64,000 nucleotides of DNA from Candidatus Kerfeldbacteria bacterium (GTDB lineage: Bacteria; Patescibacteriota; Patescibacteriia; SBBC01): assembly GCA_043799405.1 (NCBI GenBank), contig JAZDNT010000003.1, forward strand, positions 143,461-207,460, read 5' to 3'. Position 1 is the stretch's first letter. The number at the start of each line of letters is the position of its first letter. The translations under genes and the position numbers were made by a program. The notes under the pieces were generated by a model, which saw only the letters and a list, made by a program, of their open reading frames with translations, made no database searches and was not told the DNA's origin. Below, piece by piece: positions 1 through 64,000 of the stretch.

Positions 1-626
1 GTGACGATACTGGCGGCGAGGTCCGGGTGGACCAGGTTCACGCCAGAATCGATGACAGCTACCGTGACTCCGCTGGCGGTAGACTGAAGGTCCCATGCCT
101 CCGGCGCATCGATATCGGCATCGCTCGTGCCGGCAGTGCCATTGACGATCTGCCCCGTGTTGTTGAGCCCCCACAGATTTGCAAAAGAAGCATCGTTCGG
201 TGTTGTCGCAGTCGCGGTGTACAGGTAGTTCGGTTCGACATATTCTACAAACGGGTCGTTTTTCAGCGCCCTAATTAACTCGTCCGTCGTTTTTGTCCCC
301 GATCGAAGAAGAACGACATTTTGTGGTTTTAGTCTGGCCTTTTCGTGGACAAATTTGACGTTATACCAAAAGGTCAGTGCATACGTATCGTATGGCTGGT
401 CAACGTTTATCTTTCCCCTTTTGAATTTAACCAGGACCTCTCCCTCGACGTAGCTTGGCCGCCTTGATGGCCGGGTCGTCTGCATCGCGATGCTCTGCTT
501 CGTTTCGAGCGGTTGCGGGGACCCTTTCGCTCTTTGTTTGTTCGGGAGGTCTGCGCCGATTGCGAGAGAAGGAAAAACTACAAACAATATCACTGTAAGC
601 AGTAACGATCTACGTTTTTTAATCAT
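1..626 (-). CDS. Subtilisin-like (S8) serine peptidase, N-terminal part; gene runs off the left edge
   Basis: Own translation of the minus strand from ATG 626..624. It gives MIKKRRSLLLTVILFVVFPSLAIGA (signal-peptide-like), then YVEGEVLVKFKRG (propeptide-like), then GVTVAVIDSGVNLVHPDL (subtilase catalytic-Asp motif). The frame stays open to position 1. The ORF is not in the supplied track because it is incomplete. Confidence 0.7.
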   Translation of the reverse strand, partial: MIKKRRSLLLTVILFVVFPSLAIGADLPNKQRAKGSPQPLETKQSIAMQTTRPSRRPSYVEGEVLVKFKRGKINVDQPYDTYALTFWYNVKFVHEKARLKPQNVVLLRSGTKTTDELIRALKNDPFVEYVEPNYLYTATATTPNDASFANLWGLNNTGQIVNGTAGTSDADIDAPEAWDLQSTASGVTVAVIDSGVNLVHPDLAASIV

Positions 627-688
627 GTTACGTGTTGTTCTTCTGATGTTTAGCTTCCTGTGCGCCTAGTACACTATATCACTACGTA

Positions 689-2544
<1,856 letters not shown>

Positions 2545-2572
2545 TTATTCAGTAATAGAGTATATATCGTTG

Positions 2573-3472
2573 CTATGCTTCGAGCGCGGCGCGACTCGCC
2601 GATATCTCCGAGAGATCCTGCGTTATACCAGCTTGGCGCGCCTGGTTGAACGTGAGCGTGAGATCGTCAATGAGATCGCTTGCGGCATCAGAGGCATTCC
2701 GCATCGCGACCATGCGCGCAGCGTGTTCCGAAGCCGTCGATTCGAGCACTGCCTGATACAGTTGCATTTCGATGAGACGCGGCAGGATCGTTTCGAGAAC
2801 CCTGTCCACACTCGGTTCAAAAAGGCACTCGCGGTCGGGGCTACTCTTCTGCTCCTCACGTGCGCCCTGAACATGCCCGAGAGCGGTATCCTGTTCGAGC
2901 GGCAAGAGCTGACGAACCCGAGGTTTCTGGTTTATTGTTGAGACAAAATCGGTATAAGCAAGAATGATGCGGCCAAACGTACCGGAAACAAAATCATCGG
3001 TGATCAGTTTTGCGAGCGGCCGAACCTCATCAGCGGACGTTACGATGTCGGACCGGTCGAAATCCGCAACGTTCGGCATGCCGAGCCTCACGATAAGGCT
3101 TCTCCCGCGTTTTCCGAGCGTAATAGTATCAACCTCGTTCCGGTCGATACCTGACCTATCAAGAAAGTTCTGCAGAGCGTTCAAGAGCAAAGAATTGAAT
3201 CCGCCGACAAGCCCACGATTCGTGGATATGACGACGATCCCGACGCGGCCCTTCGAAACAGCACGCAGGAGCGGGTGCGCCTCCGGTGTCGTACGGGCCC
3301 CAAGCCGCACGAGCATATCCCATGCCCGCAGAGCGTACGCTCGCGTCGAAAGCACCGCCTGTACGGCACGACGCATCTTCGCGGATGATACGAGCTCCAT
3401 CGCCTTCGTCACCTTCTTCGTGCTGCTGACGGAGCGTATCCGACGTCGTATCTCGCGTGTTGAATTCGGCAT
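2573..3472 (-). CDS. atpG: F1 ATP synthase subunit gamma
   Basis: 299 aa. N-terminus is IRRRIRSVSSTKKVTKAMELVSSAKMRRA and C-terminus is LTLTFNQARQAGITQDLSEI, both typical of gamma. Confidence 0.93.
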   Translation of the reverse strand: MPNSTREIRRRIRSVSSTKKVTKAMELVSSAKMRRAVQAVLSTRAYALRAWDMLVRLGARTTPEAHPLLRAVSKGRVGIVVISTNRGLVGGFNSLLLNALQNFLDRSGIDRNEVDTITLGKRGRSLIVRLGMPNVADFDRSDIVTSADEVRPLAKLITDDFVSGTFGRIILAYTDFVSTINQKPRVRQLLPLEQDTALGHVQGAREEQKSSPDRECLFEPSVDRVLETILPRLIEMQLYQAVLESTASEHAARMVAMRNASDAASDLIDDLTLTFNQARQAGITQDLSEISASRAALEA

Positions 3473-3484
3473 AGTACGATTCCC

Positions 3485-3865
3485 TTACGAGAGCAGTCTC
3501 CGCGCGTCAACAGCGATAGCCATGACCGCAAGGAGCGCAGTGACCATCATGACTATCCAGCGGAATCCGAACAGTTCAATCGATTGAAATCCGGGGATAA
3601 TGACGTTGATGAACGCCACCGTAATGACGAGCGTGCGGAGTCCGCCGAGATTGCGCGTGTACCGCTCGATAACGTACGATGTCCGCCTGAACGGAATGAA
3701 GAAGAGTGCGAAAAAGATGAGCGATACGCAGTAGACGAACGGAACGACGATCCCGGAGAACGTCCCCTGTGCGATCGCGGGAAGCGTAAGCGCGAGTACC
3801 AGTACATCAAGCGTCAGCTGGCGCCCGATATCGCTCGTGGAATCCGTTATGCTACTTCGCCCCAT
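3485..3865 (-). CDS. Small multi-pass membrane protein of unknown function, inserted between atpA and atpG
   Basis: 126-aa ORF with 3-4 hydrophobic helices. Its start overlaps the atpA stop by 14 nt and it ends 13 nt before the atpG start, so it sits inside the operon. I recognise no family. Confidence 0.55.
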
Positions 3866-5372
3866 GGTTGAATTGCGTTATGAACTCATCGAGTTCTTTC
3901 TTGAGCGCTGCCTCGGTCTTCTCGTCGAGCTCCTTCGATGCGGCGATCGTTTTCAGGGTTTTTGCTCCTGATGTATCCATGAAGTGCCGGAGCTGCGATT
4001 CGAACTCGCTCACCCGTTCTACGGGAACCGCATCCAGGTAACCGTTGGTGACGGCATAGAGTATCGTGACCTGATGTTCAACCGGGATCGGTTTGTACTG
4101 GCCTTGCTTTAAGACCTCGCTCGTCCTCTGTCCCCGCTCGAGCTGCTTTCGGGTCGTTTCGTCGAGGTCAGAACCGAACTGCGCGAATGCCGCGAGTTCC
4201 CGGTACTGGGCAAGGTCGAGCCTGAGCTTCCCGGCGACCTTCTTCATGGCTTTGGTCTGGGCTTTCGATCCGACGCGGGACACCGAGAGGCCGACGTTGA
4301 GCGCTGGCCGCTGTCCCTGGTAGAACAGGTCGCTCTCGAGGTAGATCTGGCCGTCAGTGATGGAGATGACGTTCGTCGGAATGTATGCGGAAACGTCTCC
4401 AGCTTGCGTTTCGATGATCGGAAGCGCCGTGAGGCTCCCGCCGCCTACCGATGTGTCCATCTTCGCTGCCCGTTCCAGTAGCCGAGAGTGGAGGTAAAAA
4501 ATGTCTCCGGGGTATGCCTCGCGTCCGGGCGGCCTTCGGAGGAGAAGCGAGACCTGACGGTATGCCCACGCATGCTTCGAAAGGTCGTCGTACACGATGA
4601 GCGCGTCCTTTCCTTTATCCATGAAGTACTCGCCCATGGCGCATCCGGCGTACGGCGCAATGAACGAGAGCGCCGCCGGATCCGATGCGCCCGCCATGAC
4701 GATAATGGTATTCTTTAACGCCCCCTCTTCCTCGAGCTTCGCGACCATGCGGGCGACCTTCGATTCCTTCTGCCCGATCGCGACGTAGATGCACGTTAGG
4801 TCCTTGTCCTTCTGGTTGATGATCGTATCGATCGCTAACGCCGTCTTTCCGGTCTGACGGTCTCCGATGATGAGCTCGCGCTGCCCGCGGCCTATGGGAA
4901 TGAGCGCGTCGATCGCTTTGATGCCGGTCTGCACCGGCGTGTCGACGGACTTGCGCTGTATGACGCCCGGAGCGATCTTCTCGATCGGGTACCGGGTCGT
5001 CGTTTTGATCGACCCTTTACCGTCGAGCGGCTCGCCGAGCGGATTCACGACGCGACCGACGAGCGGCTCGCCGACAGGAACGTCAAAGATGCGGCCAGTC
5101 GCCTTAACCGTGTCACCCTCATGGATCGTCGTAACGTCGCCGAGCACCATTGCGCCGACGCTGTCCTCCTCGAGGTTCAGGACGACGCCGAATACGCCGC
5201 TCGGGAACTCGACCATTTCGGACGCCTTTACCTTGCTTAAACCCGTCATGCGGGCGATTCCGTCGCCGACTTCGGTGACGTGCCCGATGTGTTCAACGGC
5301 CGGATCGCTCCTGAATCCCTCGATTTCCTTGCGGAGCGCTTCGACAATAAGATCTTTGTGCTTCGTGGTCAT
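3852..5372 (-). CDS. atpA: F1 ATP synthase subunit alpha
   Basis: 506 aa with Walker [10 protein letters not shown] and conserved blocks [30 protein letters not shown] and [24 protein letters not shown]. Confidence 0.97.
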
Positions 5373-5375
5373 ACG

Positions 5376-5762
5376 TTACATTTCGCTAATGAGAAGTTGT
5401 TTCTTAAGACTTAGTAGTCGCGACCGGACCGACCCGTCGATCAGTTCATCGCCGTGTTCGATCACCGCGCCTCCTATGAGGGATGGATCGTGCATGGTTG
5501 TGACGATATCCGTATCACCAATGACCGAACGGATCATCGCTTCATCAACGGTGGTTGCTGTTGATATTTTAAAACGACTGACCCCCATGCGAGCATCAAT
5601 AAGGCCTCCTACGATTCTAACGATCGCAGGAAGGAGCTTTCGCTGCCGCCTGCGTTCAAGGGTTACGATAAAACGCTTCGTGAACGCTTCAAGCTCCCCT
5701 TCGGGAACCTCGAGCGCTCCCGCAACGTATGCTTCAGCGAACTGGCGCGGACTAAGACGCAT
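5376..5762 (-). CDS. atpH: F1 ATP synthase subunit delta (OSCP), short form
   Basis: The C-terminal block DPSLIGGAVIEHGDELIDGSVRSRL is typical of delta. The ORF opens at 5789, but M10 (5762) is the more likely start. Either start overlaps the upstream HD-domain gene. Confidence 0.8.
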   Translation of the reverse strand: MRLSPRQFAEAYVAGALEVPEGELEAFTKRFIVTLERRRQRKLLPAIVRIVGGLIDARMGVSRFKISTATTVDEAMIRSVIGDTDIVTTMHDPSLIGGAVIEHGDELIDGSVRSRLLSLKKQLLISEM

Positions 5763-6249
5763 GCGATTCGTGCTGGGCTGAAGGCCCATAGATAAAGTTG
5801 CGCAACTTCTTCTTGGTGTATCGAATGAGACTCCACACGCCGTCGGTCAACCAGACGACGTTGTCCGCCATCCAGACGATCCAGGCCTCCTTCGACCGCG
5901 GCCTGCCGCGAACGTAGAGCCACATGTGCGTCTCGATGGCCCTGATGACCGCTTCGGGCTCGCCGATGCCGCGCGCATTGGCGGCGGAAATTTTATAGTG
6001 GTGGATGTTGGCTCCGGCGCGGTTCTGGTGCTCGTCACGGTTCTCAAAAAACCAGTCATGGAGCAGTCCGGCGCGGGCGCATATGCGCGCATTGGCGTTT
6101 AAAAGGCGCGCGACAACGTACGAGAACCTCGCGGCCGCGAGCGAGTGCTCGAGCCGGTTGACAGCGAAGTGGTGCGCCTTGCGGCGAGCAAGGCGCTGGA
6201 TGTCGCGGTTCTGAAGGAGGTCGAAGGTGTATTCGTCGAAACGCCTCAT
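5752..6249 (-). CDS. HD-domain (metal-dependent phosphohydrolase-like) protein inserted between atpF and atpH
   Basis: 165 aa with H...HD spacing (NRLEHSLAAARF ... AGLLHDWFF) and a later HH pair (ANIHHYK). Its 5' end overlaps the atpF stop codon by 4 nt, and its 3' end is overlapped by the atpH start. Confidence 0.7.
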   Translation of the reverse strand: MRRFDEYTFDLLQNRDIQRLARRKAHHFAVNRLEHSLAAARFSYVVARLLNANARICARAGLLHDWFFENRDEHQNRAGANIHHYKISAANARGIGEPEAVIRAIETHMWLYVRGRPRSKEAWIVWMADNVVWLTDGVWSLIRYTKKKLRNFIYGPSAQHESHAS

Positions 6250-6752
6250 CGCGGGCCTTTCACGCGCCGTAGCGTGTCATGAATGAGTTCTTGTTCAGTA
6301 TCAGGATTCAGCTTGATCCGGATGACCTTTTCAGCACCGGCAACGACAAGGTTCGCGATATCCTCTTTCGCGTCCGCGACGATGGTATCCTTCATCCGCG
6401 TGACGTCCTTGCGCGCCGCTTCGATCATCGCGGCTGTTTCCGCCTTCGTCTGCTGCTTGCTCTGCTCAGTGAACGTTGCAGCGTCTTTGGTTGCTGACTC
6501 GACGATCGTATGCGCCTCTGCACGGGCGTTCCCTAGCACTGTCTCACGCTCCTGCTCGAGAGCGCCGAGTCGTTCCTCGATCTTTTTAGCATCGACGAGG
6601 CTCTTCTCGACCGTGGCACGACGACGCTCAAGCATCGAGAGTATGGGTTTGTACGCAAAGCGTTTCAACACCCAGAAGAGGATGGCGAAGTTAATCACCT
6701 GCGCGATCAGAAGCTTCCAGTCAATACCGAGTTTTGAGAATAATTCGTTCAT
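6246..6752 (-). CDS. atpF: Fo ATP synthase subunit b
   Basis: 168 aa with an N-terminal membrane anchor (LLIAQVINFAILFWVLKRFAYKPI) followed by a long charged helix. Confidence 0.85.
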   Translation of the reverse strand: MNELFSKLGIDWKLLIAQVINFAILFWVLKRFAYKPILSMLERRRATVEKSLVDAKKIEERLGALEQERETVLGNARAEAHTIVESATKDAATFTEQSKQQTKAETAAMIEAARKDVTRMKDTIVADAKEDIANLVVAGAEKVIRIKLNPDTEQELIHDTLRRVKGPR

Positions 6753-6827
6753 AACATTTGACGTTTAACGTTTGACATTTGACCGGTCGTTCCCGTTAAA
6801 AGTCAAATGTCAATGGTCAAATGTTCT

Positions 6828-7070
<243 letters not shown>

Positions 7071-7097
7071 CTAGTTAATAGTAACGTATAAGTAAAG

Positions 7098-7910
7098 TTA
7101 GTGCCCATGCTCCATCTCGGTCGTTGCGACCTTGAGGAACACGAGGGTCAGTATTGCGAAGATGAACGCCTGGATGAGGCCGACGAAGAGCTCGATGAAC
7201 ATGAATGGGAGCGGCAAAACGAATGGCATGAGGTACGAGATGACGATGAGGAGGACCTCGCCGGCGAAGATGTTGCCGAACAACCGGAACGACAGCGAGA
7301 TGATGCGCGAGATCTCCGAGACGAGCTCGATGAAACCGACGAACGTGAAAATCGGGTTCTTGCTGATGTTGAAGAACTTTTTGAGGTACTTGAACAGCGA
7401 TATCGTGACGATCCCGAAGAACTCGACGGCGAAGAACGAGATGAGCGACAGCGCGACCGTGACGTTGAGATCCGCGTTCGTCGATCGTAGCAGGGGTACA
7501 GCGACCTTCTCGCCGTGTTCGAGCGTTGTTACCATGATCGACCCGACGCCCGGTAGTATTCCGAACCAGTTCGAGATGAGGATAAAGATGAAGAACGTGA
7601 ACACGAGCGGGAAGAAACGGAGCGACTGCTGCCGGTCGCCGGTGATCGTATCCATGAGATTGAGCGCCGCTTCCATGATGTACTCTGCGACGTTCTGCAG
7701 CCCCTTCGGAATGGTACGAACCTTCTTCGAGATCTTCGCTGCCAGAACTGCAAGAACAATAATGCTCACGAGTGACATGATATACGTGTTCGTCACCGGG
7801 AAACTCCCGATGTGACCGACCGGCTCAGCGGCGAGCGAAACCGCGATACCCGACGATTCGTGCGTAGCGGGAGTCGTTACTTCTGCGGTGCTATCGGTAA
7901 CCGTATTCAT
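7098..7910 (-). CDS. atpB: Fo ATP synthase subunit a
   Basis: 270 aa, polytopic, with the conserved SLSFRLFGNIFAGE motif containing the essential Arg. Confidence 0.9.
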   Translation of the reverse strand: MNTVTDSTAEVTTPATHESSGIAVSLAAEPVGHIGSFPVTNTYIMSLVSIIVLAVLAAKISKKVRTIPKGLQNVAEYIMEAALNLMDTITGDRQQSLRFFPLVFTFFIFILISNWFGILPGVGSIMVTTLEHGEKVAVPLLRSTNADLNVTVALSLISFFAVEFFGIVTISLFKYLKKFFNISKNPIFTFVGFIELVSEISRIISLSFRLFGNIFAGEVLLIVISYLMPFVLPLPFMFIELFVGLIQAFIFAILTLVFLKVATTEMEHGH

Positions 7911-8191
7911 TTCTTAGGTGTAGTGTTCTTTGATGCGTCAGTGACGCGGGAGATTATCTTCTTGAGGCGCACAACGAGGAGAAAGACGGAGAGGACGATT
8001 GAGACGAGGACGCTTCCGAGGAACAGCCAGGGCGTCGTGCCGAAGTGCCGGTCGAGGAACCGTCCGAGAATGCCGAGCACGACGAGCGGCATGACCACGA
8101 CGATCCCAAAGTCCCAGGCGAACCCGAGCGCCTGCAGGATCATCCCCCTCTGCCCGTTCTGTTCCGGCTGTTTCGGATTCTCGTCGGTCAT
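7907..8191 (-). CDS. AtpZ/AtpI-like small membrane protein, first gene of the atp operon
   Basis: 94 aa with two hydrophobic helices. It overlaps the atpB start by 4 nt. Position and size match AtpZ/AtpI-type proteins. Confidence 0.6.
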   Translation of the reverse strand: MTDENPKQPEQNGQRGMILQALGFAWDFGIVVVMPLVVLGILGRFLDRHFGTTPWLFLGSVLVSIVLSVFLLVVRLKKIISRVTDASKNTTPKK

Positions 8192-8593
8192 GAGCGATTC
8201 ATAAAATGGGACTCGCTAGCTATGGTCTCCGCTATCCAATCCCCCCTGGAATGTCGGTCCCGTCTCCGGATTATCAGAAACGAAGTGTCCATTTTCAACC
8301 ATCTTTTTGCTTTATTTTTGCGCCTACATTCTACGTAAATTTGCCCTTTTCTGCAAGGGCGAAAACAAGAAATGGCTAAGGTTAGCCCCGTTAGAGATAA
8401 ACAAACAAATAATGTTCGATGTTTTATAACACCAACACACCCCTGCGGCATAATACGACATGAAATACAGCGCGGGTTTAAACCCGCGCTGTATTTGTTG
8501 CTGTCTCACCTCTAACGGGGTTAGGGATTTTCCTTTATCACCCTGAGCATAATCGAGGGGTAACAGATATTTCACAATTGGGCAGCAAACAGT

Positions 8594-9415
8594 TTATTTT
8601 TCGACTTTTTGAGAAATCAACCGTAGTAACAACCCAGAAAGATACAAAAAAGCTTCGGTATCTTCCTGCTCAGGGATAAATTCATCACGACCGGAGTGCC
8701 TACCAAATTCTTTGCTTAATTCTCTATAATAATGCAATATATTTTTCCAGTAATCATTTAATTTCAATTTTGTAACTAGCTCTTCAAAATGACGATCAAA
8801 ATACTTTTCTCCTACAATTTTTTTCGATAGTTCTTCAACTGCTTGATAAGCATTGATAATTGCATCTTTCCTTTTTACAGGATCATTAAGAGATAATGAA
8901 TAATTGTTTAACGCATTTTTATATAATGTCGAACTTTTAATATTTTCACGAATCATTTCAATGGTTTCTTTAATAAGATGTACATCAAGCGTTTGGTCGC
9001 CAACAAGAAAATATCTTCCCTTCCTCCATGCTAGTCCTAGACGGGATAAAATTTCTATTTGAACTTTATTGATATTATCAATTGTTTTTTTATAACTCGG
9101 AAATCTCGAATATACTTTTTCGATAACCTTTAGGGTGTTGTGAAAATCATGATTGATTAATGAATTTATCGATGGTCGAGAATCGGGATCATTAACAAAT
9201 ACTTTCTGTCTATTGTATAAAGCAATAACTTCGCTTGGTTGGAGAGATAAACAAAGACAAATGTCATCAAAAATTGTACCTCTTTCATAATACCAACCGA
9301 TTTGTTGATCGATCACATCAAATAAATGATGACTAAACTGAACGATATAATCATTCTTTAATTCTCCCGCATTGACTCCGATACCAAGTCTTGTGGCGAA
9401 ATCAAATACACCCAT
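8594..9415 (-). CDS. Hypothetical protein encoded by a strongly AT-rich, likely acquired gene
   Basis: 273-aa uninterrupted ORF, soluble and helical. One 60-nt line inside it (8881-8940) has 13 G+C by my count, far below the flanking genes. I recognise no family with confidence. Confidence 0.6.
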   Translation of the reverse strand: MGVFDFATRLGIGVNAGELKNDYIVQFSHHLFDVIDQQIGWYYERGTIFDDICLCLSLQPSEVIALYNRQKVFVNDPDSRPSINSLINHDFHNTLKVIEKVYSRFPSYKKTIDNINKVQIEILSRLGLAWRKGRYFLVGDQTLDVHLIKETIEMIRENIKSSTLYKNALNNYSLSLNDPVKRKDAIINAYQAVEELSKKIVGEKYFDRHFEELVTKLKLNDYWKNILHYYRELSKEFGRHSGRDEFIPEQEDTEAFLYLSGLLLRLISQKVEK

Positions 9416-9420
9416 ATCGT

Positions 9421-10491
9421 TTACTCTAGGTTCGGCTTCTCCAGTTGCATCGGCTCGATCTCACTTTCGGTTTCCGCGATCTTTACGACGTCCTTGTCGA
9501 TCTTCTTAAACTCCTTGTAGGCAAAGTTGTACTGGTTCACGGTCGTACCGAGCGAATTGCCGAGCTTTTGTAAGTATCCGTCGTAACTCTGCAGGTGCTT
9601 TGCCAACACTTCGACGTTCTTCCGGATCTCTTTAGCCGACTCTTCTATCTGCATTGCGCGGAGTCCCTGCAATACCGTCTGCAAATACGCGAAGAACGAC
9701 GTCGGCGAAACGATAATGACGTGCTTTTCCTTGAACGCGTAGTCAATGAGGTCGCGAGATGATACGCCGGCTCCGCCGACCTTGTTCACGAGCAAATCGT
9801 AGTACAGCCCTTCAGCCGGAATGAACATGAACGCGAAGTCCATCGTCTTTTCGGCGGGCCGGATGTACTTCGAGGTTTCATCAATGCGGTTCTTCAGGTC
9901 CTGCTTGAACTGCTTTTCGCTCGCGTCGTGGTCAGCACCGGGCGAAAGCTCTGCCATGCGGTTGTAATTCTCGAGGCTGAACTTCGCGTCGACCGGAATG
10001 ATCTTGTCCTGTATGAATATCGCGGCGTCGACGATTTCGCCGTCCCTGAACTTGTACTGAAGCTTGTAGTTCTTCGGTGGAAGCACGTTCTTCAGTACCG
10101 TTTCCAGATAGTATTCTCCAAGCACGCCGCGCTGTTTCGGGTTATTGAGCGTATCCTGCAGACGTTTCAGCTGATCCGCGAAGTTAACGACCTGCCGGTT
10201 CGTCTCATCAAGCTTCGTAAGCCTCTCGGTCACCTCACGGACGATCTTCGTGCTCTCGCCGAGCTGCGACTGAACGCTCTGCTGGACCGCCTGCGTGTGC
10301 CGGTCGAGCTTCTCGTGGATCGCCTTATTCGTCTCATCGAGCCGTGTCTGCATCCCCTGCAGGTTCTGGTTCAGGAGGACGAACGAATTGCTGTCCTCGC
10401 TCTTCGTAAGGTCGCGCATGCGGCGGTTTATGACCGCGATCGCTAACCCGAGCCCTACAACGAGAATGATGATGATAACGACGAGGTCCAT
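9421..10491 (-). CDS. rmuC: DNA recombination protein RmuC
   Basis: 356 aa with an N-terminal TM helix, a long coiled coil, and a C-terminal nuclease-like block (PVDAKFSLENY ... FMFIPAEGLYY ... VIIVSPTSFFAYLQ), as in RmuC. Confidence 0.85.
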   Translation of the reverse strand: MDLVVIIIILVVGLGLAIAVINRRMRDLTKSEDSNSFVLLNQNLQGMQTRLDETNKAIHEKLDRHTQAVQQSVQSQLGESTKIVREVTERLTKLDETNRQVVNFADQLKRLQDTLNNPKQRGVLGEYYLETVLKNVLPPKNYKLQYKFRDGEIVDAAIFIQDKIIPVDAKFSLENYNRMAELSPGADHDASEKQFKQDLKNRIDETSKYIRPAEKTMDFAFMFIPAEGLYYDLLVNKVGGAGVSSRDLIDYAFKEKHVIIVSPTSFFAYLQTVLQGLRAMQIEESAKEIRKNVEVLAKHLQSYDGYLQKLGNSLGTTVNQYNFAYKEFKKIDKDVVKIAETESEIEPMQLEKPNLE

Positions 10492-10539
10492 GCACCTATC
10501 CTAGCATGTTCGAGGGTCGTATTGAAGTCCCAATTTCCC

Positions 10540-10568
10540 TTGACGAACAGTAGCCGTGGTGGTACTGT
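10540..10568 (+). promoter_or_regulatory. Candidate sigma70-type promoter (CTTGACG-N17-TACTGT)
   Basis: TTGACG at 10540-10545, a 17-nt spacer, then TACTGT at 10563-10568, upstream of the plus-strand two-ORF cassette. The same CTTGACG -35 context recurs at 29549 and 42690. Confidence 0.3.
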
Positions 10569-10700
10569 GCGTAGTCTCACAAGGATTTTTTGCTCGTTCT
10601 AGCACCAATACCACTGATGCGCCTCGTTTAGGTACGGAGCGCTGATCTGATAGGTACGGATTCGTGGCTTTACACATCGTACGGCAGAGGAGGTACACGG

Positions 10701-10988
10701 ATGTATGGGATGAAGGAACGGATTGCGACCATAGAACGCATGCTCAAACGCATGTGCGAAAATGGCGATATCGACAGCGAACAAGCTGCGATCTACGAGC
10801 GGCGACTCGTCAACCTCGCCGTCGATGCCAGTACGCCCAGCCGTCACCACCAGTTCTACACCCACGAAGTGCTGGTTCGGGCGGTCTTCAACGGCTGCGG
10901 CGACGAAGTCATCCGACACGCACTGGAGTACAACTGGGAGGAAGCGCTCGTACCAGTAGATCCTGAACCGGAACGTGCCCCCGCGTAG
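10701..10988 (+). CDS. Hypothetical small protein (95 aa)
   Basis: The ORF is preceded by a strong SD (AGAGGAGGT, 6 nt before the ATG). The sequence looks helical and non-repetitive. The overlapping minus-strand ORF 10599..10991 has no SD and poorer composition. Confidence 0.45.
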   Translation: MYGMKERIATIERMLKRMCENGDIDSEQAAIYERRLVNLAVDASTPSRHHQFYTHEVLVRAVFNGCGDEVIRHALEYNWEEALVPVDPEPERAPA

Positions 10989-11039
10989 CAACGCTGTTAC
11001 ACAACGATCAGTCCTTAACGGACGAAACAGGGAGACGAC

Positions 11040-11312
11040 ATGCCTCGACTGACCATTCCGCGTTCCATGATCGAGCGCTTCATCGCCTCACACGAGATCT
11101 CGGAGGAGGACCGGGCGATCCTGCGCTGGCGGCTCGGCCATATGGTCGGCATCGGCGAGGAAGAGAGTTTCTTCATCGAAGACGCCTCGGGTGTCCTCTG
11201 CGAGGGCTTCCCGGACCTGCAACAGGTCGTCCTCGAGACGGACTGGGTCGCCTTCACGGCAAGTCAGGCGCCACTGCGCCTGACTACGGCAGCATCACTG
11301 GCGGAGGGCTAA
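11040..11312 (+). CDS. Hypothetical small protein (90 aa)
   Basis: The ORF has an SD (GGGAG, 6 nt before the ATG) and is followed by a hairpin at 11341-11373. No family recognised. Confidence 0.45.
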   Translation: MPRLTIPRSMIERFIASHEISEEDRAILRWRLGHMVGIGEEESFFIEDASGVLCEGFPDLQQVVLETDWVAFTASQAPLRLTTAASLAEG

Positions 11313-11340
11313 CCGTCCTGCAACAGCGGGACACCAAACG

Positions 11341-11380
11341 CGCGCGAGCTCGCTTCCATCAGGAGCTCGCGCGTTCTGCT
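11341..11380 (+). terminator. Hairpin terminator candidate after the two-ORF cassette
   Basis: Perfect 11-bp stem CGCGCGAGCTC (11341-11351) / GAGCTCGCGCG (11363-11373), followed by TTCTGCT, a weak U-tract. Confidence 0.5.
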
Positions 11381-11391
11381 ATCCTCGAAGA

Positions 11392-11440
11392 CCCCCTCCC
11401 GAAGAGGAGGGGGGTGTCCGGCATAGCCGGACGGGGGTGG
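11392..11440. repeat. Compound double-hairpin repeat, variant 1
   Basis: CCCCCTCC-N6-GGAGGGGG (11392-11413), then GTCCGGC-ata-GCCGGAC (11416-11432), then GGGGTGG. The same two-hairpin module occurs at 57691-57739. Confidence 0.8.
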
Positions 11441-11576
11441 TGCCGTCCGCAGGACTCGTGCCAGGGGGTACGGGGTCGTCAGGGGACCTAGGGGGACGGG
11501 CTTCGAAACTCTGAGTCCCCCTGGTCCCCGACAAATACAAATATAGATACGACCAAAAATAAATGTGACCCCTAAA

Positions 11577-12419
11577 CTACTTCAATCCAAAAAGTCTCAC
11601 TGCATTCTCCGTCGTCTGCTTGAACGCCTCTTCTGCTGTCATTCCCTTAAGCTCTGCCACCTTCCGACCGACGTACTCGGTATAGAGCGGCTCATTACGC
11701 TTACCGCGATACGGAAAGGGTGCCAGGTACGGTGCATCCGTCTCAATGAGCAGCCGTTCGAGCGGTGTGTTCTTTACTACATCGGAGAGCATATCCGACT
11801 TCGGGAACGTAACAATACCAGTAACCCCGATATAGAATCCGAGGTCCAAAAACTGCTTCGCGTGCGCCCAGTCAGCGCCGAAACAGTGCGCAACGCCGAC
11901 ACCCGACCCCATGTTCTTCAGGATAGCGAGAACATCGTCATACGCCTCGAACTTCCCCGCTTCATCGCGCATGTGGAGTATGAGCGGCTTATGCACGTCC
12001 TTGCTCAGCGTTATGAACTCCCCGAAGAGGTGCGCCTGGCGTTCCTTTACCTCATCGTCCGTGAGCACCTCATGCTTCCCCTCGCCTCCCTCGCTCGGGT
12101 CGTCGTACGGAGCATTGAGGCGGAAGTAATCCAATCCGACCTCGCCTATGGCAACGACCCCGTCCTTCTCCGCAAGATCGCGAAAGACGTCTGCGTTGTA
12201 CTCATGGCGCACTGCGTGGATCGGATGCTGTCCGACCGCTGCCCATACCGGTTTCCCGGAAAAGATCTCGGCGAGGTGTACTGCCTTTACGCTCGTCTCT
12301 GCCTGCGAACCGACGTTGATCGTGCCGACGTCTCCCGCAACGGTCCGCTGCTGCACCTCAATCCAATCCTTCTCAAAAGCCTTGAAGTTTACATGAGCAT
12401 GAGAATCGATGAATTTCAT
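11577..12419 (-). CDS. tatD: TatD-family metal-dependent hydrolase/DNase
   Basis: 280 aa with N-terminal MKFIDSHAHVNF (HxH metal site), an internal HCF motif and a C-terminal ETDAPYL motif. Confidence 0.9.
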   Translation of the reverse strand: MKFIDSHAHVNFKAFEKDWIEVQQRTVAGDVGTINVGSQAETSVKAVHLAEIFSGKPVWAAVGQHPIHAVRHEYNADVFRDLAEKDGVVAIGEVGLDYFRLNAPYDDPSEGGEGKHEVLTDDEVKERQAHLFGEFITLSKDVHKPLILHMRDEAGKFEAYDDVLAILKNMGSGVGVAHCFGADWAHAKQFLDLGFYIGVTGIVTFPKSDMLSDVVKNTPLERLLIETDAPYLAPFPYRGKRNEPLYTEYVGRKVAELKGMTAEEAFKQTTENAVRLFGLK

Positions 12420-12481
12420 AATGTCATTCCGTCAATCCGTAACGGCGAAGATCAGGGTGGCGGGCTTCGCCCGACGGGACC

Positions 12482-12625
12482 CTAGCTGAGCCGCAAGGAT
12501 TGACACAATAAAAGGAAAGAGTGGCATCGGACGAGAAAACCGTAGGTTGTCTCGCCGAGGTATTCGATCCAATCCTTCTCGAACGCCTTGAAGCACAGGT
12601 GTGCGTGGGTGTCGATGAATTTCAT
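12482..12625 (-). pseudogene. Truncated duplicate of a tatD N-terminus
   Basis: Own translation from ATG 12625..12623 gives MKFIDTHAHLCFKAFEKDWIEYLGETTYGF... with a stop at 12482-12484. The first 21 residues match TatD (MKFIDSHAHVNFKAFEKDWIE) at 18 positions, after which similarity is lost. Confidence 0.6.
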
Positions 12626-12703
12626 ACAGTAATTATTCTTCGAGCAAGCCGCGCTGAACGCGGCGCGTCGAGAAGGTTCTCGACAAGCTCGAACATCAAT
12701 GGA

Positions 12704-13231
12704 TTATATCACTGATTGCGTCAGGACAGACTGCGCCGATTTCAGTGCACCCGGGAGCAGCGGAGCTACAAGCTGACTGATGCCGGTGAATATCGGGACC
12801 AGCGCTGAATTCTTCAATGTCTCAGTCCAGGCAGGGCTGACGTTCAGCTTCGTAGCAACGAAGAGCGTTATACCGATCGTAAGCAAGCCCTCGATGAACC
12901 CGAGAATAGCGCCGCTCAAGCGGTTGATCGTGCCTATACCAGGAATAATTCTAAGGACACCGAGGAGCTTATAGGCAAACCAGAAGGCGATCCCGATAAG
13001 CCTGTTTACCAAAAATACGAGGAGTCCAAACGCGAACACCTGCGTGATCAGGGGATTCAGGTGAAATGCGCTAGAAAGCCACGACGAGAAGCTTCCATAC
13101 CACCTACCCGCAAGGTATACGCCGAGCACAAGACCGAGGAGCGAACCTACCATGTGGATTAGGCCGCTCCTGAAACCGTACAGTACGAACCCGCCGAGGA
13201 TGATAAGAAGGATGAAATCGAGAAGGATCAT
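12704..13231 (-). CDS. cvpA: CvpA-family membrane protein
   Basis: 175 aa with four hydrophobic helices and an N-terminus (MILLDFILLIILGGFVLYGFRSGLI) typical of the CvpA/colicin V production family. Confidence 0.8.
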   Translation of the reverse strand: MILLDFILLIILGGFVLYGFRSGLIHMVGSLLGLVLGVYLAGRWYGSFSSWLSSAFHLNPLITQVFAFGLLVFLVNRLIGIAFWFAYKLLGVLRIIPGIGTINRLSGAILGFIEGLLTIGITLFVATKLNVSPAWTETLKNSALVPIFTGISQLVAPLLPGALKSAQSVLTQSVI

Positions 13232-13240
13232 ATAGTTACA

Positions 13241-13957
13241 TTACTCTGGTTTAATATTCTTTTCTAGCGCACCGCTGCGTTCAATCGCATTGGTTACAGT
13301 CCGGACAATGTCTGGGATGGCTGCTTCCGCCGGGACGAATGGCGGGATGAAAAATATTTTTGCTTCGTGATTGCGTAGATAAATCACTGGTGGTGTTTGA
13401 TGGTGCAAGTACCAATCCATAAAATCCGGTGCCAGAAGCTTGAATGGCAAATCTTTGCTTGAAGCATAGACTAAGGTGTTTCGATTAAACTCGATGCTCT
13501 CCAGTTGGCGATCGCTTTCCCACGGCGGTTTTTGATCATAACGCTGAAGCATTAAAAATCCACCGATCGAACCAGGCAGATTCCAGGTTATGATATAACG
13601 CGGCATATCCGACGAAAAAGCCGGTAGACTAATGCCGCTCATGCCCGTTGGTAATCCGGACATCGGTATGATCTGTCCGGACTCATTGATCCTGGATAGA
13701 AAACTATTCATCATCACTTCCAACACTGATGCTTGAAAACGGCCAGATTTTAAACCGGCTTGCTTTAAATGCTTCATTCGCCGCACCACTATAAAAACGA
13801 ATACCGACGCCATTAATAAAAACGCACCTATTGCCCAAATGTCACCTAGATGTTTATTTTCGGGATACCGCAGTTGCCACCAGAACGCCCCGATTACAAA
13901 GAAAATAAACAAGAGGAAAAATGTTGGGTTACTACGTGTGCGGATCATATTAGACAA
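13241..13957 (-). CDS. Hypothetical membrane protein (two N-terminal TM helices), lower GC
   Basis: 238-aa ORF with two N-terminal hydrophobic helices and a soluble C-terminal domain. No family recognised. Confidence 0.6.
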   Translation of the reverse strand: MSNMIRTRSNPTFFLLFIFFVIGAFWWQLRYPENKHLGDIWAIGAFLLMASVFVFIVVRRMKHLKQAGLKSGRFQASVLEVMMNSFLSRINESGQIIPMSGLPTGMSGISLPAFSSDMPRYIITWNLPGSIGGFLMLQRYDQKPPWESDRQLESIEFNRNTLVYASSKDLPFKLLAPDFMDWYLHHQTPPVIYLRNHEAKIFFIPPFVPAEAAIPDIVRTVTNAIERSGALEKNIKPE

Positions 13958-14015
13958 TTCGCTAACTCATTTTTTTCCGCAAGTGCAACACTTTTTTCGA
14001 TGTTACGTAAACTAG

Positions 14016-15488
14016 TTATAGTATCCTCGGCCACAATGGCTCGGCTTTTTTCACCGGCTGCTCGAACGCCGCAGCGATCTTTTCCGATGTTCCTGGCATA
14101 AACGGTTTCAGCAATTCCGCAATGTCGAGGACACGGTTCGCGAGCTCATTCATTAGAGCTGACATTGTCTCGACGAACTCTATATCAATTAGTTGTGCTG
14201 ATTTTCCTGATTTCATCTCAATCCGTTTTGCGATTTTCCATGGCTCCTTTACATCAATCAAGGCATTTGAATCATCAATCAATTGCCATATACGCTTCAT
14301 AGCCTCATTAAAACGATACGATGTAATTGCAACATTTATCGGACCGCGCTCTACGTCGCCGATCGTCTTTTTCCGTGTGAACTTTCCGTTGGCGAACTTC
14401 TCGAGCATGTTCGTCACGCGCGATATGAGGTTTCCAAGACCATTCGCGAGATCTGCAGTGTATACTGCCTCGAACCTTTCGATCGTGAAATCGCTGTCCT
14501 CGAACGGGTGCACGTGCCGCAGCAGGAAATAACGTAATGCGTCCGCGCCGTACTTTTTGACCAGCGCGAACGGGTCAACGATGTTGCCGAGCGACTTGCT
14601 TATCTTTGCGCCGCCAGTAGTGATAAACCCATGGATGACGACCTGACGCGACGGAAGAACACCGGCCGAAAGGAGCATTGCCTGCCACATAGCCGACTGC
14701 TGGCGGAGGTTATCCTTGCCGGCGAACTGGACCGACGGCCACCAATGAGCATACTTCTTATCCGGCCAGCCGAGGCATGAGATGTAATTGATGAGCGCGT
14801 CGAACCATACGTACATGACGTGCGTATCGTCACCAGGGACACTAATACCCCAGGGCATCTTTGACTTCAGGCGCGAGATGCTAAAATCATCAAGGCCGCG
14901 CGCAACGAACGACCTGATCTCCTTCAGACGGTACGCAGGCACAACGAAATCAGATTGATTATCATACAGCTCAAGCAGCGGCTTCTGGTATTTCGAGAAC
15001 CTGAAGAAGTAGTTCTCTTCTTCGATGGTCTCGATCGACAGGTTCGGGTGGATCGGGCACTTCCCGTCCACGAGCTCCGACTCGGTCTTCTCGAGCTCGC
15101 ACCCGCTGCAGTACTTCACTTTGTAGAACTTCTTGTAGATGTCGCCGGCTGTATCGCACCGCTTCCAGAACTCCTGTGCAGCCGCAATGTGCTTTACATC
15201 GGTCGTCCGGATGAAACTGTCGTAGCTTAAGTTGAGCGCTTTCTTCAATCCATCGAACTGCGCTGCATGCTCGTCGACGTACGCCTGCGGGTCCATCTTC
15301 TCCTCAACGGCCTTTCGGTACACCTTCACGCCGTGCTCGTCCGTGCCGGTGTTGAAGAACACGTCGAACCCGTGCTGCCGCTGGTAACGCGCGATGACGT
15401 CTGCCTGTACGATCTCGAGCGCGAACCCGATATGGGGATCCGCATTGACGTATGGTAGCGTCGTGGTGAGGGAAAATCGTTTCTTCAT
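14016..15488 (-). CDS. metG: Methionyl-tRNA synthetase
   Basis: 490 aa with a HIGH-type motif (NADPHIGFALE), a KMSKS-type motif (KISKSLGN) and a CSGC...CPIH zinc knuckle. Confidence 0.95.
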   Translation of the reverse strand: MKKRFSLTTTLPYVNADPHIGFALEIVQADVIARYQRQHGFDVFFNTGTDEHGVKVYRKAVEEKMDPQAYVDEHAAQFDGLKKALNLSYDSFIRTTDVKHIAAAQEFWKRCDTAGDIYKKFYKVKYCSGCELEKTESELVDGKCPIHPNLSIETIEEENYFFRFSKYQKPLLELYDNQSDFVVPAYRLKEIRSFVARGLDDFSISRLKSKMPWGISVPGDDTHVMYVWFDALINYISCLGWPDKKYAHWWPSVQFAGKDNLRQQSAMWQAMLLSAGVLPSRQVVIHGFITTGGAKISKSLGNIVDPFALVKKYGADALRYFLLRHVHPFEDSDFTIERFEAVYTADLANGLGNLISRVTNMLEKFANGKFTRKKTIGDVERGPINVAITSYRFNEAMKRIWQLIDDSNALIDVKEPWKIAKRIEMKSGKSAQLIDIEFVETMSALMNELANRVLDIAELLKPFMPGTSEKIAAAFEQPVKKAEPLWPRIL

Positions 15489-15490
15489 GA

Positions 15491-16168
15491 TTACGCTAAT
15501 GGTATGACCTGGGCTTGAGGTTTAATGAATGGACGCAGATCAGTATCCGTAAATGTTCGCTGTATATCAGAATGCACGATCATTGTCGGCAGTGGACGAG
15601 TGTGTTCCTGTAACGGAGAATTATCGGGAACTGAAAATCCAACGTATTCAATTTTCTTGTGTTTCCGTTTTCCAACCCAATCAATTGCTGGAATAAGATC
15701 TGTATCTGAGCTGACTACTATTCCTATGTCGTACTTATCATCGACCGCTCCTACAATAAGATCGGTCGCAAGTTTCACGTCAATGCCTTTTTCCCTGACC
15801 CGCTCAATAATAATCTCTTGTATACCCTTCTTGAGTATGTTCTGGTAATCTTCTACATTTTTATCAATTTTGATCCGTTCCCTACGGGTTCTTAATTTGC
15901 TAGTTTTTACCTCCCAATGAGTTGATTGTAATCCTGTAAATAATGCAGTTTGTTTCGACATTGCTCGTACCGAGTAGGAATCTCCCAGCTTCTCACGCAC
16001 GGAACCCTGATAGAACCTTTTCCCCTGTGGCACTATTTGTCTTCCGTGACCAATGAGTACCGAAAATGCCTCGTAGTCAAAATCGAGGTCTTTTATTCCC
16101 ATTTTCTTCAACACGAGGTGGTAAAAATTACCGCCATCTAAATAGATTTGAATCCTTTCAGTTAACAT
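15491..16168 (-). CDS. NYN/LabA-like domain protein
   Basis: 225 aa with N-terminal IYLDGGNFYH and later EKGIDVKLATDLI ... VVSSDTDLIPAI, the acidic-residue pattern of the NYN (LabA-like) nuclease fold. GC is lower than in the neighbouring genes. Confidence 0.8.
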   Translation of the reverse strand: MLTERIQIYLDGGNFYHLVLKKMGIKDLDFDYEAFSVLIGHGRQIVPQGKRFYQGSVREKLGDSYSVRAMSKQTALFTGLQSTHWEVKTSKLRTRRERIKIDKNVEDYQNILKKGIQEIIIERVREKGIDVKLATDLIVGAVDDKYDIGIVVSSDTDLIPAIDWVGKRKHKKIEYVGFSVPDNSPLQEHTRPLPTMIVHSDIQRTFTDTDLRPFIKPQAQVIPLA

Positions 16169-16191
16169 AGTACCAGTCTATCAGAGTATTG

Positions 16192-16231
16192 AAAAAAAAT
16201 CCTGCACACTACCTTGTCGGCAGGCGCAGGA
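16192..16231 (-). terminator. Rho-independent terminator downstream of rsmI
   Basis: On the minus strand, TCCTGC...GCAGGA closes a hairpin at 16200-16231. It is followed by T8, seen as an A-run at 16192-16199 on the plus strand. Confidence 0.65.
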
Positions 16232-16291
16232 GACTTAACTGGTCTACTCTAACCTACTAGTACACTGAAAGTCAAATGTTCTTTCCACAGG

Positions 16292-17005
16292 CTATTTTGC
16301 CCCAATAATCACCACAAACTCGCCCCGTACCTTTCCTGGATTGTCCGTGAACACGTCGCAGACGTACGAGACGCTTCCGCGGACGACCTCCTCGAACATC
16401 TTCGTGAGCTCTCGCGCAACGACGACGATACGGTCGTTGCTCATAAGCTCCTTCAGGCGCTGTAATGTTTTCATGAGGCGATGCGGGGATTCGAAGAAGA
16501 TAGCAGTCTCACTCATGTCAGCGATCTCTTTCAGCATCGTTTCCCTCCCTTTCTTGTGCGGGATAAAGCCAAAAAATCTGAACCGGTCTGTCGGGAGTCC
16601 GCTTACGGAAAGCGCCGCGGTCACTGCAGATGGACCGGGAACCGCGATGATGCGCGCTCCTGCATCGTACGCCGCGGCAACGAGCATGCCGCCCGGATCG
16701 GAAACTCCCGGCGTTCCCGCGTCGGTGACGAGCGCAACGGTTTTGCCCTTTCGTAGCTCGTCCGCGATCTCTTTGATCCGTCCCTCGCTGCTATGCTGGT
16801 GCACGCTCGTCATCGGACGATCGATGCAGTAGCGTTCGAGCAAACGTTTCGTGATACGGGTATCCTCGCAGACGACAAGATCCGCCCGCGCAAGCGCATC
16901 ACGGGCGCGCGAGCTCACGTCGTCGAGGTTCCCGATCGGGGTCCCGACGACCGCGAGTGTGCCACGTGTAGTATGTGATGCGGAGTGTTTATTCATCATG
17001 ACCAA
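16292..17005 (-). CDS. rsmI: 16S rRNA (cytidine1402-2'-O)-methyltransferase
   Basis: 237 aa. GTLAVVGTPIGNLDDVSSRARDALARADLVVCEDTR is the characteristic RsmI N-terminus (tetrapyrrole-methylase fold). Confidence 0.92.
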   Translation of the reverse strand: MVMMNKHSASHTTRGTLAVVGTPIGNLDDVSSRARDALARADLVVCEDTRITKRLLERYCIDRPMTSVHQHSSEGRIKEIADELRKGKTVALVTDAGTPGVSDPGGMLVAAAYDAGARIIAVPGPSAVTAALSVSGLPTDRFRFFGFIPHKKGRETMLKEIADMSETAIFFESPHRLMKTLQRLKELMSNDRIVVVARELTKMFEEVVRGSVSYVCDVFTDNPGKVRGEFVVIIGAK

Positions 17006-17087
17006 TGTTCCGTCGCCCCATACGAGCGAGTATCAGGGTGTCCGGCTTTGCCGGACGGAACCCTAGGCGAGCGAGAAGGCGCGACAC

Positions 17088-17174
17088 CGACCTCCCCAAT
17101 GTCCCTCGACAAGGCTCGGGACATTCTCCCCTCCTCAATCGAGGAGGGGATACCGCGAAGCGGAGGGGTGGTCG
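17088..17174. repeat. Compound hairpin repeat, variant 2, with an outer stem
   Basis: TCCCCTCCTC-aatc-GAGGAGGGGA (17127-17150), then CCGC-gaa-GCGG (17153-17163), then AGGGGTGG. An outer stem CGACCTCCCC (17088-17097) / GGGGTGGTCG (17165-17174) has one mismatch. A near-identical core occurs at 54061-54106. Confidence 0.75.
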
Positions 17175-17191
17175 GTTTCCCCTCCGAGGTT

Positions 17192-18271
17192 TTATACATC
17201 ACCTTCGGGCTGGCCTGCCGACTCTTCTGCATCGCTCTCCTTGAAAAAATCCTCAAAGAACGCGTTGATGATGAGGGTAACGGGGATTGCCAAGATGACG
17301 CCAGCGACACCGGCGAGTTTCCCGCCGACGAGCATGACGATGATGATGACGAGAGGGTTCAGACCTGTCGTCCGTTGCATCACTTTCGGAACGATGAAGT
17401 TGTTCTCGAGCTGCTGAATGACGATGTACATGCCCGCAACGATGATCGCGAGAACCCAGGAATGGCCGAACGCGACGAGAATCGCAGGGATAGCGCCGAT
17501 GAACGGGCCGATGTACGGCACGAGCTCGCAGATACCGGCAATGAGCGCGAGGGCCATGGTGTACTCGATCCCCACTGCAAGAAGCCCGAGGTACGTCACG
17601 CTCGCGATAATGGCACTTAGGAGGAGCTGTCCGCGCGCCCATCCGCCGATCCGCAGTACCATCCTGTCAGAAAGCTGGTACAGGTATGGGATGAAGTTCA
17701 CCGGCGCGATCGCATCGATGAGACGTTTAACGCTGTCTTTCTGCACTACCATGTAGAATGACAGCACAAGGACACCGATAAAGGTAAAGAGTCCGCCGAA
17801 CATGCTGAACGTCCCGACGGCGATCTGGCGCGTCAGTCCTCCGAGCGACGTATTGAGGGACTGCAGCCACCGCTGGACCGTTTCTGCTACTGTTGGGTTC
17901 GCCTGCTCGGACCCTACGAAGAGCTTCACTGCCTTGTTGTAAAATGCCGGGAAGTTAGCGGCAAGCTCCCGTACCTGGTCGCTTACGAGCTGTCCAAAGA
18001 GGTACCCGATGAGGACGATCGCCCCGATGAGAACGATGAAGACGAACGCGATCGCTAAGCCGCGCGGAACGCGACGACGGTGCAGCGCATCGACGAGGGG
18101 GCTGATCGAAGCGGCAATGACAACCGAGAACAGCACGATCGCGACGACGTTACGGATCGACCACAGCAGGAACAACGCGATAATGAGCCCGAAGAACTTA
18201 AGGATAGACGCAGTCGAGAGATCGATCGTCACTGGTTCCCGTTCAGGCGTCATAAGCCCCCTTCTGCTCAC
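17192..18271 (-). CDS. AI-2E family transporter (PerM-like permease)
   Basis: 359 aa, polytopic, with the typical C-terminal GLNPLVIIIVMLVGGKLAGVAGVILAIP block. Confidence 0.85.
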   Translation of the reverse strand: MSRRGLMTPEREPVTIDLSTASILKFFGLIIALFLLWSIRNVVAIVLFSVVIAASISPLVDALHRRRVPRGLAIAFVFIVLIGAIVLIGYLFGQLVSDQVRELAANFPAFYNKAVKLFVGSEQANPTVAETVQRWLQSLNTSLGGLTRQIAVGTFSMFGGLFTFIGVLVLSFYMVVQKDSVKRLIDAIAPVNFIPYLYQLSDRMVLRIGGWARGQLLLSAIIASVTYLGLLAVGIEYTMALALIAGICELVPYIGPFIGAIPAILVAFGHSWVLAIIVAGMYIVIQQLENNFIVPKVMQRTTGLNPLVIIIVMLVGGKLAGVAGVILAIPVTLIINAFFEDFFKESDAEESAGQPEGDV

Positions 18272-19259
18272 GGTATATTTTCAGTTCCCTGAACACAATA
18301 TCGACGATCGATGCAATGGGAATCGCAAGGATCAGGCCGATCGCTCCGGCAAGCCGCGCGCCGATGAGCATGACGATGATGATCACCACGGGGTTTAATC
18401 CGACTGCCTTTGACATAACCTTAGGCACGATCGCATTAGTAATGAACTGATGGATACCGATGCCGACCGCGAGGACAATGAGCGCGGTTACCTCGTTCAC
18501 GGAGAGAGCGAGCAAAACCGCAGGGACGATCCCGATGACCGCTCCGACTATCGGGACGAACGCGGCAACGCCGCTGATGAGCGCAAGGAGGAGCGCGTTC
18601 GGAACACCAAGCAAGGTGTAGGCAAGGTAGCAGAGTACGCCGATGAGCAGCGATACGGCAAGCTGTCCCCTGAACCAGGCGCCGATCCGATCGACGGTAA
18701 GCCGTCCGACGCGCGACAGACGATCGCGGTACTGCCTCGGGATCAGCCGGATCCAAAACTGACGGATGTTCTCCTCGTCAATAGTGAAGTAGAAGGTAAT
18801 GACGAGAACGAGCAGGAACGACGCGAACCCGCCAAGCACTCCCCGCAAACCTGCGAAGATGCCCCTGGAAAAGAGCGAGATGTTCTCATTACTCGCGATC
18901 ACGCCCGTTGTCGATGACTTCGAGAAGAAGCTGAACACTTTCTGATAGGTCCCCGCGTTCGAGAGCGACGTGATTTGATCACGGACGGCAGGGATGAGCA
19001 GGAGCACGAACGCGAGGATGACCGAGATGATGATGCAGTACATGAGCACGACACCGGCGATCCTCGGGATGCGTCGTCGTTCAAGCATCTTGACCCACGG
19101 TGAGATCGTCGCAGCGAGCACCATCGAAATGAAGATAAGCATGATGATGTCACGGAGCGCCCAGAGAACGACGATCGCAAAGAGTATAGCTATGATCCGG
19201 ACGAAGGAAGCGAGCGATACGTTGACGACTCTGACGCGTGAGGTGGCGATGGGTTTCAT
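18243..19259 (-). CDS. AI-2E family transporter (PerM-like permease), tandem paralog
   Basis: 338 aa with the same architecture and C-terminal block (GLNPVVIIIVMLIGARLAGAIGLILAIP). Its 3' end overlaps the downstream paralog's start by 29 nt. Confidence 0.85.
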   Translation of the reverse strand: MKPIATSRVRVVNVSLASFVRIIAILFAIVVLWALRDIIMLIFISMVLAATISPWVKMLERRRIPRIAGVVLMYCIIISVILAFVLLLIPAVRDQITSLSNAGTYQKVFSFFSKSSTTGVIASNENISLFSRGIFAGLRGVLGGFASFLLVLVITFYFTIDEENIRQFWIRLIPRQYRDRLSRVGRLTVDRIGAWFRGQLAVSLLIGVLCYLAYTLLGVPNALLLALISGVAAFVPIVGAVIGIVPAVLLALSVNEVTALIVLAVGIGIHQFITNAIVPKVMSKAVGLNPVVIIIVMLIGARLAGAIGLILAIPIASIVDIVFRELKIYREQKGAYDA

Positions 19260-20533
19260 GGTAGTTTTCTGACGAGGCTCACAACATCCTTATCGGTCCT
19301 GAACGGCCCTATCAGCGCGAGGTTGAGCCTTTCTTTCCGTATAAGCTCTCGCGCGACCTGACGGATATCGCGGGATGTGACCCTCATAAGTGTAGCAATT
19401 TTTTGTTCCGGTGTCTCGATTTTCCCCTGAAGGAGGAGCTGCTTCCCGACCCAGTCGGCGATCTCCTCGGAATCCTCAAGCCCGAGAATGATCTTTCCCC
19501 GCAGGAACTCCTTTGCGCGCGTCAGCTCTGAATCATCGACGAGCGTCTCTCGTGTCTCGACGAGCTCCTGCCAGACCGCACGTATCGCCTCTTGGAGACG
19601 GGTCTTATCGAGGCCTGCCCGGACCAGAAAAGAGCCGGTGTCCTGGTACACGTTCCGTTCTGCCCGGATGAAATAGCACAATCCCCTACGCTCCCTGATA
19701 CGGATAAAAAGGCGCGAGCTCATGTTGCCGCCGAGGATAACGGAGAGGAGCGTGAGCGCTGGTAGCTTACGGTTGCCGTAACCGTACGCGGGAAATCCTA
19801 GACCGATCTGGATCTGCTCGGTTTCGCGGAACCGCACCTTGACCGCGGGGGAACGCTGAACTGGGTGGAATGACGGGAAGACCATCCGCTTTCGCGTGCC
19901 TTTCCCCTGGCCGAAGTAGCGCCTGACGAGGCCAGTTGCGCTTCGCTCGTCGAAACGCCCTGCGACCGTGAGCAGAAGGTTGCGCGGCGTGTAGAACTTT
20001 TCCTTATACGCCATGAGCTGCTTACGCGTAACGTTACGGATTACCGAGCGTGGACCGGCGATGGTCATGCCGAGCGAATTCCCCTTGTACATCAATTCCT
20101 CGAATATCTCATCGAGGCTCATCATCGGATTATCCTCGTACATGTTTATCTCTTCGACGATCACTCCGCGTTCACGCTCTATCTCTTTAGGATCGAACAA
20201 CGAATGGTAGAGCATGTCGCTCAGGATATCGAGCGCGAGCGGAAGTTTATCACTGCTCACCTTCACGTAGTAGCCGGTGTGGTCTTTCCCCGTGAACGCG
20301 TTGTACTCCGCGCCGACGCCATCAAGCTCCTTCGATACCTCAAGCGTCGACGGCCGGTTTTTCGTCCCCTTGAAGAACATGTGTTCGAGGAAGTGGGACG
20401 ATCCGTTTATCGCACCCCGCTCGTACCTCGATCCTATCGGGAACAGGATCAACACCGTGACCGCCTTTGTTTCACGGAGCGGCGCAAAGAGCACGCGTGT
20501 GCCGTTTCGTAGGGTAAAGCGATTAGATACCAT
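19256..20533 (-). CDS. M16-family (pitrilysin/insulinase-like) zinc peptidase
   Basis: 425 aa with the inverted zinc motif HFLEHMFFKGT (HxxEH). Confidence 0.9.
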   Translation of the reverse strand: MVSNRFTLRNGTRVLFAPLRETKAVTVLILFPIGSRYERGAINGSSHFLEHMFFKGTKNRPSTLEVSKELDGVGAEYNAFTGKDHTGYYVKVSSDKLPLALDILSDMLYHSLFDPKEIERERGVIVEEINMYEDNPMMSLDEIFEELMYKGNSLGMTIAGPRSVIRNVTRKQLMAYKEKFYTPRNLLLTVAGRFDERSATGLVRRYFGQGKGTRKRMVFPSFHPVQRSPAVKVRFRETEQIQIGLGFPAYGYGNRKLPALTLLSVILGGNMSSRLFIRIRERRGLCYFIRAERNVYQDTGSFLVRAGLDKTRLQEAIRAVWQELVETRETLVDDSELTRAKEFLRGKIILGLEDSEEIADWVGKQLLLQGKIETPEQKIATLMRVTSRDIRQVARELIRKERLNLALIGPFRTDKDVVSLVRKLP

Positions 20534-20538
20534 ATATA

Positions 20539-21153
20539 TTATTGTACTGGATTTTTCATTCTCGAGACAGTGGCCCGACGTCGAAGTAAAAACAGCACGA
20601 ACGATGCGCTCATGACCGTTATCATCGCCGGATAGAACGTTGTACCTATAGAATAATGTTCAAGCGCGGCAATGGCGATGATGTCGCTAAGTATTGTAAG
20701 AATGTATAAGGACATAGATTCTTCCATTGGGCGCAATACGCTCTTCCGAAACGTAGGAATGTATCCGATGCTATCAGCGATCGATACCAACACTACTGCG
20801 CCTGTCGGATCATTCGTTGACTTCCAGAGCACGATAGCAACACAGGCGGAACACAAAGCAATCCAGTCGAATACCGGAAATACGAATGGCCGTCTTGCGT
20901 GCCGTACTGAGAGAACGAAAATAACGAGACAAGAAATTGCAATTGCTCCGGACGACCACGATCCGGCACCTCCCCCCTGGCTTACCTGAGCAATAAACAC
21001 AATCGCACCGATTAGTGCCCAGATAAACCATGTAAACGGATGTGGCGTTGTCCGTTTCGCTATCGTATCCCTGAAGTACGGGATGAATGCAACAATAGCG
21101 ATGACAACGCTCACGCTGCCGAGGAGTTGCTTTACAGTTATTGACAACATCAC
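20539..21153 (-). CDS. Hypothetical polytopic membrane protein
   Basis: 204 aa with about 6 hydrophobic helices. No family assigned. Confidence 0.6.
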   Translation of the reverse strand: MMLSITVKQLLGSVSVVIAIVAFIPYFRDTIAKRTTPHPFTWFIWALIGAIVFIAQVSQGGGAGSWSSGAIAISCLVIFVLSVRHARRPFVFPVFDWIALCSACVAIVLWKSTNDPTGAVVLVSIADSIGYIPTFRKSVLRPMEESMSLYILTILSDIIAIAALEHYSIGTTFYPAMITVMSASFVLFLLRRRATVSRMKNPVQ

Positions 21154-21162
21154 ACTACGTGT

Positions 21163-22866
21163 TTACCATCCTCCGCCGCCTCCACCACCGAAACCTCCTC
21201 CGGAAAAGCCTCCTCCTCCGAACCCGGAACTTCCCTTTGCCGCTGGAGGAACGAAGCTGTTCGTCGCAACGGTAGTAAAATTATTCAACGCGGACCACAG
21301 GACAAGCGAATTGAACGTTGTGCCAGGTGCGCCGTGATACCAGCTCGGCTGCTCCATGGCAATGTCCTTGAAGGCTTCGGTCCACTGCTTCACGACACCG
21401 AACACCATTGCATACGGCAAAAACTGCTCGAAGATCTTCTCCTTCTCCTGCCACTGCAGCCGGTACTTTTCCGCTCTTTCAAGGTACTCACGGAACCCAC
21501 GGCAGTGCCAGGTTGCATCAACGCCCTTAGCAGTCCGCTGAGGCATTGCCTTTGCCATGATCATTGCAAGAATCCCTGCGAGCGGCAGGACGACGATGTA
21601 GAGCAGCACGAGGAAGAAACCGAAGACCGTCACGATGAGACCTGCAAAGAAGAACTTTTTCCGCACGGAGTCCGGATTTGCGCTGAAGTAACCGTCACGA
21701 ACGGTCTGTTCATACATCAGTCGCTCCACAGTACGGAGATCCTGAGCAAATTTCCCTTTCATGGATGATAGCGTCACTGAATCTTTTCCATCAAAAAGCG
21801 ACGATAGGAGCTTCTCTTCGAACGGCTTCAACGCAGGATCAGCGTCCTTCTTTCGAACGAGCTGGTAATCCTTCTTATCGCCGAGTCCGAGGAACGTACC
21901 CTTCTCAACCTCTTCAATGACGAGGTATCCCCGAACAGCGAGGTCGACGATCGTAGCGATGACGTCGCGCGCCTGCGCTTGCTCATCGTAGATCGTGCCG
22001 ACTTCTCCCGGTCGGAGCTTGTCCGGCGGATCGTACTGCGCAATGACGGTCGGGCGCGACTTTGGGTCCCGCCCGTGCCGCAGCCACCACCGAATGAACC
22101 ATGCAATAATTACGATCGCTGCAAAGGCATTGCCGATAAGCGAAATGAGCATAGTCGTGCGCGAGATAGGGGTACGAACGCCAGCTGTTCCTGCAGTTGA
22201 CCGTATAGAATCATAGTCTGACGGTTTTATAACAATGCCGGGCTGCCATCCAGTAACAATGGTAAGGAACGTTGATGCGTTAAATACAGCATCTGCTCCT
22301 TGCTGCTCCGATGTGCAATTAGTTTCTCTTGAGCCGGCTTCCCCGGTGTAGCATGCGAGCTGTAGTATAGTTCCGGAAACTCCGGATGGATGGTGCACAA
22401 TAGCATCCACTTTCTGCAACGGAGCGTCCCACTTGTCTCCGGTCACGTTCCAGTACAGCTCGTCGTGATCAGAGAAGAAATTCACAACAGCGCTCGCAGT
22501 ATACGAAATGACGTACTCGTGCTCGCCCGTGATAGTTTTATTTGGATCACCGACCTTGATCGTAAGATCGTTGCCCTTCTTTGATGTCGTGAACGTTGCT
22601 GCTGACGAATCCTGCGTGACGCTGACATTCGATATCGGCACAGAAACTCTTCCGCCGTCGCCGGTATCGTAGCGGAACGGGATCGTGCGGAAAAAACCGT
22701 GCATATCGGTGTGATAGGTAACGACGATCGTCTCACGCACAAGGATCGATGCGTCCGTATTGACCGTGATGTCAGACAAAAAGGACGGGAACGAAAGATT
22801 AGCCGCAAACGACGGCGTCGCCACGAAAGCGAGCGCCAGTACCGCGAGCAAGATGAGCTTTCTCAT
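21163..22866 (-). CDS. DUF2207-type membrane protein with a C-terminal poly-Gly tail
   Basis: Signal peptide MRKLILLAVLALAFVATPSFA starts at M27 of the ORF (ATG 22866), followed by a large extracytoplasmic domain, TM helices and a GSSGFGGGGFSGGGFGGGGGGGW tail, as in DUF2207 proteins. The ORF is open to 22944, where an ATGA overlap with the glyQS stop exists, so the start is ambiguous. Confidence 0.8.
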   Translation of the reverse strand: MRKLILLAVLALAFVATPSFAANLSFPSFLSDITVNTDASILVRETIVVTYHTDMHGFFRTIPFRYDTGDGGRVSVPISNVSVTQDSSAATFTTSKKGNDLTIKVGDPNKTITGEHEYVISYTASAVVNFFSDHDELYWNVTGDKWDAPLQKVDAIVHHPSGVSGTILQLACYTGEAGSRETNCTSEQQGADAVFNASTFLTIVTGWQPGIVIKPSDYDSIRSTAGTAGVRTPISRTTMLISLIGNAFAAIVIIAWFIRWWLRHGRDPKSRPTVIAQYDPPDKLRPGEVGTIYDEQAQARDVIATIVDLAVRGYLVIEEVEKGTFLGLGDKKDYQLVRKKDADPALKPFEEKLLSSLFDGKDSVTLSSMKGKFAQDLRTVERLMYEQTVRDGYFSANPDSVRKKFFFAGLIVTVFGFFLVLLYIVVLPLAGILAMIMAKAMPQRTAKGVDATWHCRGFREYLERAEKYRLQWQEKEKIFEQFLPYAMVFGVVKQWTEAFKDIAMEQPSWYHGAPGTTFNSLVLWSALNNFTTVATNSFVPPAAKGSSGFGGGGFSGGGFGGGGGGGW

Positions 22867-22940
22867 CCCGTTAGAGCGCCCTGTTTTTTGCATTGTGGAA
22901 TTTCCGATGAACGTTTGTTGAAATCGCCGCTCTAACGGGA

Positions 22941-24422
22941 TCATGCAAGTTTGTTCGAAAACCAGCCGGAGAGATCGCTGATCGCGACGTCTTCCTGCGC
23001 CATGGTATCCCGATCGCGGATTGTAACCGTCCCCTTTTTACGTTTTCCGCCTTCGAGCGTATCAAAGTCAATAGTAATACACCACGGCGTCCCGATCTCG
23101 TCCTGCCTCCGGTACCGCTTCCCTATCGAACCGGTCTCATCGTAGTCGATCATCCAGTTGTTCCGGAGGGCCGCTGCTATCTCTTTCGCGACCTTGATGA
23201 GTTCGGGCTTCTTTGAGAGCGGCAGTACCGCTGCCTTGTACGGCGCAAGCTTCGGATGCAGTTTCAACACTACCTCTTCTTCTTTGATGCTTTCGGTCGT
23301 TGTAGAACGCCCGCCCTTGACCACCTCGTATGCATCGATCAGGAACGCGAGCGCCGCGCGGTCAAGGCCCCACGACGGCTCGATGACGTATGGCACCTTC
23401 TTTATCTTCCCATCTTCGTTGATGGCTGTTGCGAACGCGAGCTCGTCGCCCTTGGCAAACTTACCGTGCTGCTTCAGGTCATAGTCCGTACGATCCGCAA
23501 TACCCATGAGCTCTGCCCAGCCGCTCTCGATCGGAAACGCATACTCGATGTCGGTCGTCGCTCGCGAGTAATGCGCGAGCTCATCAGGCTGGTACCGATG
23601 CTGCCGAAGGTGTTTCGACGAAATACCGAGCCCGAGGAACCAGTTCTCGCAGTCGTTGACCCATGCGTGGAATGCCTCCGGCGCGCTGTCAGGAACAACA
23701 AAGTACTCAATCTCTAATTGCTCAAACTCACGGTCCCGGAAAATGAAGTTACCCGGAGTTATCTCGTTCCTGAACACCCTTCCGACCTGCGCGATTCCGA
23801 ACGGTAGCTTCAGCCGCATCGATTCACGGACTGTCTGGAAACTCGTGAAAATGTTCTGCGCGGTTTCGGGACGAAGATAGACTAGTTTATTGGTACTTTC
23901 AGATGGACCTAACGCCGTTCTAAACATTAGATTCATCTGATCTGGCGCGGTCCAATGCATTTTGGAACAGTTTGGACACGCTATTTTTTTATCTATCTCG
24001 GGAACTAAAGCAAGTAAGAATTCCCTCATGATTTTTCTTGATTCTTCACCCAATATGTTACCGTCTTTTAATTTGTTATCTTCAACTTTAACTTTTTCAA
24101 GAATTCTTTTTTTCAGAGGTTCTGATAAAATATCCTCTGCCTTAAAAAATTTTTTGCATTCCTTACATTGTATTAGGAAATCCGCAAACTTTTGCGCATG
24201 TCCACTCGCTTCCCAGACCTTGGGGTTCGTAATGATGGTTCCATCAATGCCGACGATGTCATCACGCTGCTGCACAAACGTCTTCCACCACTCCTGCTTG
24301 ATATTATTCTTCAGGAGCACACCAAGCGGACCCCAATCCCAAAAACCGCCGAGTCCGCCGTAGATCTCCGCTGACGGAAACACGAAACCCCGCCGTTTAG
24401 CAAGGTTTACTATTTGTTCCAT
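22941..24422 (-). CDS. glyQS: Glycyl-tRNA synthetase (dimeric class II GlyRS)
   Basis: Homology begins at MEQIVNLAKRRGFVFPSAEIYGGLGGFWDWGPLG (ATG 24422). Class II motifs (FRNEITPGNFIFRDREFEQLEIEYF; EPSWGLDRA) are present. The ORF is open to 24551, and alternative ATGs lie at 24446 and 24473. Confidence 0.93.
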   Translation of the reverse strand: MEQIVNLAKRRGFVFPSAEIYGGLGGFWDWGPLGVLLKNNIKQEWWKTFVQQRDDIVGIDGTIITNPKVWEASGHAQKFADFLIQCKECKKFFKAEDILSEPLKKRILEKVKVEDNKLKDGNILGEESRKIMREFLLALVPEIDKKIACPNCSKMHWTAPDQMNLMFRTALGPSESTNKLVYLRPETAQNIFTSFQTVRESMRLKLPFGIAQVGRVFRNEITPGNFIFRDREFEQLEIEYFVVPDSAPEAFHAWVNDCENWFLGLGISSKHLRQHRYQPDELAHYSRATTDIEYAFPIESGWAELMGIADRTDYDLKQHGKFAKGDELAFATAINEDGKIKKVPYVIEPSWGLDRAALAFLIDAYEVVKGGRSTTTESIKEEEVVLKLHPKLAPYKAAVLPLSKKPELIKVAKEIAAALRNNWMIDYDETGSIGKRYRRQDEIGTPWCITIDFDTLEGGKRKKGTVTIRDRDTMAQEDVAISDLSGWFSNKLA

Positions 24423-24567
24423 TGTCACGGCGCTTTTTCCCTTCATACCGCGCTCAGCATACCATTTTTTCATGCTCTGTGCAATGTTCCTTGACACTCG
24501 CTCTATAGAGCGAGTACAGTTACGCACGGTAATTGCACAAGACGTTGACACCTCGGAAACGCCGGAG

Positions 24568-24591
24568 GGGGCCGAAAGCGGCGCCCTTTTT
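24568..24591 (+). promoter_or_regulatory. Terminator-like hairpin plus T5 in the pyrB leader (candidate attenuator)
   Basis: GGGGCCG-aaag-CGGC(G)CCC (24568-24586) is followed by TTTTT (24587-24591), about 155 nt upstream of the pyrB ATG. An alternative hairpin GCCCTTT(24583-24589)/AAAGGGC(24595-24601) competes for the same bases. Confidence 0.35.
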
Positions 24592-24747
24592 CATAAAGGG
24601 CGAGCGACTGAATTGTTTCTGTCGCGTCCGTTTGAGGCGGGTCGGACGCTGCGTCCTGAGCTACGTCGAAGGACGCCGTACGACCCTCAACACCTGACGG
24701 CTCGTTTCATAAACGTACACAGCGCGCTTCCAGGGAGGAACCACCTA

Positions 24748-25740
24748 ATGGAGCCTTTCGATGGATTTCCGCATGTCCTCCAGTCGCAGCAGTTCCATCC
24801 TGAAACGCTCGAGAGGATCTTCCTCGTCGCCGACGCGATCCGTTCGGCACCGGAACGCTTCTCGAACGCGCTCGCAGGGAGAAAGGTTGCCGTACTCTTC
24901 AACCAGCCGTCGTCACGGACCCGCGCCTCGTTCCAGCTCGCGGCGCAGAACCTCGGAGCAACCGTCTACGCTGAATCGAACATGGCGCTGTTCTCGTCCG
25001 AGGTCAAGGGTGAGACGCCCGAAGACACGGCGCGGATGTTCGTCGAGTACGGATTCGACTACTTCGTGCTTCGGCTCAAGCAGCCCGGAGCTATCACCCG
25101 CGTCGCAGAGGTCGTCGGCCGCGACCATCCCGTCATCAATGCCGGCGGCGGCATAGACCAGCACCCGACACAGGCGCTGCTCGACCTGAACACAATCTGG
25201 CGCGAGAACCATGATCTCAACCGGCGCATCGTCATCCTCATGGTCGGCGACCTCGAGAACGGAAGGACGGTCCGCAGCCTAACGTACCTCATGGCGAAGT
25301 ACCCCGGCGTGGAGTTCGTCTTCCTCTCCCCGTCATCGGCACAGATGCGGCAGGACTTGCTCGACCATCTGAACGAGAATGGCCGTCAGTACGCGGTACG
25401 TCTCGATGCGTGCATCGGTCGCGTCGTCGTCGAGTTCAACCCTGACATCGTGTACATGACACGGGCGCAACTCGAAACGATCGATGATCCCGGGAAGCGG
25501 GCACAGCTCGAGGGTGACTACAAGAACCTCATCCTTACTCCGGACGTCGCGGACCAGCTCAAGCCGGAAGCGATCATTCTTCACCCGCTGCCGCGCGGCC
25601 CCGAACTCCCTCAGGAGATCGACGGTAACCCCCGGAGCCGGTACTTCAGCCAGATGGGCAACGGCCTGTGGCTCAGGACAGCCCTCTTCGAGCGCATCGA
25701 GGAGACGATGAAGCGGCTTCTCATCAGAATCCACGACTGA
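24748..25740 (+). CDS. pyrB: Aspartate carbamoyltransferase catalytic chain
   Basis: SSRTRASF (S-T/R-T-R carbamoyl-P motif), HPTQALLDL and HPLPRGPELPQEID (HPLPR is the ATCase rather than the OTCase form). ATG 24748 follows SD GGGAGGAA (24733-24740). The 92-codon upstream extension in the ORF track has no homology. Confidence 0.88.
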   Translation: MEPFDGFPHVLQSQQFHPETLERIFLVADAIRSAPERFSNALAGRKVAVLFNQPSSRTRASFQLAAQNLGATVYAESNMALFSSEVKGETPEDTARMFVEYGFDYFVLRLKQPGAITRVAEVVGRDHPVINAGGGIDQHPTQALLDLNTIWRENHDLNRRIVILMVGDLENGRTVRSLTYLMAKYPGVEFVFLSPSSAQMRQDLLDHLNENGRQYAVRLDACIGRVVVEFNPDIVYMTRAQLETIDDPGKRAQLEGDYKNLILTPDVADQLKPEAIILHPLPRGPELPQEIDGNPRSRYFSQMGNGLWLRTALFERIEETMKRLLIRIHD

Positions 25741-25770
25741 CGAGACTTGTGTTCGTCTGTTCACTCCAAC

Positions 25771-25813
25771 CGGCCCGGCCTCTCTACGGAGAGTGTCGGG
25801 CCGCAGTTTTTTT
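25771..25813 (+). terminator. Rho-independent terminator after pyrB
   Basis: CGGCCCG (25771-25777) / CGGGCCG (25797-25803) with an inner CTCTC/GAGAG-type stem, followed by CAGTTTTTTT with T7 at 25807-25813. Confidence 0.8.
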
Positions 25814-25907
25814 ACTGTTGACCATTGACAATTGACCACACACAAAAAAGTCAACTGTCAAACGTTAACAGTCAAATGTCACACGTCAAACGTCAATTGT
25901 TCCTCCG

Positions 25908-28688
25908 TCACAATTCTTTTGCTGTTTCGACCCTGATCTGCCCACCCGGCTCGAGCACAGCGACATCACGCCGGCTGAGTTTACCTGTGAGCAGGAACGT
26001 CGCGAGGGCATTATCAACATTTTCTTGTAAGACCCGCCGCAACGGACGTGCGCCATAGACAGGGTCAAAACCGGCCTGCGCGATCTCATGCAGCGCTTCC
26101 GGCGTTGCGCGGAGCGTGATGCCGCGACGCTCAAGGCGTTTCGCGATCTTCGTAAGCATCAGTTCTGCGATCTGTTCTATCTCCTCTTCGGAGAGCGGCC
26201 TGAACACGATCACGTCGTCGAAGCGGTTCAGAAGTTCCGGCCTGAAGTATCGACCGAGCGTCGTCTCAAGGAGCTCGACGCGGATCTGCTCGATCATTTG
26301 TCCTTGTTTGATGCGCTGCTGGATAAGATCGGTTCCTGCGTTCGACGTCGCAATAATGATCGAATTCGTGAAGTCAATGGTACGGCCGCTCGAATCGGTA
26401 AGCCTCCCGTCGTCGAACACCTGAAGGAAAACGTTGAGGATATCCGGATGCGCCTTCTCGAGCTCATCGAGGAGAATGAGTGAGAAGGGATTGACGCGAA
26501 CCGCCTCGGTGAGATATCCGGTCGTCGACCCTTGGTACCCTGGCGGTGCGCCGAGGAGCCGCGCGATGCTCGATGAATCCTGGTACTCCGACATGTCGAG
26601 CCGGATCATATTGCGCTCGTCGCTGAAGTACACCTCGGCGACGGTCTTCGCGAGCTCGGTCTTTCCAACGCCGGTCGGTCCTAAGAACAGGAACGCTCCG
26701 ATCGGCCTCGAGAGATCCCGAAGCTCAGCACGCGAACGCCTGAGTGCGTTCGCTACGGCCTTTACAGCGTAATCCTGGCCGACCATCCGTTCGTGCATCC
26801 GTTCCTCAAGGTGCAGCAGTTTCGTCGCTTCATCCTCGCTTACTGCTGCTACGTTCGCGTTCGTCCGTCTGCTGATGACGGCCGCGGCGTCTTCATCGGT
26901 AACGACCGAGTTCGTCCCCTTCGAAGCGCGAACGTACGCACCAACTTCTTCAAGGAGCGTGAATGCCTTTTCGGGGAGCCGACGGTCGTGGATGTACCGT
27001 ACGGAGAGCTCAACGATCTTCTCGATCGCTGCGTACAGGAAAAAGACCTTATGCCGATACTCTACCGCGCCGCACTTCGATTCGAGGATCTGTATCGCGA
27101 CATCGGGAGACACCTCGTCGATGTTGATCTTTTCGAACGACGTGAAGAGGGCAGAAGGCTCAAGGTAGTGACGGTAGCCCTCGTTCGTGGTCGTCGCAAA
27201 AGCGACGAACGAACGGCTCTCGAGGACCTTTCCGAGGATGGAGGCAAGGTCGAGCGACTCGCCCGAGACCGTTGAAACGCCGACGAGCTCATGGATATCC
27301 TCGATGGCAAGCACGATGTTCCCGGACTTAACTATCTCGACGATGATCTCCTGGAGGCGCTCCTCGAGGCTGCCGGCACCGCCGGTACTGGCAACGAGCG
27401 ACGTTACCGAAAGTTGCACGAGGCGCTTATCCTGAATGACCTCAGGAACATCCTCGGCTGCCATGCGTTCCGCAATCGCGTAGAGCATGCTCGTCGTCCC
27501 GACGCCCTTCTCACCGACAAGGATGACGTTGTGCCGCCCGCTCTCAACGACCCTGAAGACGTCCTCGATCTCGCGTTCGCGATCGACCACGAGAGGCAGC
27601 GTGCCGTGCCTCGCTCGGAGCGTCAGGTCAGTGCTGAAGTGATCGAGGGTCGGCGTTGCCTGTGCGGTCATCGCTCGGTCCATCCCGCCCTTCGGTTTGT
27701 TCAGTGCCCGCACGCGAAGCCTCGAAAACGCATGGAAGAGACGGCGCTGCATGAGCGCCCAGAGGACGACGTTGTGCACCTTCTCCTTATCCGCTTTCAG
27801 ATCGAAGAGGATCTCCTGTACGATCGACGGTTCGCACGACAGTGCTTCGAGGATGTGCGGAGAGGTCACCTGAAGCATGCGGTCGTCTTGCGCGCGTTCG
27901 TACGCCCGTGCGAGTACCGCACGTGATGCCCTGCTCAACCTTGGTTCTTCCTTTCCCTTGACTACCTGCGCAAGTGCGCGCTTTATCCGGTCACGGATTG
28001 CGCTGTGACTGACGCCGAGTCGCATGAGCGCAAGCGTCACATCGTTATCGAGCGTCGAAACGGCAATGATGTGGATCGGTTCGAGAGTTTCGTGCCGCAA
28101 ACGCAACGCGAACTCGAACGCCTGTTCAATGAGCGACAGTGATGGACGCGTGTACGATAGGCTTACGTCGATGGCCTTTCCTTGCTCAACGCCCTCGATC
28201 CGGTCTGTATTCGGCGGGAGTTCGACGAGGGGCAGAGGTTCAACCGGAACCACCGTATGCCTCGAACGATCGAGACGGTAGAAGATGTAGAGGTCTGCGA
28301 GCAATGACAGCCAGAACACCAGCATGTACCCGCTTCGTAGCATTATGAGATCCTGCAGCATTCTCGGGATCTCGAGCAGTCCTCCGCTTATCATATCGAT
28401 CGCGTAGAGCGAGTAACTTCCGTATACGCCGACGATAGCGCCGATGATCCCGAATGCAAGAAAGAGCGCGTCGATTGTCGTCCTTGTCGTGCGTTCGATT
28501 TTCTCCTCGAGCAGGTGGAGCTGATCGACTGCCTTCCCCCACGTAAGCCACGTCGTTCCGTTCCAGAGGTACTGTCCATACCCATGGCACGATGCGCACA
28601 TTGAGGGTCCCTTCGGGCCAACGACGAACCCGTCGCCCTGGCAGATTGCGCACGTGACCCGAACGTTCTTTTTCGTAGGATCAGCCAT
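25908..28688 (-). CDS. Membrane-anchored Clp/Hsp100-family AAA+ ATPase with an N-terminal DnaJ-type zinc finger
   Basis: CAICQGDG and CASCHGYG (CxxCxGxG x2), two TM helices and Clp_N-like repeats. NBD1 has Walker A GEKGVGTTS and Walker B LAIEDIH. NBD2 has intact GPTGVGKTELAK and LILLDELEKAH, plus the C-terminal ClpB_D2-small domain. The likely start is MADPTKK (ATG 28688), which forms an ATGGCTGA overlap with the upstream gene's stop. Confidence 0.85.
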   Translation of the reverse strand: MADPTKKNVRVTCAICQGDGFVVGPKGPSMCASCHGYGQYLWNGTTWLTWGKAVDQLHLLEEKIERTTRTTIDALFLAFGIIGAIVGVYGSYSLYAIDMISGGLLEIPRMLQDLIMLRSGYMLVFWLSLLADLYIFYRLDRSRHTVVPVEPLPLVELPPNTDRIEGVEQGKAIDVSLSYTRPSLSLIEQAFEFALRLRHETLEPIHIIAVSTLDNDVTLALMRLGVSHSAIRDRIKRALAQVVKGKEEPRLSRASRAVLARAYERAQDDRMLQVTSPHILEALSCEPSIVQEILFDLKADKEKVHNVVLWALMQRRLFHAFSRLRVRALNKPKGGMDRAMTAQATPTLDHFSTDLTLRARHGTLPLVVDREREIEDVFRVVESGRHNVILVGEKGVGTTSMLYAIAERMAAEDVPEVIQDKRLVQLSVTSLVASTGGAGSLEERLQEIIVEIVKSGNIVLAIEDIHELVGVSTVSGESLDLASILGKVLESRSFVAFATTTNEGYRHYLEPSALFTSFEKINIDEVSPDVAIQILESKCGAVEYRHKVFFLYAAIEKIVELSVRYIHDRRLPEKAFTLLEEVGAYVRASKGTNSVVTDEDAAAVISRRTNANVAAVSEDEATKLLHLEERMHERMVGQDYAVKAVANALRRSRAELRDLSRPIGAFLFLGPTGVGKTELAKTVAEVYFSDERNMIRLDMSEYQDSSSIARLLGAPPGYQGSTTGYLTEAVRVNPFSLILLDELEKAHPDILNVFLQVFDDGRLTDSSGRTIDFTNSIIIATSNAGTDLIQQRIKQGQMIEQIRVELLETTLGRYFRPELLNRFDDVIVFRPLSEEEIEQIAELMLTKIAKRLERRGITLRATPEALHEIAQAGFDPVYGARPLRRVLQENVDNALATFLLTGKLSRRDVAVLEPGGQIRVETAKEL

Positions 28689-29073
28689 TGAAGCGTATGA
28701 ACTGATAGACGACCTCATATACGACGAACGGCATAAGAGCGAGCCACACGAGGAATCCGGCGAAGAGCAGTACCGTCCATATCGCCAAACCGACGAACCG
28801 GAAAGCGAACACGATGATGCGGACGAAAAAGCTGATGATACGGCCGCTCTTGCTGTAGTCGCCGTACATCGGTTTCCCTATATTACGCACGAGGATCGGG
28901 ATCGAGAGACGGTTGAGTATCGAGAGGAACTCCTGCCAGATAAAACGTGCTGCATTCGCTGTTCCTGTCGTATACCACCAGAACGGAAAACGGAATACGT
29001 CAAAAACAACGTCGCTGAACACGAACCGCAGTGCTCTTCCCATGACCGATTGTGTTGGTTTTATGCCCGCCAT
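28681..29073 (-). CDS. Small membrane protein, translationally coupled to the Clp-like ATPase
   Basis: 130 aa with 2-3 hydrophobic helices. Its stop overlaps the Clp-like start (ATGGCTGA). Confidence 0.6.
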   Translation of the reverse strand: MAGIKPTQSVMGRALRFVFSDVVFDVFRFPFWWYTTGTANAARFIWQEFLSILNRLSIPILVRNIGKPMYGDYSKSGRIISFFVRIIVFAFRFVGLAIWTVLLFAGFLVWLALMPFVVYEVVYQFIRFNG

Positions 29074-29176
29074 TACCTATACCATACAAAAAAATGGATA
29101 TTTTTTCAACTACGGTCCCGAATTCCAAGGGGGGGGTCGGCGCAACGCATGACTGGCTGACCCCCCAAAGGTACTC

Positions 29177-29437
29177 TTATTTCGACGAACCGTGCCACAG
29201 AACGAACCCTCCTGGTCTTTCTTCCCTTGTTCCGACATGAATCATCCCATGACAGAACCTGCACACTGTGGGCTCGTGGTGCCCGTCAAACACGAACGAG
29301 CTTCGTGTCTCGCCGCAAAACACGGTATGGTGGTCACCGACCATGTGTCCCCGCGTTTCGGCGTGCATCCAATCCCGTACCTCAAGAGGAAAATGGTACA
29401 GGTGCCCCTTGGGTATCTCCCTTTTCCTCTTTGACAC
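29177..29437 (-). CDS. Hypothetical His/Cys-rich small protein
   Basis: 86-aa ORF rich in His and Cys (HHTVFCGE...HHEPTVCRFCHGMIH). The only support is ORF integrity and its position in an otherwise gene-free gap. Confidence 0.35.
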   Translation of the reverse strand: MSKRKREIPKGHLYHFPLEVRDWMHAETRGHMVGDHHTVFCGETRSSFVFDGHHEPTVCRFCHGMIHVGTREERPGGFVLWHGSSK

Positions 29438-29548
29438 GATTAATCACCTCCTCATGTGTTCGTATCATTACAACGATCCTCGACCTCTACGTTCTGCTTT
29501 ACGGTAATAATCCCTATATGTCAACCTTAAAATAGTACATTTCTCCAC

Positions 29549-29577
29549 TTGACGAAGTCTACTGCGAATTGTAAGCT
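29549..29577 (+). promoter_or_regulatory. Candidate sigma70-type promoter (CTTGACG-N17-TAAGCT)
   Basis: TTGACG at 29549-29554, a 17-nt spacer, then TAAGCT at 29572-29577, 56 nt upstream of ATG 29633. Confidence 0.35.
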
Positions 29578-29632
29578 CCTGTCTGCTTTTACGGAAACTG
29601 ATGACGTTCGTCGAAACAACGGGGGAGGTCCA

Positions 29633-30316
29633 ATGAACCGCTTTGCCAGAGCCAAGGAGGATCTGAAATCGCGGTTCACGATCTGGTGGACCGCCCATAT
29701 CGACGAGCCCTGCAAGGCGTTCGTCGACTGCTGCAAGCAGAAGAAGGAGGACGCGCTCGATCGTATCTTCCTCCACACGAGGTTCGGTCGGTATCTGTAC
29801 GACCGGATGTCCGCTGACGACTGGACGTGGCTGCGGTTGTGGCTGTGCTGGATCCCTGCTGCGTTCATCGTCGCCCACCTGAATGTAATCGCATGCCTGA
29901 GTTACGCGCTCATCTGGACGACGGATGCGATCGACGGCTGGTTCGCGCGCAAGAAGGGTACTGCATCGGATCGCGGTATGTGCTTCGAGACGACCGTGGA
30001 CTCGATCTTCGCGCTCGTCACCTTTATCGCGGTGTATGCTATGTACCGCGATATGCGCTGGCTCGTCGGCGTCGCGGGATCGCTTGAACTCATCCGTCTC
30101 GGCGGCGCCCTGTACTTCAGGTGGAAGCGCTACAAGCCGGGTACCAACCGGAGCGGCCAGAACAAGACGATCGCCTACGTTCTGGGCGTCGGTCTGCGAC
30201 TCTTCGGTCTGTCGATGGTCGGAAATCTGTTCCTGGTCATCGGCATCGCTCTGTCAATGTATTCGTGCTGGATGCACCTACGCGAGTACCAGTCGTGGAA
30301 ACGACAACAGCGCTGA
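29633..30316 (+). CDS. CDP-alcohol phosphatidyltransferase family protein
   Basis: DAIDGWFARKKGTASDRGMCFETTVD fits D-x2-DG-x2-AR-x8-G-x3-(D/E)-x3-D, with Glu at the third acidic position. It is a polytopic membrane protein. ATG 29633 follows SD GGGGGAGG (29621-29628). Confidence 0.75.
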   Translation: MNRFARAKEDLKSRFTIWWTAHIDEPCKAFVDCCKQKKEDALDRIFLHTRFGRYLYDRMSADDWTWLRLWLCWIPAAFIVAHLNVIACLSYALIWTTDAIDGWFARKKGTASDRGMCFETTVDSIFALVTFIAVYAMYRDMRWLVGVAGSLELIRLGGALYFRWKRYKPGTNRSGQNKTIAYVLGVGLRLFGLSMVGNLFLVIGIALSMYSCWMHLREYQSWKRQQR

Positions 30317-30356
30317 GAAAGGAGGATCTCAGCGCTTTACCAAATCTATGAACTTA

Positions 30357-32252
30357 CTATGACGCAGCTACGACAACGCCCTTGCCCGCAGCCTGCGGGT
30401 CGTTCGGCAGATCCGTCGTTACCTTATCGCGAGTGAACTGAATCGTCGTCACGGTGAACGCATCGGTCGCGGAAAACGCGATCGCATCCAGGAGAACCAT
30501 CGACGCCCCGACGTCAGAAGAGACCGGCGTGACTGCAAGCTCGAACGACACCGCGATCGTCGGGTTCGTTCCCCCGACGTCATCGGGCATACGGTTCAGT
30601 GCCCACGTCACAACACGTTTCGCCGCATCGAAGGACACGTCGCCTGCGGTCGTCGTTACGTTCTTCCCGGTCCAAAAAACCGTCGATGGCACCGTTGCCG
30701 ATACCATGACGTTCGTAAGTTCGTTCGTCGTATTCCCGATGTACCACGACATCCGGTATACCGTCGTTTTGCCGACCATGGGAGGAAGAGGGCCGGTTCC
30801 ATACACTTCACCCTGGTCGCCGTAGTATCGAGGTTCAACGCTCACCGTCGTTTTCGACACGACCTTCACCGAAAGCGGCGAAGCGTCGACCTTGATCGAT
30901 TTATCCGATTGTCCTGAGCTGTCATTCGCAGTCATGGCCGCTCTTACGTCAATGGTCGGTCCATTTGCGCCCTTCGTATCCTGCGGAACATCAGGGACCT
31001 TCAGGGCAAAACGGATCGTTCCAGTACTTCCTGGCTTGATCGAGGCAAGATCCGGAACGCTCGAGGAATTCCACGTGATAACCCCGTCCTTCGGAGCCGA
31101 CCCGTAGTCATCGCTAAAACTTCCGGCACTGTACGCTCCACCGCTCAAGGTCACCGTCATGGTTGCGTCTTCCATCTCTAGATCGCTGCCGTTCGTATAC
31201 GAAGCCTCGAACGACAAGGTATCGCCAGGGTTAGCAACAGCGACCGGTAAGGACTGCGACTTTACCGAAATACTCACATCGAGCGTCGAGGATACGAGGA
31301 GTACGACGAGCGATGTCTCGACCTGCCTCTCGTACGTAGCATCACGCTTCAGTTCGGCAGAGAACGACAGTTGCTGCGAATCGCCCTCTGTACCACTAAA
31401 CGAACCGTCAAAGGTGATCGTTCCCGTTCCGCCGCTCTTAAGCTCATTAACGACCCATACGGTATTGCCTTCGTACGGTTCCGGCGTGCTCGTCGCAACC
31501 GTGAAACCGTCGGGAAACGAGGCAGTAAACCTCAAGTCACGAATGACGTCGGATGATGAGTTCGTATAGGTAAGAACGTACCGTACGGTTGCTTTTGGGC
31601 TCGCCTGGACAGGACCAGTTAGACCAAGCTCAATGATTGACGAGGCAATGGTTACCGATCCGCTCGCCCGTGCCGTGAAGTCGTAGTTGAAATTCATCGG
31701 ACGGTATGTTACCGAAGCATTATAGGTCAGTACGTTCCCGACTTCGCCGGTGAGCGTTCCGACGACGGATACTGAACGCTTGTCGTGCGCCGCTATCGTT
31801 CCAAGCTGCCAGAGCGTATTGTTGGTATCCCCTGGTTTCGGATCGCTCTGTTTAAATGCCCAGCCGTCCGGTGACGATACGGATAGCTCGACGTTACGGA
31901 TCCCGACAGATCCGTCGTTCGTAACCGTAAAGGTGATGGTCGAGTCGCCGGCCGACGTCACCGATGTCGGCGTTACTACGGCAAGACTGACGCCTTTTTC
32001 GTTAAACCGGTTGCTCCGGTTGAAGGTCAGAAAACCGGCAAGCGTCGATCCGACGAGTACCGTAATGACAACAACAGCAATTACGAGCCGTCTCGACGGT
32101 TTCCGGTCAGAGGTCCTTTCGATCTTTTTGAGCGTCGGCGCGTCCTCCTCCGCTTCACCGCGGTATATCCGGTCGAGTATCTCTCCCGACTCAATCGAGT
32201 CAGTACGTTTCGCCCTCTTTGACTCCGTTGTTCGACGCAATTGTTTCGCCAT
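30357..32252 (-). CDS. Large secreted/surface protein with repeated beta-sandwich (DUF11/CARDB-like) segments
   Basis: An N-terminal TM anchor (VIAVVVITVLVGSTLAGFL) is followed by Thr/Ser/Val-rich repeats of roughly 100 aa. The likely start is MAKQLRR (ATG 32252), and the ORF is open to 32273. Confidence 0.7.
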   Translation of the reverse strand: MAKQLRRTTESKRAKRTDSIESGEILDRIYRGEAEEDAPTLKKIERTSDRKPSRRLVIAVVVITVLVGSTLAGFLTFNRSNRFNEKGVSLAVVTPTSVTSAGDSTITFTVTNDGSVGIRNVELSVSSPDGWAFKQSDPKPGDTNNTLWQLGTIAAHDKRSVSVVGTLTGEVGNVLTYNASVTYRPMNFNYDFTARASGSVTIASSIIELGLTGPVQASPKATVRYVLTYTNSSSDVIRDLRFTASFPDGFTVATSTPEPYEGNTVWVVNELKSGGTGTITFDGSFSGTEGDSQQLSFSAELKRDATYERQVETSLVVLLVSSTLDVSISVKSQSLPVAVANPGDTLSFEASYTNGSDLEMEDATMTVTLSGGAYSAGSFSDDYGSAPKDGVITWNSSSVPDLASIKPGSTGTIRFALKVPDVPQDTKGANGPTIDVRAAMTANDSSGQSDKSIKVDASPLSVKVVSKTTVSVEPRYYGDQGEVYGTGPLPPMVGKTTVYRMSWYIGNTTNELTNVMVSATVPSTVFWTGKNVTTTAGDVSFDAAKRVVTWALNRMPDDVGGTNPTIAVSFELAVTPVSSDVGASMVLLDAIAFSATDAFTVTTIQFTRDKVTTDLPNDPQAAGKGVVVAAS

Positions 32253-32301
32253 GGCTATGGTGAAGTATAGCACAGAATACGCGGCCGGGAGTTACGGTTT
32301 A

Positions 32302-32958
32302 CTAACGGAGCGCATACGAAAAGAAACGCTCGGCAGGGACATCCCTCTCGGCAATTCGTTCGATCTGCCGCAGCGCCGCTGTAACGCATAAGCGCGCCGT
32401 ATGTACAGAACAGACGATCCTCCGCATGAGACGCGGATCACCTTGAAGGAGAACGGCGACAAGACGGTCGACAGGCGTCTTTTTCCGACGCCCGATGTCC
32501 GGTAATGGCGTGTATCCGGAGAGCGCGACGAGATTCCATAATCCAAAGGCGACCGATAGGAACAGCGAACGGTTCGTGGTGCTCCGCTGAATGAGCACGA
32601 TCGATTCTCGGATCCTACGATAGAGAACGGTATCGTCGTGTATGCCATGGATCGTGACGTCGACAGACGAAACGATCAAGCCCGCTGCCGCCATTTTCGC
32701 GACAGACGAGCGGAGGTGCCGGAATGAATCACGTATCGTACTGCCGGTTACCTGCTCTCCGCTTCGTCCACCCACGGTCGTCACTTCGACGAGCGTGAGG
32801 GGCTCTAGGGAGCCTGCGAGCTTGCTTTCGAACTTTTGCGTCCCGCGCGCACGTAACTCGTGCTTCCCGTCGACACAAAAGAACGTGATGCGCCTGTCAT
32901 GCGCGCCAACGTTGCGACGGTTCAGGATAATTCCAGTTCGATGGGTTAAGTTCGCCAT
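32302..32958 (-). CDS. recO: DNA repair protein RecO
   Basis: 218 aa with an N-terminal OB-fold sequence (GIILNRRNVGAHDRRITFFCVDGKHELRARGTQKFESKLAGSLEP) typical of RecO. Confidence 0.85.
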   Translation of the reverse strand: MANLTHRTGIILNRRNVGAHDRRITFFCVDGKHELRARGTQKFESKLAGSLEPLTLVEVTTVGGRSGEQVTGSTIRDSFRHLRSSVAKMAAAGLIVSSVDVTIHGIHDDTVLYRRIRESIVLIQRSTTNRSLFLSVAFGLWNLVALSGYTPLPDIGRRKKTPVDRLVAVLLQGDPRLMRRIVCSVHTARLCVTAALRQIERIAERDVPAERFFSYALR

Positions 32959-32962
32959 ACAG

Positions 32963-33949
32963 TCAATGACACGTTCCTCTACCCATATCCCGGAACTCGC
33001 TGCCCGCGACCGGAATAAAGTCCCATTCGTATCCTGCCGGATGGAGAATGAGCTTTAGCGCGCCGAATGTTGTATTATTTCGTGCTTCACTTGTCGGAAG
33101 TATGTTATTGAAATTGTAGAGCACGTTCCCGCCGCCGGTACCGACGATAAATTCACGGATACCCTTCTGTTCATCCTTTGTGCCGTTCGCGTCCATCGGC
33201 GCAAACCGCTCATAGAGATGGTCATGGCCGGTAAGCACGACATCGACGCCGTTCTCCGCCATCAAGCGCCAGAACGTCTGCATCGCCGTGTCGCTCCCGT
33301 GAGTCCCGGAACTGAACCGTGGAACGTGCATGTACGCAAGCGTGCATATCGATCCGTTCGATGCAAGATCCGCCTGAAGCCATCGCGCCTCAGGAGAATC
33401 CTCGCCACAGCCGCCGATATCGCTGCAGTTTGTGTTCAGTGCTACGACATGCCATGTACCGATATCATAGCTGTAGTACCCTTTCGTCGGATCCCCCGCG
33501 CTCGTACCGAAATACTCGAAATACGCCGATGCATTCGGCGTTCGATACTCATGGTTTCCGGGTACCGGCCTGGTGCGCGAACGATGCGCTCCCCACGTCG
33601 TTCCGTAGCACTCCTTGAACTCCTGGACGCTGCCGGACGGATACGCTTCATCGCCGAGCGCTAGGATCATCCCTTCGGTCCTTCCTAGGATCGCAGCGGT
33701 CTCTTCGCTTCCCTTTACTCCACAGGTTGCGATATCGCCTGCAGCAAGAACGACAGGATCGCTCGACGGGGCTTCGACGGCATTCTCTTGCTGACCACCG
33801 GTGCTGACCGGCCGGTAGTGGTACCGTTGCCATGCCCACGTACCGATTCCTAACACGATCAGTGCGGTAGTGAAAAAGACTAAAATGCCCTTATACACTG
33901 TTCGTTCTTTTTTTGTGCCAAACATTGTAGGCCTCGAACACGGGCGCAA
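32963..33949 (-). CDS. Calcineurin-like metallophosphoesterase, membrane-anchored/secreted
   Basis: Motifs GDIATCG, LGDEAYP, PGNHEY and GHDHLYERF, with an N-terminal TM helix. An alternative start lies at M9 (33925). Confidence 0.85.
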   Translation of the reverse strand: MRPCSRPTMFGTKKERTVYKGILVFFTTALIVLGIGTWAWQRYHYRPVSTGGQQENAVEAPSSDPVVLAAGDIATCGVKGSEETAAILGRTEGMILALGDEAYPSGSVQEFKECYGTTWGAHRSRTRPVPGNHEYRTPNASAYFEYFGTSAGDPTKGYYSYDIGTWHVVALNTNCSDIGGCGEDSPEARWLQADLASNGSICTLAYMHVPRFSSGTHGSDTAMQTFWRLMAENGVDVVLTGHDHLYERFAPMDANGTKDEQKGIREFIVGTGGGNVLYNFNNILPTSEARNNTTFGALKLILHPAGYEWDFIPVAGSEFRDMGRGTCH

Positions 33950-34325
33950 GATTATCGATCAGCGGGTACTCGTGGTAGTGTATTGGATCGATCCATTGGT
34001 ACTCATCATGATCCCTGCTCAACGTTACGCGTTCAGTCGGCGACGTACAGGAAAAGAACGTTGCAATGATCTGCCACTCCTCGCCGCGAACGACCGGCCT
34101 CCACTCACCGACGAAAAATGGTTTTCCGAGTTGCGCATCGATCCCTGTTTCCTCATGGATTTCGCGCTTGAGCGTTTCATCAAAACGCTCACCGGGCTTA
34201 ACGCGTCCACCGACGACATCATACTTCCCCGCGTTCGTCCCGTCAGGGTTTTTCGCGGATTCACGCACAATCAACACGTTTCCTCTATACACAAGGAACG
34301 CCTTCATAGCAACGAGCTGCTTCAT
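33891..34325 (-). CDS. NUDIX hydrolase
   Basis: Nudix box GGRVKPGERFDETLKREIHEETGI. 144 aa. Confidence 0.85.
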   Translation of the reverse strand: MKQLVAMKAFLVYRGNVLIVRESAKNPDGTNAGKYDVVGGRVKPGERFDETLKREIHEETGIDAQLGKPFFVGEWRPVVRGEEWQIIATFFSCTSPTERVTLSRDHDEYQWIDPIHYHEYPLIDNLAPVFEAYNVWHKKRTNSV

Positions 34326-37300
34326 GCGCGGCCGAACAGCACCTTCCTGCCGTCTAGCTCGGCAACGACCACTGGTTCGCCGACATCATCAGCTCTGTTG
34401 AGCGCCGAGAGGCTCCCCTTTTCCTTAAGCGTCTTCTTGAAGTGCTGAACGTACAGCACGATATCATCGTCGACCTTGAAGCGGGCTGCGAGAGGTTCTC
34501 CCGGTTTCAGCCGGAGTTCCTTTCGCAGGGCGTTCACCGCTCTCACCATTTCACGGAGATACCCTTCTTCTCTGAGTTCATCGGTTACGGTTTTGTCGAG
34601 AGCAACGCCGTTCAGAGAGACCCATTCGCCTCCTTCAGGGAGTTTCTTCATCGCTACGATCTGTTTCACATTCAGCTCGTCTTTCAGGATGCCAATGATG
34701 GTGTTACGGAACTCCTGCGTCACGACCAGCTGTGACAGCGGCTGCCGTACCTTCAACTTCGCGGACGCCCTAAGCGCATGTCCTGTTTCAACGACATTTC
34801 GGGCACGCGCCATGTTCACGAGGAGTTCGTTATGGATCTCTTCCGGTTGTGGCCACTGTTCAAGGTGCACCGATGCTGCGGCTCCGAGCGAGCGCCAGAG
34901 CGCATCGGTAAAGAACGGCGTAAATGGAGCTGCGAGTTTCGCGTATTCGCGCAAGACGTACCCGAGAGTACCAGCGACAGCAGCGCGTCCTGCGCCTTTT
35001 GCCCGTTCACGCGATCTCCGGACGTACCATGTCGACAGGTCGGTCACGAACGATACGAGCTCTCGCGCCGCATCGACGATCCGGTACCCCTCGAGCGCAT
35101 CGGTCACCGTTGCCGTCGTCTTATCGAGGAGGGAAAGGACCCACCGGTCCATGACATCTTCGCTCTCGGGCCTATCCACTGGTGCCGATCCTTTCGTATG
35201 CAGCCTCCAGAAGCTCAATACGTTCCAGAGTATCATGAAATGTTTCTTCACCACTTCCGAGAGCTGGCTCTCGTCGAAGTTCTTCGGTTCAGAAGGCTGG
35301 TTGATGGTGAAGAGGTACATGCGCACCGCGTCCGCTCCGTACTTATCGAGGAGCACCATGGGGTCGATGTAGTTGCCGAGGCTCTTCGAGAGCTTCTTGC
35401 CTTCGCGGTCCCTGATGTGACCGAGCACGACGCACGTCTCGTACGGCGGACCGTCCTTCACGGCGCCTGCTTTCTGCAGGAACGTTGCGATCGCGAGCAG
35501 CGTATAGAACCACCCGCGCGTCTGGTCGATCGCCTCACTGATGAACGCAGCAGGATACGCCTTTCCGGCGTCGATCATGTCTTTTCGTTCGAACGGATAG
35601 TGCCGCTGTGCGAACGGCATTGAGCCGGAATCAAACCACGTATCCGCGACCTCCGGAACGCGCATCATCGTGCTCCTGCACTTCGGACAGGGATATGAAA
35701 TTGAATCAATGAAGGGGCGGTGCGGATCGAAGCTGCCGTCAGGACGGAACACAGACGCCGGAAACCTCACCTCGATCGGCTCGGCGAACGACGGATACTC
35801 AATTTCATTGATCTGCGATTCTGCCTTAATGCTCGCAGCCCATAGCGCGACGAGAATGGGGTCGCAGTGCGAGACAACGACAATGGTCTTCCCCTCGTAC
35901 TTCGCGTCAATCTCTCTAAGGAATCCCATGAAACGTTTCCGTACATCGAACCAGGTCTCGGTTGCGCCTTCGGGCATCTCGTGGAACCTCGAAACGTGCG
36001 GGAGGAACTCATGGTACTCCTTCGTCGTCTTTCCTTCGAATTTTGGACCGATCTGGTACTCATCGAGCCGCGAGTCGGTCGTGACGGTTACGCCGCACTC
36101 TGCAGCGATGATGTCAGCGGTCTGTTTCGTCCGGACGAATTCAGACGAGTACACCGCGTCTATATGCGCTTTCTTAAGCTTCTTCGCGGTCTTTTTCGCC
36201 TGCGAGATCCCCTTTTTCGTAAGGACTATGTCGCTGTTCTTGGTGATATCAGTATTGATAAGGTCATGAACGGAGATCGTCGCCTCGCCGTGGCGCACGA
36301 GGATGATCCGGTTACGTACCGGCATTTTTGACAGGAGTTCTTTGTAGCTCCCGATGCACTCACGGTGATCGCACGCGATGCACCTCCAGATCGGCAAGGG
36401 CGTTCCCCAGTACCGTTCACGCGAGATCGCCCAATCCTTTACCTCGCGGAGCCACTCGCCGAACCGTCCGTCCTTGATGTGCTTCGGTACCCAGTTAATT
36501 TTCTCGTTGTTTGCAATGAGCTCATCGCGAAGCTTTGACATCGTTATGAACCACGACGTCTTCGCATAGTATAAAAGCGGCGACTTACAACGCCAGCAGA
36601 ACGGGTAGTCGTGTTCATACAGTTCTTCTTTGTACAGCTTGCCATTGTCCTGTAGGTATTTCACAATCCCGTCCTCAACTGCTTTGTCCTTCACGTACTT
36701 CCCCTGCCACGGTTTCACGAGCTCGTTGAACTTTCCGGTTTCATCAACCGTATGCTTTTTCGGCAAATCCAATTTCTGTCCTAGATTGAAGTCATCTTCA
36801 CCATACATCACCGCAGTGTGAACAACGCCAGTTCCTTCTTCCGTGGTGACGAAATCCGCTGCGGTAATATAGTACGATTTCTTTCCAGTCTCTTTGCCTA
36901 AGTCAAGAAAATCAAACAGTGGTTTATACTGTTTGCCAACCAACTCGCTCCCTTTTTTCCTCCACACTATCGTTAAGGCGAGTCCGTCGGGTGCACCTTT
37001 TGATAAAACGCCCCCCAGACGCATTTTCCCTTTGGCGACCTCTGCAAGACGACTACTCGCTACAATGATGCATTCCCCTGAGCTAAACTTCGCCTTTACG
37101 TAGTCAATATTCGGATCGATTGCCAACGCGACATTGCCCGGCAAGGTCCACGGTGTCGTCGTCCATGCGAGGATGAACGTCCCTGGCTCATCGACGAGCT
37201 CGAACTTCAGGTACACTGCGCGGTCCTTTACGCGCTCGTACCCCTGCGCGACCTCATGGCTCGAGAGCGCCGTACCGCACCGGGGGCAGAACGGTACGAC

Positions 37301-37816
37301 CTTATAGTCCTGGACGAACAGCCCGGCATCCCACGCCTTCTTCAAAATCCACCAGAGCGTCTCGATGTAGTCGTTCGTGTAGGTGATGTACGGATGCTCC
37401 ATATCGATCCAGAACCCGATGCGCTCGGTCATCCGCTCCCAGAGGTCTTTATACTTCCAGACGTTCTTCTGGCACTCCTCGTTGAACTTCGCGATTCCGT
37501 ACTTCTCGATGTCTTTTTTACCGGAAACGCCGATCGCCTTCTCGACCTCGAGCTCGACAGGAAGCCCCTGCGTATCCCAGCCGGCCTTCCGCACGACATG
37601 GAAGCCCTGCATCGTCTTGTACCGCGGGATCAGGTCTTTAAATGCGCGTGTTTCAACGTGTCCGATGTGCGGCATGCCGTTCGCGGTCGGCGGACCTTCG
37701 AAGAACACGAAATCGCCCTTCGGAGCCTCCTTATCCAGGATCTTTCTGAAAACGTCCTCATCCTTCCACTGCTTCAGAACGCCCTTCTCAAGTTCGACAA
37801 TATTGAGTACTGCCAT
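34322..37816 (-). CDS. ileS: Isoleucyl-tRNA synthetase with an inserted histidine-phosphatase domain
   Basis: HIGH (PHIGH), editing-domain blocks (WTTTPWTLPGN; TGVVHTAVMYGEDD), KMSKS (KLSKSLGN) and WFDSGS. An approximately 190-aa RHG...SH histidine-phosphatase module sits at ORF residues 518-705. The likely start is MAVLNIVELEK (ATG 37816), and the ORF is open to 37873. Confidence 0.95.
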   Translation of the reverse strand: MAVLNIVELEKGVLKQWKDEDVFRKILDKEAPKGDFVFFEGPPTANGMPHIGHVETRAFKDLIPRYKTMQGFHVVRKAGWDTQGLPVELEVEKAIGVSGKKDIEKYGIAKFNEECQKNVWKYKDLWERMTERIGFWIDMEHPYITYTNDYIETLWWILKKAWDAGLFVQDYKVVPFCPRCGTALSSHEVAQGYERVKDRAVYLKFELVDEPGTFILAWTTTPWTLPGNVALAIDPNIDYVKAKFSSGECIIVASSRLAEVAKGKMRLGGVLSKGAPDGLALTIVWRKKGSELVGKQYKPLFDFLDLGKETGKKSYYITAADFVTTEEGTGVVHTAVMYGEDDFNLGQKLDLPKKHTVDETGKFNELVKPWQGKYVKDKAVEDGIVKYLQDNGKLYKEELYEHDYPFCWRCKSPLLYYAKTSWFITMSKLRDELIANNEKINWVPKHIKDGRFGEWLREVKDWAISRERYWGTPLPIWRCIACDHRECIGSYKELLSKMPVRNRIILVRHGEATISVHDLINTDITKNSDIVLTKKGISQAKKTAKKLKKAHIDAVYSSEFVRTKQTADIIAAECGVTVTTDSRLDEYQIGPKFEGKTTKEYHEFLPHVSRFHEMPEGATETWFDVRKRFMGFLREIDAKYEGKTIVVVSHCDPILVALWAASIKAESQINEIEYPSFAEPIEVRFPASVFRPDGSFDPHRPFIDSISYPCPKCRSTMMRVPEVADTWFDSGSMPFAQRHYPFERKDMIDAGKAYPAAFISEAIDQTRGWFYTLLAIATFLQKAGAVKDGPPYETCVVLGHIRDREGKKLSKSLGNYIDPMVLLDKYGADAVRMYLFTINQPSEPKNFDESQLSEVVKKHFMILWNVLSFWRLHTKGSAPVDRPESEDVMDRWVLSLLDKTTATVTDALEGYRIVDAARELVSFVTDLSTWYVRRSRERAKGAGRAAVAGTLGYVLREYAKLAAPFTPFFTDALWRSLGAAASVHLEQWPQPEEIHNELLVNMARARNVVETGHALRASAKLKVRQPLSQLVVTQEFRNTIIGILKDELNVKQIVAMKKLPEGGEWVSLNGVALDKTVTDELREEGYLREMVRAVNALRKELRLKPGEPLAARFKVDDDIVLYVQHFKKTLKEKGSLSALNRADDVGEPVVVAELDGRKVLFGRA

Positions 37817-37929
37817 AGAACAAGTCTCCGCTGTTGCTCGCAGCCGATTCAGATGTGTCTCTGACTTCCGCACTGCGATATATCAGATCGCATCATCAGC
37901 ATAGCAAACCAGAGGAAAAATGAAAATAG

Positions 37930-38529
37930 CTAGAGCATTCTTTTGAGAATGCTCTTATTGAGCCATACGTACGGCTCCCGTCCATAACTCTCGGACATAT
38001 CATGCTTCCGATAATTGTATTGAATATAATTGACTACGTTGAGAAGGTCTTCACCGTTTACCACGTGTCGTAGATGATACCGCCGCTGCCAGACATGCCC
38101 CGACATCATCGCTCGAGAAAACGTTCCCTTCATTGAGCGCATCAAATCTCCTAAGGATCCGGGTGCTCTCGAAAGAGCACCCTTGGTATGGGGTGAAGAT
38201 AACCGCTCCCCGCCCTTACGCGCCTTCCGACGTGCTGTTTCAAGGGGTGCCCTGGAAAAAGTGGCGTCGACGTTGAGCAACGAAAAATCGATTGCTTCCC
38301 CACCCTGTGCCCAGGGCATTCTTTCCAGAATGCCCTGACGTATTACCAGAAGATGAGCGTGGTCCGGCAAAATACAAAATCCGAGCAGGGTGAATCCTTT
38401 CGTTTGACAGGCCAATCTGATCATGGTGGCAAATCTATACGCCAAACGAACATCACTGAACAACCGTCGGCGGTCCTTGGTCACGGTGGTGATGAAATAG
38501 GCAATCGGAAATTCAACAATCGGGCGCAT
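37930..38529 (-). CDS. HUH/Y1 (IS200/RAYT-like, COG1943-type) transposase-like protein
   Basis: The HUH motif (ILPDHAHLLV) and C-terminal catalytic-Tyr region (WQRRYHLRHV...VVNYIQYNYRKH) are as in transposase_17/RAYT proteins. It is a single gene with no IS605-type tnpB partner. Confidence 0.7.
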   Translation of the reverse strand: MRPIVEFPIAYFITTVTKDRRRLFSDVRLAYRFATMIRLACQTKGFTLLGFCILPDHAHLLVIRQGILERMPWAQGGEAIDFSLLNVDATFSRAPLETARRKARKGGERLSSPHTKGALSRAPGSLGDLMRSMKGTFSRAMMSGHVWQRRYHLRHVVNGEDLLNVVNYIQYNYRKHDMSESYGREPYVWLNKSILKRML

Positions 38530-38632
38530 TGGATATCTCCTGCGCCACCTAAACTTCGATTAATCGGATCGCATATTCAGTATGCACGAAAACGGTGGTA
38601 AATGCAACTGAACTGAAATACGAATTGTTTAC

Positions 38633-39784
38633 TCAAGCATGTGTGCGTTCCTGCAATACTTCCCGATACACCTGTAATGTCTCTCGGGCCGTCGCTTCCC
38701 ACGTAAACATCGCTGACCGGCGTTTCCCTTCTTCAATGAGCTTTTCGCGGAGCCGCTTGTTGCCGATGACCTTTGCGATCGCTTGCCCAATATCCCTGAA
38801 CCTCGCTGGGTTCACGAACACCGCCGCAGTTCCTGCGATCTCTGGAAGCGCGGAAACGCGGCTCGTCACGACCGGTACGCCTAAGCTCATTGCTTCGAGT
38901 ACGGGCAGCCCGAAGCCCTCGTAGACGGACGGGAACGCGAAAACGGCTGACTGTTCGATGAGCTGCAGCTTGTCCTGGTGCGGAAGGTAGCCCAAATAGC
39001 GCAGCCGATCGCCGAGTTTTGCGTCTTTGATCGCCCTGATGACATCCCCGTACTTCCATCCAGGCGTTCCCGCAAGCACGAGATCGACCTTCTTCATACC
39101 GGGAAGGTTCGCGACGGAAGAAAAACCCTTGATGAGATTGACCAGGTTCTTCCGCGGTTCGATCGTACCGACAAAACAGACATACGGGCGTTTTAAGCCG
39201 TACTTCTCGCGGACGTCGACGACGCCCCTTCCGACCCGCTCTCGCACGAACCCTTCGTACACGACCTTGATGCGCTTTTCAGCGATGCGGAACAGCTGGC
39301 GGACATCCTTCTTCGTCGCTTCCGAAACGGCGATTATCTTCTTTGCGCGCCTAATGCTCCGCGGAACGACGAGCTTCGTCGACAGGAACTGGCCTCTAGG
39401 GAACAGGCGCGGGTGCTTATAGATCGCGAGGTCATGCACGGTCACGACGGACCGGCCGCGGTACGTTAATGGCAACGACGTCGCGGGGGCATGGAACAGA
39501 TCGAGCCGCTCGCGCATCAGGAACCCGGTGATGAGGAGGTGCGTGTACCCGACCGGCAGGAACCGCCGGTACTGCGAGAACGGGAAAAACTTCACCTTGA
39601 CGTTTCCCTGCTCGAACTCCTGCGCTCTTTCACGCTCCACACGCGAATCGAAGAACAGCACGTACTCGTTCTTATGGTCGAGCTTTAGAAGCGTCTTCAC
39701 GAGGTAGTACGTGTAGTGCCCGATGCCGGCCTGTTCGCCCCGGCCTGGATTCAGTATTGTACGACAGTCGATCCCTATTTTCAT
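38633..39784 (-). CDS. Glycosyltransferase family 4 (GT-B, RfaB-like)
   Basis: 383 aa with the C-terminal EGFGLPVLEAMSLGVPVVTS motif (E-x7-E region) typical of GT4. Confidence 0.85.
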   Translation of the reverse strand: MKIGIDCRTILNPGRGEQAGIGHYTYYLVKTLLKLDHKNEYVLFFDSRVERERAQEFEQGNVKVKFFPFSQYRRFLPVGYTHLLITGFLMRERLDLFHAPATSLPLTYRGRSVVTVHDLAIYKHPRLFPRGQFLSTKLVVPRSIRRAKKIIAVSEATKKDVRQLFRIAEKRIKVVYEGFVRERVGRGVVDVREKYGLKRPYVCFVGTIEPRKNLVNLIKGFSSVANLPGMKKVDLVLAGTPGWKYGDVIRAIKDAKLGDRLRYLGYLPHQDKLQLIEQSAVFAFPSVYEGFGLPVLEAMSLGVPVVTSRVSALPEIAGTAAVFVNPARFRDIGQAIAKVIGNKRLREKLIEEGKRRSAMFTWEATARETLQVYREVLQERTHA

Positions 39785-39792
39785 ATAGTCCT

Positions 39793-39855
39793 ATGTTCAA
39801 TCCCCTCTTCTGCCCGAGGAGAGGGGTGCCCGAAGGGCAGGGTGAGGTGGGAGGT
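39793..39855. repeat. Compound hairpin repeat, variant 3
   Basis: CCCCTCT...AGAGGGG, then TGCCC-gaa-GGGCA, then GGGTGAGGTGGG, lying between the GT4 gene start and the argS stop. Confidence 0.6.
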
Positions 39856-39884
39856 CCTGCAGTCAATGCCTACTCTCATACGGT

Positions 39885-41516
39885 TCACATCGTTGTCGGG
39901 GCAGAGATCCCCATAAGTTTTAATGTCGTTGCAAGCGTCTGCTGCGTCGCGGTCACGAGCGCGAGCCGCTGCTCGTCGACTGTGCCGTTGTCAATGACGC
40001 GCACCTTTCCGTAAAAGTCATGGAACGACGTTGCGAGATCGGTAGCGTAGAACGGGAGCTTGTGCACGTCGTACGTCGTTGCGATGTCGGAAACGAGCTC
40101 TGGGAGGCGGAGGAGTTGCTTGATAAGCGCGAGCGCCGACGGTTCAGTGATCGCCGCACCTTTCGTCCGCGGCAATCCTTTCGTCTTCTTAACTATACTG
40201 CAAATCCTCGCATGCGCATACTGCACGTAGTAGACCGGATTCTTTTCGCTCCGTTCTTTCGCTAGGGTAAGGTCAAAATCCATGTGCGTGTTCGCGGCGT
40301 GCATGAGGAAGAAGAACCGCGTCGCATCGATGCCGACCTCGTCGACAAGTTCCTCGATCGTGACGAAGTTCCCGGCGCGCTTCGATACCTTAACCTCAAC
40401 GCCGTCCTTGATGAGGCGCACGAACTGCACGATGACGATGTCAAGCCTGCCTTTGTAGCCGAGCGCATCGACCGCTGCCTGAAGACGGCGCTGGTAGCCG
40501 TGGTGGTCGGCACCGAGGAACAGGATCTCGCGGTCGAACCGCCGATCATGGAACCGGTTCCATCGCAACGCGACGTCGGATAAAAAGTACGTCTTCTCTC
40601 CGTCGGACTTGATGAGTACGCGGTCCTTATCATCGCCGAACTGGGTCGTCCGGAACCACGTTGCTCCGTCCTGTTCGTAGAGCAACCCTCTCTCGCGCAG
40701 AAGTTCGAGCGCCTTTTCGTCGAGCTTTTGATCATGGAGTTCTGACTCCCTGAACCAGTGGTCGTACTGGATGCCGAGCTTCTTATCGGCAACGCGCTGA
40801 AGACCATTGATCATCATGGTAATGACCCTTCCCTGGATGCGCTTCTTGAGCTCTGCAGCGTTCGCGAGCTTGTACCGTTCGAGGTGGAGCTTACGAGCAA
40901 CGTCAGTAACGTACTCGCCCTGGTACAGGTCTTCCGGATAATCGACGTTGATGCCCTGGACCTGGAACGATCTTCTGATGACCGATTCAGCGAGCTTGCC
41001 GACCTGCACGCCAACGTCATTCACGTAGAACTCGCGGAATACCCTGTACCCGGCGTGTTCCATAACGTTCGCAATGGTATCGCCGGCAAACCCTCCGCGA
41101 CCATTCGCAAGCGTCATTGGTCCTGTCGGGTTCGCGGAGATGAACTCAAGAAGAACGCGCTGTCCATCGCCGATCTGGAGCGTTCCGTACGTCTTCCCCT
41201 CACGGATGATGGTTGCGACCTGACGCTGGAGCCACGACGGTGCAACAAAAAAATTGATGAAGCCGGGCTGTACCACCTCGACGCGATCGATCCCGGGGAT
41301 CGTTCCGAGACTCTCCTTGAGCTTTGTCGCAATGCGCAGTGCGCTGTCCCTTACGACAGGCGCAAGCTGCATCGCGAAGTTCGTCGCGTAGTCGCCGTTC
41401 TTCGCATCGGCCGGCACCTCGACCCGTACAGCAGGCGGCTGCTGCCTGTACTCTTCAAACAGAACGCTAGCTACCAAGGAAAGCTTCTGCCGCAATATCT
41501 GTGTCATGGTTTTCAT
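39885..41516 (-). CDS. argS: Arginyl-tRNA synthetase
   Basis: SANPTGPMTLANGRG (HIGH-region equivalent), GADHHGY and the C-terminal anticodon-binding DALR domain. The likely start is MKTMTQIL (ATG 41516), and the ORF is open to 41645. Confidence 0.93.
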   Translation of the reverse strand: MKTMTQILRQKLSLVASVLFEEYRQQPPAVRVEVPADAKNGDYATNFAMQLAPVVRDSALRIATKLKESLGTIPGIDRVEVVQPGFINFFVAPSWLQRQVATIIREGKTYGTLQIGDGQRVLLEFISANPTGPMTLANGRGGFAGDTIANVMEHAGYRVFREFYVNDVGVQVGKLAESVIRRSFQVQGINVDYPEDLYQGEYVTDVARKLHLERYKLANAAELKKRIQGRVITMMINGLQRVADKKLGIQYDHWFRESELHDQKLDEKALELLRERGLLYEQDGATWFRTTQFGDDKDRVLIKSDGEKTYFLSDVALRWNRFHDRRFDREILFLGADHHGYQRRLQAAVDALGYKGRLDIVIVQFVRLIKDGVEVKVSKRAGNFVTIEELVDEVGIDATRFFFLMHAANTHMDFDLTLAKERSEKNPVYYVQYAHARICSIVKKTKGLPRTKGAAITEPSALALIKQLLRLPELVSDIATTYDVHKLPFYATDLATSFHDFYGKVRVIDNGTVDEQRLALVTATQQTLATTLKLMGISAPTTM

Positions 41517-41662
41517 AGCGGGTGTAGTATACCGAATCACGAAAAAAATAAGAAGCAACCTAGCGCCTTCACTATGTACACATACTGCCCCAAACACACA
41601 GAAAGGCGTAATATTGTACAAAGATATGTGCGTCAATAAGGACAATACGGTAGACTATTGTT

Positions 41663-42112
41663 ATGCCTAACCTCGCCGAGAACCGCTATGCGCGCCACGA
41701 GTACCAAATCCTCGAGACCTTCGAGGCAGGCATTATTTTGTCCGGCGCAGAAGTGAAATCCGCTAAAGCCGGACAGATCAACCTGCGCGGAAGCTACGTT
41801 ACGGTCCGCGACAATGCCGCATGGATCGTCAACATGCACATTGCTCCCTACCAGAAGGCGAACCAGCCGCAGGGTTACAACCCGACGCGCACGCGCAAGC
41901 TCCTCCTCCAGAAGCACGAGATCGATTCCCTCATCGGAAAATCGAAAGCGCAGGGCCAGACAGTCATTCCCCTTTCGGTATATACGAAACGCGGTATCGT
42001 GAAGGTCGAGCTTGCGCTCGCTCGGGGGAAAAAAGCACACGACAAACGAGCGGGTATCAAGAAACGTGAGGCCGATCGGGATATAGCACGAGCGATACGG
42101 CAAAAACTATAG
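41663..42112 (+). CDS. smpB: SsrA-binding protein
   Basis: 149 aa. NRYARHEYQILETFEAGIILSGAEVKS ... LLLQKHEI and a basic C-terminal tail, typical of SmpB. Confidence 0.93.
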   Translation: MPNLAENRYARHEYQILETFEAGIILSGAEVKSAKAGQINLRGSYVTVRDNAAWIVNMHIAPYQKANQPQGYNPTRTRKLLLQKHEIDSLIGKSKAQGQTVIPLSVYTKRGIVKVELALARGKKAHDKRAGIKKREADRDIARAIRQKL

Positions 42113-42114
42113 CT

Positions 42115-42675
42115 ATGTCAGACGTCAACGACGCCCATCGGAACGAAACCGGAACTGCGCAGCGCGGTCACCATGGGGTCCGGACGGCACTGATCACATT
42201 CGGCATCGGCATTACAGCCGCCGTCATACTCATGCAGGTCGTATCGGCCGCGACGCTGGCTTCGCTCGTCCGCGAAACCGGCGTGCTAGGCATTTTCCTC
42301 GTCGGAGCGATGTATTCCATCAGTTTTACCAGCCCGACCGCAACGGTCGTACTCGTGAACCTCCACGGACAGTTCCATCCTCTCGTCATCGCGACGATCG
42401 GAGCGTTCGGTTCACTTGCTTACGACGAATTGATTTTCATTATTGCCCGTAAAGAAACCAAAACCAATGTTGGCGAACGACTCCACCGCGCTCTCGAGCG
42501 GTTACCGGTTCCCTCCTCATTGTGGTTTGTGATTGGAGGACTCATCATTGCCTCGCCGCTTCCGGACGAACTTGCCTCTGGAATGTTCGGTGCATTGGCA
42601 ACGTCGAAAAAACGATTCGCTGCCCTTTCCTTCTCTATGAACTTTATCGGTATCCTACTAGTGACGAGTTTCTAA
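42115..42675 (+). CDS. Hypothetical membrane protein
   Basis: 186 aa with 4-5 hydrophobic helices. It starts 2 nt after the smpB stop. Confidence 0.6.
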   Translation: MSDVNDAHRNETGTAQRGHHGVRTALITFGIGITAAVILMQVVSAATLASLVRETGVLGIFLVGAMYSISFTSPTATVVLVNLHGQFHPLVIATIGAFGSLAYDELIFIIARKETKTNVGERLHRALERLPVPSSLWFVIGGLIIASPLPDELASGMFGALATSKKRFAALSFSMNFIGILLVTSF

Positions 42676-42689
42676 TTATCACCGCGTGC

Positions 42690-42718
42690 TTGACGTGTTC
42701 GAGATAATCCACTATGCT
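42690..42718 (+). promoter_or_regulatory. Candidate sigma70-type promoter (CTTGACG-N17-TATGCT) upstream of the tmRNA
   Basis: TTGACG at 42690-42695, a 17-nt spacer, then TATGCT at 42713-42718, about 145 nt upstream of the predicted mature tmRNA 5' end. Confidence 0.35.
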
Positions 42719-42864
42719 CTCCCTTGCCGCCTTTCTCTAAACATTCTGTCGCGACGAGGACGACCCAGAATTCATTTCAGGGGAAGTCCGAGGAGCGACA
42801 CCTATAAGGGAAAGGGAGGCGTGGGAAGGGAAAACCGAAGGTTGTCCCTCCCAAGATACCCCAT

Positions 42865-43264
42865 GGGGATGTTCATCAGTCGATACAGCCTGTACTTTCT
42901 ACTACTGCACGGCGCAGCGCCAAGATCTGCGTAAAAATCCTGGAAACGATAAGTGCAAAGACACTTGCCAGCAAGCTTAGGATGTTGAAGGACAACTTCA
43001 CCGTTCCGCAGTTTGCCCCGGCATTCGCCTAAACAGCTGAATGCCCATCCGTCCGGTGATGCCGACGATCCGGATCCGGGTGTCATATCTATCGGCTGGA
43101 CAGTGCGATGCTCCAACGCGCTGTCGAGAACTTCGGAGATAGTGGCGGGTGTATCTGGTCCGCTTCCAAGCATCCGTTACGAACAACACTGAAGTGGACG
43201 AACCGTGTGGAGTGTGGTAGATTGTTGGTTGTAGACGCGGGCGTACGACCCGCCATCTCCACCA
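42865..43264 (+). ncRNA. ssrA: Transfer-messenger RNA (tmRNA)
   Basis: The 5' GGGGATG (42865-42871) pairs with CATCTCC (43254-43260), giving a 7-bp acceptor stem with a G3:U pair (the AlaRS determinant), followed by ACCA (43261-43264). The T-arm is GCGGG-cgtacga-CCCGC. An internal tag frame ends ...PQFAPAFA-TAA (stop 43030-43032). The gene lies next to smpB. Confidence 0.75.
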
Positions 43265-43289
43265 TGAACTACTCGCTACGCTCGAGTTC

Positions 43290-43904
43290 ATGAGTGACGC
43301 CAGACCCATGAGCGAGTGGTTCATGCCCAGATACCGGAGCAAAGCGACTGGTTCTGGGCACAACATCTTTACCAGTAACCCAGTTCCCATAACTACAAAA
43401 TTCCTCCGCGTCAACGGGCTGATCAGGATCCCTCAGGTCACGCTCATCGACGAAACAGGAAAATCGGTCGGGATCATACCCACTTCGGAAGCACTGCGCA
43501 TGGCGCAGGATCGAGGCTACGACCTCGTTGAGGTCGCCCCGCACGCGCAACCGCCCGTGTGCAAGCTTCTCGACTACGGCGCATACCAGTACCGTATCGA
43601 AAAGCAGGAGCGGAAGGCGAAGGCGCACCAGAAAAAGATCGAGCTCAAGGGCGTCAGGATCTCATTCAAGATCGGCGACCACGATCGGAACGTACGGCTC
43701 GAGACCGCAAAAAAGTTCCTCAACGAAGGCCACAAGGTGAAAATCGAGATGATCCTCCGGGGACGCGAGTTCGCCCACCAGGACCGGGCGCGGGACAACG
43801 TACGGCAGTTCATCGGTGACCTCGGTGAAGGAATTGTCGTCGAGCAGGCGCTCGGAAAATTGGGGAACAAACTGTCCTGCGTCATCATGAAAACATCGAA
43901 GTAA
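43290..43904 (+). CDS. infC: Translation initiation factor IF-3
   Basis: RVNGLIRIPQVTLIDETGKSVGIIPTSEALRMAQDRGYDLVEVAPHAQPPVCKLLDYG is the IF3 N-domain, followed by the C-domain. The true start is uncertain: homology begins near residue 33 of the ORF, and infC classically uses an atypical start codon. Confidence 0.88.
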   Translation: MSDARPMSEWFMPRYRSKATGSGHNIFTSNPVPITTKFLRVNGLIRIPQVTLIDETGKSVGIIPTSEALRMAQDRGYDLVEVAPHAQPPVCKLLDYGAYQYRIEKQERKAKAHQKKIELKGVRISFKIGDHDRNVRLETAKKFLNEGHKVKIEMILRGREFAHQDRARDNVRQFIGDLGEGIVVEQALGKLGNKLSCVIMKTSK

Positions 43905-43915
43905 CCACATTTTCC

Positions 43916-44140
43916 ATGAAGCTTAAGACTCACAAAGCAACAGCCAAACGGTTCCGCGTCACGAAGCGCGGGAAAATCCTAAAGCGCGCTGCTGGCCAGG
44001 ACCACTTCAATTCGCGTGATCCCGGACGCATCACGTTGCGCAAACGGCGCGACCGGACCGTCGCGAAGGTCGACACTCGGGCGCTCCGGCACCTTCTCCC
44101 CTACCAGCGGATAACACCGTCCGCAGGACGCAATTTTTAA
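43916..44140 (+). CDS. rpmI: 50S ribosomal protein L35
   Basis: MKLKTHKATAKRFRVTKRGKILKR is the canonical L35 N-terminus. The gene order is infC-rpmI-rplT. Confidence 0.88.
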   Translation: MKLKTHKATAKRFRVTKRGKILKRAAGQDHFNSRDPGRITLRKRRDRTVAKVDTRALRHLLPYQRITPSAGRNF

Positions 44141-44152
44141 ACTCAGACTACC

Positions 44153-44500
44153 ATGCGTATTAAACGAGGCGTCATTCATAAGAAGCACAAGCGGAACATC
44201 CTGAAGTACGCTAAAGGTTACCGTTGGCGCAGAAAATCATCGATCAAGCTCGGCAAGGTCGCAGTCACCCATGCGCTCTGGAACGCGTATAAGCATCGGA
44301 GGCTCAAGAAGCGCGAGATGCGTGCGCTCTGGCAGATCCGGATCAATGCAGGAAGCCGTGAGCTTGGCGTTTCCTACTCCCGCCTCATATCGATGCTCAA
44401 GGCGAAGAAGATCACACTGAACCGGAAGATGCTGAGCGAGCTCGCTGCAGAACATCCGAAGGTGTTCGCGGATATCGTGAAGCTCGCACAGGCGAAGTAG
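44153..44500 (+). CDS. rplT: 50S ribosomal protein L20
   Basis: 115 aa. RIKRGVIHKKHKRNILKYAKGYRWRR and INRKMLSELA are typical of L20. Confidence 0.93.
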   Translation: MRIKRGVIHKKHKRNILKYAKGYRWRRKSSIKLGKVAVTHALWNAYKHRRLKKREMRALWQIRINAGSRELGVSYSRLISMLKAKKITLNRKMLSELAAEHPKVFADIVKLAQAK

Positions 44501-44514
44501 TTTTCTCACAAGGT

Positions 44515-44543
44515 GAAGCCGGCCACACGGATGTGACCGGCTT
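44515..44543. terminator. Hairpin between convergent rplT and the PRTase-like gene
   Basis: GAAGCCGGCCACA-cgga-TGTGACCGGCTTC, a 13-bp stem with one mismatch, followed by TTAGGTT on the plus strand. Confidence 0.5.
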
Positions 44544-44571
44544 CTTAGGTTAGCGCGGGGCGGGTTCGGTC

Positions 44572-45162
44572 CTACTCAGGATCGATCAAGCCCTCTGCGA
44601 TGAGCTCACGTTCCGCGACATCCGCGGATCTCCCCTCGCTCTCCCAGAGGACGAAGTCGAGCCAGACGCTATCCGGCACGCCTTCTCCGGAGAAGGGCGA
44701 CGAGTTGCGAAACTGACTGTACGTACCGATGTCATTCGCATAGTACAGCGTCACGATGACGACGCTGACAGCGCCGAGGTTGTGCTCGAGATCTTGCTTG
44801 ACGTAGATGGCGGTCTCACCCTGGTGAAACCGGTCGTCCACGAGGATCCAGACGCGATTCCTGATGACAGCCTCGTCAGGACGGTGGTAGACCATGGGCT
44901 TGGCGTACGGCGCTCCGCCTCCATCAGGGTAGCGCCTGATGCCGTAGAACTCAACGCGCTCCCTGGGAATGCCGAACATCTTCGCAGCGAGGCGCGCAGG
45001 GATACGGCCGCCGTTGCCGGGGTAGACGATGCCGTATGCACGAACGTGATGCTTGCGCAGCGCGGCGACAGCTTCCTTGACTCGGGCGATGATCTCATCC
45101 TTCCTAACGACTCGGTGGGTTCTCTCCACCGGCATGCTGACTGCCTGAGGAATCGTTGTCAT
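44572..45162 (-). CDS. Phosphoribosyltransferase-like protein
   Basis: VWILVDDRFHQGETAIYV resembles the PRPP-binding loop of type I PRTases. ATG 45162 is preceded by SD GAAGGAG with an 8-nt spacer. The ORF is open to 45228. Confidence 0.6.
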   Translation of the reverse strand: MTTIPQAVSMPVERTHRVVRKDEIIARVKEAVAALRKHHVRAYGIVYPGNGGRIPARLAAKMFGIPRERVEFYGIRRYPDGGGAPYAKPMVYHRPDEAVIRNRVWILVDDRFHQGETAIYVKQDLEHNLGAVSVVIVTLYYANDIGTYSQFRNSSPFSGEGVPDSVWLDFVLWESEGRSADVAERELIAEGLIDPE

Positions 45163-45400
45163 GGATTGGTCTCCTTCAGCTCGGGGGGGAAAGTGGAACG
45201 TGGGTGTCGACGAGCAATGCTGCCTCATGCAGCAGATTTTTTTCCTCCTGTGGAATGCCAGACGAAACCGTCCGAATACAAAAAACGGCCGCAGCGCGGC
45301 CTTATGTGGTGGTTAGGGTGATGCGGAGTTTTCGATTAGGCTCCATAGGGAATCGTTATCATACTATCCGGAACTCCGCAAGAGCTCCGCCTGTGGATTT

Positions 45401-45766
45401 CTATAACCGGTAGCCGATAGATGCCCCGAGCGTAACGCCGAACGAATCGAGCGTCGTATCGAGCACGTTCCCGTCTCTCCCTGGCACGAAGGTCTGGTGA
45501 TACTCGTCGCTTGCCGCATACAGAACGCACAGCACAACGCTGAACACCAACGCGCGATTTCGTGACACTCTGTTCATCGCACATGCGCGGTACGCAAGCC
45601 ACCCGAGGATCGCGTATTCACCGGCATGCGCGATCTTTCGAAGCACAAGGTCCCACATCGGTTGGAGCCCCGAACGGAGGTCTGGAATTGATGAGAGCCA
45701 GAATATCAGCGCCATCCACAGAACCACAGCGATCCACGATAGCGGACGCGAACAGACGATGTTCAT
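45401..45766 (-). CDS. VanZ-like family membrane protein
   Basis: 121 aa with four helices. KIAHAGEYAILGWL and SDEYHQTFVPGRDGNVLD are typical VanZ blocks. Confidence 0.75.
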   Translation of the reverse strand: MNIVCSRPLSWIAVVLWMALIFWLSSIPDLRSGLQPMWDLVLRKIAHAGEYAILGWLAYRACAMNRVSRNRALVFSVVLCVLYAASDEYHQTFVPGRDGNVLDTTLDSFGVTLGASIGYRL

Positions 45767-46002
45767 AGCATCAGTCTACCATACTGCTCATATGCAGCTC
45801 GACAAGCTTCTCTTTTTCTGTTAGAATCAGTTTTGCTTTTTATCCAATGGGCCCATGTGGCGCCTGCCACGCACTTGCGAGTACAACGAGCATAGTGCGT
45901 GGGTAGCCCGGTTAACCCCGTACCAATCCTAGCTCTGCTCGAATGGTACGGGGCATGCACGTCGCCTTACAAATCACATTGAATAGTTGGGCTTTCTCGA
46001 CT

Positions 46003-46080
46003 GGGCCCATGGTGTAGCCCGGTTAACACGTCTCCCTGTCACGGAGAAGATCAGGGGTTCGAATCCCCTTGGGCCCGCCA
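46003..46080 (+). tRNA. tRNA-Asp (GTC), CCA encoded
   Basis: Manual fold: acceptor GGGCCCA/TGGGCCC, D-arm GTGTAGCCCGGTTAACAC, anticodon arm TCTCC-CTGTCAC-GGAGA (anticodon GTC), T-arm AGGGG-TTCGAAT-CCCCT, discriminator G, then CCA. Confidence 0.9.
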
Positions 46081-46365
46081 GTCGAGAAAGCCCAATGCCT
46101 CCCTGCGCTACCCCGTACTTGACGCGCAGCGGCACAGTACGGGGTCACGGAGGAGACTTGCCCCGTAAACTTACGCGAAGCGAATGTTGTACGGGGTCAG
46201 GGGTTTCCGGCAGAGCCGGATCTGACCTTGCCATGACGAATCCCTGCCTGCGCAAAGTCGAAGCTTCGCAACAGTAAAGGTAGGCTCTTGGGCACGCCAC
46301 TATACGAATGCTGAATGAAAAACCCGACTCACGTCGGATTTTTCATTTTTCGTTAAGTATAACGG

Positions 46366-46881
46366 TTATGGTAACAGTGCTGTGGCTGATCGGAGCTGTA
46401 TCGTTTGTGCTGCTATACTTCCATCGCTGTTCGCCGTTCCATTCGCCGTAATGTTCTTCCCGACCGTGAGATCACTTGACGTTCCTGCCACTGTTTTATC
46501 GATCGTTGTCGAGCTCGTGAAGTACACGACCTTCGTGCTGCCATCCTGCTGTTTGATGGTGACGCTCGTACTGTCACTGCTTATGATCTCCCCGCTGACC
46601 ATGCCACCGCCTCCCGTACGTCCGCCCGGGAATCCATTACCATTGATGAACCGAGAACCGTTCACGTTTCGATCCCCGATAGGTCCGCCGAACCCATTAC
46701 TGAGTCCAAGGCTCTGCAGCTTTGACTGCAGCTTATCGCCGGTAACGTTCTTGAGGGAATCCTGACTTTTCTGGAACATCATACCGCCGCTAAAACCGGC
46801 TGCGCCGACGACAATCGCTATGATGAGGGGAACGAGAAATCCGCCCTTCTTCGCTGGTTTGCTTGCTGGAATGTTATCCAT
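46366..46881 (-). CDS. Secreted Gly-rich protein with a DUF5666-like C-terminal domain
   Basis: 171 aa with an N-terminal TM/signal segment, a Gly/Asn-rich linker, and then GEIISSDSTSVTIKQQDGSTKVVYFTSSTTI...TANGTANSDGSIAAQTIQL. Confidence 0.6.
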   Translation of the reverse strand: MDNIPASKPAKKGGFLVPLIIAIVVGAAGFSGGMMFQKSQDSLKNVTGDKLQSKLQSLGLSNGFGGPIGDRNVNGSRFINGNGFPGGRTGGGGMVSGEIISSDSTSVTIKQQDGSTKVVYFTSSTTIDKTVAGTSSDLTVGKNITANGTANSDGSIAAQTIQLRSATALLP

Positions 46882-46900
46882 ATGTGGTTTTCATGATTAA

Positions 46901-48121
46901 TTATTCGTACTTTAGTGCCTCGATAGGTTTAAGGCGCGCTGCGCGTCGCGCAGGATAAAAACCGAAGATGATACCGACAAGCGCCGCGACACCGAACGCC
47001 ATGCCGACAGAGGTCCACGTGACCTTTGCCGTGACCAAACCGGCCTTTGTCACCCCAAAGGCTACACCCCAGCCTAAGAGTATCCCGACGATGCCGCCGA
47101 TGAACGTCAACGTGACGGCTTCGGCAAGGAACTGCATGCTGATATCGCTGCTCTTCGCGCCGACTGCTTTCCGCAAACCGATCTCTCGCGTTCGTTCCGT
47201 CACCGACGTCAGCATCATGTTCATGATGCCGATGCCGCCGACGAGCAGGGATATGCCAGCGATAGATCCGAGCAGGATGGACAGCGTGTTAGTCACGCTC
47301 GACAAGCTGGAAACGAGATCTGCCTGGTTCACGACCGTAAAATCGGCAAGCGTAGAATCGCTGATGTTGTGACGCTCCAGGAGAAGCGCGGTGATATCTT
47401 GTTTAACAGTACTCGTCGTCTTCTGACTGCTCGCTTGGACGTCTATGCTGCTGATCGACGTTTTCCCGGCAAGGAAACGTTGCGCAGCACTCACAGGAAC
47501 GTAGATGTACTGGTCGGGGTTGTTGAATCCAGCTCCGCCCTTCGTAGTGGTTAGCCCGACAATCTTGAACTGGATCTTGTTGATCTTGATCGTCATGCCG
47601 ATCGGATCCGTACCCTCACCGAAGAGGTCATCCCTGACGGTTGGCCCTATGACCGCGACCTTCGTGTAGTCTTTTACCTGCTGGTCGGTTATGAACGTAC
47701 CTGACGCGATCGACACGTTACGGATACCGGCGTAGCTCGATTCCGTGCCGATGACCTGCGTGTTCGTGTTATTACCCTTGTAGGTCACCTGGTAGCGACG
47801 TGAGAGCTCAACAGCTACCGCATCGATGTTCTGCAATTCGGTCCTGATCGCCTCAGCGTCGGTCTTCGTCAGCGTTGTTGCGCTGCCGAAACCTCCGCTT
47901 ACCAGTCCGGCGTTCCGTGATGCGCCTGGTGAAACGGTTAGTAAATTTGTCCCGAGCGAGGAAATGCTCGAGGTAACGGACGAGGTCGCGCCCTGTCCGA
48001 CACCAACAAGCGCGATCACCGAGCTTATCCCGATGACGATACCGAGCATCGTGAGGCCGGACCTGACCTTGTTCCCCGATAGCGCAGCGTACGTTTCTGT
48101 GAACAGGTCGCCCACCATCAT
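46901..48121 (-). CDS. ABC transporter permease, MacB/FtsX family
   Basis: 406 aa with an N-terminal TM helix, a large periplasmic MacB-like domain and a C-terminal FtsX 3-TM bundle (TERTREIGLRKAVGA). Confidence 0.9.
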   Translation of the reverse strand: MMVGDLFTETYAALSGNKVRSGLTMLGIVIGISSVIALVGVGQGATSSVTSSISSLGTNLLTVSPGASRNAGLVSGGFGSATTLTKTDAEAIRTELQNIDAVAVELSRRYQVTYKGNNTNTQVIGTESSYAGIRNVSIASGTFITDQQVKDYTKVAVIGPTVRDDLFGEGTDPIGMTIKINKIQFKIVGLTTTKGGAGFNNPDQYIYVPVSAAQRFLAGKTSISSIDVQASSQKTTSTVKQDITALLLERHNISDSTLADFTVVNQADLVSSLSSVTNTLSILLGSIAGISLLVGGIGIMNMMLTSVTERTREIGLRKAVGAKSSDISMQFLAEAVTLTFIGGIVGILLGWGVAFGVTKAGLVTAKVTWTSVGMAFGVAALVGIIFGFYPARRAARLKPIEALKYE

Positions 48122-48840
48122 ACGGGTATCCCTTCCTTCACCGGCCGGTGCTCGTGGTTCGGCCGGTCTTCGACAATGGTCCCATCCAGTATCTGGATGA
48201 CGCGGTTGGCGTGCGCGGCGACGTACTGGTCGTGGGTGATGAGCACGACCGTTCTTCCGCCGTCGTTCAATTTCTGGAACGTCTCTAGGACGATCTGCCC
48301 TGTTTTCTGATCGAGGTTACCGGTCGGTTCATCGGCGAGGAGTATCTTCGGATCGTTCACCAGCGCGCGTGCGATCGCAACGCGCTGCATCTGCCCGCCG
48401 GACAGTTGGTTCGACCGATGGTGGTCGTGCGATGCTTCCATGCCGGTGTTGCGTAGCACCTGTTTCGTCCGTTTCAAACGTTCCTTCAGCAGTGTCTTCG
48501 TGTAGATGAGCGGGAGCTGGACGTTCCTCTCTACGGTCATCCGCGGCAGGAGGTTGAACGACTGGAACACGAACCCGATCTTTCGCCCTCGCACATCGGC
48601 TAACTCGTTATCGGTCAGCTTAGACACATCATGACCGTCAAGAAAGTACGTTCCGGTCGACGGCGAATCGAGCGCGCCGAGAATGTGCATGAGCGTCGAC
48701 TTCCCTGAGCCTGAGGGGCCGATGATCGCAACGAACTCCCCCTCTTGTATTCCGAACGTCAATCCTTTCAGTACGGTCGTGCTGACATCACCGGTAACGA
48801 ACGTCTTCGTGATGTTCTTGCAGGAAATGATCGTTTTCAT
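48118..48840 (-). CDS. ABC transporter ATP-binding protein (MacB/LolD-type)
   Basis: Walker [10 protein letters not shown], signature LSGGQMQR and Walker [13 protein letters not shown]. Confidence 0.93.
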
Positions 48841-48847
48841 GCTGGTG

Positions 48848-50272
48848 TTACCTTCCCATGATCACGCCTGCTCCACTGCTAGGACCGCCCGTTTCAACGA
48901 AGCCCGGCATATCAGAACGCCTGGTCGATGAGCTGTTCGTATTCGATGAGCTAGAACTCGATGTGATTGTCTGGGTTACGACAGTGTCTCCCTCGGACAA
49001 TCCCGAGGTGATTTCCGTTGCGGTATCGCTTGAAACACCGGTGGTCACCGTACGGCTGGCCGGCGTTCCGTCGACCATCACCTGTACGTACGAAGTTCCG
49101 TCGCTCTGCGATTTCACCGCTGTCGACGTCACGCAGAGCACGTCCTGCTTGACGTTCGTTGTGATGACTGCGTTGACGCTCATTTCCGGACGGACCTTGC
49201 TACTGAGCGAATCAAAACCGATGGTTGCAGAATAGGTGACTACGCCCTGGCTCGCGGTTCCCGCCGTATCGACTTTCTCAACCTTCCCCGTGAGCGACTG
49301 GTCGCTGATCGCATCGAACGTCATCGTGGCCTTCTGACCGACGGCAACGTCGGCGATATCGACCTCGTTGATCGATACGACCGCCTTGAGCGTCGAGAGG
49401 TCCTGAATGACGGCTTCGTTCGACGCGGTTGAGGCCGAACTAGCGGATGACGCGGCGCCGCTTCCAAGCGTATCGCCATTAGCGACGCTCAGTGCCGTTA
49501 CGGTTCCGTTAATCGGTGCGGTAACCGTCCGTTCAGCGGCCGTTTCTTTCTGATCGTTCAGATCTGCAAGCGCACTCGCAACACCCTGCTTTGCCACGTC
49601 AACGCTCGTCTTTGCCGCGTTCAGTTGTGCCTTCGCCGTCTTTACCGCCGAGCCGGTACCGGCGACGATCTGGTCGTACGCAAGCTGGGCGCTGTCGATG
49701 TCATCTTGGTTCGTCTCGATAGTAGCTTGATCCACGGCGACCTTCTGTAGGAGCTCTGCATCGCTGGGGCTGGCGCTCAAGGCAGTCTGATCCTTGGTCA
49801 GCTGTGACTGCGACTGCACCAGTGTCAGCTTCGCCTTCTCGAGTGTAGCGAGCGTCTTCGCTTTTGCGACACTTCCGGTCTGCGTCTCATATGTCACCTT
49901 TGCCGCATCGTAGGCAGCCTGTGCGTTCACGAGCGACTGCTTGGCCTGCACGTAGCTCGTGTTCGCTTTCTGTACGGTGATGTCGAGCTGGTCGTTCTTT
50001 ATTGAAAAAAGCGTTTGCCCCTTCTTGACCTTATCGCCGACGCTGACCCTCGCGTTCTCAACTGTTCCGGAAATACTCGGATTCACATTTACGCTGTCAT
50101 GAACGACGATATTGCCACTGCCGGACACCGTAGCAGTCAGAGTTCCTTTCGCCACCTGTTCCGTCTTATAGGTAACCGCGGATGACTTCTTTTTAAAACG
50201 CGCAACGATGAACGGTGTTGCAACTCCAATAACGATCACGACGATAAGCATCAAACGGAGGTATTTTCGCAT
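48848..50272 (-). CDS. Efflux periplasmic adaptor (HlyD/MacA family)
   Basis: 474 aa with an N-terminal anchor, a lipoyl-like motif (VKKGQTLFSI), a long Ala/Gln-rich coiled coil and beta-barrel domains. Confidence 0.85.
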   Translation of the reverse strand: MRKYLRLMLIVVIVIGVATPFIVARFKKKSSAVTYKTEQVAKGTLTATVSGSGNIVVHDSVNVNPSISGTVENARVSVGDKVKKGQTLFSIKNDQLDITVQKANTSYVQAKQSLVNAQAAYDAAKVTYETQTGSVAKAKTLATLEKAKLTLVQSQSQLTKDQTALSASPSDAELLQKVAVDQATIETNQDDIDSAQLAYDQIVAGTGSAVKTAKAQLNAAKTSVDVAKQGVASALADLNDQKETAAERTVTAPINGTVTALSVANGDTLGSGAASSASSASTASNEAVIQDLSTLKAVVSINEVDIADVAVGQKATMTFDAISDQSLTGKVEKVDTAGTASQGVVTYSATIGFDSLSSKVRPEMSVNAVITTNVKQDVLCVTSTAVKSQSDGTSYVQVMVDGTPASRTVTTGVSSDTATEITSGLSEGDTVVTQTITSSSSSSNTNSSSTRRSDMPGFVETGGPSSGAGVIMGR

Positions 50273-50340
50273 ACAAATGTGTGGATAAAATATGAGAGAT
50301 AGGTTAATGTTATTGGAAAAACCTGAACATTGCCTGAACG

Positions 50341-51378
50341 TCAGGATACGTTGCGTAGTAGCGTTACGGTTACAGTTGTTCCCTTACTGACAACGCTACT
50401 GATTTCTATCGCACCGTGGTGCTGATCCACGATCTGCTTTGCGATCGACAGGCCGAGCCCATACCCATCCGCTTCTTTTTTTGACCGCGATGCGCTCGCA
50501 CGGTAAAATCTACGGAACACATACGGAAGGTCGGATGCAGAGATCCCGATCCCCTCGTCGGTAACGGCAACCACCATACGCCTATCTTTTTTCGTCTCGG
50601 TGATCTTCACGGTCGTTCGTTCTGCACTGTACTTGACCGCATTATCGAGGAGTATGGAAAAGAGCTGTATAAGACTCATCCGATCACCAGTTGTTTTCCC
50701 AGAAAGTGTATTGCGTTGAATGGTAATGTTCTTCTGTTCCGCAGTTGTTCCAACACGATGACACGCCTCGTCAATGACCTCCGAAAGTTCCACAGGCTCG
50801 AGCGGCGTGTGCTTTTGCTCGTCCTCATGACGCGCGAGTTGCAGAAGTGAACTTGAAAGCACAGTCAGCTTACCGACTTCCTCAAGCGCGCTCTTTAGCG
50901 CCCGCGTATGTTCAGTACTGTCTTTTTCCTTTAACGCAACCTCGATCTCGGTCTTCATCGCGGTGAGCGGCGTTCGTAGTTCGTGTGACGCGTCAGCGAC
51001 GAACCGGCGCTGCTCATCGAGCGCATCCTCGATCGGACGGAGCGTACGCTTCGCAAGGAAGTAGCTCACTAATCCCGCCCCGAACAGTATCGCCAGGTTT
51101 ACGAAGATCAGCTGGTTCCGGACCCTTCCGGTAACGTCCTCGTACCGCTGGATGAACAACTGCTCTGTCTGGTCGTCAAAGAGCGGAGCGAACCGCGACC
51201 CCGGACCCATCATGGCATCCGGTCCCCTTACAAAGCCCTGCCTGAACGGTACCGTGGTCTGCCGATAGCAGATGACGCTGAAGGTAACGCTTATCACCAT
51301 AATGATCAGGGTGTACCACACCGTGAGCTGTACGACCGGCGGTACCCTCATTCTCATGAGAGAAGAGAGGAATTTCAT
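50341..51378 (-). CDS. Sensor histidine kinase (HisKA + HATPase_c)
   Basis: H-box FVADASHELRTPLT, an N/G boxes region (LDNAVKYS ... DEGIGI ... GYGLGLSI) and two N-terminal TM helices. Confidence 0.9.
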   Translation of the reverse strand: MKFLSSLMRMRVPPVVQLTVWYTLIIMVISVTFSVICYRQTTVPFRQGFVRGPDAMMGPGSRFAPLFDDQTEQLFIQRYEDVTGRVRNQLIFVNLAILFGAGLVSYFLAKRTLRPIEDALDEQRRFVADASHELRTPLTAMKTEIEVALKEKDSTEHTRALKSALEEVGKLTVLSSSLLQLARHEDEQKHTPLEPVELSEVIDEACHRVGTTAEQKNITIQRNTLSGKTTGDRMSLIQLFSILLDNAVKYSAERTTVKITETKKDRRMVVAVTDEGIGISASDLPYVFRRFYRASASRSKKEADGYGLGLSIAKQIVDQHHGAIEISSVVSKGTTVTVTLLRNVS

Positions 51379-52049
51379 GCTATGAGACGATATCCGAAGC
51401 CGCGAACGGTGTGGATGAGCTTCGGTCCTTTGAACGGCTGATCTATCTTCTGCCGCAGTGACGCAATGAACGCCTCGACCGTATTCGGAAGGATATCGGC
51501 GTCAAAATCCCAGACATGGGCGATGATCTGCTCCTTGCTTAAGATGCGCCCCTTGTTTCGCATGAGGTACTCGAGAAGCGCGAACTCCTTTTTCGAAAGC
51601 GCGATCTCGTTCCCTTCCCGCCGAACAATGAACGTCGCGGGGTTAAGCTCAAGGTCAGAGGCTTTCAGCGTCGTTCCAAGCGCCGCCTCGGGACGGCGGA
51701 GGAGCGCCCGGATGCGCGCAAGAAGCTCTTCGAACGAGAACGGTTTTACGAGGTAGTCGTCGGCGCCGCAGTCCAACCCGTCAACGCGGTCCTTCGTGCT
51801 GTCACGGGCAGTGAGCAGCAGGATCGGCTGGCGCATCTTCTTCTCTCGCACAGCGCGGCATATCTCGAGCCCGTCAGAAATGTTCGGAAGCATCCGGTCG
51901 AGTATCATGAGATCGTACTTGCCGACGAGCGCCCTGCCGTACCCTTCACGGCCGTCGTACATGACATCAACGGCGTATGCCTCCTGTTCAAGGCCCCGTT
52001 TCAAAGCATTGGCGATCTTTTGCTCGTCTTCTATCAGTAAAATCCGCAT
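51375..52049 (-). CDS. OmpR-family response regulator
   Basis: Receiver domain (MRILLIEDE...LMILDRMLP...LLLTAR) plus a winged-helix C-terminus (TVRGFGYRL). The ORF is open to 52067. Confidence 0.92.
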   Translation of the reverse strand: MRILLIEDEQKIANALKRGLEQEAYAVDVMYDGREGYGRALVGKYDLMILDRMLPNISDGLEICRAVREKKMRQPILLLTARDSTKDRVDGLDCGADDYLVKPFSFEELLARIRALLRRPEAALGTTLKASDLELNPATFIVRREGNEIALSKKEFALLEYLMRNKGRILSKEQIIAHVWDFDADILPNTVEAFIASLRQKIDQPFKGPKLIHTVRGFGYRLIA

Positions 52050-52212
52050 ATTTGCATAGTGTACCACGAACCTGAAAGTTACCTGAAAATACCCCTACGA
52101 TAACGTTTTCTACCTGTTTCGCTTGCTAATATGTGTTTTTCTTGAGATACTGTACAGCGTTAGCAAGCGCCAATACCCCGTGCGCATCTGCACAAGCGTA
52201 ATGATATCCATA

Positions 52213-52239
52213 AGGTTTCGAATCCCCTTGGGCTCGCCA
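52213..52239 (+). repeat. 3' fragment of tRNA-Asp (direct repeat of 46053-46080)
   Basis: gtttcgaatccccttgggctcgcca versus tRNA-Asp ggttcgaatccccttgggcccgcca: 23 of 25 positions identical, in the same orientation. No matching 5' half lies upstream, so it is not a functional tRNA. Confidence 0.65.
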
Positions 52240-52291
52240 CTCAAACAACTGCAAACGAGCATAACGAACTGAAAAGAAGCTATTATCATCC

Positions 52292-52876
52292 ATGCATATA
52301 CATAATAAAAAAACCTATACAACTATCGCCATACTGATTGCTGGAATTGTTGTGATCGCTACAATGTGGGGGTTACGGCGTGCCGATATTCTTCATCTAC
52401 CAGGAAGCGAAAGTACTGGTGTCGTGTTTAGACTTTTTAATGGTGATACGGGCCAACTGATCCCAAATACGAAGATAACAATTTGTGACGATTCAATAAA
52501 ATATGACCGAATTGCCGTGGAAGGTGAAGTATATAATGGTACTTGCAGTGAACAGAAAGTATGGGGGCATACAACGACCGACCAAGAGGGAAAATTTTCT
52601 CTGAATATCAAGAACATCGACGTTGCGCCGCAAAACAACATCATTGTTGAATTAAGCGAGGACTATCATTACAGCACGTCCCTCTCTCGATCAGACACGC
52701 TCACCAATCATTACAGCCCCTCTCATCTTCGGGTCATAAACGCAGAGACGCCCTATCATCTCGTTTCCAATCTTATTTATAATCTCGACACAAAAGAGGT
52801 AAAAGAGATCTTCATAAATGGCGATCCGGAAAGAACCTATACTTACGATGTGATCGATCTCAAAGTATTTAAATAA
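52292..52876 (+). CDS. Hypothetical membrane-anchored protein, AT-rich gene
   Basis: 194 aa with an N-terminal TM helix. The TTDQEGKFSL segment is reminiscent of carboxypeptidase-regulatory-like beta-sandwiches. GC is low. Confidence 0.55.
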   Translation: MHIHNKKTYTTIAILIAGIVVIATMWGLRRADILHLPGSESTGVVFRLFNGDTGQLIPNTKITICDDSIKYDRIAVEGEVYNGTCSEQKVWGHTTTDQEGKFSLNIKNIDVAPQNNIIVELSEDYHYSTSLSRSDTLTNHYSPSHLRVINAETPYHLVSNLIYNLDTKEVKEIFINGDPERTYTYDVIDLKVFK

Positions 52877-53003
52877 TACGTCCTGACCAACATACCTCAA
52901 ATTACCCTCTAGAAAAATGACTGAAAAACCCTTATAATGCTTGCGCCGGTGGGGTACCTAACCCAAGTGGCTCGCAAAACTATTCATAATAAATTCAAAG
53001 CGC

Positions 53004-54032
53004 ATGTCCAAAACGCCAACAAAGAAAGATCTCCTAAAAGAAACGATCGAACACATCGACATTGCGAAGATCAACGCGACGCCGCTGATTGACGCATACC
53101 GCAAGATGTCGTTCTCCTCGCGCGACCTTGCGCGCGCAGCGGACATCTTCAATATGATGCTCCGCGACAAGGCCTCGTCCTCCTGGCTCACGATCGCAGG
53201 CTCGACGAGCGCCGCCGGCTGCATGCAAGCGTACGTGGATATGGTCAAGCTCGGCATGGTCGATTGCATAGTCGCAACCGGCGCAACTATCGTAGACATG
53301 GACTTCTTCGAAGCGCTCGGATTCAAGCACTACAAGGGAACCCCTTTCATTGATGACGGTCTGCTTCGCTCACTCTACATCGACCGGATCTACGACACGT
53401 TCATTGATGAAGAGGAGCTGCAGGAGTGCGACAAGACCGTCCGGATCATCGCCGATTCGCTCATGCCGCGACCATACTCTTCCCGTGAGTTCATCCGGGA
53501 GATGGGCAAGTGGCTCACGAAGAACTCGAAGAAGAAGGAATCGCTCATCCAGGTAGCCTACGAGCACAACGTCCCGATCTTCTGCCCGGCATTCTCCGAT
53601 TCATCGGCAGGTTTCGGCCTCGTTATGCACCAAACTGAACGCCCCGACAAGCATGTGTCGATCGATTCGGTCGCCGACTTCCGCGAGCTCACCGAGATCA
53701 AGCTTAAAAGCAAGGAATCAGGACTGCTCATGGTCGGCGGCGGAGTACCGAAGAACTTTGCGCAGGACACGGTCGTCTGCGCTGAGGTATTGGGCCACGA
53801 AGTACCGGTCCACAAGTACGCGATCCAATTGACCGTTGCCGACGTGCGCGACGGCGCATGCTCGTCCTCGACCTTGAAGGAAGCGAGCTCATGGGGAAAG
53901 GTGTCGACCGTGTACGAGCAGATGGTCTACGCTGAAGCGACCATGTCGCTCCCGCTCATCGCAGCGTATGCATATGAGAAGGGGTCGTGGAAAGACCGCA
54001 AACCGCGCGAGTTTAGTAAGTTGTTCAACTAA
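53004..54032 (+). CDS. Deoxyhypusine synthase-like protein
   Basis: 342 aa. The blocks TIAGSTSAAG, DCIVATGATIVDMDF, IDRIYDTFIDEEEL and MVGGGVPKNFAQDT match the DHS/homospermidine-synthase-like family. Confidence 0.85.
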   Translation: MSKTPTKKDLLKETIEHIDIAKINATPLIDAYRKMSFSSRDLARAADIFNMMLRDKASSSWLTIAGSTSAAGCMQAYVDMVKLGMVDCIVATGATIVDMDFFEALGFKHYKGTPFIDDGLLRSLYIDRIYDTFIDEEELQECDKTVRIIADSLMPRPYSSREFIREMGKWLTKNSKKKESLIQVAYEHNVPIFCPAFSDSSAGFGLVMHQTERPDKHVSIDSVADFRELTEIKLKSKESGLLMVGGGVPKNFAQDTVVCAEVLGHEVPVHKYAIQLTVADVRDGACSSSTLKEASSWGKVSTVYEQMVYAEATMSLPLIAAYAYEKGSWKDRKPREFSKLFN

Positions 54033-54038
54033 TTTCTG

Positions 54039-54106
54039 TACCTCCCCCGCCTGTCGGCGATCCCCTCCTAAACTAGGAGGGGATACCGCGAAGCGGAAGG
54101 GAGGTA
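54039..54106. repeat. Compound hairpin repeat, variant 2, with an outer stem
   Basis: Outer stem TACCTCCC (54039-54046) / GGGAGGTA (54099-54106). It encloses TCCCCTCCTA-aac-TAGGAGGGGA (54061-54083) and CCGC-gaa-GCGG. Confidence 0.8.
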
Positions 54107-54119
54107 TGTCAAACGTTAA

Positions 54120-55043
54120 ATGTCAAAAGTCACGAGTCAACTCCTCAAAGACACCGGCTCTCGGGGCTTCCTCAACCTCCCTGATCACAACGACTATCGG
54201 AGGTCTAAAGTCATTGTAGTACCGTTCGGTCTGGAAAAATCCGTCACGTTCGGTGGAGGAACCGCGAAAGGGCCCGACGCGATCATTGCTGCTAGCCACG
54301 AGGTCGAGCTCTATGACGAGGAGTTCCGCAAAGAGCCATACAAGCAGTACGGCATTTCGACGCTCAAGAAGTTCAAAATCGCGCCGTCGCAGAGGGCAGC
54401 GCTTGGCCAGCTCCGCGATATGACCGCTGCATTGCTAAAGAACCGAAAGTTCCCGGTCATCCTCGGCGGCGAGCACTCGTTGTCCGGAGGCTCGATGCAA
54501 GGCGTCGCAAAAGCGTTCCCGAAAGGGTTCAACGTTCTGCACTTTGACGCGCACACAGACCTCCGACCGTCGTACCAGGACAACCAATACAGCCACGCAT
54601 CAGCAATGCACCTCTGCATCCCCTACTTCCACCGTATTGCCCAGCTCGGCATACGCAACACTTCGTCCGAAGAACAGCCGGTCATCCGCCGTCTGCAACA
54701 ATCAAGACGGCTCATGCTCATCTCAGCAGAGGAAATCCTGCGCCGCAAGAACACTGGCTACCTCAACAAAACGATTGCGTTTCTCCGAACGAAACCCGTA
54801 TGGCTGTCGTTCGACGTTGACGTCTTCGATCCAGCAGTCATCGGTTCAAGCACTAGCACGCCCGAACCAGGCGGCCTCGGCTGGTACGAGACGCTCGACA
54901 TAGTGCGCGTCGCGACTAAAAAACTCAATTTCATCGGCGCAGAGTTTGTTGAACTGTCACCGCAAAAAGGACAACACGCGCCCGACTTCATGGTCGCGAA
55001 ACTCATCGCAACCTTCCTCAACTTCCGCTTCAGCCGCGCCTAA
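54120..55043 (+). CDS. speB: Agmatinase (ureohydrolase family)
   Basis: The ureohydrolase Mn-binding motifs GGEHSL, FDAHTDLRP and SFDVDVFDP are present. 307 aa. Confidence 0.88.
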   Translation: MSKVTSQLLKDTGSRGFLNLPDHNDYRRSKVIVVPFGLEKSVTFGGGTAKGPDAIIAASHEVELYDEEFRKEPYKQYGISTLKKFKIAPSQRAALGQLRDMTAALLKNRKFPVILGGEHSLSGGSMQGVAKAFPKGFNVLHFDAHTDLRPSYQDNQYSHASAMHLCIPYFHRIAQLGIRNTSSEEQPVIRRLQQSRRLMLISAEEILRRKNTGYLNKTIAFLRTKPVWLSFDVDVFDPAVIGSSTSTPEPGGLGWYETLDIVRVATKKLNFIGAEFVELSPQKGQHAPDFMVAKLIATFLNFRFSRA

Positions 55044-56041
55044 AAATTACGCCACAACCAGTACTCGTTCAACAGACGTTCTCTTATTTTGTGCGTACTG
55101 CCGTGTTTGAGTAGTCCCAAATAGGATCGTAATGTATCGTTCGTGGCATGTTCTTGAATCCGCCGCATCATTCCGCGTTTTGTCGTCGTTCGTAACACAC
55201 AATGTGCTGGGAAGTGAACCCAGCCGAGAAAATCGACACCGGAAGCAAGCGTTTTGATCGAGACTTTATTTGGGTGCAATGTCAGTCGAAGTTTTTGGGT
55301 TAAGTATTCTCGAATCTGTGGAACAAGATGCGCGAGCCAGTCGCGATTGTCGGATACAAAAACAAAATCATCAGCGTAGCGAATGTACCATTTTGTTCTC
55401 AGCCTGTGTTTCACCAATTGATCAAATTCATTCATGTAAACATTCACCAACAGCTGTGAAGTTAGGTTCCCCAACGGCAGTCCGGTTCCTAACGTGATCG
55501 AGAAGCTTTCTACAATATTTCGCAATAACGCCAGTATTCTTCGATCTGGTATGTATTGCGATAAAATACTAAGCAAAACTTGATGGTTAATAGTCGCAAA
55601 AAACTTTTTGATGTCACATTGTAACACCCAACAGGTTTTCGTGTTATTCTTGCTCACTTTCCGGCTTACCGCCCGAAAACGTTGAAGCGCTTTATGCGTT
55701 CCTTTGTTATCACGGCAAGAGTACGAATCGGAAAGAAACGTCCGATCAAAGAACGGGTATAACATTCGGTAGACTGCATGATGCAACAAACGGTCGCGAA
55801 CGCTTGCTTTATGAATAATACGGGGTTTTGGGTCAGTAATGTTAAAGCGTTCATACCCGCCGTGCCGGTATGTCCCATTGGCAAGCTCGGCGTGTAGCTG
55901 TAAGATATTATCCATCAGGTGGAGGGCGAAGTCCTGCACATCTGCTTTCGTGCGCTTACCCACGACAAATTCCTGCCAGGCCGCCAGCAGATTCTCAACT
56001 AAAATTATGTCTTCAAACCTATGAGTCAATTGCCGCTTCAT
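55040..56041 (-). CDS. Diversity-generating retroelement (DGR) reverse transcriptase
   Basis: 333 aa with RT motifs including YADDFVFV and the DGR-signature LGNLTSQ (I/LGxxxSQ). It lies next to an Avd-like gene and a TR/VR pair. Confidence 0.9.
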   Translation of the reverse strand: MKRQLTHRFEDIILVENLLAAWQEFVVGKRTKADVQDFALHLMDNILQLHAELANGTYRHGGYERFNITDPKPRIIHKASVRDRLLHHAVYRMLYPFFDRTFLSDSYSCRDNKGTHKALQRFRAVSRKVSKNNTKTCWVLQCDIKKFFATINHQVLLSILSQYIPDRRILALLRNIVESFSITLGTGLPLGNLTSQLLVNVYMNEFDQLVKHRLRTKWYIRYADDFVFVSDNRDWLAHLVPQIREYLTQKLRLTLHPNKVSIKTLASGVDFLGWVHFPAHCVLRTTTKRGMMRRIQEHATNDTLRSYLGLLKHGSTHKIRERLLNEYWLWRNF

Positions 56042-56220
56042 CCCGTTAGAAAGTTACCTCATTTCAATATTCATGAGACAATTACCTTTCACTTTCACTA
56101 TGGAACTTTCTAACGGGGTTCATACACCTCGTAGGTCACCCCCCCCCCAACGTTCAAAGCACACTCAACCTTCCGATTTTACAGAAAGCTGCCGATGCGT
56201 ACAAACTGTGGCACGGATTT

Positions 56221-56517
56221 TTGGAACATTTCCCACGTTTATCCCGTTTTACGCTGGGCGCCAGAATCGACACGCTGTTTTTGGAAACGGTCGAGTTGAT
56301 ACTCCTCGCTGGATATTCTAACAAAGCCCAGAAATTAGCCGTTGTACAGAGAGCGGGTACGAAACTCGACGCACTTAAATTCTTTTTACACATAGCTTGG
56401 GATCTTAAGGCTATAGACAATAAGAAATACATTTGTCTTTCTGAGCCGCTCACAGAAGTAGGAAAGATGCTTGGTGGTTGGCGTAGGCAATTACAAAACG
56501 AAACTCCCCCGGAGTAA
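56221..56517 (+). CDS. avd: DGR accessory variability determinant (Avd, four-helix-bundle protein)
   Basis: HFPRLSRFTLGARIDTLFLETVELILLAGY...KLDALKFFLHIAWDLKAIDNKKYICLSEPLTEVGKMLGGW is the Avd/23S-IVS-protein type. Homology (LPILQKAADAYKLWHGF) continues upstream of the TTG at 56221 in the same frame. The nearest ATG (56100) is in another frame across a C10 tract. Confidence 0.75.
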   Translation: MEHFPRLSRFTLGARIDTLFLETVELILLAGYSNKAQKLAVVQRAGTKLDALKFFLHIAWDLKAIDNKKYICLSEPLTEVGKMLGGWRRQLQNETPPE

Positions 56518-56539
56518 TCCGGAGGAGCGTGAAGAAAGT

Positions 56540-56660
56540 TGCAGACGACCAGGAATCGGCAGTTCTGATTCCACTGATTGTCGAGCCCGTTCCAGTTCAG
56601 GTTCACGCCGTTCGAGTTCAGGTTGACGTACGGCGAGTAGAGGTTCCCGTTCCGCTGCAC
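56540..56660 (-). repeat. DGR template repeat (TR)
   Basis: Gap-free 121-bp alignment with 57033-57153. The TR read on the minus strand encodes an Asn(AAC)-rich peptide (QRNGNLYSPYVNLNSNGVNLNWNGLDNQWNQNCRFLVVC). 20 of 21 differences fall at TR adenines. Confidence 0.88.
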
Positions 56661-56930
56661 AGCCGCCATATTGTACAGCGCATCATCCGTACCACTGCCC
56701 ATCGTCCTTCGACAAGCTCAGGACTCCGAGCTGAATAGTCTTTGGGGTCATCGAAACCCGCTAATACGCTGCACCAAGTATCTTCACTTGCTTAAGAGAC
56801 GTGGCATGTGCTCTATTCGTAACCTTGATCGCGAATATTCTGACAACACCATCGCCCTAGAATTCGACCGCTCGAAGCCGTAGCCGCGAGCAATGTCATC
56901 TACTATCCAAAAGTAGTATAGCAGAGTTTT

Positions 56931-56971
56931 TATAAAAAGAGTCGCCCCGACGCGCTTGCGCGGTCGGGGCG
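56931..56971 (-). terminator. Rho-independent terminator after the DGR target gene
   Basis: CGCCCCGAC (56943-56951) / GTCGGGGCG (56963-56971) with an inner GCGC/GCGC stem. On the minus strand it is followed by ACTCTTTTTATA. Confidence 0.6.
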
Positions 56972-57015
56972 TTCCAAGGGACACAGGGAGCCATGAAGCT
57001 CCCAGCGCCCAAGGG

Positions 57016-57573
57016 TTAAAGGTCTACGACACTGCAGACGACCAGGAACCGGCAGCGCCGATCCCACTGACTGCCGAGCCCGTACCAGTCCAGGTCCACG
57101 CCGCCCGAGACCAGGCTGACGTCCGGCGAGCAGAGGCGCCCGCCCCGCTGCACGGGATCACCACAAATGCCGATGACCGGTGACTTCTGCTGCTCTCCCG
57201 GGAACTTCCGTCCGAAGGTCTCGGAGATGGCACGGTCGGGCAACGCCTCCCTCTGACGCTTGGTCAGATCGATCAGCTCCCGATCGTACGCGTCGTGGTC
57301 GAACTTCTGCAGGCGCACGGTGACCCGTTTCTTTCCCCGATACTTCCGAGGATAGTCGCTGGCCGTGATCGCGCCGACGAACGCGCAGGCGTTCCGGTCG
57401 ATCCGATCCCATTCAGGGTCATCGAAGTCTACTTCGAAGATGAATTGGCCAAAAACGAATCCCTGAAGGTGATCGGCCAGCTCCGTTGGCGTTCGCGCTC
57501 CACTCGTTACGAGCTCAATAGCAGAACCGACGAGCTTCAACGCGCGTTCCCACTGATTCGGGCTGCTTCCCAC
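57016..57573 (-). CDS. DGR target (variable) protein
   Basis: 185 aa. Its C-terminal 40 residues (QRGGRLCSPDVSLVSGGVDLDWYGLGSQWDRRCRFLVVC) are encoded by the VR. No signal peptide is evident. Confidence 0.8.
   Translation of the reverse strand: MGSSPNQWERALKLVGSAIELVTSGARTPTELADHLQGFVFGQFIFEVDFDDPEWDRIDRNACAFVGAITASDYPRKYRGKKRVTVRLQKFDHDAYDRELIDLTKRQREALPDRAISETFGRKFPGEQQKSPVIGICGDPVQRGGRLCSPDVSLVSGGVDLDWYGLGSQWDRRCRFLVVCSVVDL
57033..57153 (-). repeat. DGR variable repeat (VR)
   Basis: This is the counterpart of TR 56540-56660 (offset 493 nt). It occupies the 3' end of the target gene and ends 15 nt before its stop codon. Confidence 0.88.
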
Positions 57574-57666
57574 AGCATACCTCCTGTTTCGGACAGGCTG
57601 TTTGTCCGGTCACTGTGCATGACCGTAGCTCCCCCGAATTGAGGAACCTCCGCGTGCCATGTCGTA

Positions 57667-57763
57667 TAGCCGCAGCGCTACCGCCCCCATCCCTCCTCAT
57701 TTGAGGAGGGGTGTCCGGTCGCATGACCGGACGGGGTGGTCGAGGAAGGTAGCGCTGCGGCTA
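57667..57763. repeat. Compound hairpin repeat, variant 1, enclosed by a 16-bp outer stem
   Basis: Outer stem TAGCCGCAGCGCTACC (57667-57682) / GGTAGCGCTGCGGCTA (57748-57763). It encloses CCCTCCTC-attt-GAGGAGGG (57691-57710) and GTCCGGTC-gcat-GACCGGAC (57713-57732), followed by GGGGTGG. Confidence 0.85.
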
Positions 57764-57844
57764 ATTATCGCTATGTTATCAAAGAACGTTGGATGATAGC
57801 ACGGCAACCGACAACTGTCAATGCCCAACCGCTCGAAAAATTAT

Positions 57845-59335
57845 TCACAATCGCCGACTTTTCAAGACAAGGTTCCGCAGCTTTTGTTGAACTTCCGGCG
57901 TCAAGCCATTTCCGTCCCAGCGCCACTTCCAGTTGTCTTCCCTGGTGCCAGGCGTGTTCATACGTGCCTCACTCCCGAGGTTCAGGACATCCTGCAGGGG
58001 CGTGATAACGGTGTTCGCGCGGCTTGCGTACACCGCCTGTATAAATTTCCATGCAACGTTCCTGTCGTTCGCCCGTAGTATCGTTCGCACCCGTTTCCGT
58101 TCCAGTCGGGTCGCGTCGTGCACGAACCATCCGCGGGTCGTGTTGTTGTCGTGCGTTCCGGTGTAGACAACGCTCCGCCGGCTCAAATTCTTCAATGCAT
58201 GGATGCTGCCGAGATCCGAGAAACCGAACTGCAGTACTCGCACGCCCGGGAACCGTAGGTTGTTCCGAAGATCGACAACATCCTGTGTGATGACGCCTAA
58301 GTCCTCCGCAATGAACGACGACCTCGGAAAACGGCGCTCTACGAGCCCGAACAGGCTCTTTCCCGGTACTGCGTGCCACGATCCGTGACGGCTGCTGCGA
58401 CTCCCTGCTCTGATGCCCCATGTTGCGACATACCCGCGGAAGTGGTCGAGACGGACGATATCGTAGAGAGTAAACGAACGACGGAAACGGTTGAGCCACC
58501 ACGTAAAGCCATCGGTCTCCATCCGTTTCCAGTCATAAAGCGGATCTCCCCAGACCTGACCACGACTGCTGAAGTAGTCCGGCGGCACGCCTGCGACCAG
58601 CGTCGGCCGTCCTAAACGGTCCAGCATGAAATGGCCAGGGTTCGACCACGTATCAGCGCTATCCCTCGTCACGAAAATCGGCACATCGCCGATGATCCGC
58701 ACATTCCGAGCATGGGCGTAGCGCTTCAAGCGCTGCCACTGGCTGTCGAATACCCACTGCGTAAACTCATGGAACGCGATCTGTTCATGCAGTTTCGTCC
58801 GCCACGTCGCGAGCGTTTCCGGCCTCCGCCGCCGCAGCGAATGCGGCCATCGGGTCCACGGTACCGAGCTACCGAAATGTTCTTTGAGCGCTCCGAACAA
58901 TGCGAAGTCATGAAGCCAGTAGTGCTCGTGACGGACAAACGTATTGAATTCTGTACGTTGTTTTTTTGTACTATGTGCTTCGAAGTTCTTCCATGCGGAA
59001 ATGAGGATTGCTCGTTTACGCCGTGCAACGTAACGATAGTGAACAGGTCCGCTATCTGAGCTCCACGGTTCTGGCAATTCTTGAAGCAACCCGTCCTCGA
59101 CCATTCGTTCGGGACTAATTAACAGCCAGTTGCCCGCGAATGCGGATGATGAGGCGTACGGCGATCCGACAACGTCAGGTATAACAAGAGGCAACACCTG
59201 CCACAGCGTCTGACGAGCCGCCGCGAGAAAATCGATGAACTGGTACGCTGCCGGCCCGAGATCGCCGATACCGTACCCCGAAGGAAAACTGGTCGGGTGA
59301 AGGAGGATTCCGGCCTGTCGTTTACTGAGTTCCAT
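57845..59335 (-). CDS. malQ: 4-alpha-glucanotransferase (amylomaltase, GH77)
   Basis: AGILLHPTSFPSGYGIGDLG at the N-terminus, with the conserved DHFRG and IAEDLG blocks. The likely start is MELSKRQ (ATG 59335), and the ORF is open to 59374. Confidence 0.9.
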   Translation of the reverse strand: MELSKRQAGILLHPTSFPSGYGIGDLGPAAYQFIDFLAAARQTLWQVLPLVIPDVVGSPYASSSAFAGNWLLISPERMVEDGLLQELPEPWSSDSGPVHYRYVARRKRAILISAWKNFEAHSTKKQRTEFNTFVRHEHYWLHDFALFGALKEHFGSSVPWTRWPHSLRRRRPETLATWRTKLHEQIAFHEFTQWVFDSQWQRLKRYAHARNVRIIGDVPIFVTRDSADTWSNPGHFMLDRLGRPTLVAGVPPDYFSSRGQVWGDPLYDWKRMETDGFTWWLNRFRRSFTLYDIVRLDHFRGYVATWGIRAGSRSSRHGSWHAVPGKSLFGLVERRFPRSSFIAEDLGVITQDVVDLRNNLRFPGVRVLQFGFSDLGSIHALKNLSRRSVVYTGTHDNNTTRGWFVHDATRLERKRVRTILRANDRNVAWKFIQAVYASRANTVITPLQDVLNLGSEARMNTPGTREDNWKWRWDGNGLTPEVQQKLRNLVLKSRRL

Positions 59336-60287
59336 AGCTGTGCGTAGATTCACTGTTCCTCGTACGGAATGCAATGAGGTTCACGATCCCGAGGCCGACA
59401 ACTTCGACGAGGATGATGAATACTCTGCTCACGATGGCAACAAGTATCGCTTCTGGCATCCCCATGTACGGACGAAGAAGGAGCACCGTCGCCGCCTCGC
59501 GAACACCAAGACCGCTCGGCGTAATGAAGCTCAGGTAGCCCAATAGCCACGAGAACAAGAAGGCTCCGATCAATGCGATACCGTCCCAAAACGTCACTGA
59601 TATTCCGAGGCTGATTGTAATGAGGAGCTGGAAAAGCCCAAAGAAAAGCCACGAAACAACCATCCAGGCGAATGCGGAGGCCATGTTCGGAACGACCGGA
59701 GTAGGATCTTTGCGCCTGAGCACACGGAAGATCGTGCTCACGAACCACTGGGCTATCCGACGATGCGCAATGAACAACGATGCGCAGGCGACTGCGAGAA
59801 ACAGCGTCGTCCTTCCGGGAAACTGCCACGTCCCGTAACCGATGAGGAAAATCACGGAAAACATCGTGCACGTTGCGCCGAGCAGGATTGCTTCGAGTAC
59901 CATGCTCGAGAACACGACCGTCCGCGTCGTGCCAATACTCCCTGCCTGCGCGATCCTCCCGAGAATAGACCAGACATTGCCGGGGATATACCGGACGATC
60001 TCGCCGTTCACCCATACCTTCCCTGCTTGCCAGAAACGGGTCTGAACCCCGAGGTTACGTAGCAATGAGCGCCACGATGCTATGCGCGGGATAAAGTACA
60101 GAAATCCAGGGATGAGACCAAGGACGATCCACCCCCACGATATTCTTCCGTACGCGTCCTGTACTGATGGCCAGTCACGGATGAGCCGCTCGCCGAGGAA
60201 GTAAAAAATGACTATAACAATAAGCCAGCGGAGAATCATCCGATAGGGAGACTTCGGTTTACCGTTGCTCGCTGACTGGTCGGTCAT
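59322..60287 (-). CDS. Flippase-like membrane protein (lysylphosphatidylglycerol-synthase TM-region family)
   Basis: 321 aa, polytopic. GEIVRYIPGNVWSILGR and TPSGLGVREA are typical of the LPG_synthase_TM/UPF0104 family, which is often paired with GT2 enzymes. Confidence 0.75.
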   Translation of the reverse strand: MTDQSASNGKPKSPYRMILRWLIVIVIFYFLGERLIRDWPSVQDAYGRISWGWIVLGLIPGFLYFIPRIASWRSLLRNLGVQTRFWQAGKVWVNGEIVRYIPGNVWSILGRIAQAGSIGTTRTVVFSSMVLEAILLGATCTMFSVIFLIGYGTWQFPGRTTLFLAVACASLFIAHRRIAQWFVSTIFRVLRRKDPTPVVPNMASAFAWMVVSWLFFGLFQLLITISLGISVTFWDGIALIGAFLFSWLLGYLSFITPSGLGVREAATVLLLRPYMGMPEAILVAIVSRVFIILVEVVGLGIVNLIAFRTRNSESTHSYGTQ

Positions 60288-61206
60288 GATCGAGCTCTTC
60301 TTCGACGGGATACCGACGTTGGTGAGTGCGGCTTACGATAAGTTCGGCGAGGAGGCCGGTGAACAGCAGCTGCATGCCCGCGATGATGAGGAGGACCGCG
60401 AAGGTGAGGAGGGGCCGAGTACCAATTGATTGACCTTGCAAACGAAGAACGGTGAGGTAGAGACCAATGCCGACCCCGAGGAAGACCGAAAGGCCGCCGA
60501 ACGCACCGAAGAGGTATAGGGGGCTGTTCTGGAAGCGTCCGAGGAACGCGACGGTGATGAGGTCGAACGACCCTCTGATGAACCGCTTCCAGCCGTACTT
60601 CGAAACGCCGTGTCGTCGCTCGTGGTGCTCGACGGGAAGCTCTGAAACGCTGAACCCTTGGATGTGCGCGAGGATAGGAATGAACCGATGGAGTTCGCCG
60701 TAGAGATCGATCGAACGCGCAACGTCCGCCCGCATCACCTTAAGGCCGCAGTTCATGTCGTGGAGCTTCGTCTTGAACAGCAGTCGCGCAAAACCGTTGA
60801 AGACTGCCGAGGGGAACGTCTTCGTCCACGGATCGTTCCGGTTCTCTTTCCATCCCGTAACGAGATCATTGTGGTTAAGCGCGCTTAGCAACCTCGGGAT
60901 CTCGCTCGGTTCATCCTGAAGGTCTGCATCGATCATAACGACGATCTCGCCGCGTACTACCCTGAATCCCTCGGAGAGCGCTGCGGATTTCCCGAGGTTC
61001 CTGCGGAATTTCACTGCCCTGACCCGATGATCCTTCTTGAACAGTTCCCGAACGATCTCATACGAACGGTCTGTGCTGCCGTCATCGACGAAAACGATCT
61101 CGAACGCGCCCAAAGGCTCAAGCGAAGCAATGAGCTTCTGATACAGCTCGTTGAGGCTCTCTTCCTCATTGAGGTATGGGACGACGACGGATATGTGGGG
61201 TTTCAT
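60259..61206 (-). CDS. Glycosyltransferase family 2 (polyprenol-phosphate glycosyltransferase-like)
   Basis: ISVVVPYLNEEESL, VDDGSTD and DADLQD motifs, plus two C-terminal TM helices, as in DPM1/ArnC-like enzymes. Confidence 0.88.
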   Translation of the reverse strand: MKPHISVVVPYLNEEESLNELYQKLIASLEPLGAFEIVFVDDGSTDRSYEIVRELFKKDHRVRAVKFRRNLGKSAALSEGFRVVRGEIVVMIDADLQDEPSEIPRLLSALNHNDLVTGWKENRNDPWTKTFPSAVFNGFARLLFKTKLHDMNCGLKVMRADVARSIDLYGELHRFIPILAHIQGFSVSELPVEHHERRHGVSKYGWKRFIRGSFDLITVAFLGRFQNSPLYLFGAFGGLSVFLGVGIGLYLTVLRLQGQSIGTRPLLTFAVLLIIAGMQLLFTGLLAELIVSRTHQRRYPVEEELDHDRPVSEQR

Positions 61207-61209
61207 AGG

Positions 61210-62856
61210 TTATTGCTTCATCGTAGCCACTTCGAACAGCACGAATCGGTCACGCTCTAGTATAGCATTACCGCGATTCCGAACGGAATCGTACTGCGGG
61301 GAATCAGACGCAACGAGAATGAGGGGTCCTTGTGCTTCATCCGCATTCGAAAGCTCACGTATGGAAAGATCAGGCATTCGCCGTAAGTAGTAGTACCCGG
61401 CCGGCTGCGTCACAAGGCGTATACCAACAACATCGAGTTTTTCCGCCCTGACCTCACTGACACGTTCTGCAATGTCTTTGAGCGGCGATGCCGTTGGTAA
61501 ATGCTTCAGGTATGAATACTGCCAGCCGAAAGCGATAATGACGAGGTAGACGATTACAGCCATACCAACTGCCCTCGTCGGCTCGATAATGGTCTGGGTC
61601 CGTAAAAGAAAGGTAACGCCGATAACGATGCCCGTAACGACCGCGGCGACGATAAGCTTACCGGCAACGGTAAGAACGAACCACTCCGGAACGTACGCGA
61701 ACGGGGTCGCTCTCCAGAGCAATCCCTCGTGGGCGAGCCCTTGCGGCAAAAGGTAGATGCCGACGAAAAAGCTCAGCGCAGCGAATGCGGTAAGAAGACG
61801 ATCTGATTTCTGATGGAGGAACTCAGAGAATCCACGCGCAAGCACAAGGACGAGCGGCGCATACAATGGAAGTATGTACCAATCGAACTTCGTTTTAACG
61901 AACGAAAAGACAATGAACACGACCGTTATCCAGACAAGCAGCAAGCGGTCGAATTCATCGCGGCTTTTTAGGATTCTTCTGAGTGACAGTAACAGTGCGA
62001 GGGGAATAAAAACGCCAAAGGGATACGTCCGCTTGAACAGTACGACAGCGTACCAAAGCCACGAAACCCTGTTCTCGTAGAGCACCTCGCTGCTCCGCTC
62101 AAGAATATGGAACTCGAAGTAGCTGTTCCAGAACGTCGCACCGTGACGAACGAGCTCGAGAATATGCCACGGAAGCGCGATAGCCGCTGCAATGCCTGCT
62201 GAAAGGGCAACGGTACGGATACCGAGCCTTGACCACCGCCGCGAAAGTGAAAGGTCGATAGCAACAATGATCACGGGAAGTAAGCCGGCGAACGACTTCG
62301 TCATTACGGCAAGACCGATACAGGCTCCGAAACCGAGGAACCACCCGGGCGACTCCCTGCTCCTCCAGTACGCGTAGAGGGCGGCGGTGAACAGGAGAAT
62401 AAGGAGCCCGTCGGTCTCTCCCGTACGGAACGCGTGGTACAGAACGAACCGTCCAAGCGTGAAGATAGCGCCGGCGAGGAAAGCAAGGCGCATGCTACTT
62501 GATATCTCCCACATCCAGAAGGTGATGAGGAGCGCCGTTGCAACGCCAGCTATCGCCGACCAGAACCGCAACGTGAACTCGCTCTCGCCGAAGAGCGGGA
62601 AGAGTAAAGCGGTCATCCAGAATTTGAGCGGCGGTTTCGCAGTGTAGAGCTCATCGCGGTACGAAAGGGAAAACCAAGCATCCTGATGGTACATTTCCCT
62701 CGTAACCTCGGCATGGATGCCCTCATCCCAGTTCTCGAGCGGCTTCTCGCCCAGTCGCCAAAAGAGCACGAATAAAGAGAGCGCGAGTATAGCGACGAGC
62801 GATACCGCGAGCAATCCGAGCGAGGGGCGCGCGGCCTGCGAATGGTTGTCCTGCAT
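61210..62856 (-). CDS. Glycosyltransferase family 39 (ArnT/PMT-like)
   Basis: Polytopic protein with the first-loop acidic motif (ENWDEGIHAEV) and a C-terminal soluble domain. The likely start is MQDNHSQ (ATG 62856), and the ORF is open to 62904. Confidence 0.85.
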   Translation of the reverse strand: MQDNHSQAARPSLGLLAVSLVAILALSLFVLFWRLGEKPLENWDEGIHAEVTREMYHQDAWFSLSYRDELYTAKPPLKFWMTALLFPLFGESEFTLRFWSAIAGVATALLITFWMWEISSSMRLAFLAGAIFTLGRFVLYHAFRTGETDGLLILLFTAALYAYWRSRESPGWFLGFGACIGLAVMTKSFAGLLPVIIVAIDLSLSRRWSRLGIRTVALSAGIAAAIALPWHILELVRHGATFWNSYFEFHILERSSEVLYENRVSWLWYAVVLFKRTYPFGVFIPLALLLSLRRILKSRDEFDRLLLVWITVVFIVFSFVKTKFDWYILPLYAPLVLVLARGFSEFLHQKSDRLLTAFAALSFFVGIYLLPQGLAHEGLLWRATPFAYVPEWFVLTVAGKLIVAAVVTGIVIGVTFLLRTQTIIEPTRAVGMAVIVYLVIIAFGWQYSYLKHLPTASPLKDIAERVSEVRAEKLDVVGIRLVTQPAGYYYLRRMPDLSIRELSNADEAQGPLILVASDSPQYDSVRNRGNAILERDRFVLFEVATMKQ

Positions 62857-63035
62857 CGTAAAAAGATGGAAGGAAAGAATCGATTTCTGACACAACGGTA
62901 TCAAAAAAAGGACATAGTGTCCAGAAATTGAAGAAGGGGCGCGCGGATGACACTGTTACATGCCACACCGCGCACCCCTTCAATCCTTCAACGAGCTCTC
63001 CCGGAGTCCTCCTTAAGTTTCCGGGAGTAAAAAAG

Positions 63036-63926
63036 TCAGTACGCTAGCCGGCGGCGTCGGTCGTGCCACCGCCCCCAGACGAGGAGAAACCCGATCAGGT
63101 ATGCTACCCCGATCGTGATGAAACCGGTCTTCTCCAGTCCCCCCCAGACGAACCCGTTCGTGACATTGAAGATCATCACGAGCGGGTAGAACAGGATCCC
63201 CGCGAGGATGATGTGAACTTTGTACATGAGCACGATCCCGGCGATGAACAGCAGCCCCCCTGTCACAAGGAGTTGTGTCCACGCGCCGTCCATGCTCATA
63301 GCGCGGTACTTTGCAGCCGTAGTAGCTTTGTGACTTGCGCGCCACCAGTCACCTGCGATTCGTGCGTTACGAGCGACGGTTACACTGTCGCTCGTTCCGC
63401 CGCCGGTTCCTCCGCTGCCGGCGTCACGGTGGAGCATCTTCGCGGCCTTCAGAGAATCGTCGATTGCCTGCGCGATGATCCTGAGCGAATCCTCTCGGGC
63501 TTCCCTCAAGACCTTGAGCGAGTCCGCCCTGATCCTGAGTTCCTCCCTCGTAGCGTTCGCCCACTTCGTGCGCGAGACGGTACGACGCGCCTTGGGGTCC
63601 TTCGTAAAGGCGACGAGGGGGTCCATGTGGTTCGCCACCTCGTATCCGTCAGAGAACCCGTCACCGTCGCTGTCGACCACGTCCCACTTGGTCCCGTAGA
63701 CGATCTTTTCTGCGGCCGTCCTGATCCCGTCGTGGTCGTAGTCGCCGTAGTACCTGCCCCAGATCCCCCAGCTCGTGATGACGCAGAGGGCGATGAGGAC
63801 AGCAGCAACCCGTTGCTCCCACGACTGGAACCACGGCAAGGCAACCTTCCTGCCCTTGCCGATCTCGATCGACGACCTGCCGCCTTCTTCCTTGCGACGG
63901 GCGACATCGAACACGTCACCCGTCAC
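63036..63926 (-). CDS. Hypothetical membrane protein with thrombospondin-type-3-like Ca-binding repeats
   Basis: DYDHDGIRT...DSDGDGFSDGYE acidic repeats, a coiled-coil segment and three C-terminal TM helices. The fully overlapping plus-strand ORF 63063..63947 is Pro/Arg/Asp-rich and was rejected. Confidence 0.6.
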   Translation of the reverse strand: MTGDVFDVARRKEEGGRSSIEIGKGRKVALPWFQSWEQRVAAVLIALCVITSWGIWGRYYGDYDHDGIRTAAEKIVYGTKWDVVDSDGDGFSDGYEVANHMDPLVAFTKDPKARRTVSRTKWANATREELRIRADSLKVLREAREDSLRIIAQAIDDSLKAAKMLHRDAGSGGTGGGTSDSVTVARNARIAGDWWRASHKATTAAKYRAMSMDGAWTQLLVTGGLLFIAGIVLMYKVHIILAGILFYPLVMIFNVTNGFVWGGLEKTGFITIGVAYLIGFLLVWGRWHDRRRRLAY

Positions 63927-64000
63927 TACCTGCCCGCCGTCAACTGACTTGTTGTTGCCAGCAGACGAGCTGATCTCCCAGAGGAGAAGCGAACAGAGTG

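Follow-up and report, generated by a model that had tools for sequence, protein, structure and literature searches.

Does the ileS gene of a Candidatus Kerfeldbacteria genome carry a second enzyme within its isoleucyl-tRNA synthetase (IleRS), and if so, what would this enzyme do there? The window (the whole stretch of 64,000 nucleotides that was analysed) contains a single IleRS gene, for which the initial annotation, made from the sequence, had proposed a histidine phosphatase domain inserted into one uninterrupted reading frame. The frame is indeed unbroken and yields a protein of 1164 aa from the ATG or, if an in-frame GTG at 37873 is used upstream of it, 1183 aa (34322..37873, minus strand). 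In a full-length protein search, the 1164-aa form was identical to the public protein P0040 from Candidatus Kerfeldbacteria. The coordinates of all features are presented in Table 1.

Table 1 Features of the ileS gene and its embedded phosphatase (window positions; residues in 1164-aa numbering unless stated)
Feature	Position	Strand	Remarks
ileS CDS	34322..37816	-	1164 aa from ATG 37816; type-2 IleRS with embedded phosphatase
N-terminal IleRS part (residues 1-494)	36335..37816	-	tRNA-synt_1, invariant columns
HIGH (residues 50-53)	37658-37669	-	Rossmann first half
TTTPWT, CP1 editing motif (residues 219-224)	37145-37162	-	
CP core Zn site, CPRC / CWRC	37277-37288 and 36587-36598	-	
CP3 zinc knuckle, first half, C479-I-A-C482	36371..36382	-	C479 invariant, C482 nearly invariant
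Inserted segment (residues 495-694)	35735..36334	-	bimodal linker length
His_Phos_1 as matched by Pfam	35816..36307	-	residues 504-667 (523-686 in 1183-aa numbering)
R508-H509-G510 (RHG; catalytic Arg and nucleophilic His)	36287..36295	-	at least 95% conserved
R562, second phosphate-binding Arg, SSxFxR motif	36131..36133	-	100% conserved in family
E586, presumed general acid/base, RLxE motif	36059..36061	-	at least 95% in embedded copies
H650, second catalytic His	35867..35869	-	100% conserved
CP3 zinc knuckle, second half, C710-P-K-C713	35678..35689	-	C710 invariant, C713 nearly invariant
C-terminal IleRS part (residues 695-1164)	34322..35734	-	Anticodon_1, DUF5915
KLSKS (residues 808-812)	35381-35395	-	

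The whole protein scored 831.1 bits against the ileS model TIGR00392 in the NCBIfam scan (cutoff 621.4), and the Pfam scan returned a tRNA-synt_1 match that is split around the phosphatase (its N-terminal part covers residues 32-517 in 1183-aa numbering), followed by Anticodon_1 and DUF5915. The N-terminal part of the synthetase contains the first half of the Rossmann fold, the CP core zinc site, the CP1 editing domain, CP2 and the first half of CP3, and the C-terminal part holds HRPFID, WFDSG, the second half of the Rossmann fold, KLSKS, the anticodon-binding domain and the type-2 DUF5915. The flanking synthetase motifs had been described as intact; HIGH, TTTPWT and KLSKS were all found and are invariant or nearly so in 99 relatives. 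The C-terminal DUF5915 and the structural likeness to IleRS2 place the enzyme in type 2, which in bacteria is the eukaryote-like, mupirocin-resistant type, and its predicted function is the aminoacylation of tRNA-Ile. It belongs neither to the IleRS family with a GNAT domain (NF040702, 287 bits against a cutoff of 1999) nor to the MupA/MupB exception families (717-755 bits against a cutoff of 1900).

Where does the second domain begin and end? The insert of approximately 200 residues separates the first half of the CP3 zinc knuckle from the second; the site was named on the basis of the Zn motif in CP3 of the T. thermophilus enzyme (PMC7191050). It encloses the span noted earlier (35759-36322, residues 518-705 of the 1183-aa and 499-686 of the 1164-aa form). 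The HMM scan revealed a strong His_Phos_1 match nested in the intact IleRS, with 119.5 bits against a gathering threshold of 21.7 (E=1.8e-34 in context and E=4.5e-36 for the domain alone). The motifs RIILVRHGEAT, SSEFVRTKQTA, LDEYQIGPKFEG, VVVSHCDPI and PIWRCIACDHRECIGSYKEL, as well as a 15-residue segment, are all present as reported. In an alignment of 120 relatives, the linker between the knuckle halves is bimodal in length, with 193-216 aa in 95 of them and 7-23 aa in the 25 without an insert, in agreement with the claim that other IleRS sequences possess only a short linker at this point. The GC content across the insert (0.53-0.57) is the same as that of the flanks.

Another question is whether such a nested domain is found beyond a single contig. 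The insertion recurs at the same site in related genomes, namely, in 61 of the 80 reference-genome (species-representative) loci, which represent many lineages of Patescibacteria, and in 95 of the 120 top protein matches, down to 45% identity. Overall, hundreds of related genomes share the pairing. All of the long matches that were checked are IleRS, and the public databases already hold numerous such sequences with both Pfam domains pre-computed. The probability of a chimeric contig, or of an annotation that joined a phosphatase gene into ileS, is practically negligible, given that the same in-frame architecture was obtained at the same site in dozens of independent assemblies (the 61 reference-genome loci and ~95 protein clusters, which stem from separate projects and different assemblers), that the composition is uniform over the junctions and that the AF2 model of the full-length protein is confident. 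The identity of the insert tracks that of the synthetase core (r=0.79; 39.5% for the insert and 57.1% for the core), which indicates vertical co-inheritance under constraint. The embedded phosphatase is an ancient arrangement that Patescibacteria (CPR bacteria) have passed on by inheritance. An origin as an intein or mobile element was rejected, since the phosphatase fold accounts for the whole insert and no composition shift is present. An apparent "split gene" (L077) was merely the result of N-masking.

Is the embedded domain likely to be active? The set consisting of R-H-G, Arg, Glu and His is conserved to at least 95% in the 95 embedded domains and is intact in every tandem copy (see below), which supports the catalytic competence proposed in the initial annotation and makes phosphatase/mutase activity of the insert a reasonable prediction. 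The "full histidine-phosphatase signature" claimed there needs one correction: R508, H509, R562, E586 and H650 are present, but the Asn of the phosphate pocket is replaced by Ser. This position, a few residues after RHG, is occupied by Asn in 83 and by Ser in 8 of the 95 relatives, and the Ser is common to the sub-clade of the window. Not every branch has the pocket Asn as a defining catalytic residue, so the Ser of the window calls for caution without excluding the domain from the superfamily. Among embedded and free-standing copies taken together, the acid/base Glu is conserved to 91%, while the generic outgroup mostly possesses Asp. Around H650, the window reads VSHCDP, compared with the family motif SHGDP.

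The AF2 model of the full-length protein has a pLDDT of 93.3 and a pTM of 0.88, with values of 96-98 in the insert; the phosphatase domain modelled alone has a pLDDT of 92.6. The best PDB match of the full-length model is P. megaterium IleRS2 (8c9d, TMt 0.83). Together with T. thermophilus IleRS (1ile), this type-2 enzyme has the same fold as the window protein (TMt 0.83-0.89, 33-35% identity) and shares with it HIGH, KMSKS, the CP1 editing motifs, two Cys4 zinc sites and DUF5915; however, both possess a short CP3 knuckle linker where the window protein carries a whole enzyme domain of ~200 residues. The model of this domain displays an alpha/beta fold with a cap, for which Foldseek gave PspA as the top match (4ij5, TMq 0.84, rmsd 2.4 A), followed by GpgP, EhPSP and PhoE, i.e., capped small-molecule phosphatases. 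PhoE (1h2e), PspA and GpgP (4pz9) share the capped fold (TMq 0.80-0.84, rmsd 2.4-3.0 A) and the catalytic R-H...R...E...H set of the insert, although at only 21-27% identity. Unlike them, the insert family has motifs of its own (N-x-Y before RHG, LT-x-x-G and SHGDP) and, in the examined cases, is always tied to ileS, either as an insert or as an upstream gene. As far as it can be read from its sequence, the protein is one type-2 IleRS with a complete PhoE/PspA-like histidine phosphatase in a loop of the surface-exposed, zinc-binding CP3.

The Pfam threshold, the catalytic core and the capped fold assign the insert to branch 1 of the histidine phosphatase superfamily (PF00300). Within the superfamily, it is below every curated functional-family (equivalog) cutoff of the NCBIfam scan. 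Four candidate identities are not supported by these scores: dPGM (102 bits against 225 for dPGM_arch, NF038349, with 92-97 bits for the free-standing relatives; 33 bits against 81.7 for pgm_1, TIGR01258), PspA (NF045917, 71.5 bits against 350, despite PspA being the closest solved structure), CobC alpha-ribazole phosphatase (TIGR03162, 75 bits against 162.9, with 86-94 bits for the free-standing relatives) and SixA phosphohistidine phosphatase (TIGR00249, 33.6 bits against 74.5).

One additional line of evidence was provided by genomes in which the same phosphatase subfamily is encoded by a separate gene of ~190 aa, located upstream of an insert-less ileS. This free-standing gene precedes ileS on all nine contigs (9/9) and abuts it in eight; its catalytic residues, the RHG motif included, are invariant. 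The HMM of the embedded domain gave 140-220 bits for this sister family and at most 118 for generic proteins. In a crude NJ tree of divergent sequences, embedded and free-standing copies form one clade, and in an IleRS tree subject to the same limits, enzymes of the adjacent type appear in at least four places. The nine cases of adjacency have the argS-x-ileS-recO synteny block in common, so the adjacency could partly reflect shared ancestry rather than selection. Some IleRS contain two to four intact tandem phosphatase copies, and a second insertion site accommodates a further copy after KMSKS (residues ~836-882). At 18 of the 19 insert-less reference loci, no phosphatase was found within 6 kb of ileS, which indicates that the association is dispensable for IleRS function. 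Lineages have switched between embedded and adjacent forms, multiplied the domain to as many as four copies, placed a copy at the second site or lost the phosphatase. On comparative grounds, the operon form, the interconversion, the copy expansion and the second site together argue strongly that phosphate-ester hydrolysis and isoleucine charging are functionally linked in a way not recognised so far, and the natural split, fused and one- to four-copy versions offer directly testable material.

Few enzymes are as conserved as the aminoacyl-tRNA synthetases, whose accretion of new catalytic domains is well known in eukaryotes and rare in bacteria. In a large part of Patescibacteria, an essential synthetase houses a second, apparently active enzyme within its own catalytic domain. 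The statement that no aminoacyl-tRNA synthetase with an embedded phosphatase had been described agrees with our full-text literature search, which found no description of a phosphatase embedded in IleRS. A precedent for an IleRS with an extra enzymatic domain in the same polypeptide is given by NF040702 (ileS_w_GNAT), in which this domain is a GNAT and not a phosphatase; the existence of this model indicates that accessory domains in IleRS are not unprecedented. His_Phos_1 is also fused to enzymes that handle nucleotides or nucleic acids in mycobacterial MutT1 (NF052459; Nudix and His phosphatase), in the Rv2228c-type RNase H/acid phosphatase (NF005567) and in PFK-2/FBPase-2. These are end-to-end fusions, none of them with an aminoacyl-tRNA synthetase, whereas the domain described here is inserted inside a catalytic domain, and the window protein is far below the cutoffs of the bifunctional-fusion models (22.6 against 475 and 81 against 326).

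What might the phosphatase do at the synthetase? We lean slightly towards the explanation that it is a dedicated, catalytically active partner of IleRS, whether embedded or adjacent. In this mechanism, H509 would be the nucleophile towards a phosphomonoester and would become a phospho-histidine intermediate, with R508, R562 and H650 binding the phosphate and E586 acting as proton donor to the leaving group. Being tethered, the phosphatase would be locally more concentrated at IleRS. A charge analysis for a tRNA-binding signature showed that the embedded domains are acidic on average (net charge -2; 26% positive). With this slight acidity and a fold and cap like those of small-molecule phosphatases, the domain most likely acts on a small, soluble phosphorylated compound encountered at the synthetase and not on tRNA or a protein. 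By analogy of fold, our leading but tentative guess is a nucleotide-type compound that either arises as a by-product of the activation reaction or inhibits it. The initial annotation had proposed a nucleotide, an aminoacyl-adenylate or a (p)ppApp-type compound as possible ligands, or a regulatory effect on the enzyme. In organisms with minimal genomes, a partner of this kind may bring to light an additional level at which translation is regulated, cleared of by-products or repaired after damage.

It is also conceivable, although unlikely, that the domain is a housekeeping enzyme with no functional relation to IleRS (a phosphatase or mutase, for example phosphoserine phosphatase or cofactor-dependent phosphoglycerate mutase), whose gene lay upstream in an ancestral operon and was captured by a permissive surface loop, so that fusion would only secure co-expression. 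The best family matches (archaeal-type dPGM, CobC and PspA) and the best structures (phosphoserine and glucosyl-3-phosphoglycerate phosphatases) fit such an origin, as do the many losses of the phosphatase and the behaviour of the IleRS core, where a search for residues specific to phosphatase-associated enzymes (interface or cis-target positions) found none that co-vary with phosphatase presence. CP3 topology differs between IleRSs (PMC7191050), which indicates that CP3 should tolerate insertions. However, fusion of an upstream gene would normally proceed end to end and not into an internal loop, and the association has outlived repeated switches between the adjacent and embedded states, with a second internal site colonised and copies multiplied up to four. 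The domain is, moreover, far below the equivalog cutoffs for dPGM, PspA and CobC, and the high pTM of the full-length model suggests a defined docking on the IleRS body. The insertions also show CP3 to be a permissive site that synthetase engineering could exploit.

Quite unlikely in our estimate is a role in repair or immunity, in which the domain would clear the tRNA-Ile 3' end of a phosphate or pyrophosphate group (after damage by cyclic-phosphate-leaving nucleases or pyrophosphorylating toxins) or would dephosphorylate IleRS itself (for example, at a KMSKS-loop serine hit by HipA-type kinases), restoring charging in cis. Toxins act on class I synthetases by phosphorylation and on the CCA ends of tRNA by pyrophosphorylation; a literature search on such toxin modification of synthetases or CCA ends found nothing. 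The two insertion sites flank KMSKS in sequence, CP3 before it and the second site after it, and several catalytically intact copies would suit the stepwise removal of multiple phosphates. A Nudix (pyrophosphohydrolase) domain is also co-embedded in the P0281 IleRS, and a Nudix gene overlaps the ileS stop codon in the window. On the other hand, the fold and cap match small-molecule and not cap-less protein phosphatases, in line with the low SixA score; the embedded domains are acidic; there is no reason for tRNA-Ile or IleRS alone to need such repair; and the Nudix neighbour is conserved no further than the closest relative. The more specific version, a built-in device that strips inhibitory phosphate or pyrophosphate placed by toxins or phage defence on the tRNA-Ile 3' end or the IleRS KMSKS loop, is somewhat more doubtful still. 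If it were true, an essential translation enzyme would become self-healing, and the Nudix co-insertion and multi-copy variants would handle pyrophosphorylated or multiply phosphorylated targets.

Very unlikely, finally, is a sensor role, in which the domain would bind (and might turn over) a phosphorylated metabolite and thereby adjust IleRS allosterically to the energy or carbon state of the cell. Histidine phosphatase domains serve as regulatory halves in bifunctional enzymes, e.g., PFK-2/FBPase-2, and the rigid, confidently predicted placement within the catalytic-domain insertion would be compatible with such a role. Nevertheless, the catalytic set is strictly conserved in full, nucleophile and acid/base included, which speaks for turnover and not for binding alone, and regulation by the free-standing form would require it to be stably bound to IleRS. 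The reading of the phosphatase as a dedicated, active partner of IleRS agrees with this conservation.

The combination of Nudix and His_Phos domains known from MutT1 recurs in P0281 and, as a neighbouring gene, in the window. A Nudix gene directly downstream of ileS was found only in the window and its closest relative and is absent in P0046 and P0049; in 9 of the 80 loci, a Nudix gene is located 2-6 kb upstream. We judge this gene neighbourhood to be lineage-specific, and the embedded Nudix domain of P0281 is still curious.

The initial annotation placed a histidine phosphatase at 35759-36322, inside a single isoleucyl-tRNA synthetase (IleRS) reading frame, and the uninterrupted ORF, the Pfam and NCBIfam scores and the motifs bear this out. 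The HMM scan gave a significant His_Phos_1 match at ORF residues 523-686 (1.8e-34; 119.5 bits against a cutoff of 21.7), flanked by a tRNA-synt_1 match (6e-113) broken into two stretches, with Anticodon_1 and DUF5915 downstream; the protein scores 831 bits against the IleRS model TIGR00392 (cutoff 621). All the quoted motifs are present, and the coordinates correspond to residues 499-686 of the 1164-aa protein. An identical public protein (P0040), from a 495-kb Candidatus Kerfeldbacteria contig, is annotated as 'class I tRNA ligase family protein' and nothing more.

Features of the window around and within ileS
Feature	Position	Strand	Remarks
ileS ORF	34322..37873	-	single uninterrupted ORF; 1183 aa from GTG, 1164 aa from ATG 37816
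Glycine-rich loop GKMRLGGVLSKGAPDG	36983-37024	-	residues 265-278 of the 1164-aa IleRS, within the CP1 editing domain
Catalytic set of the phosphatase	R508, H509, R562, E586, H650	-	by family conservation
IS200-like Y1 transposase family gene	37930-38529	-	PF01797, E=8.8e-11; immediately upstream of ileS
Nudix hydrolase, 144 aa	33891-34325	-	start 4 nt inside the ileS stop codon
Calcineurin-like metallophosphoesterase, 328 aa	32963-33949	-	after the Nudix gene; N-terminal hydrophobic segment
ClpB-like ORF, 936 aa	25908-28718	-	Clp_N match begins only at residue 200
Aspartate/ornithine carbamoyltransferase-like ORF, 422 aa	24472-25740	+	~100 residues precede the first domain

The phosphatase is inserted between C479-x-x-C482 and C710-x-x-C713, four cysteines that are invariant or nearly so and match the CP3 zinc motif of Thermus thermophilus IleRS (PMC7191050; domain names also in PMC11685878). 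CP3, whose topology varies among IleRSs, bridges CP2 and the second Rossmann half (PMC7191050). A full-length AlphaFold2 model from a 99-sequence alignment reached a pLDDT of 93.3 (96-98 in the insert) and a pTM of 0.88, and its closest PDB match was Priestia megaterium IleRS2 (8c9d, TMt 0.83), followed by the yeast and T. thermophilus enzymes; the inserted domain is absent from all solved structures. The IleRS body is of type 2. The glycine-rich loop, which looks lineage-specific, is the sole low-confidence stretch of the model (pLDDT <50).

The full-protein search found both Pfam domains in dozens of relatives of 1110-1270 aa (45-69% identity), named as Kerfeld-, Komeili-, Terry-, Pacebacteria or Patescibacteria, together with relatives of 950-1035 aa that lack PF00300. 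In a MAFFT alignment of the top 120 matches, the zinc-knuckle linker is bimodal (193-216 aa in 95 sequences, 7-23 aa in 25), so that the short linker expected in other IleRSs was indeed found, and the insertion site is identical in every insert-bearing sequence. The same insertion, sought in related genomes, also occurs in 61 of 80 loci from species-representative genomes, including Parcubacteria, Yanofsky-, Nealson-, Ryan-, Giovannoni-, Harrison- and Falkowbacteria. On comparison with the window protein, the insert is less well conserved (39.5% identity) than the IleRS core (57.1%), and the two values correlate (r=0.79), which fits a vertically co-inherited, constrained segment. A misassembled or chimeric contig was excluded, as the same in-frame site recurs across many relatives and the GC content of the insert is in line with that of its flanks.

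An exhaustive phmmer search with the insert as query over 1.84 billion cluster representatives returned 698 matches at E <=1e-10, the best 150 of which were a mixture of IleRS-length proteins, fragments and proteins of ~190 aa. On an HMM built from the embedded domain, these ~190-aa proteins reach 140-220 bits and generic histidine phosphatases at most 118; together with the embedded copies they make up a single clade, apart from the generic enzymes. The free-standing family comprises at least 1867 clusters at 90% identity. In all nine contigs examined, its gene precedes a same-strand type-2 ileS that lacks the insert, abutting it in eight (gene starts called or inferred) and separated by a single ORF in the ninth, within a common block rplT-rpmI-infC / smpB / argS / phosphatase / ileS / recO. 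The rplT-to-recO block is also found in the window and its close relatives, with the phosphatase there inside ileS. Two operon-type loci (L081, 5020-5910; L084, 5033-5923) encode, immediately upstream of the free-standing phosphatase, a conserved protein of 296 aa that matches no Pfam family.

In a neighbour-joining tree of IleRS cores, IleRSs with an adjacent phosphatase gene occupy at least four separate positions interleaved with the embedded type, and switching between the two states appears to have been repeated. The phosphatase has also been lost: of the 19 insert-less reference loci, 18 have none within 6 kb, and parsimony on a crude tree suggests ~19 state changes. Some IleRSs contain two, three or four His_Phos_1 domains (P0164, P0212, P0186, P0217, P0219, P0234, P0273, P0174, P0180), with catalytic residues intact in all resolved copies; in P0273, P0219, P0234 and P0186 a copy lies downstream of KMSKS, ahead of the anticodon-binding domain, a second internal site that was colonised independently. 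Double-domain free-standing phosphatases also occur (P0210, P0227, P0243, P0289, P0306). In P0281 (1382 aa), a NUDIX domain is inserted where the CP1 editing domain begins (residues 226-343), in addition to the CP3 phosphatase, making a three-enzyme polypeptide. Every long match checked was an IleRS, and no ValRS, LeuRS or MetRS with the domain was seen.

The five catalytic residues (Arg and His of RHG, the second Arg, the Glu and the second His) each reach at least 95% conservation across 95 embedded domains and are invariant in the free-standing family. The pocket residue after RHG is Asn in 83 of the 95 and Ser in eight; the window's domain and its sub-clade deviate from the usual Asn in having Ser. 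The isolated-domain model (pLDDT 92.6) is closest to Hydrogenobacter phosphoserine phosphatase PspA (TMq 0.84, rmsd 2.4 A), with mycobacterial glucosyl-3-phosphoglycerate phosphatase, Entamoeba PSP and PhoE also near, so that its closest predicted structural kin are capped small-molecule phosphatases. It scores below the cutoff of every curated NCBIfam functional family (dPGM_arch, 102 bits against 225; CobC, 75 against 163; PspA, 72 against 350; SixA, 34 against 75), so that none of these families assigns it a specificity. The embedded domains are slightly acidic (mean net charge -2), which does not suggest a tRNA-binding surface.

The fusion and operon forms, the association surviving rearrangement, the second site and the copy amplification are together a classical signature of functional partnership, and on these grounds the phosphatase is regarded as a probable dedicated, catalytically active IleRS accessory in Patescibacteria. 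Family knowledge and the conserved residues suggest that it would act through the standard phospho-histidine mechanism. By fold, cap and charge, we favour a small phosphorylated molecule as the putative substrate; a nucleotide-type by-product or inhibitor of the activation reaction is our leading guess, albeit a rather doubtful one. Repair of a macromolecule, either a phosphorylated 3' end of tRNA-Ile or a phosphorylated KMSKS loop, would fit the two insertion sites flanking KMSKS and the co-occurring Nudix, but fold type and charge are unfavourable to it. An unrelated metabolic phosphatase might instead have been captured from the adjacent gene, given that CP3 is permissive, loss is frequent and no IleRS residues co-vary with the phosphatase; yet the insertion is internal and at two sites, and the association outlasts the switches. 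A metabolite-sensing regulatory module is a further rival to the accessory reading.

The IleRS and histidine phosphatase parts each belong to well-known families; what is unusual is their combination, an enzyme nested within a class I synthetase catalytic domain. PFK-2/FBPase-2 is a bifunctional enzyme with a histidine phosphatase half, fused end-to-end. MutT1 and Rv2228c likewise have such a half joined end-to-end, whereas that of the window is an internal insertion. NCBIfam already holds a curated model for an IleRS with a GNAT domain (NF040702, 'isoleucine--tRNA ligase, N-acetyltransferase domain-containing'), so accessory domains in IleRS have precedent, and IleRS seems prone to gaining accessory enzyme domains. 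In agreement with the initial annotation, which knew of no synthetase with an embedded phosphatase, the full-text literature searched, mostly outside subscription journals, contained no description of such an IleRS; an earlier mention is possible. Public databases contain many of these sequences, with both Pfam matches already computed, so the architecture has been 'seen' yet unremarked.

The Y1 transposase gene occupies the slot between argS and ileS, the position of the free-standing phosphatase gene in other lineages. The 4-nt overlap suggests that the Nudix gene is translationally coupled to ileS. The closest relative (L085) has the same Nudix and metallophosphoesterase pair after ileS, but P0046 and P0049 do not; in L084 a Metallophos gene follows ileS as well. 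The long N termini of the ClpB-like and carbamoyltransferase-like ORFs may be extensions or over-long ORF calls.

Several IleRS genes that group with Patescibacteria enzymes come from records labelled Acidobacteriaceae, Gammaproteobacteria, Marinimicrobia or Baltobacteraceae, some with the insert (L005, P0100, P0146) and others insert-less (L065, L071, L072); they probably stem from metagenome-assembled genomes that were mis-binned or mislabelled. Many 'uncultured Candidatus Saccharibacteria' labels likewise look generic.
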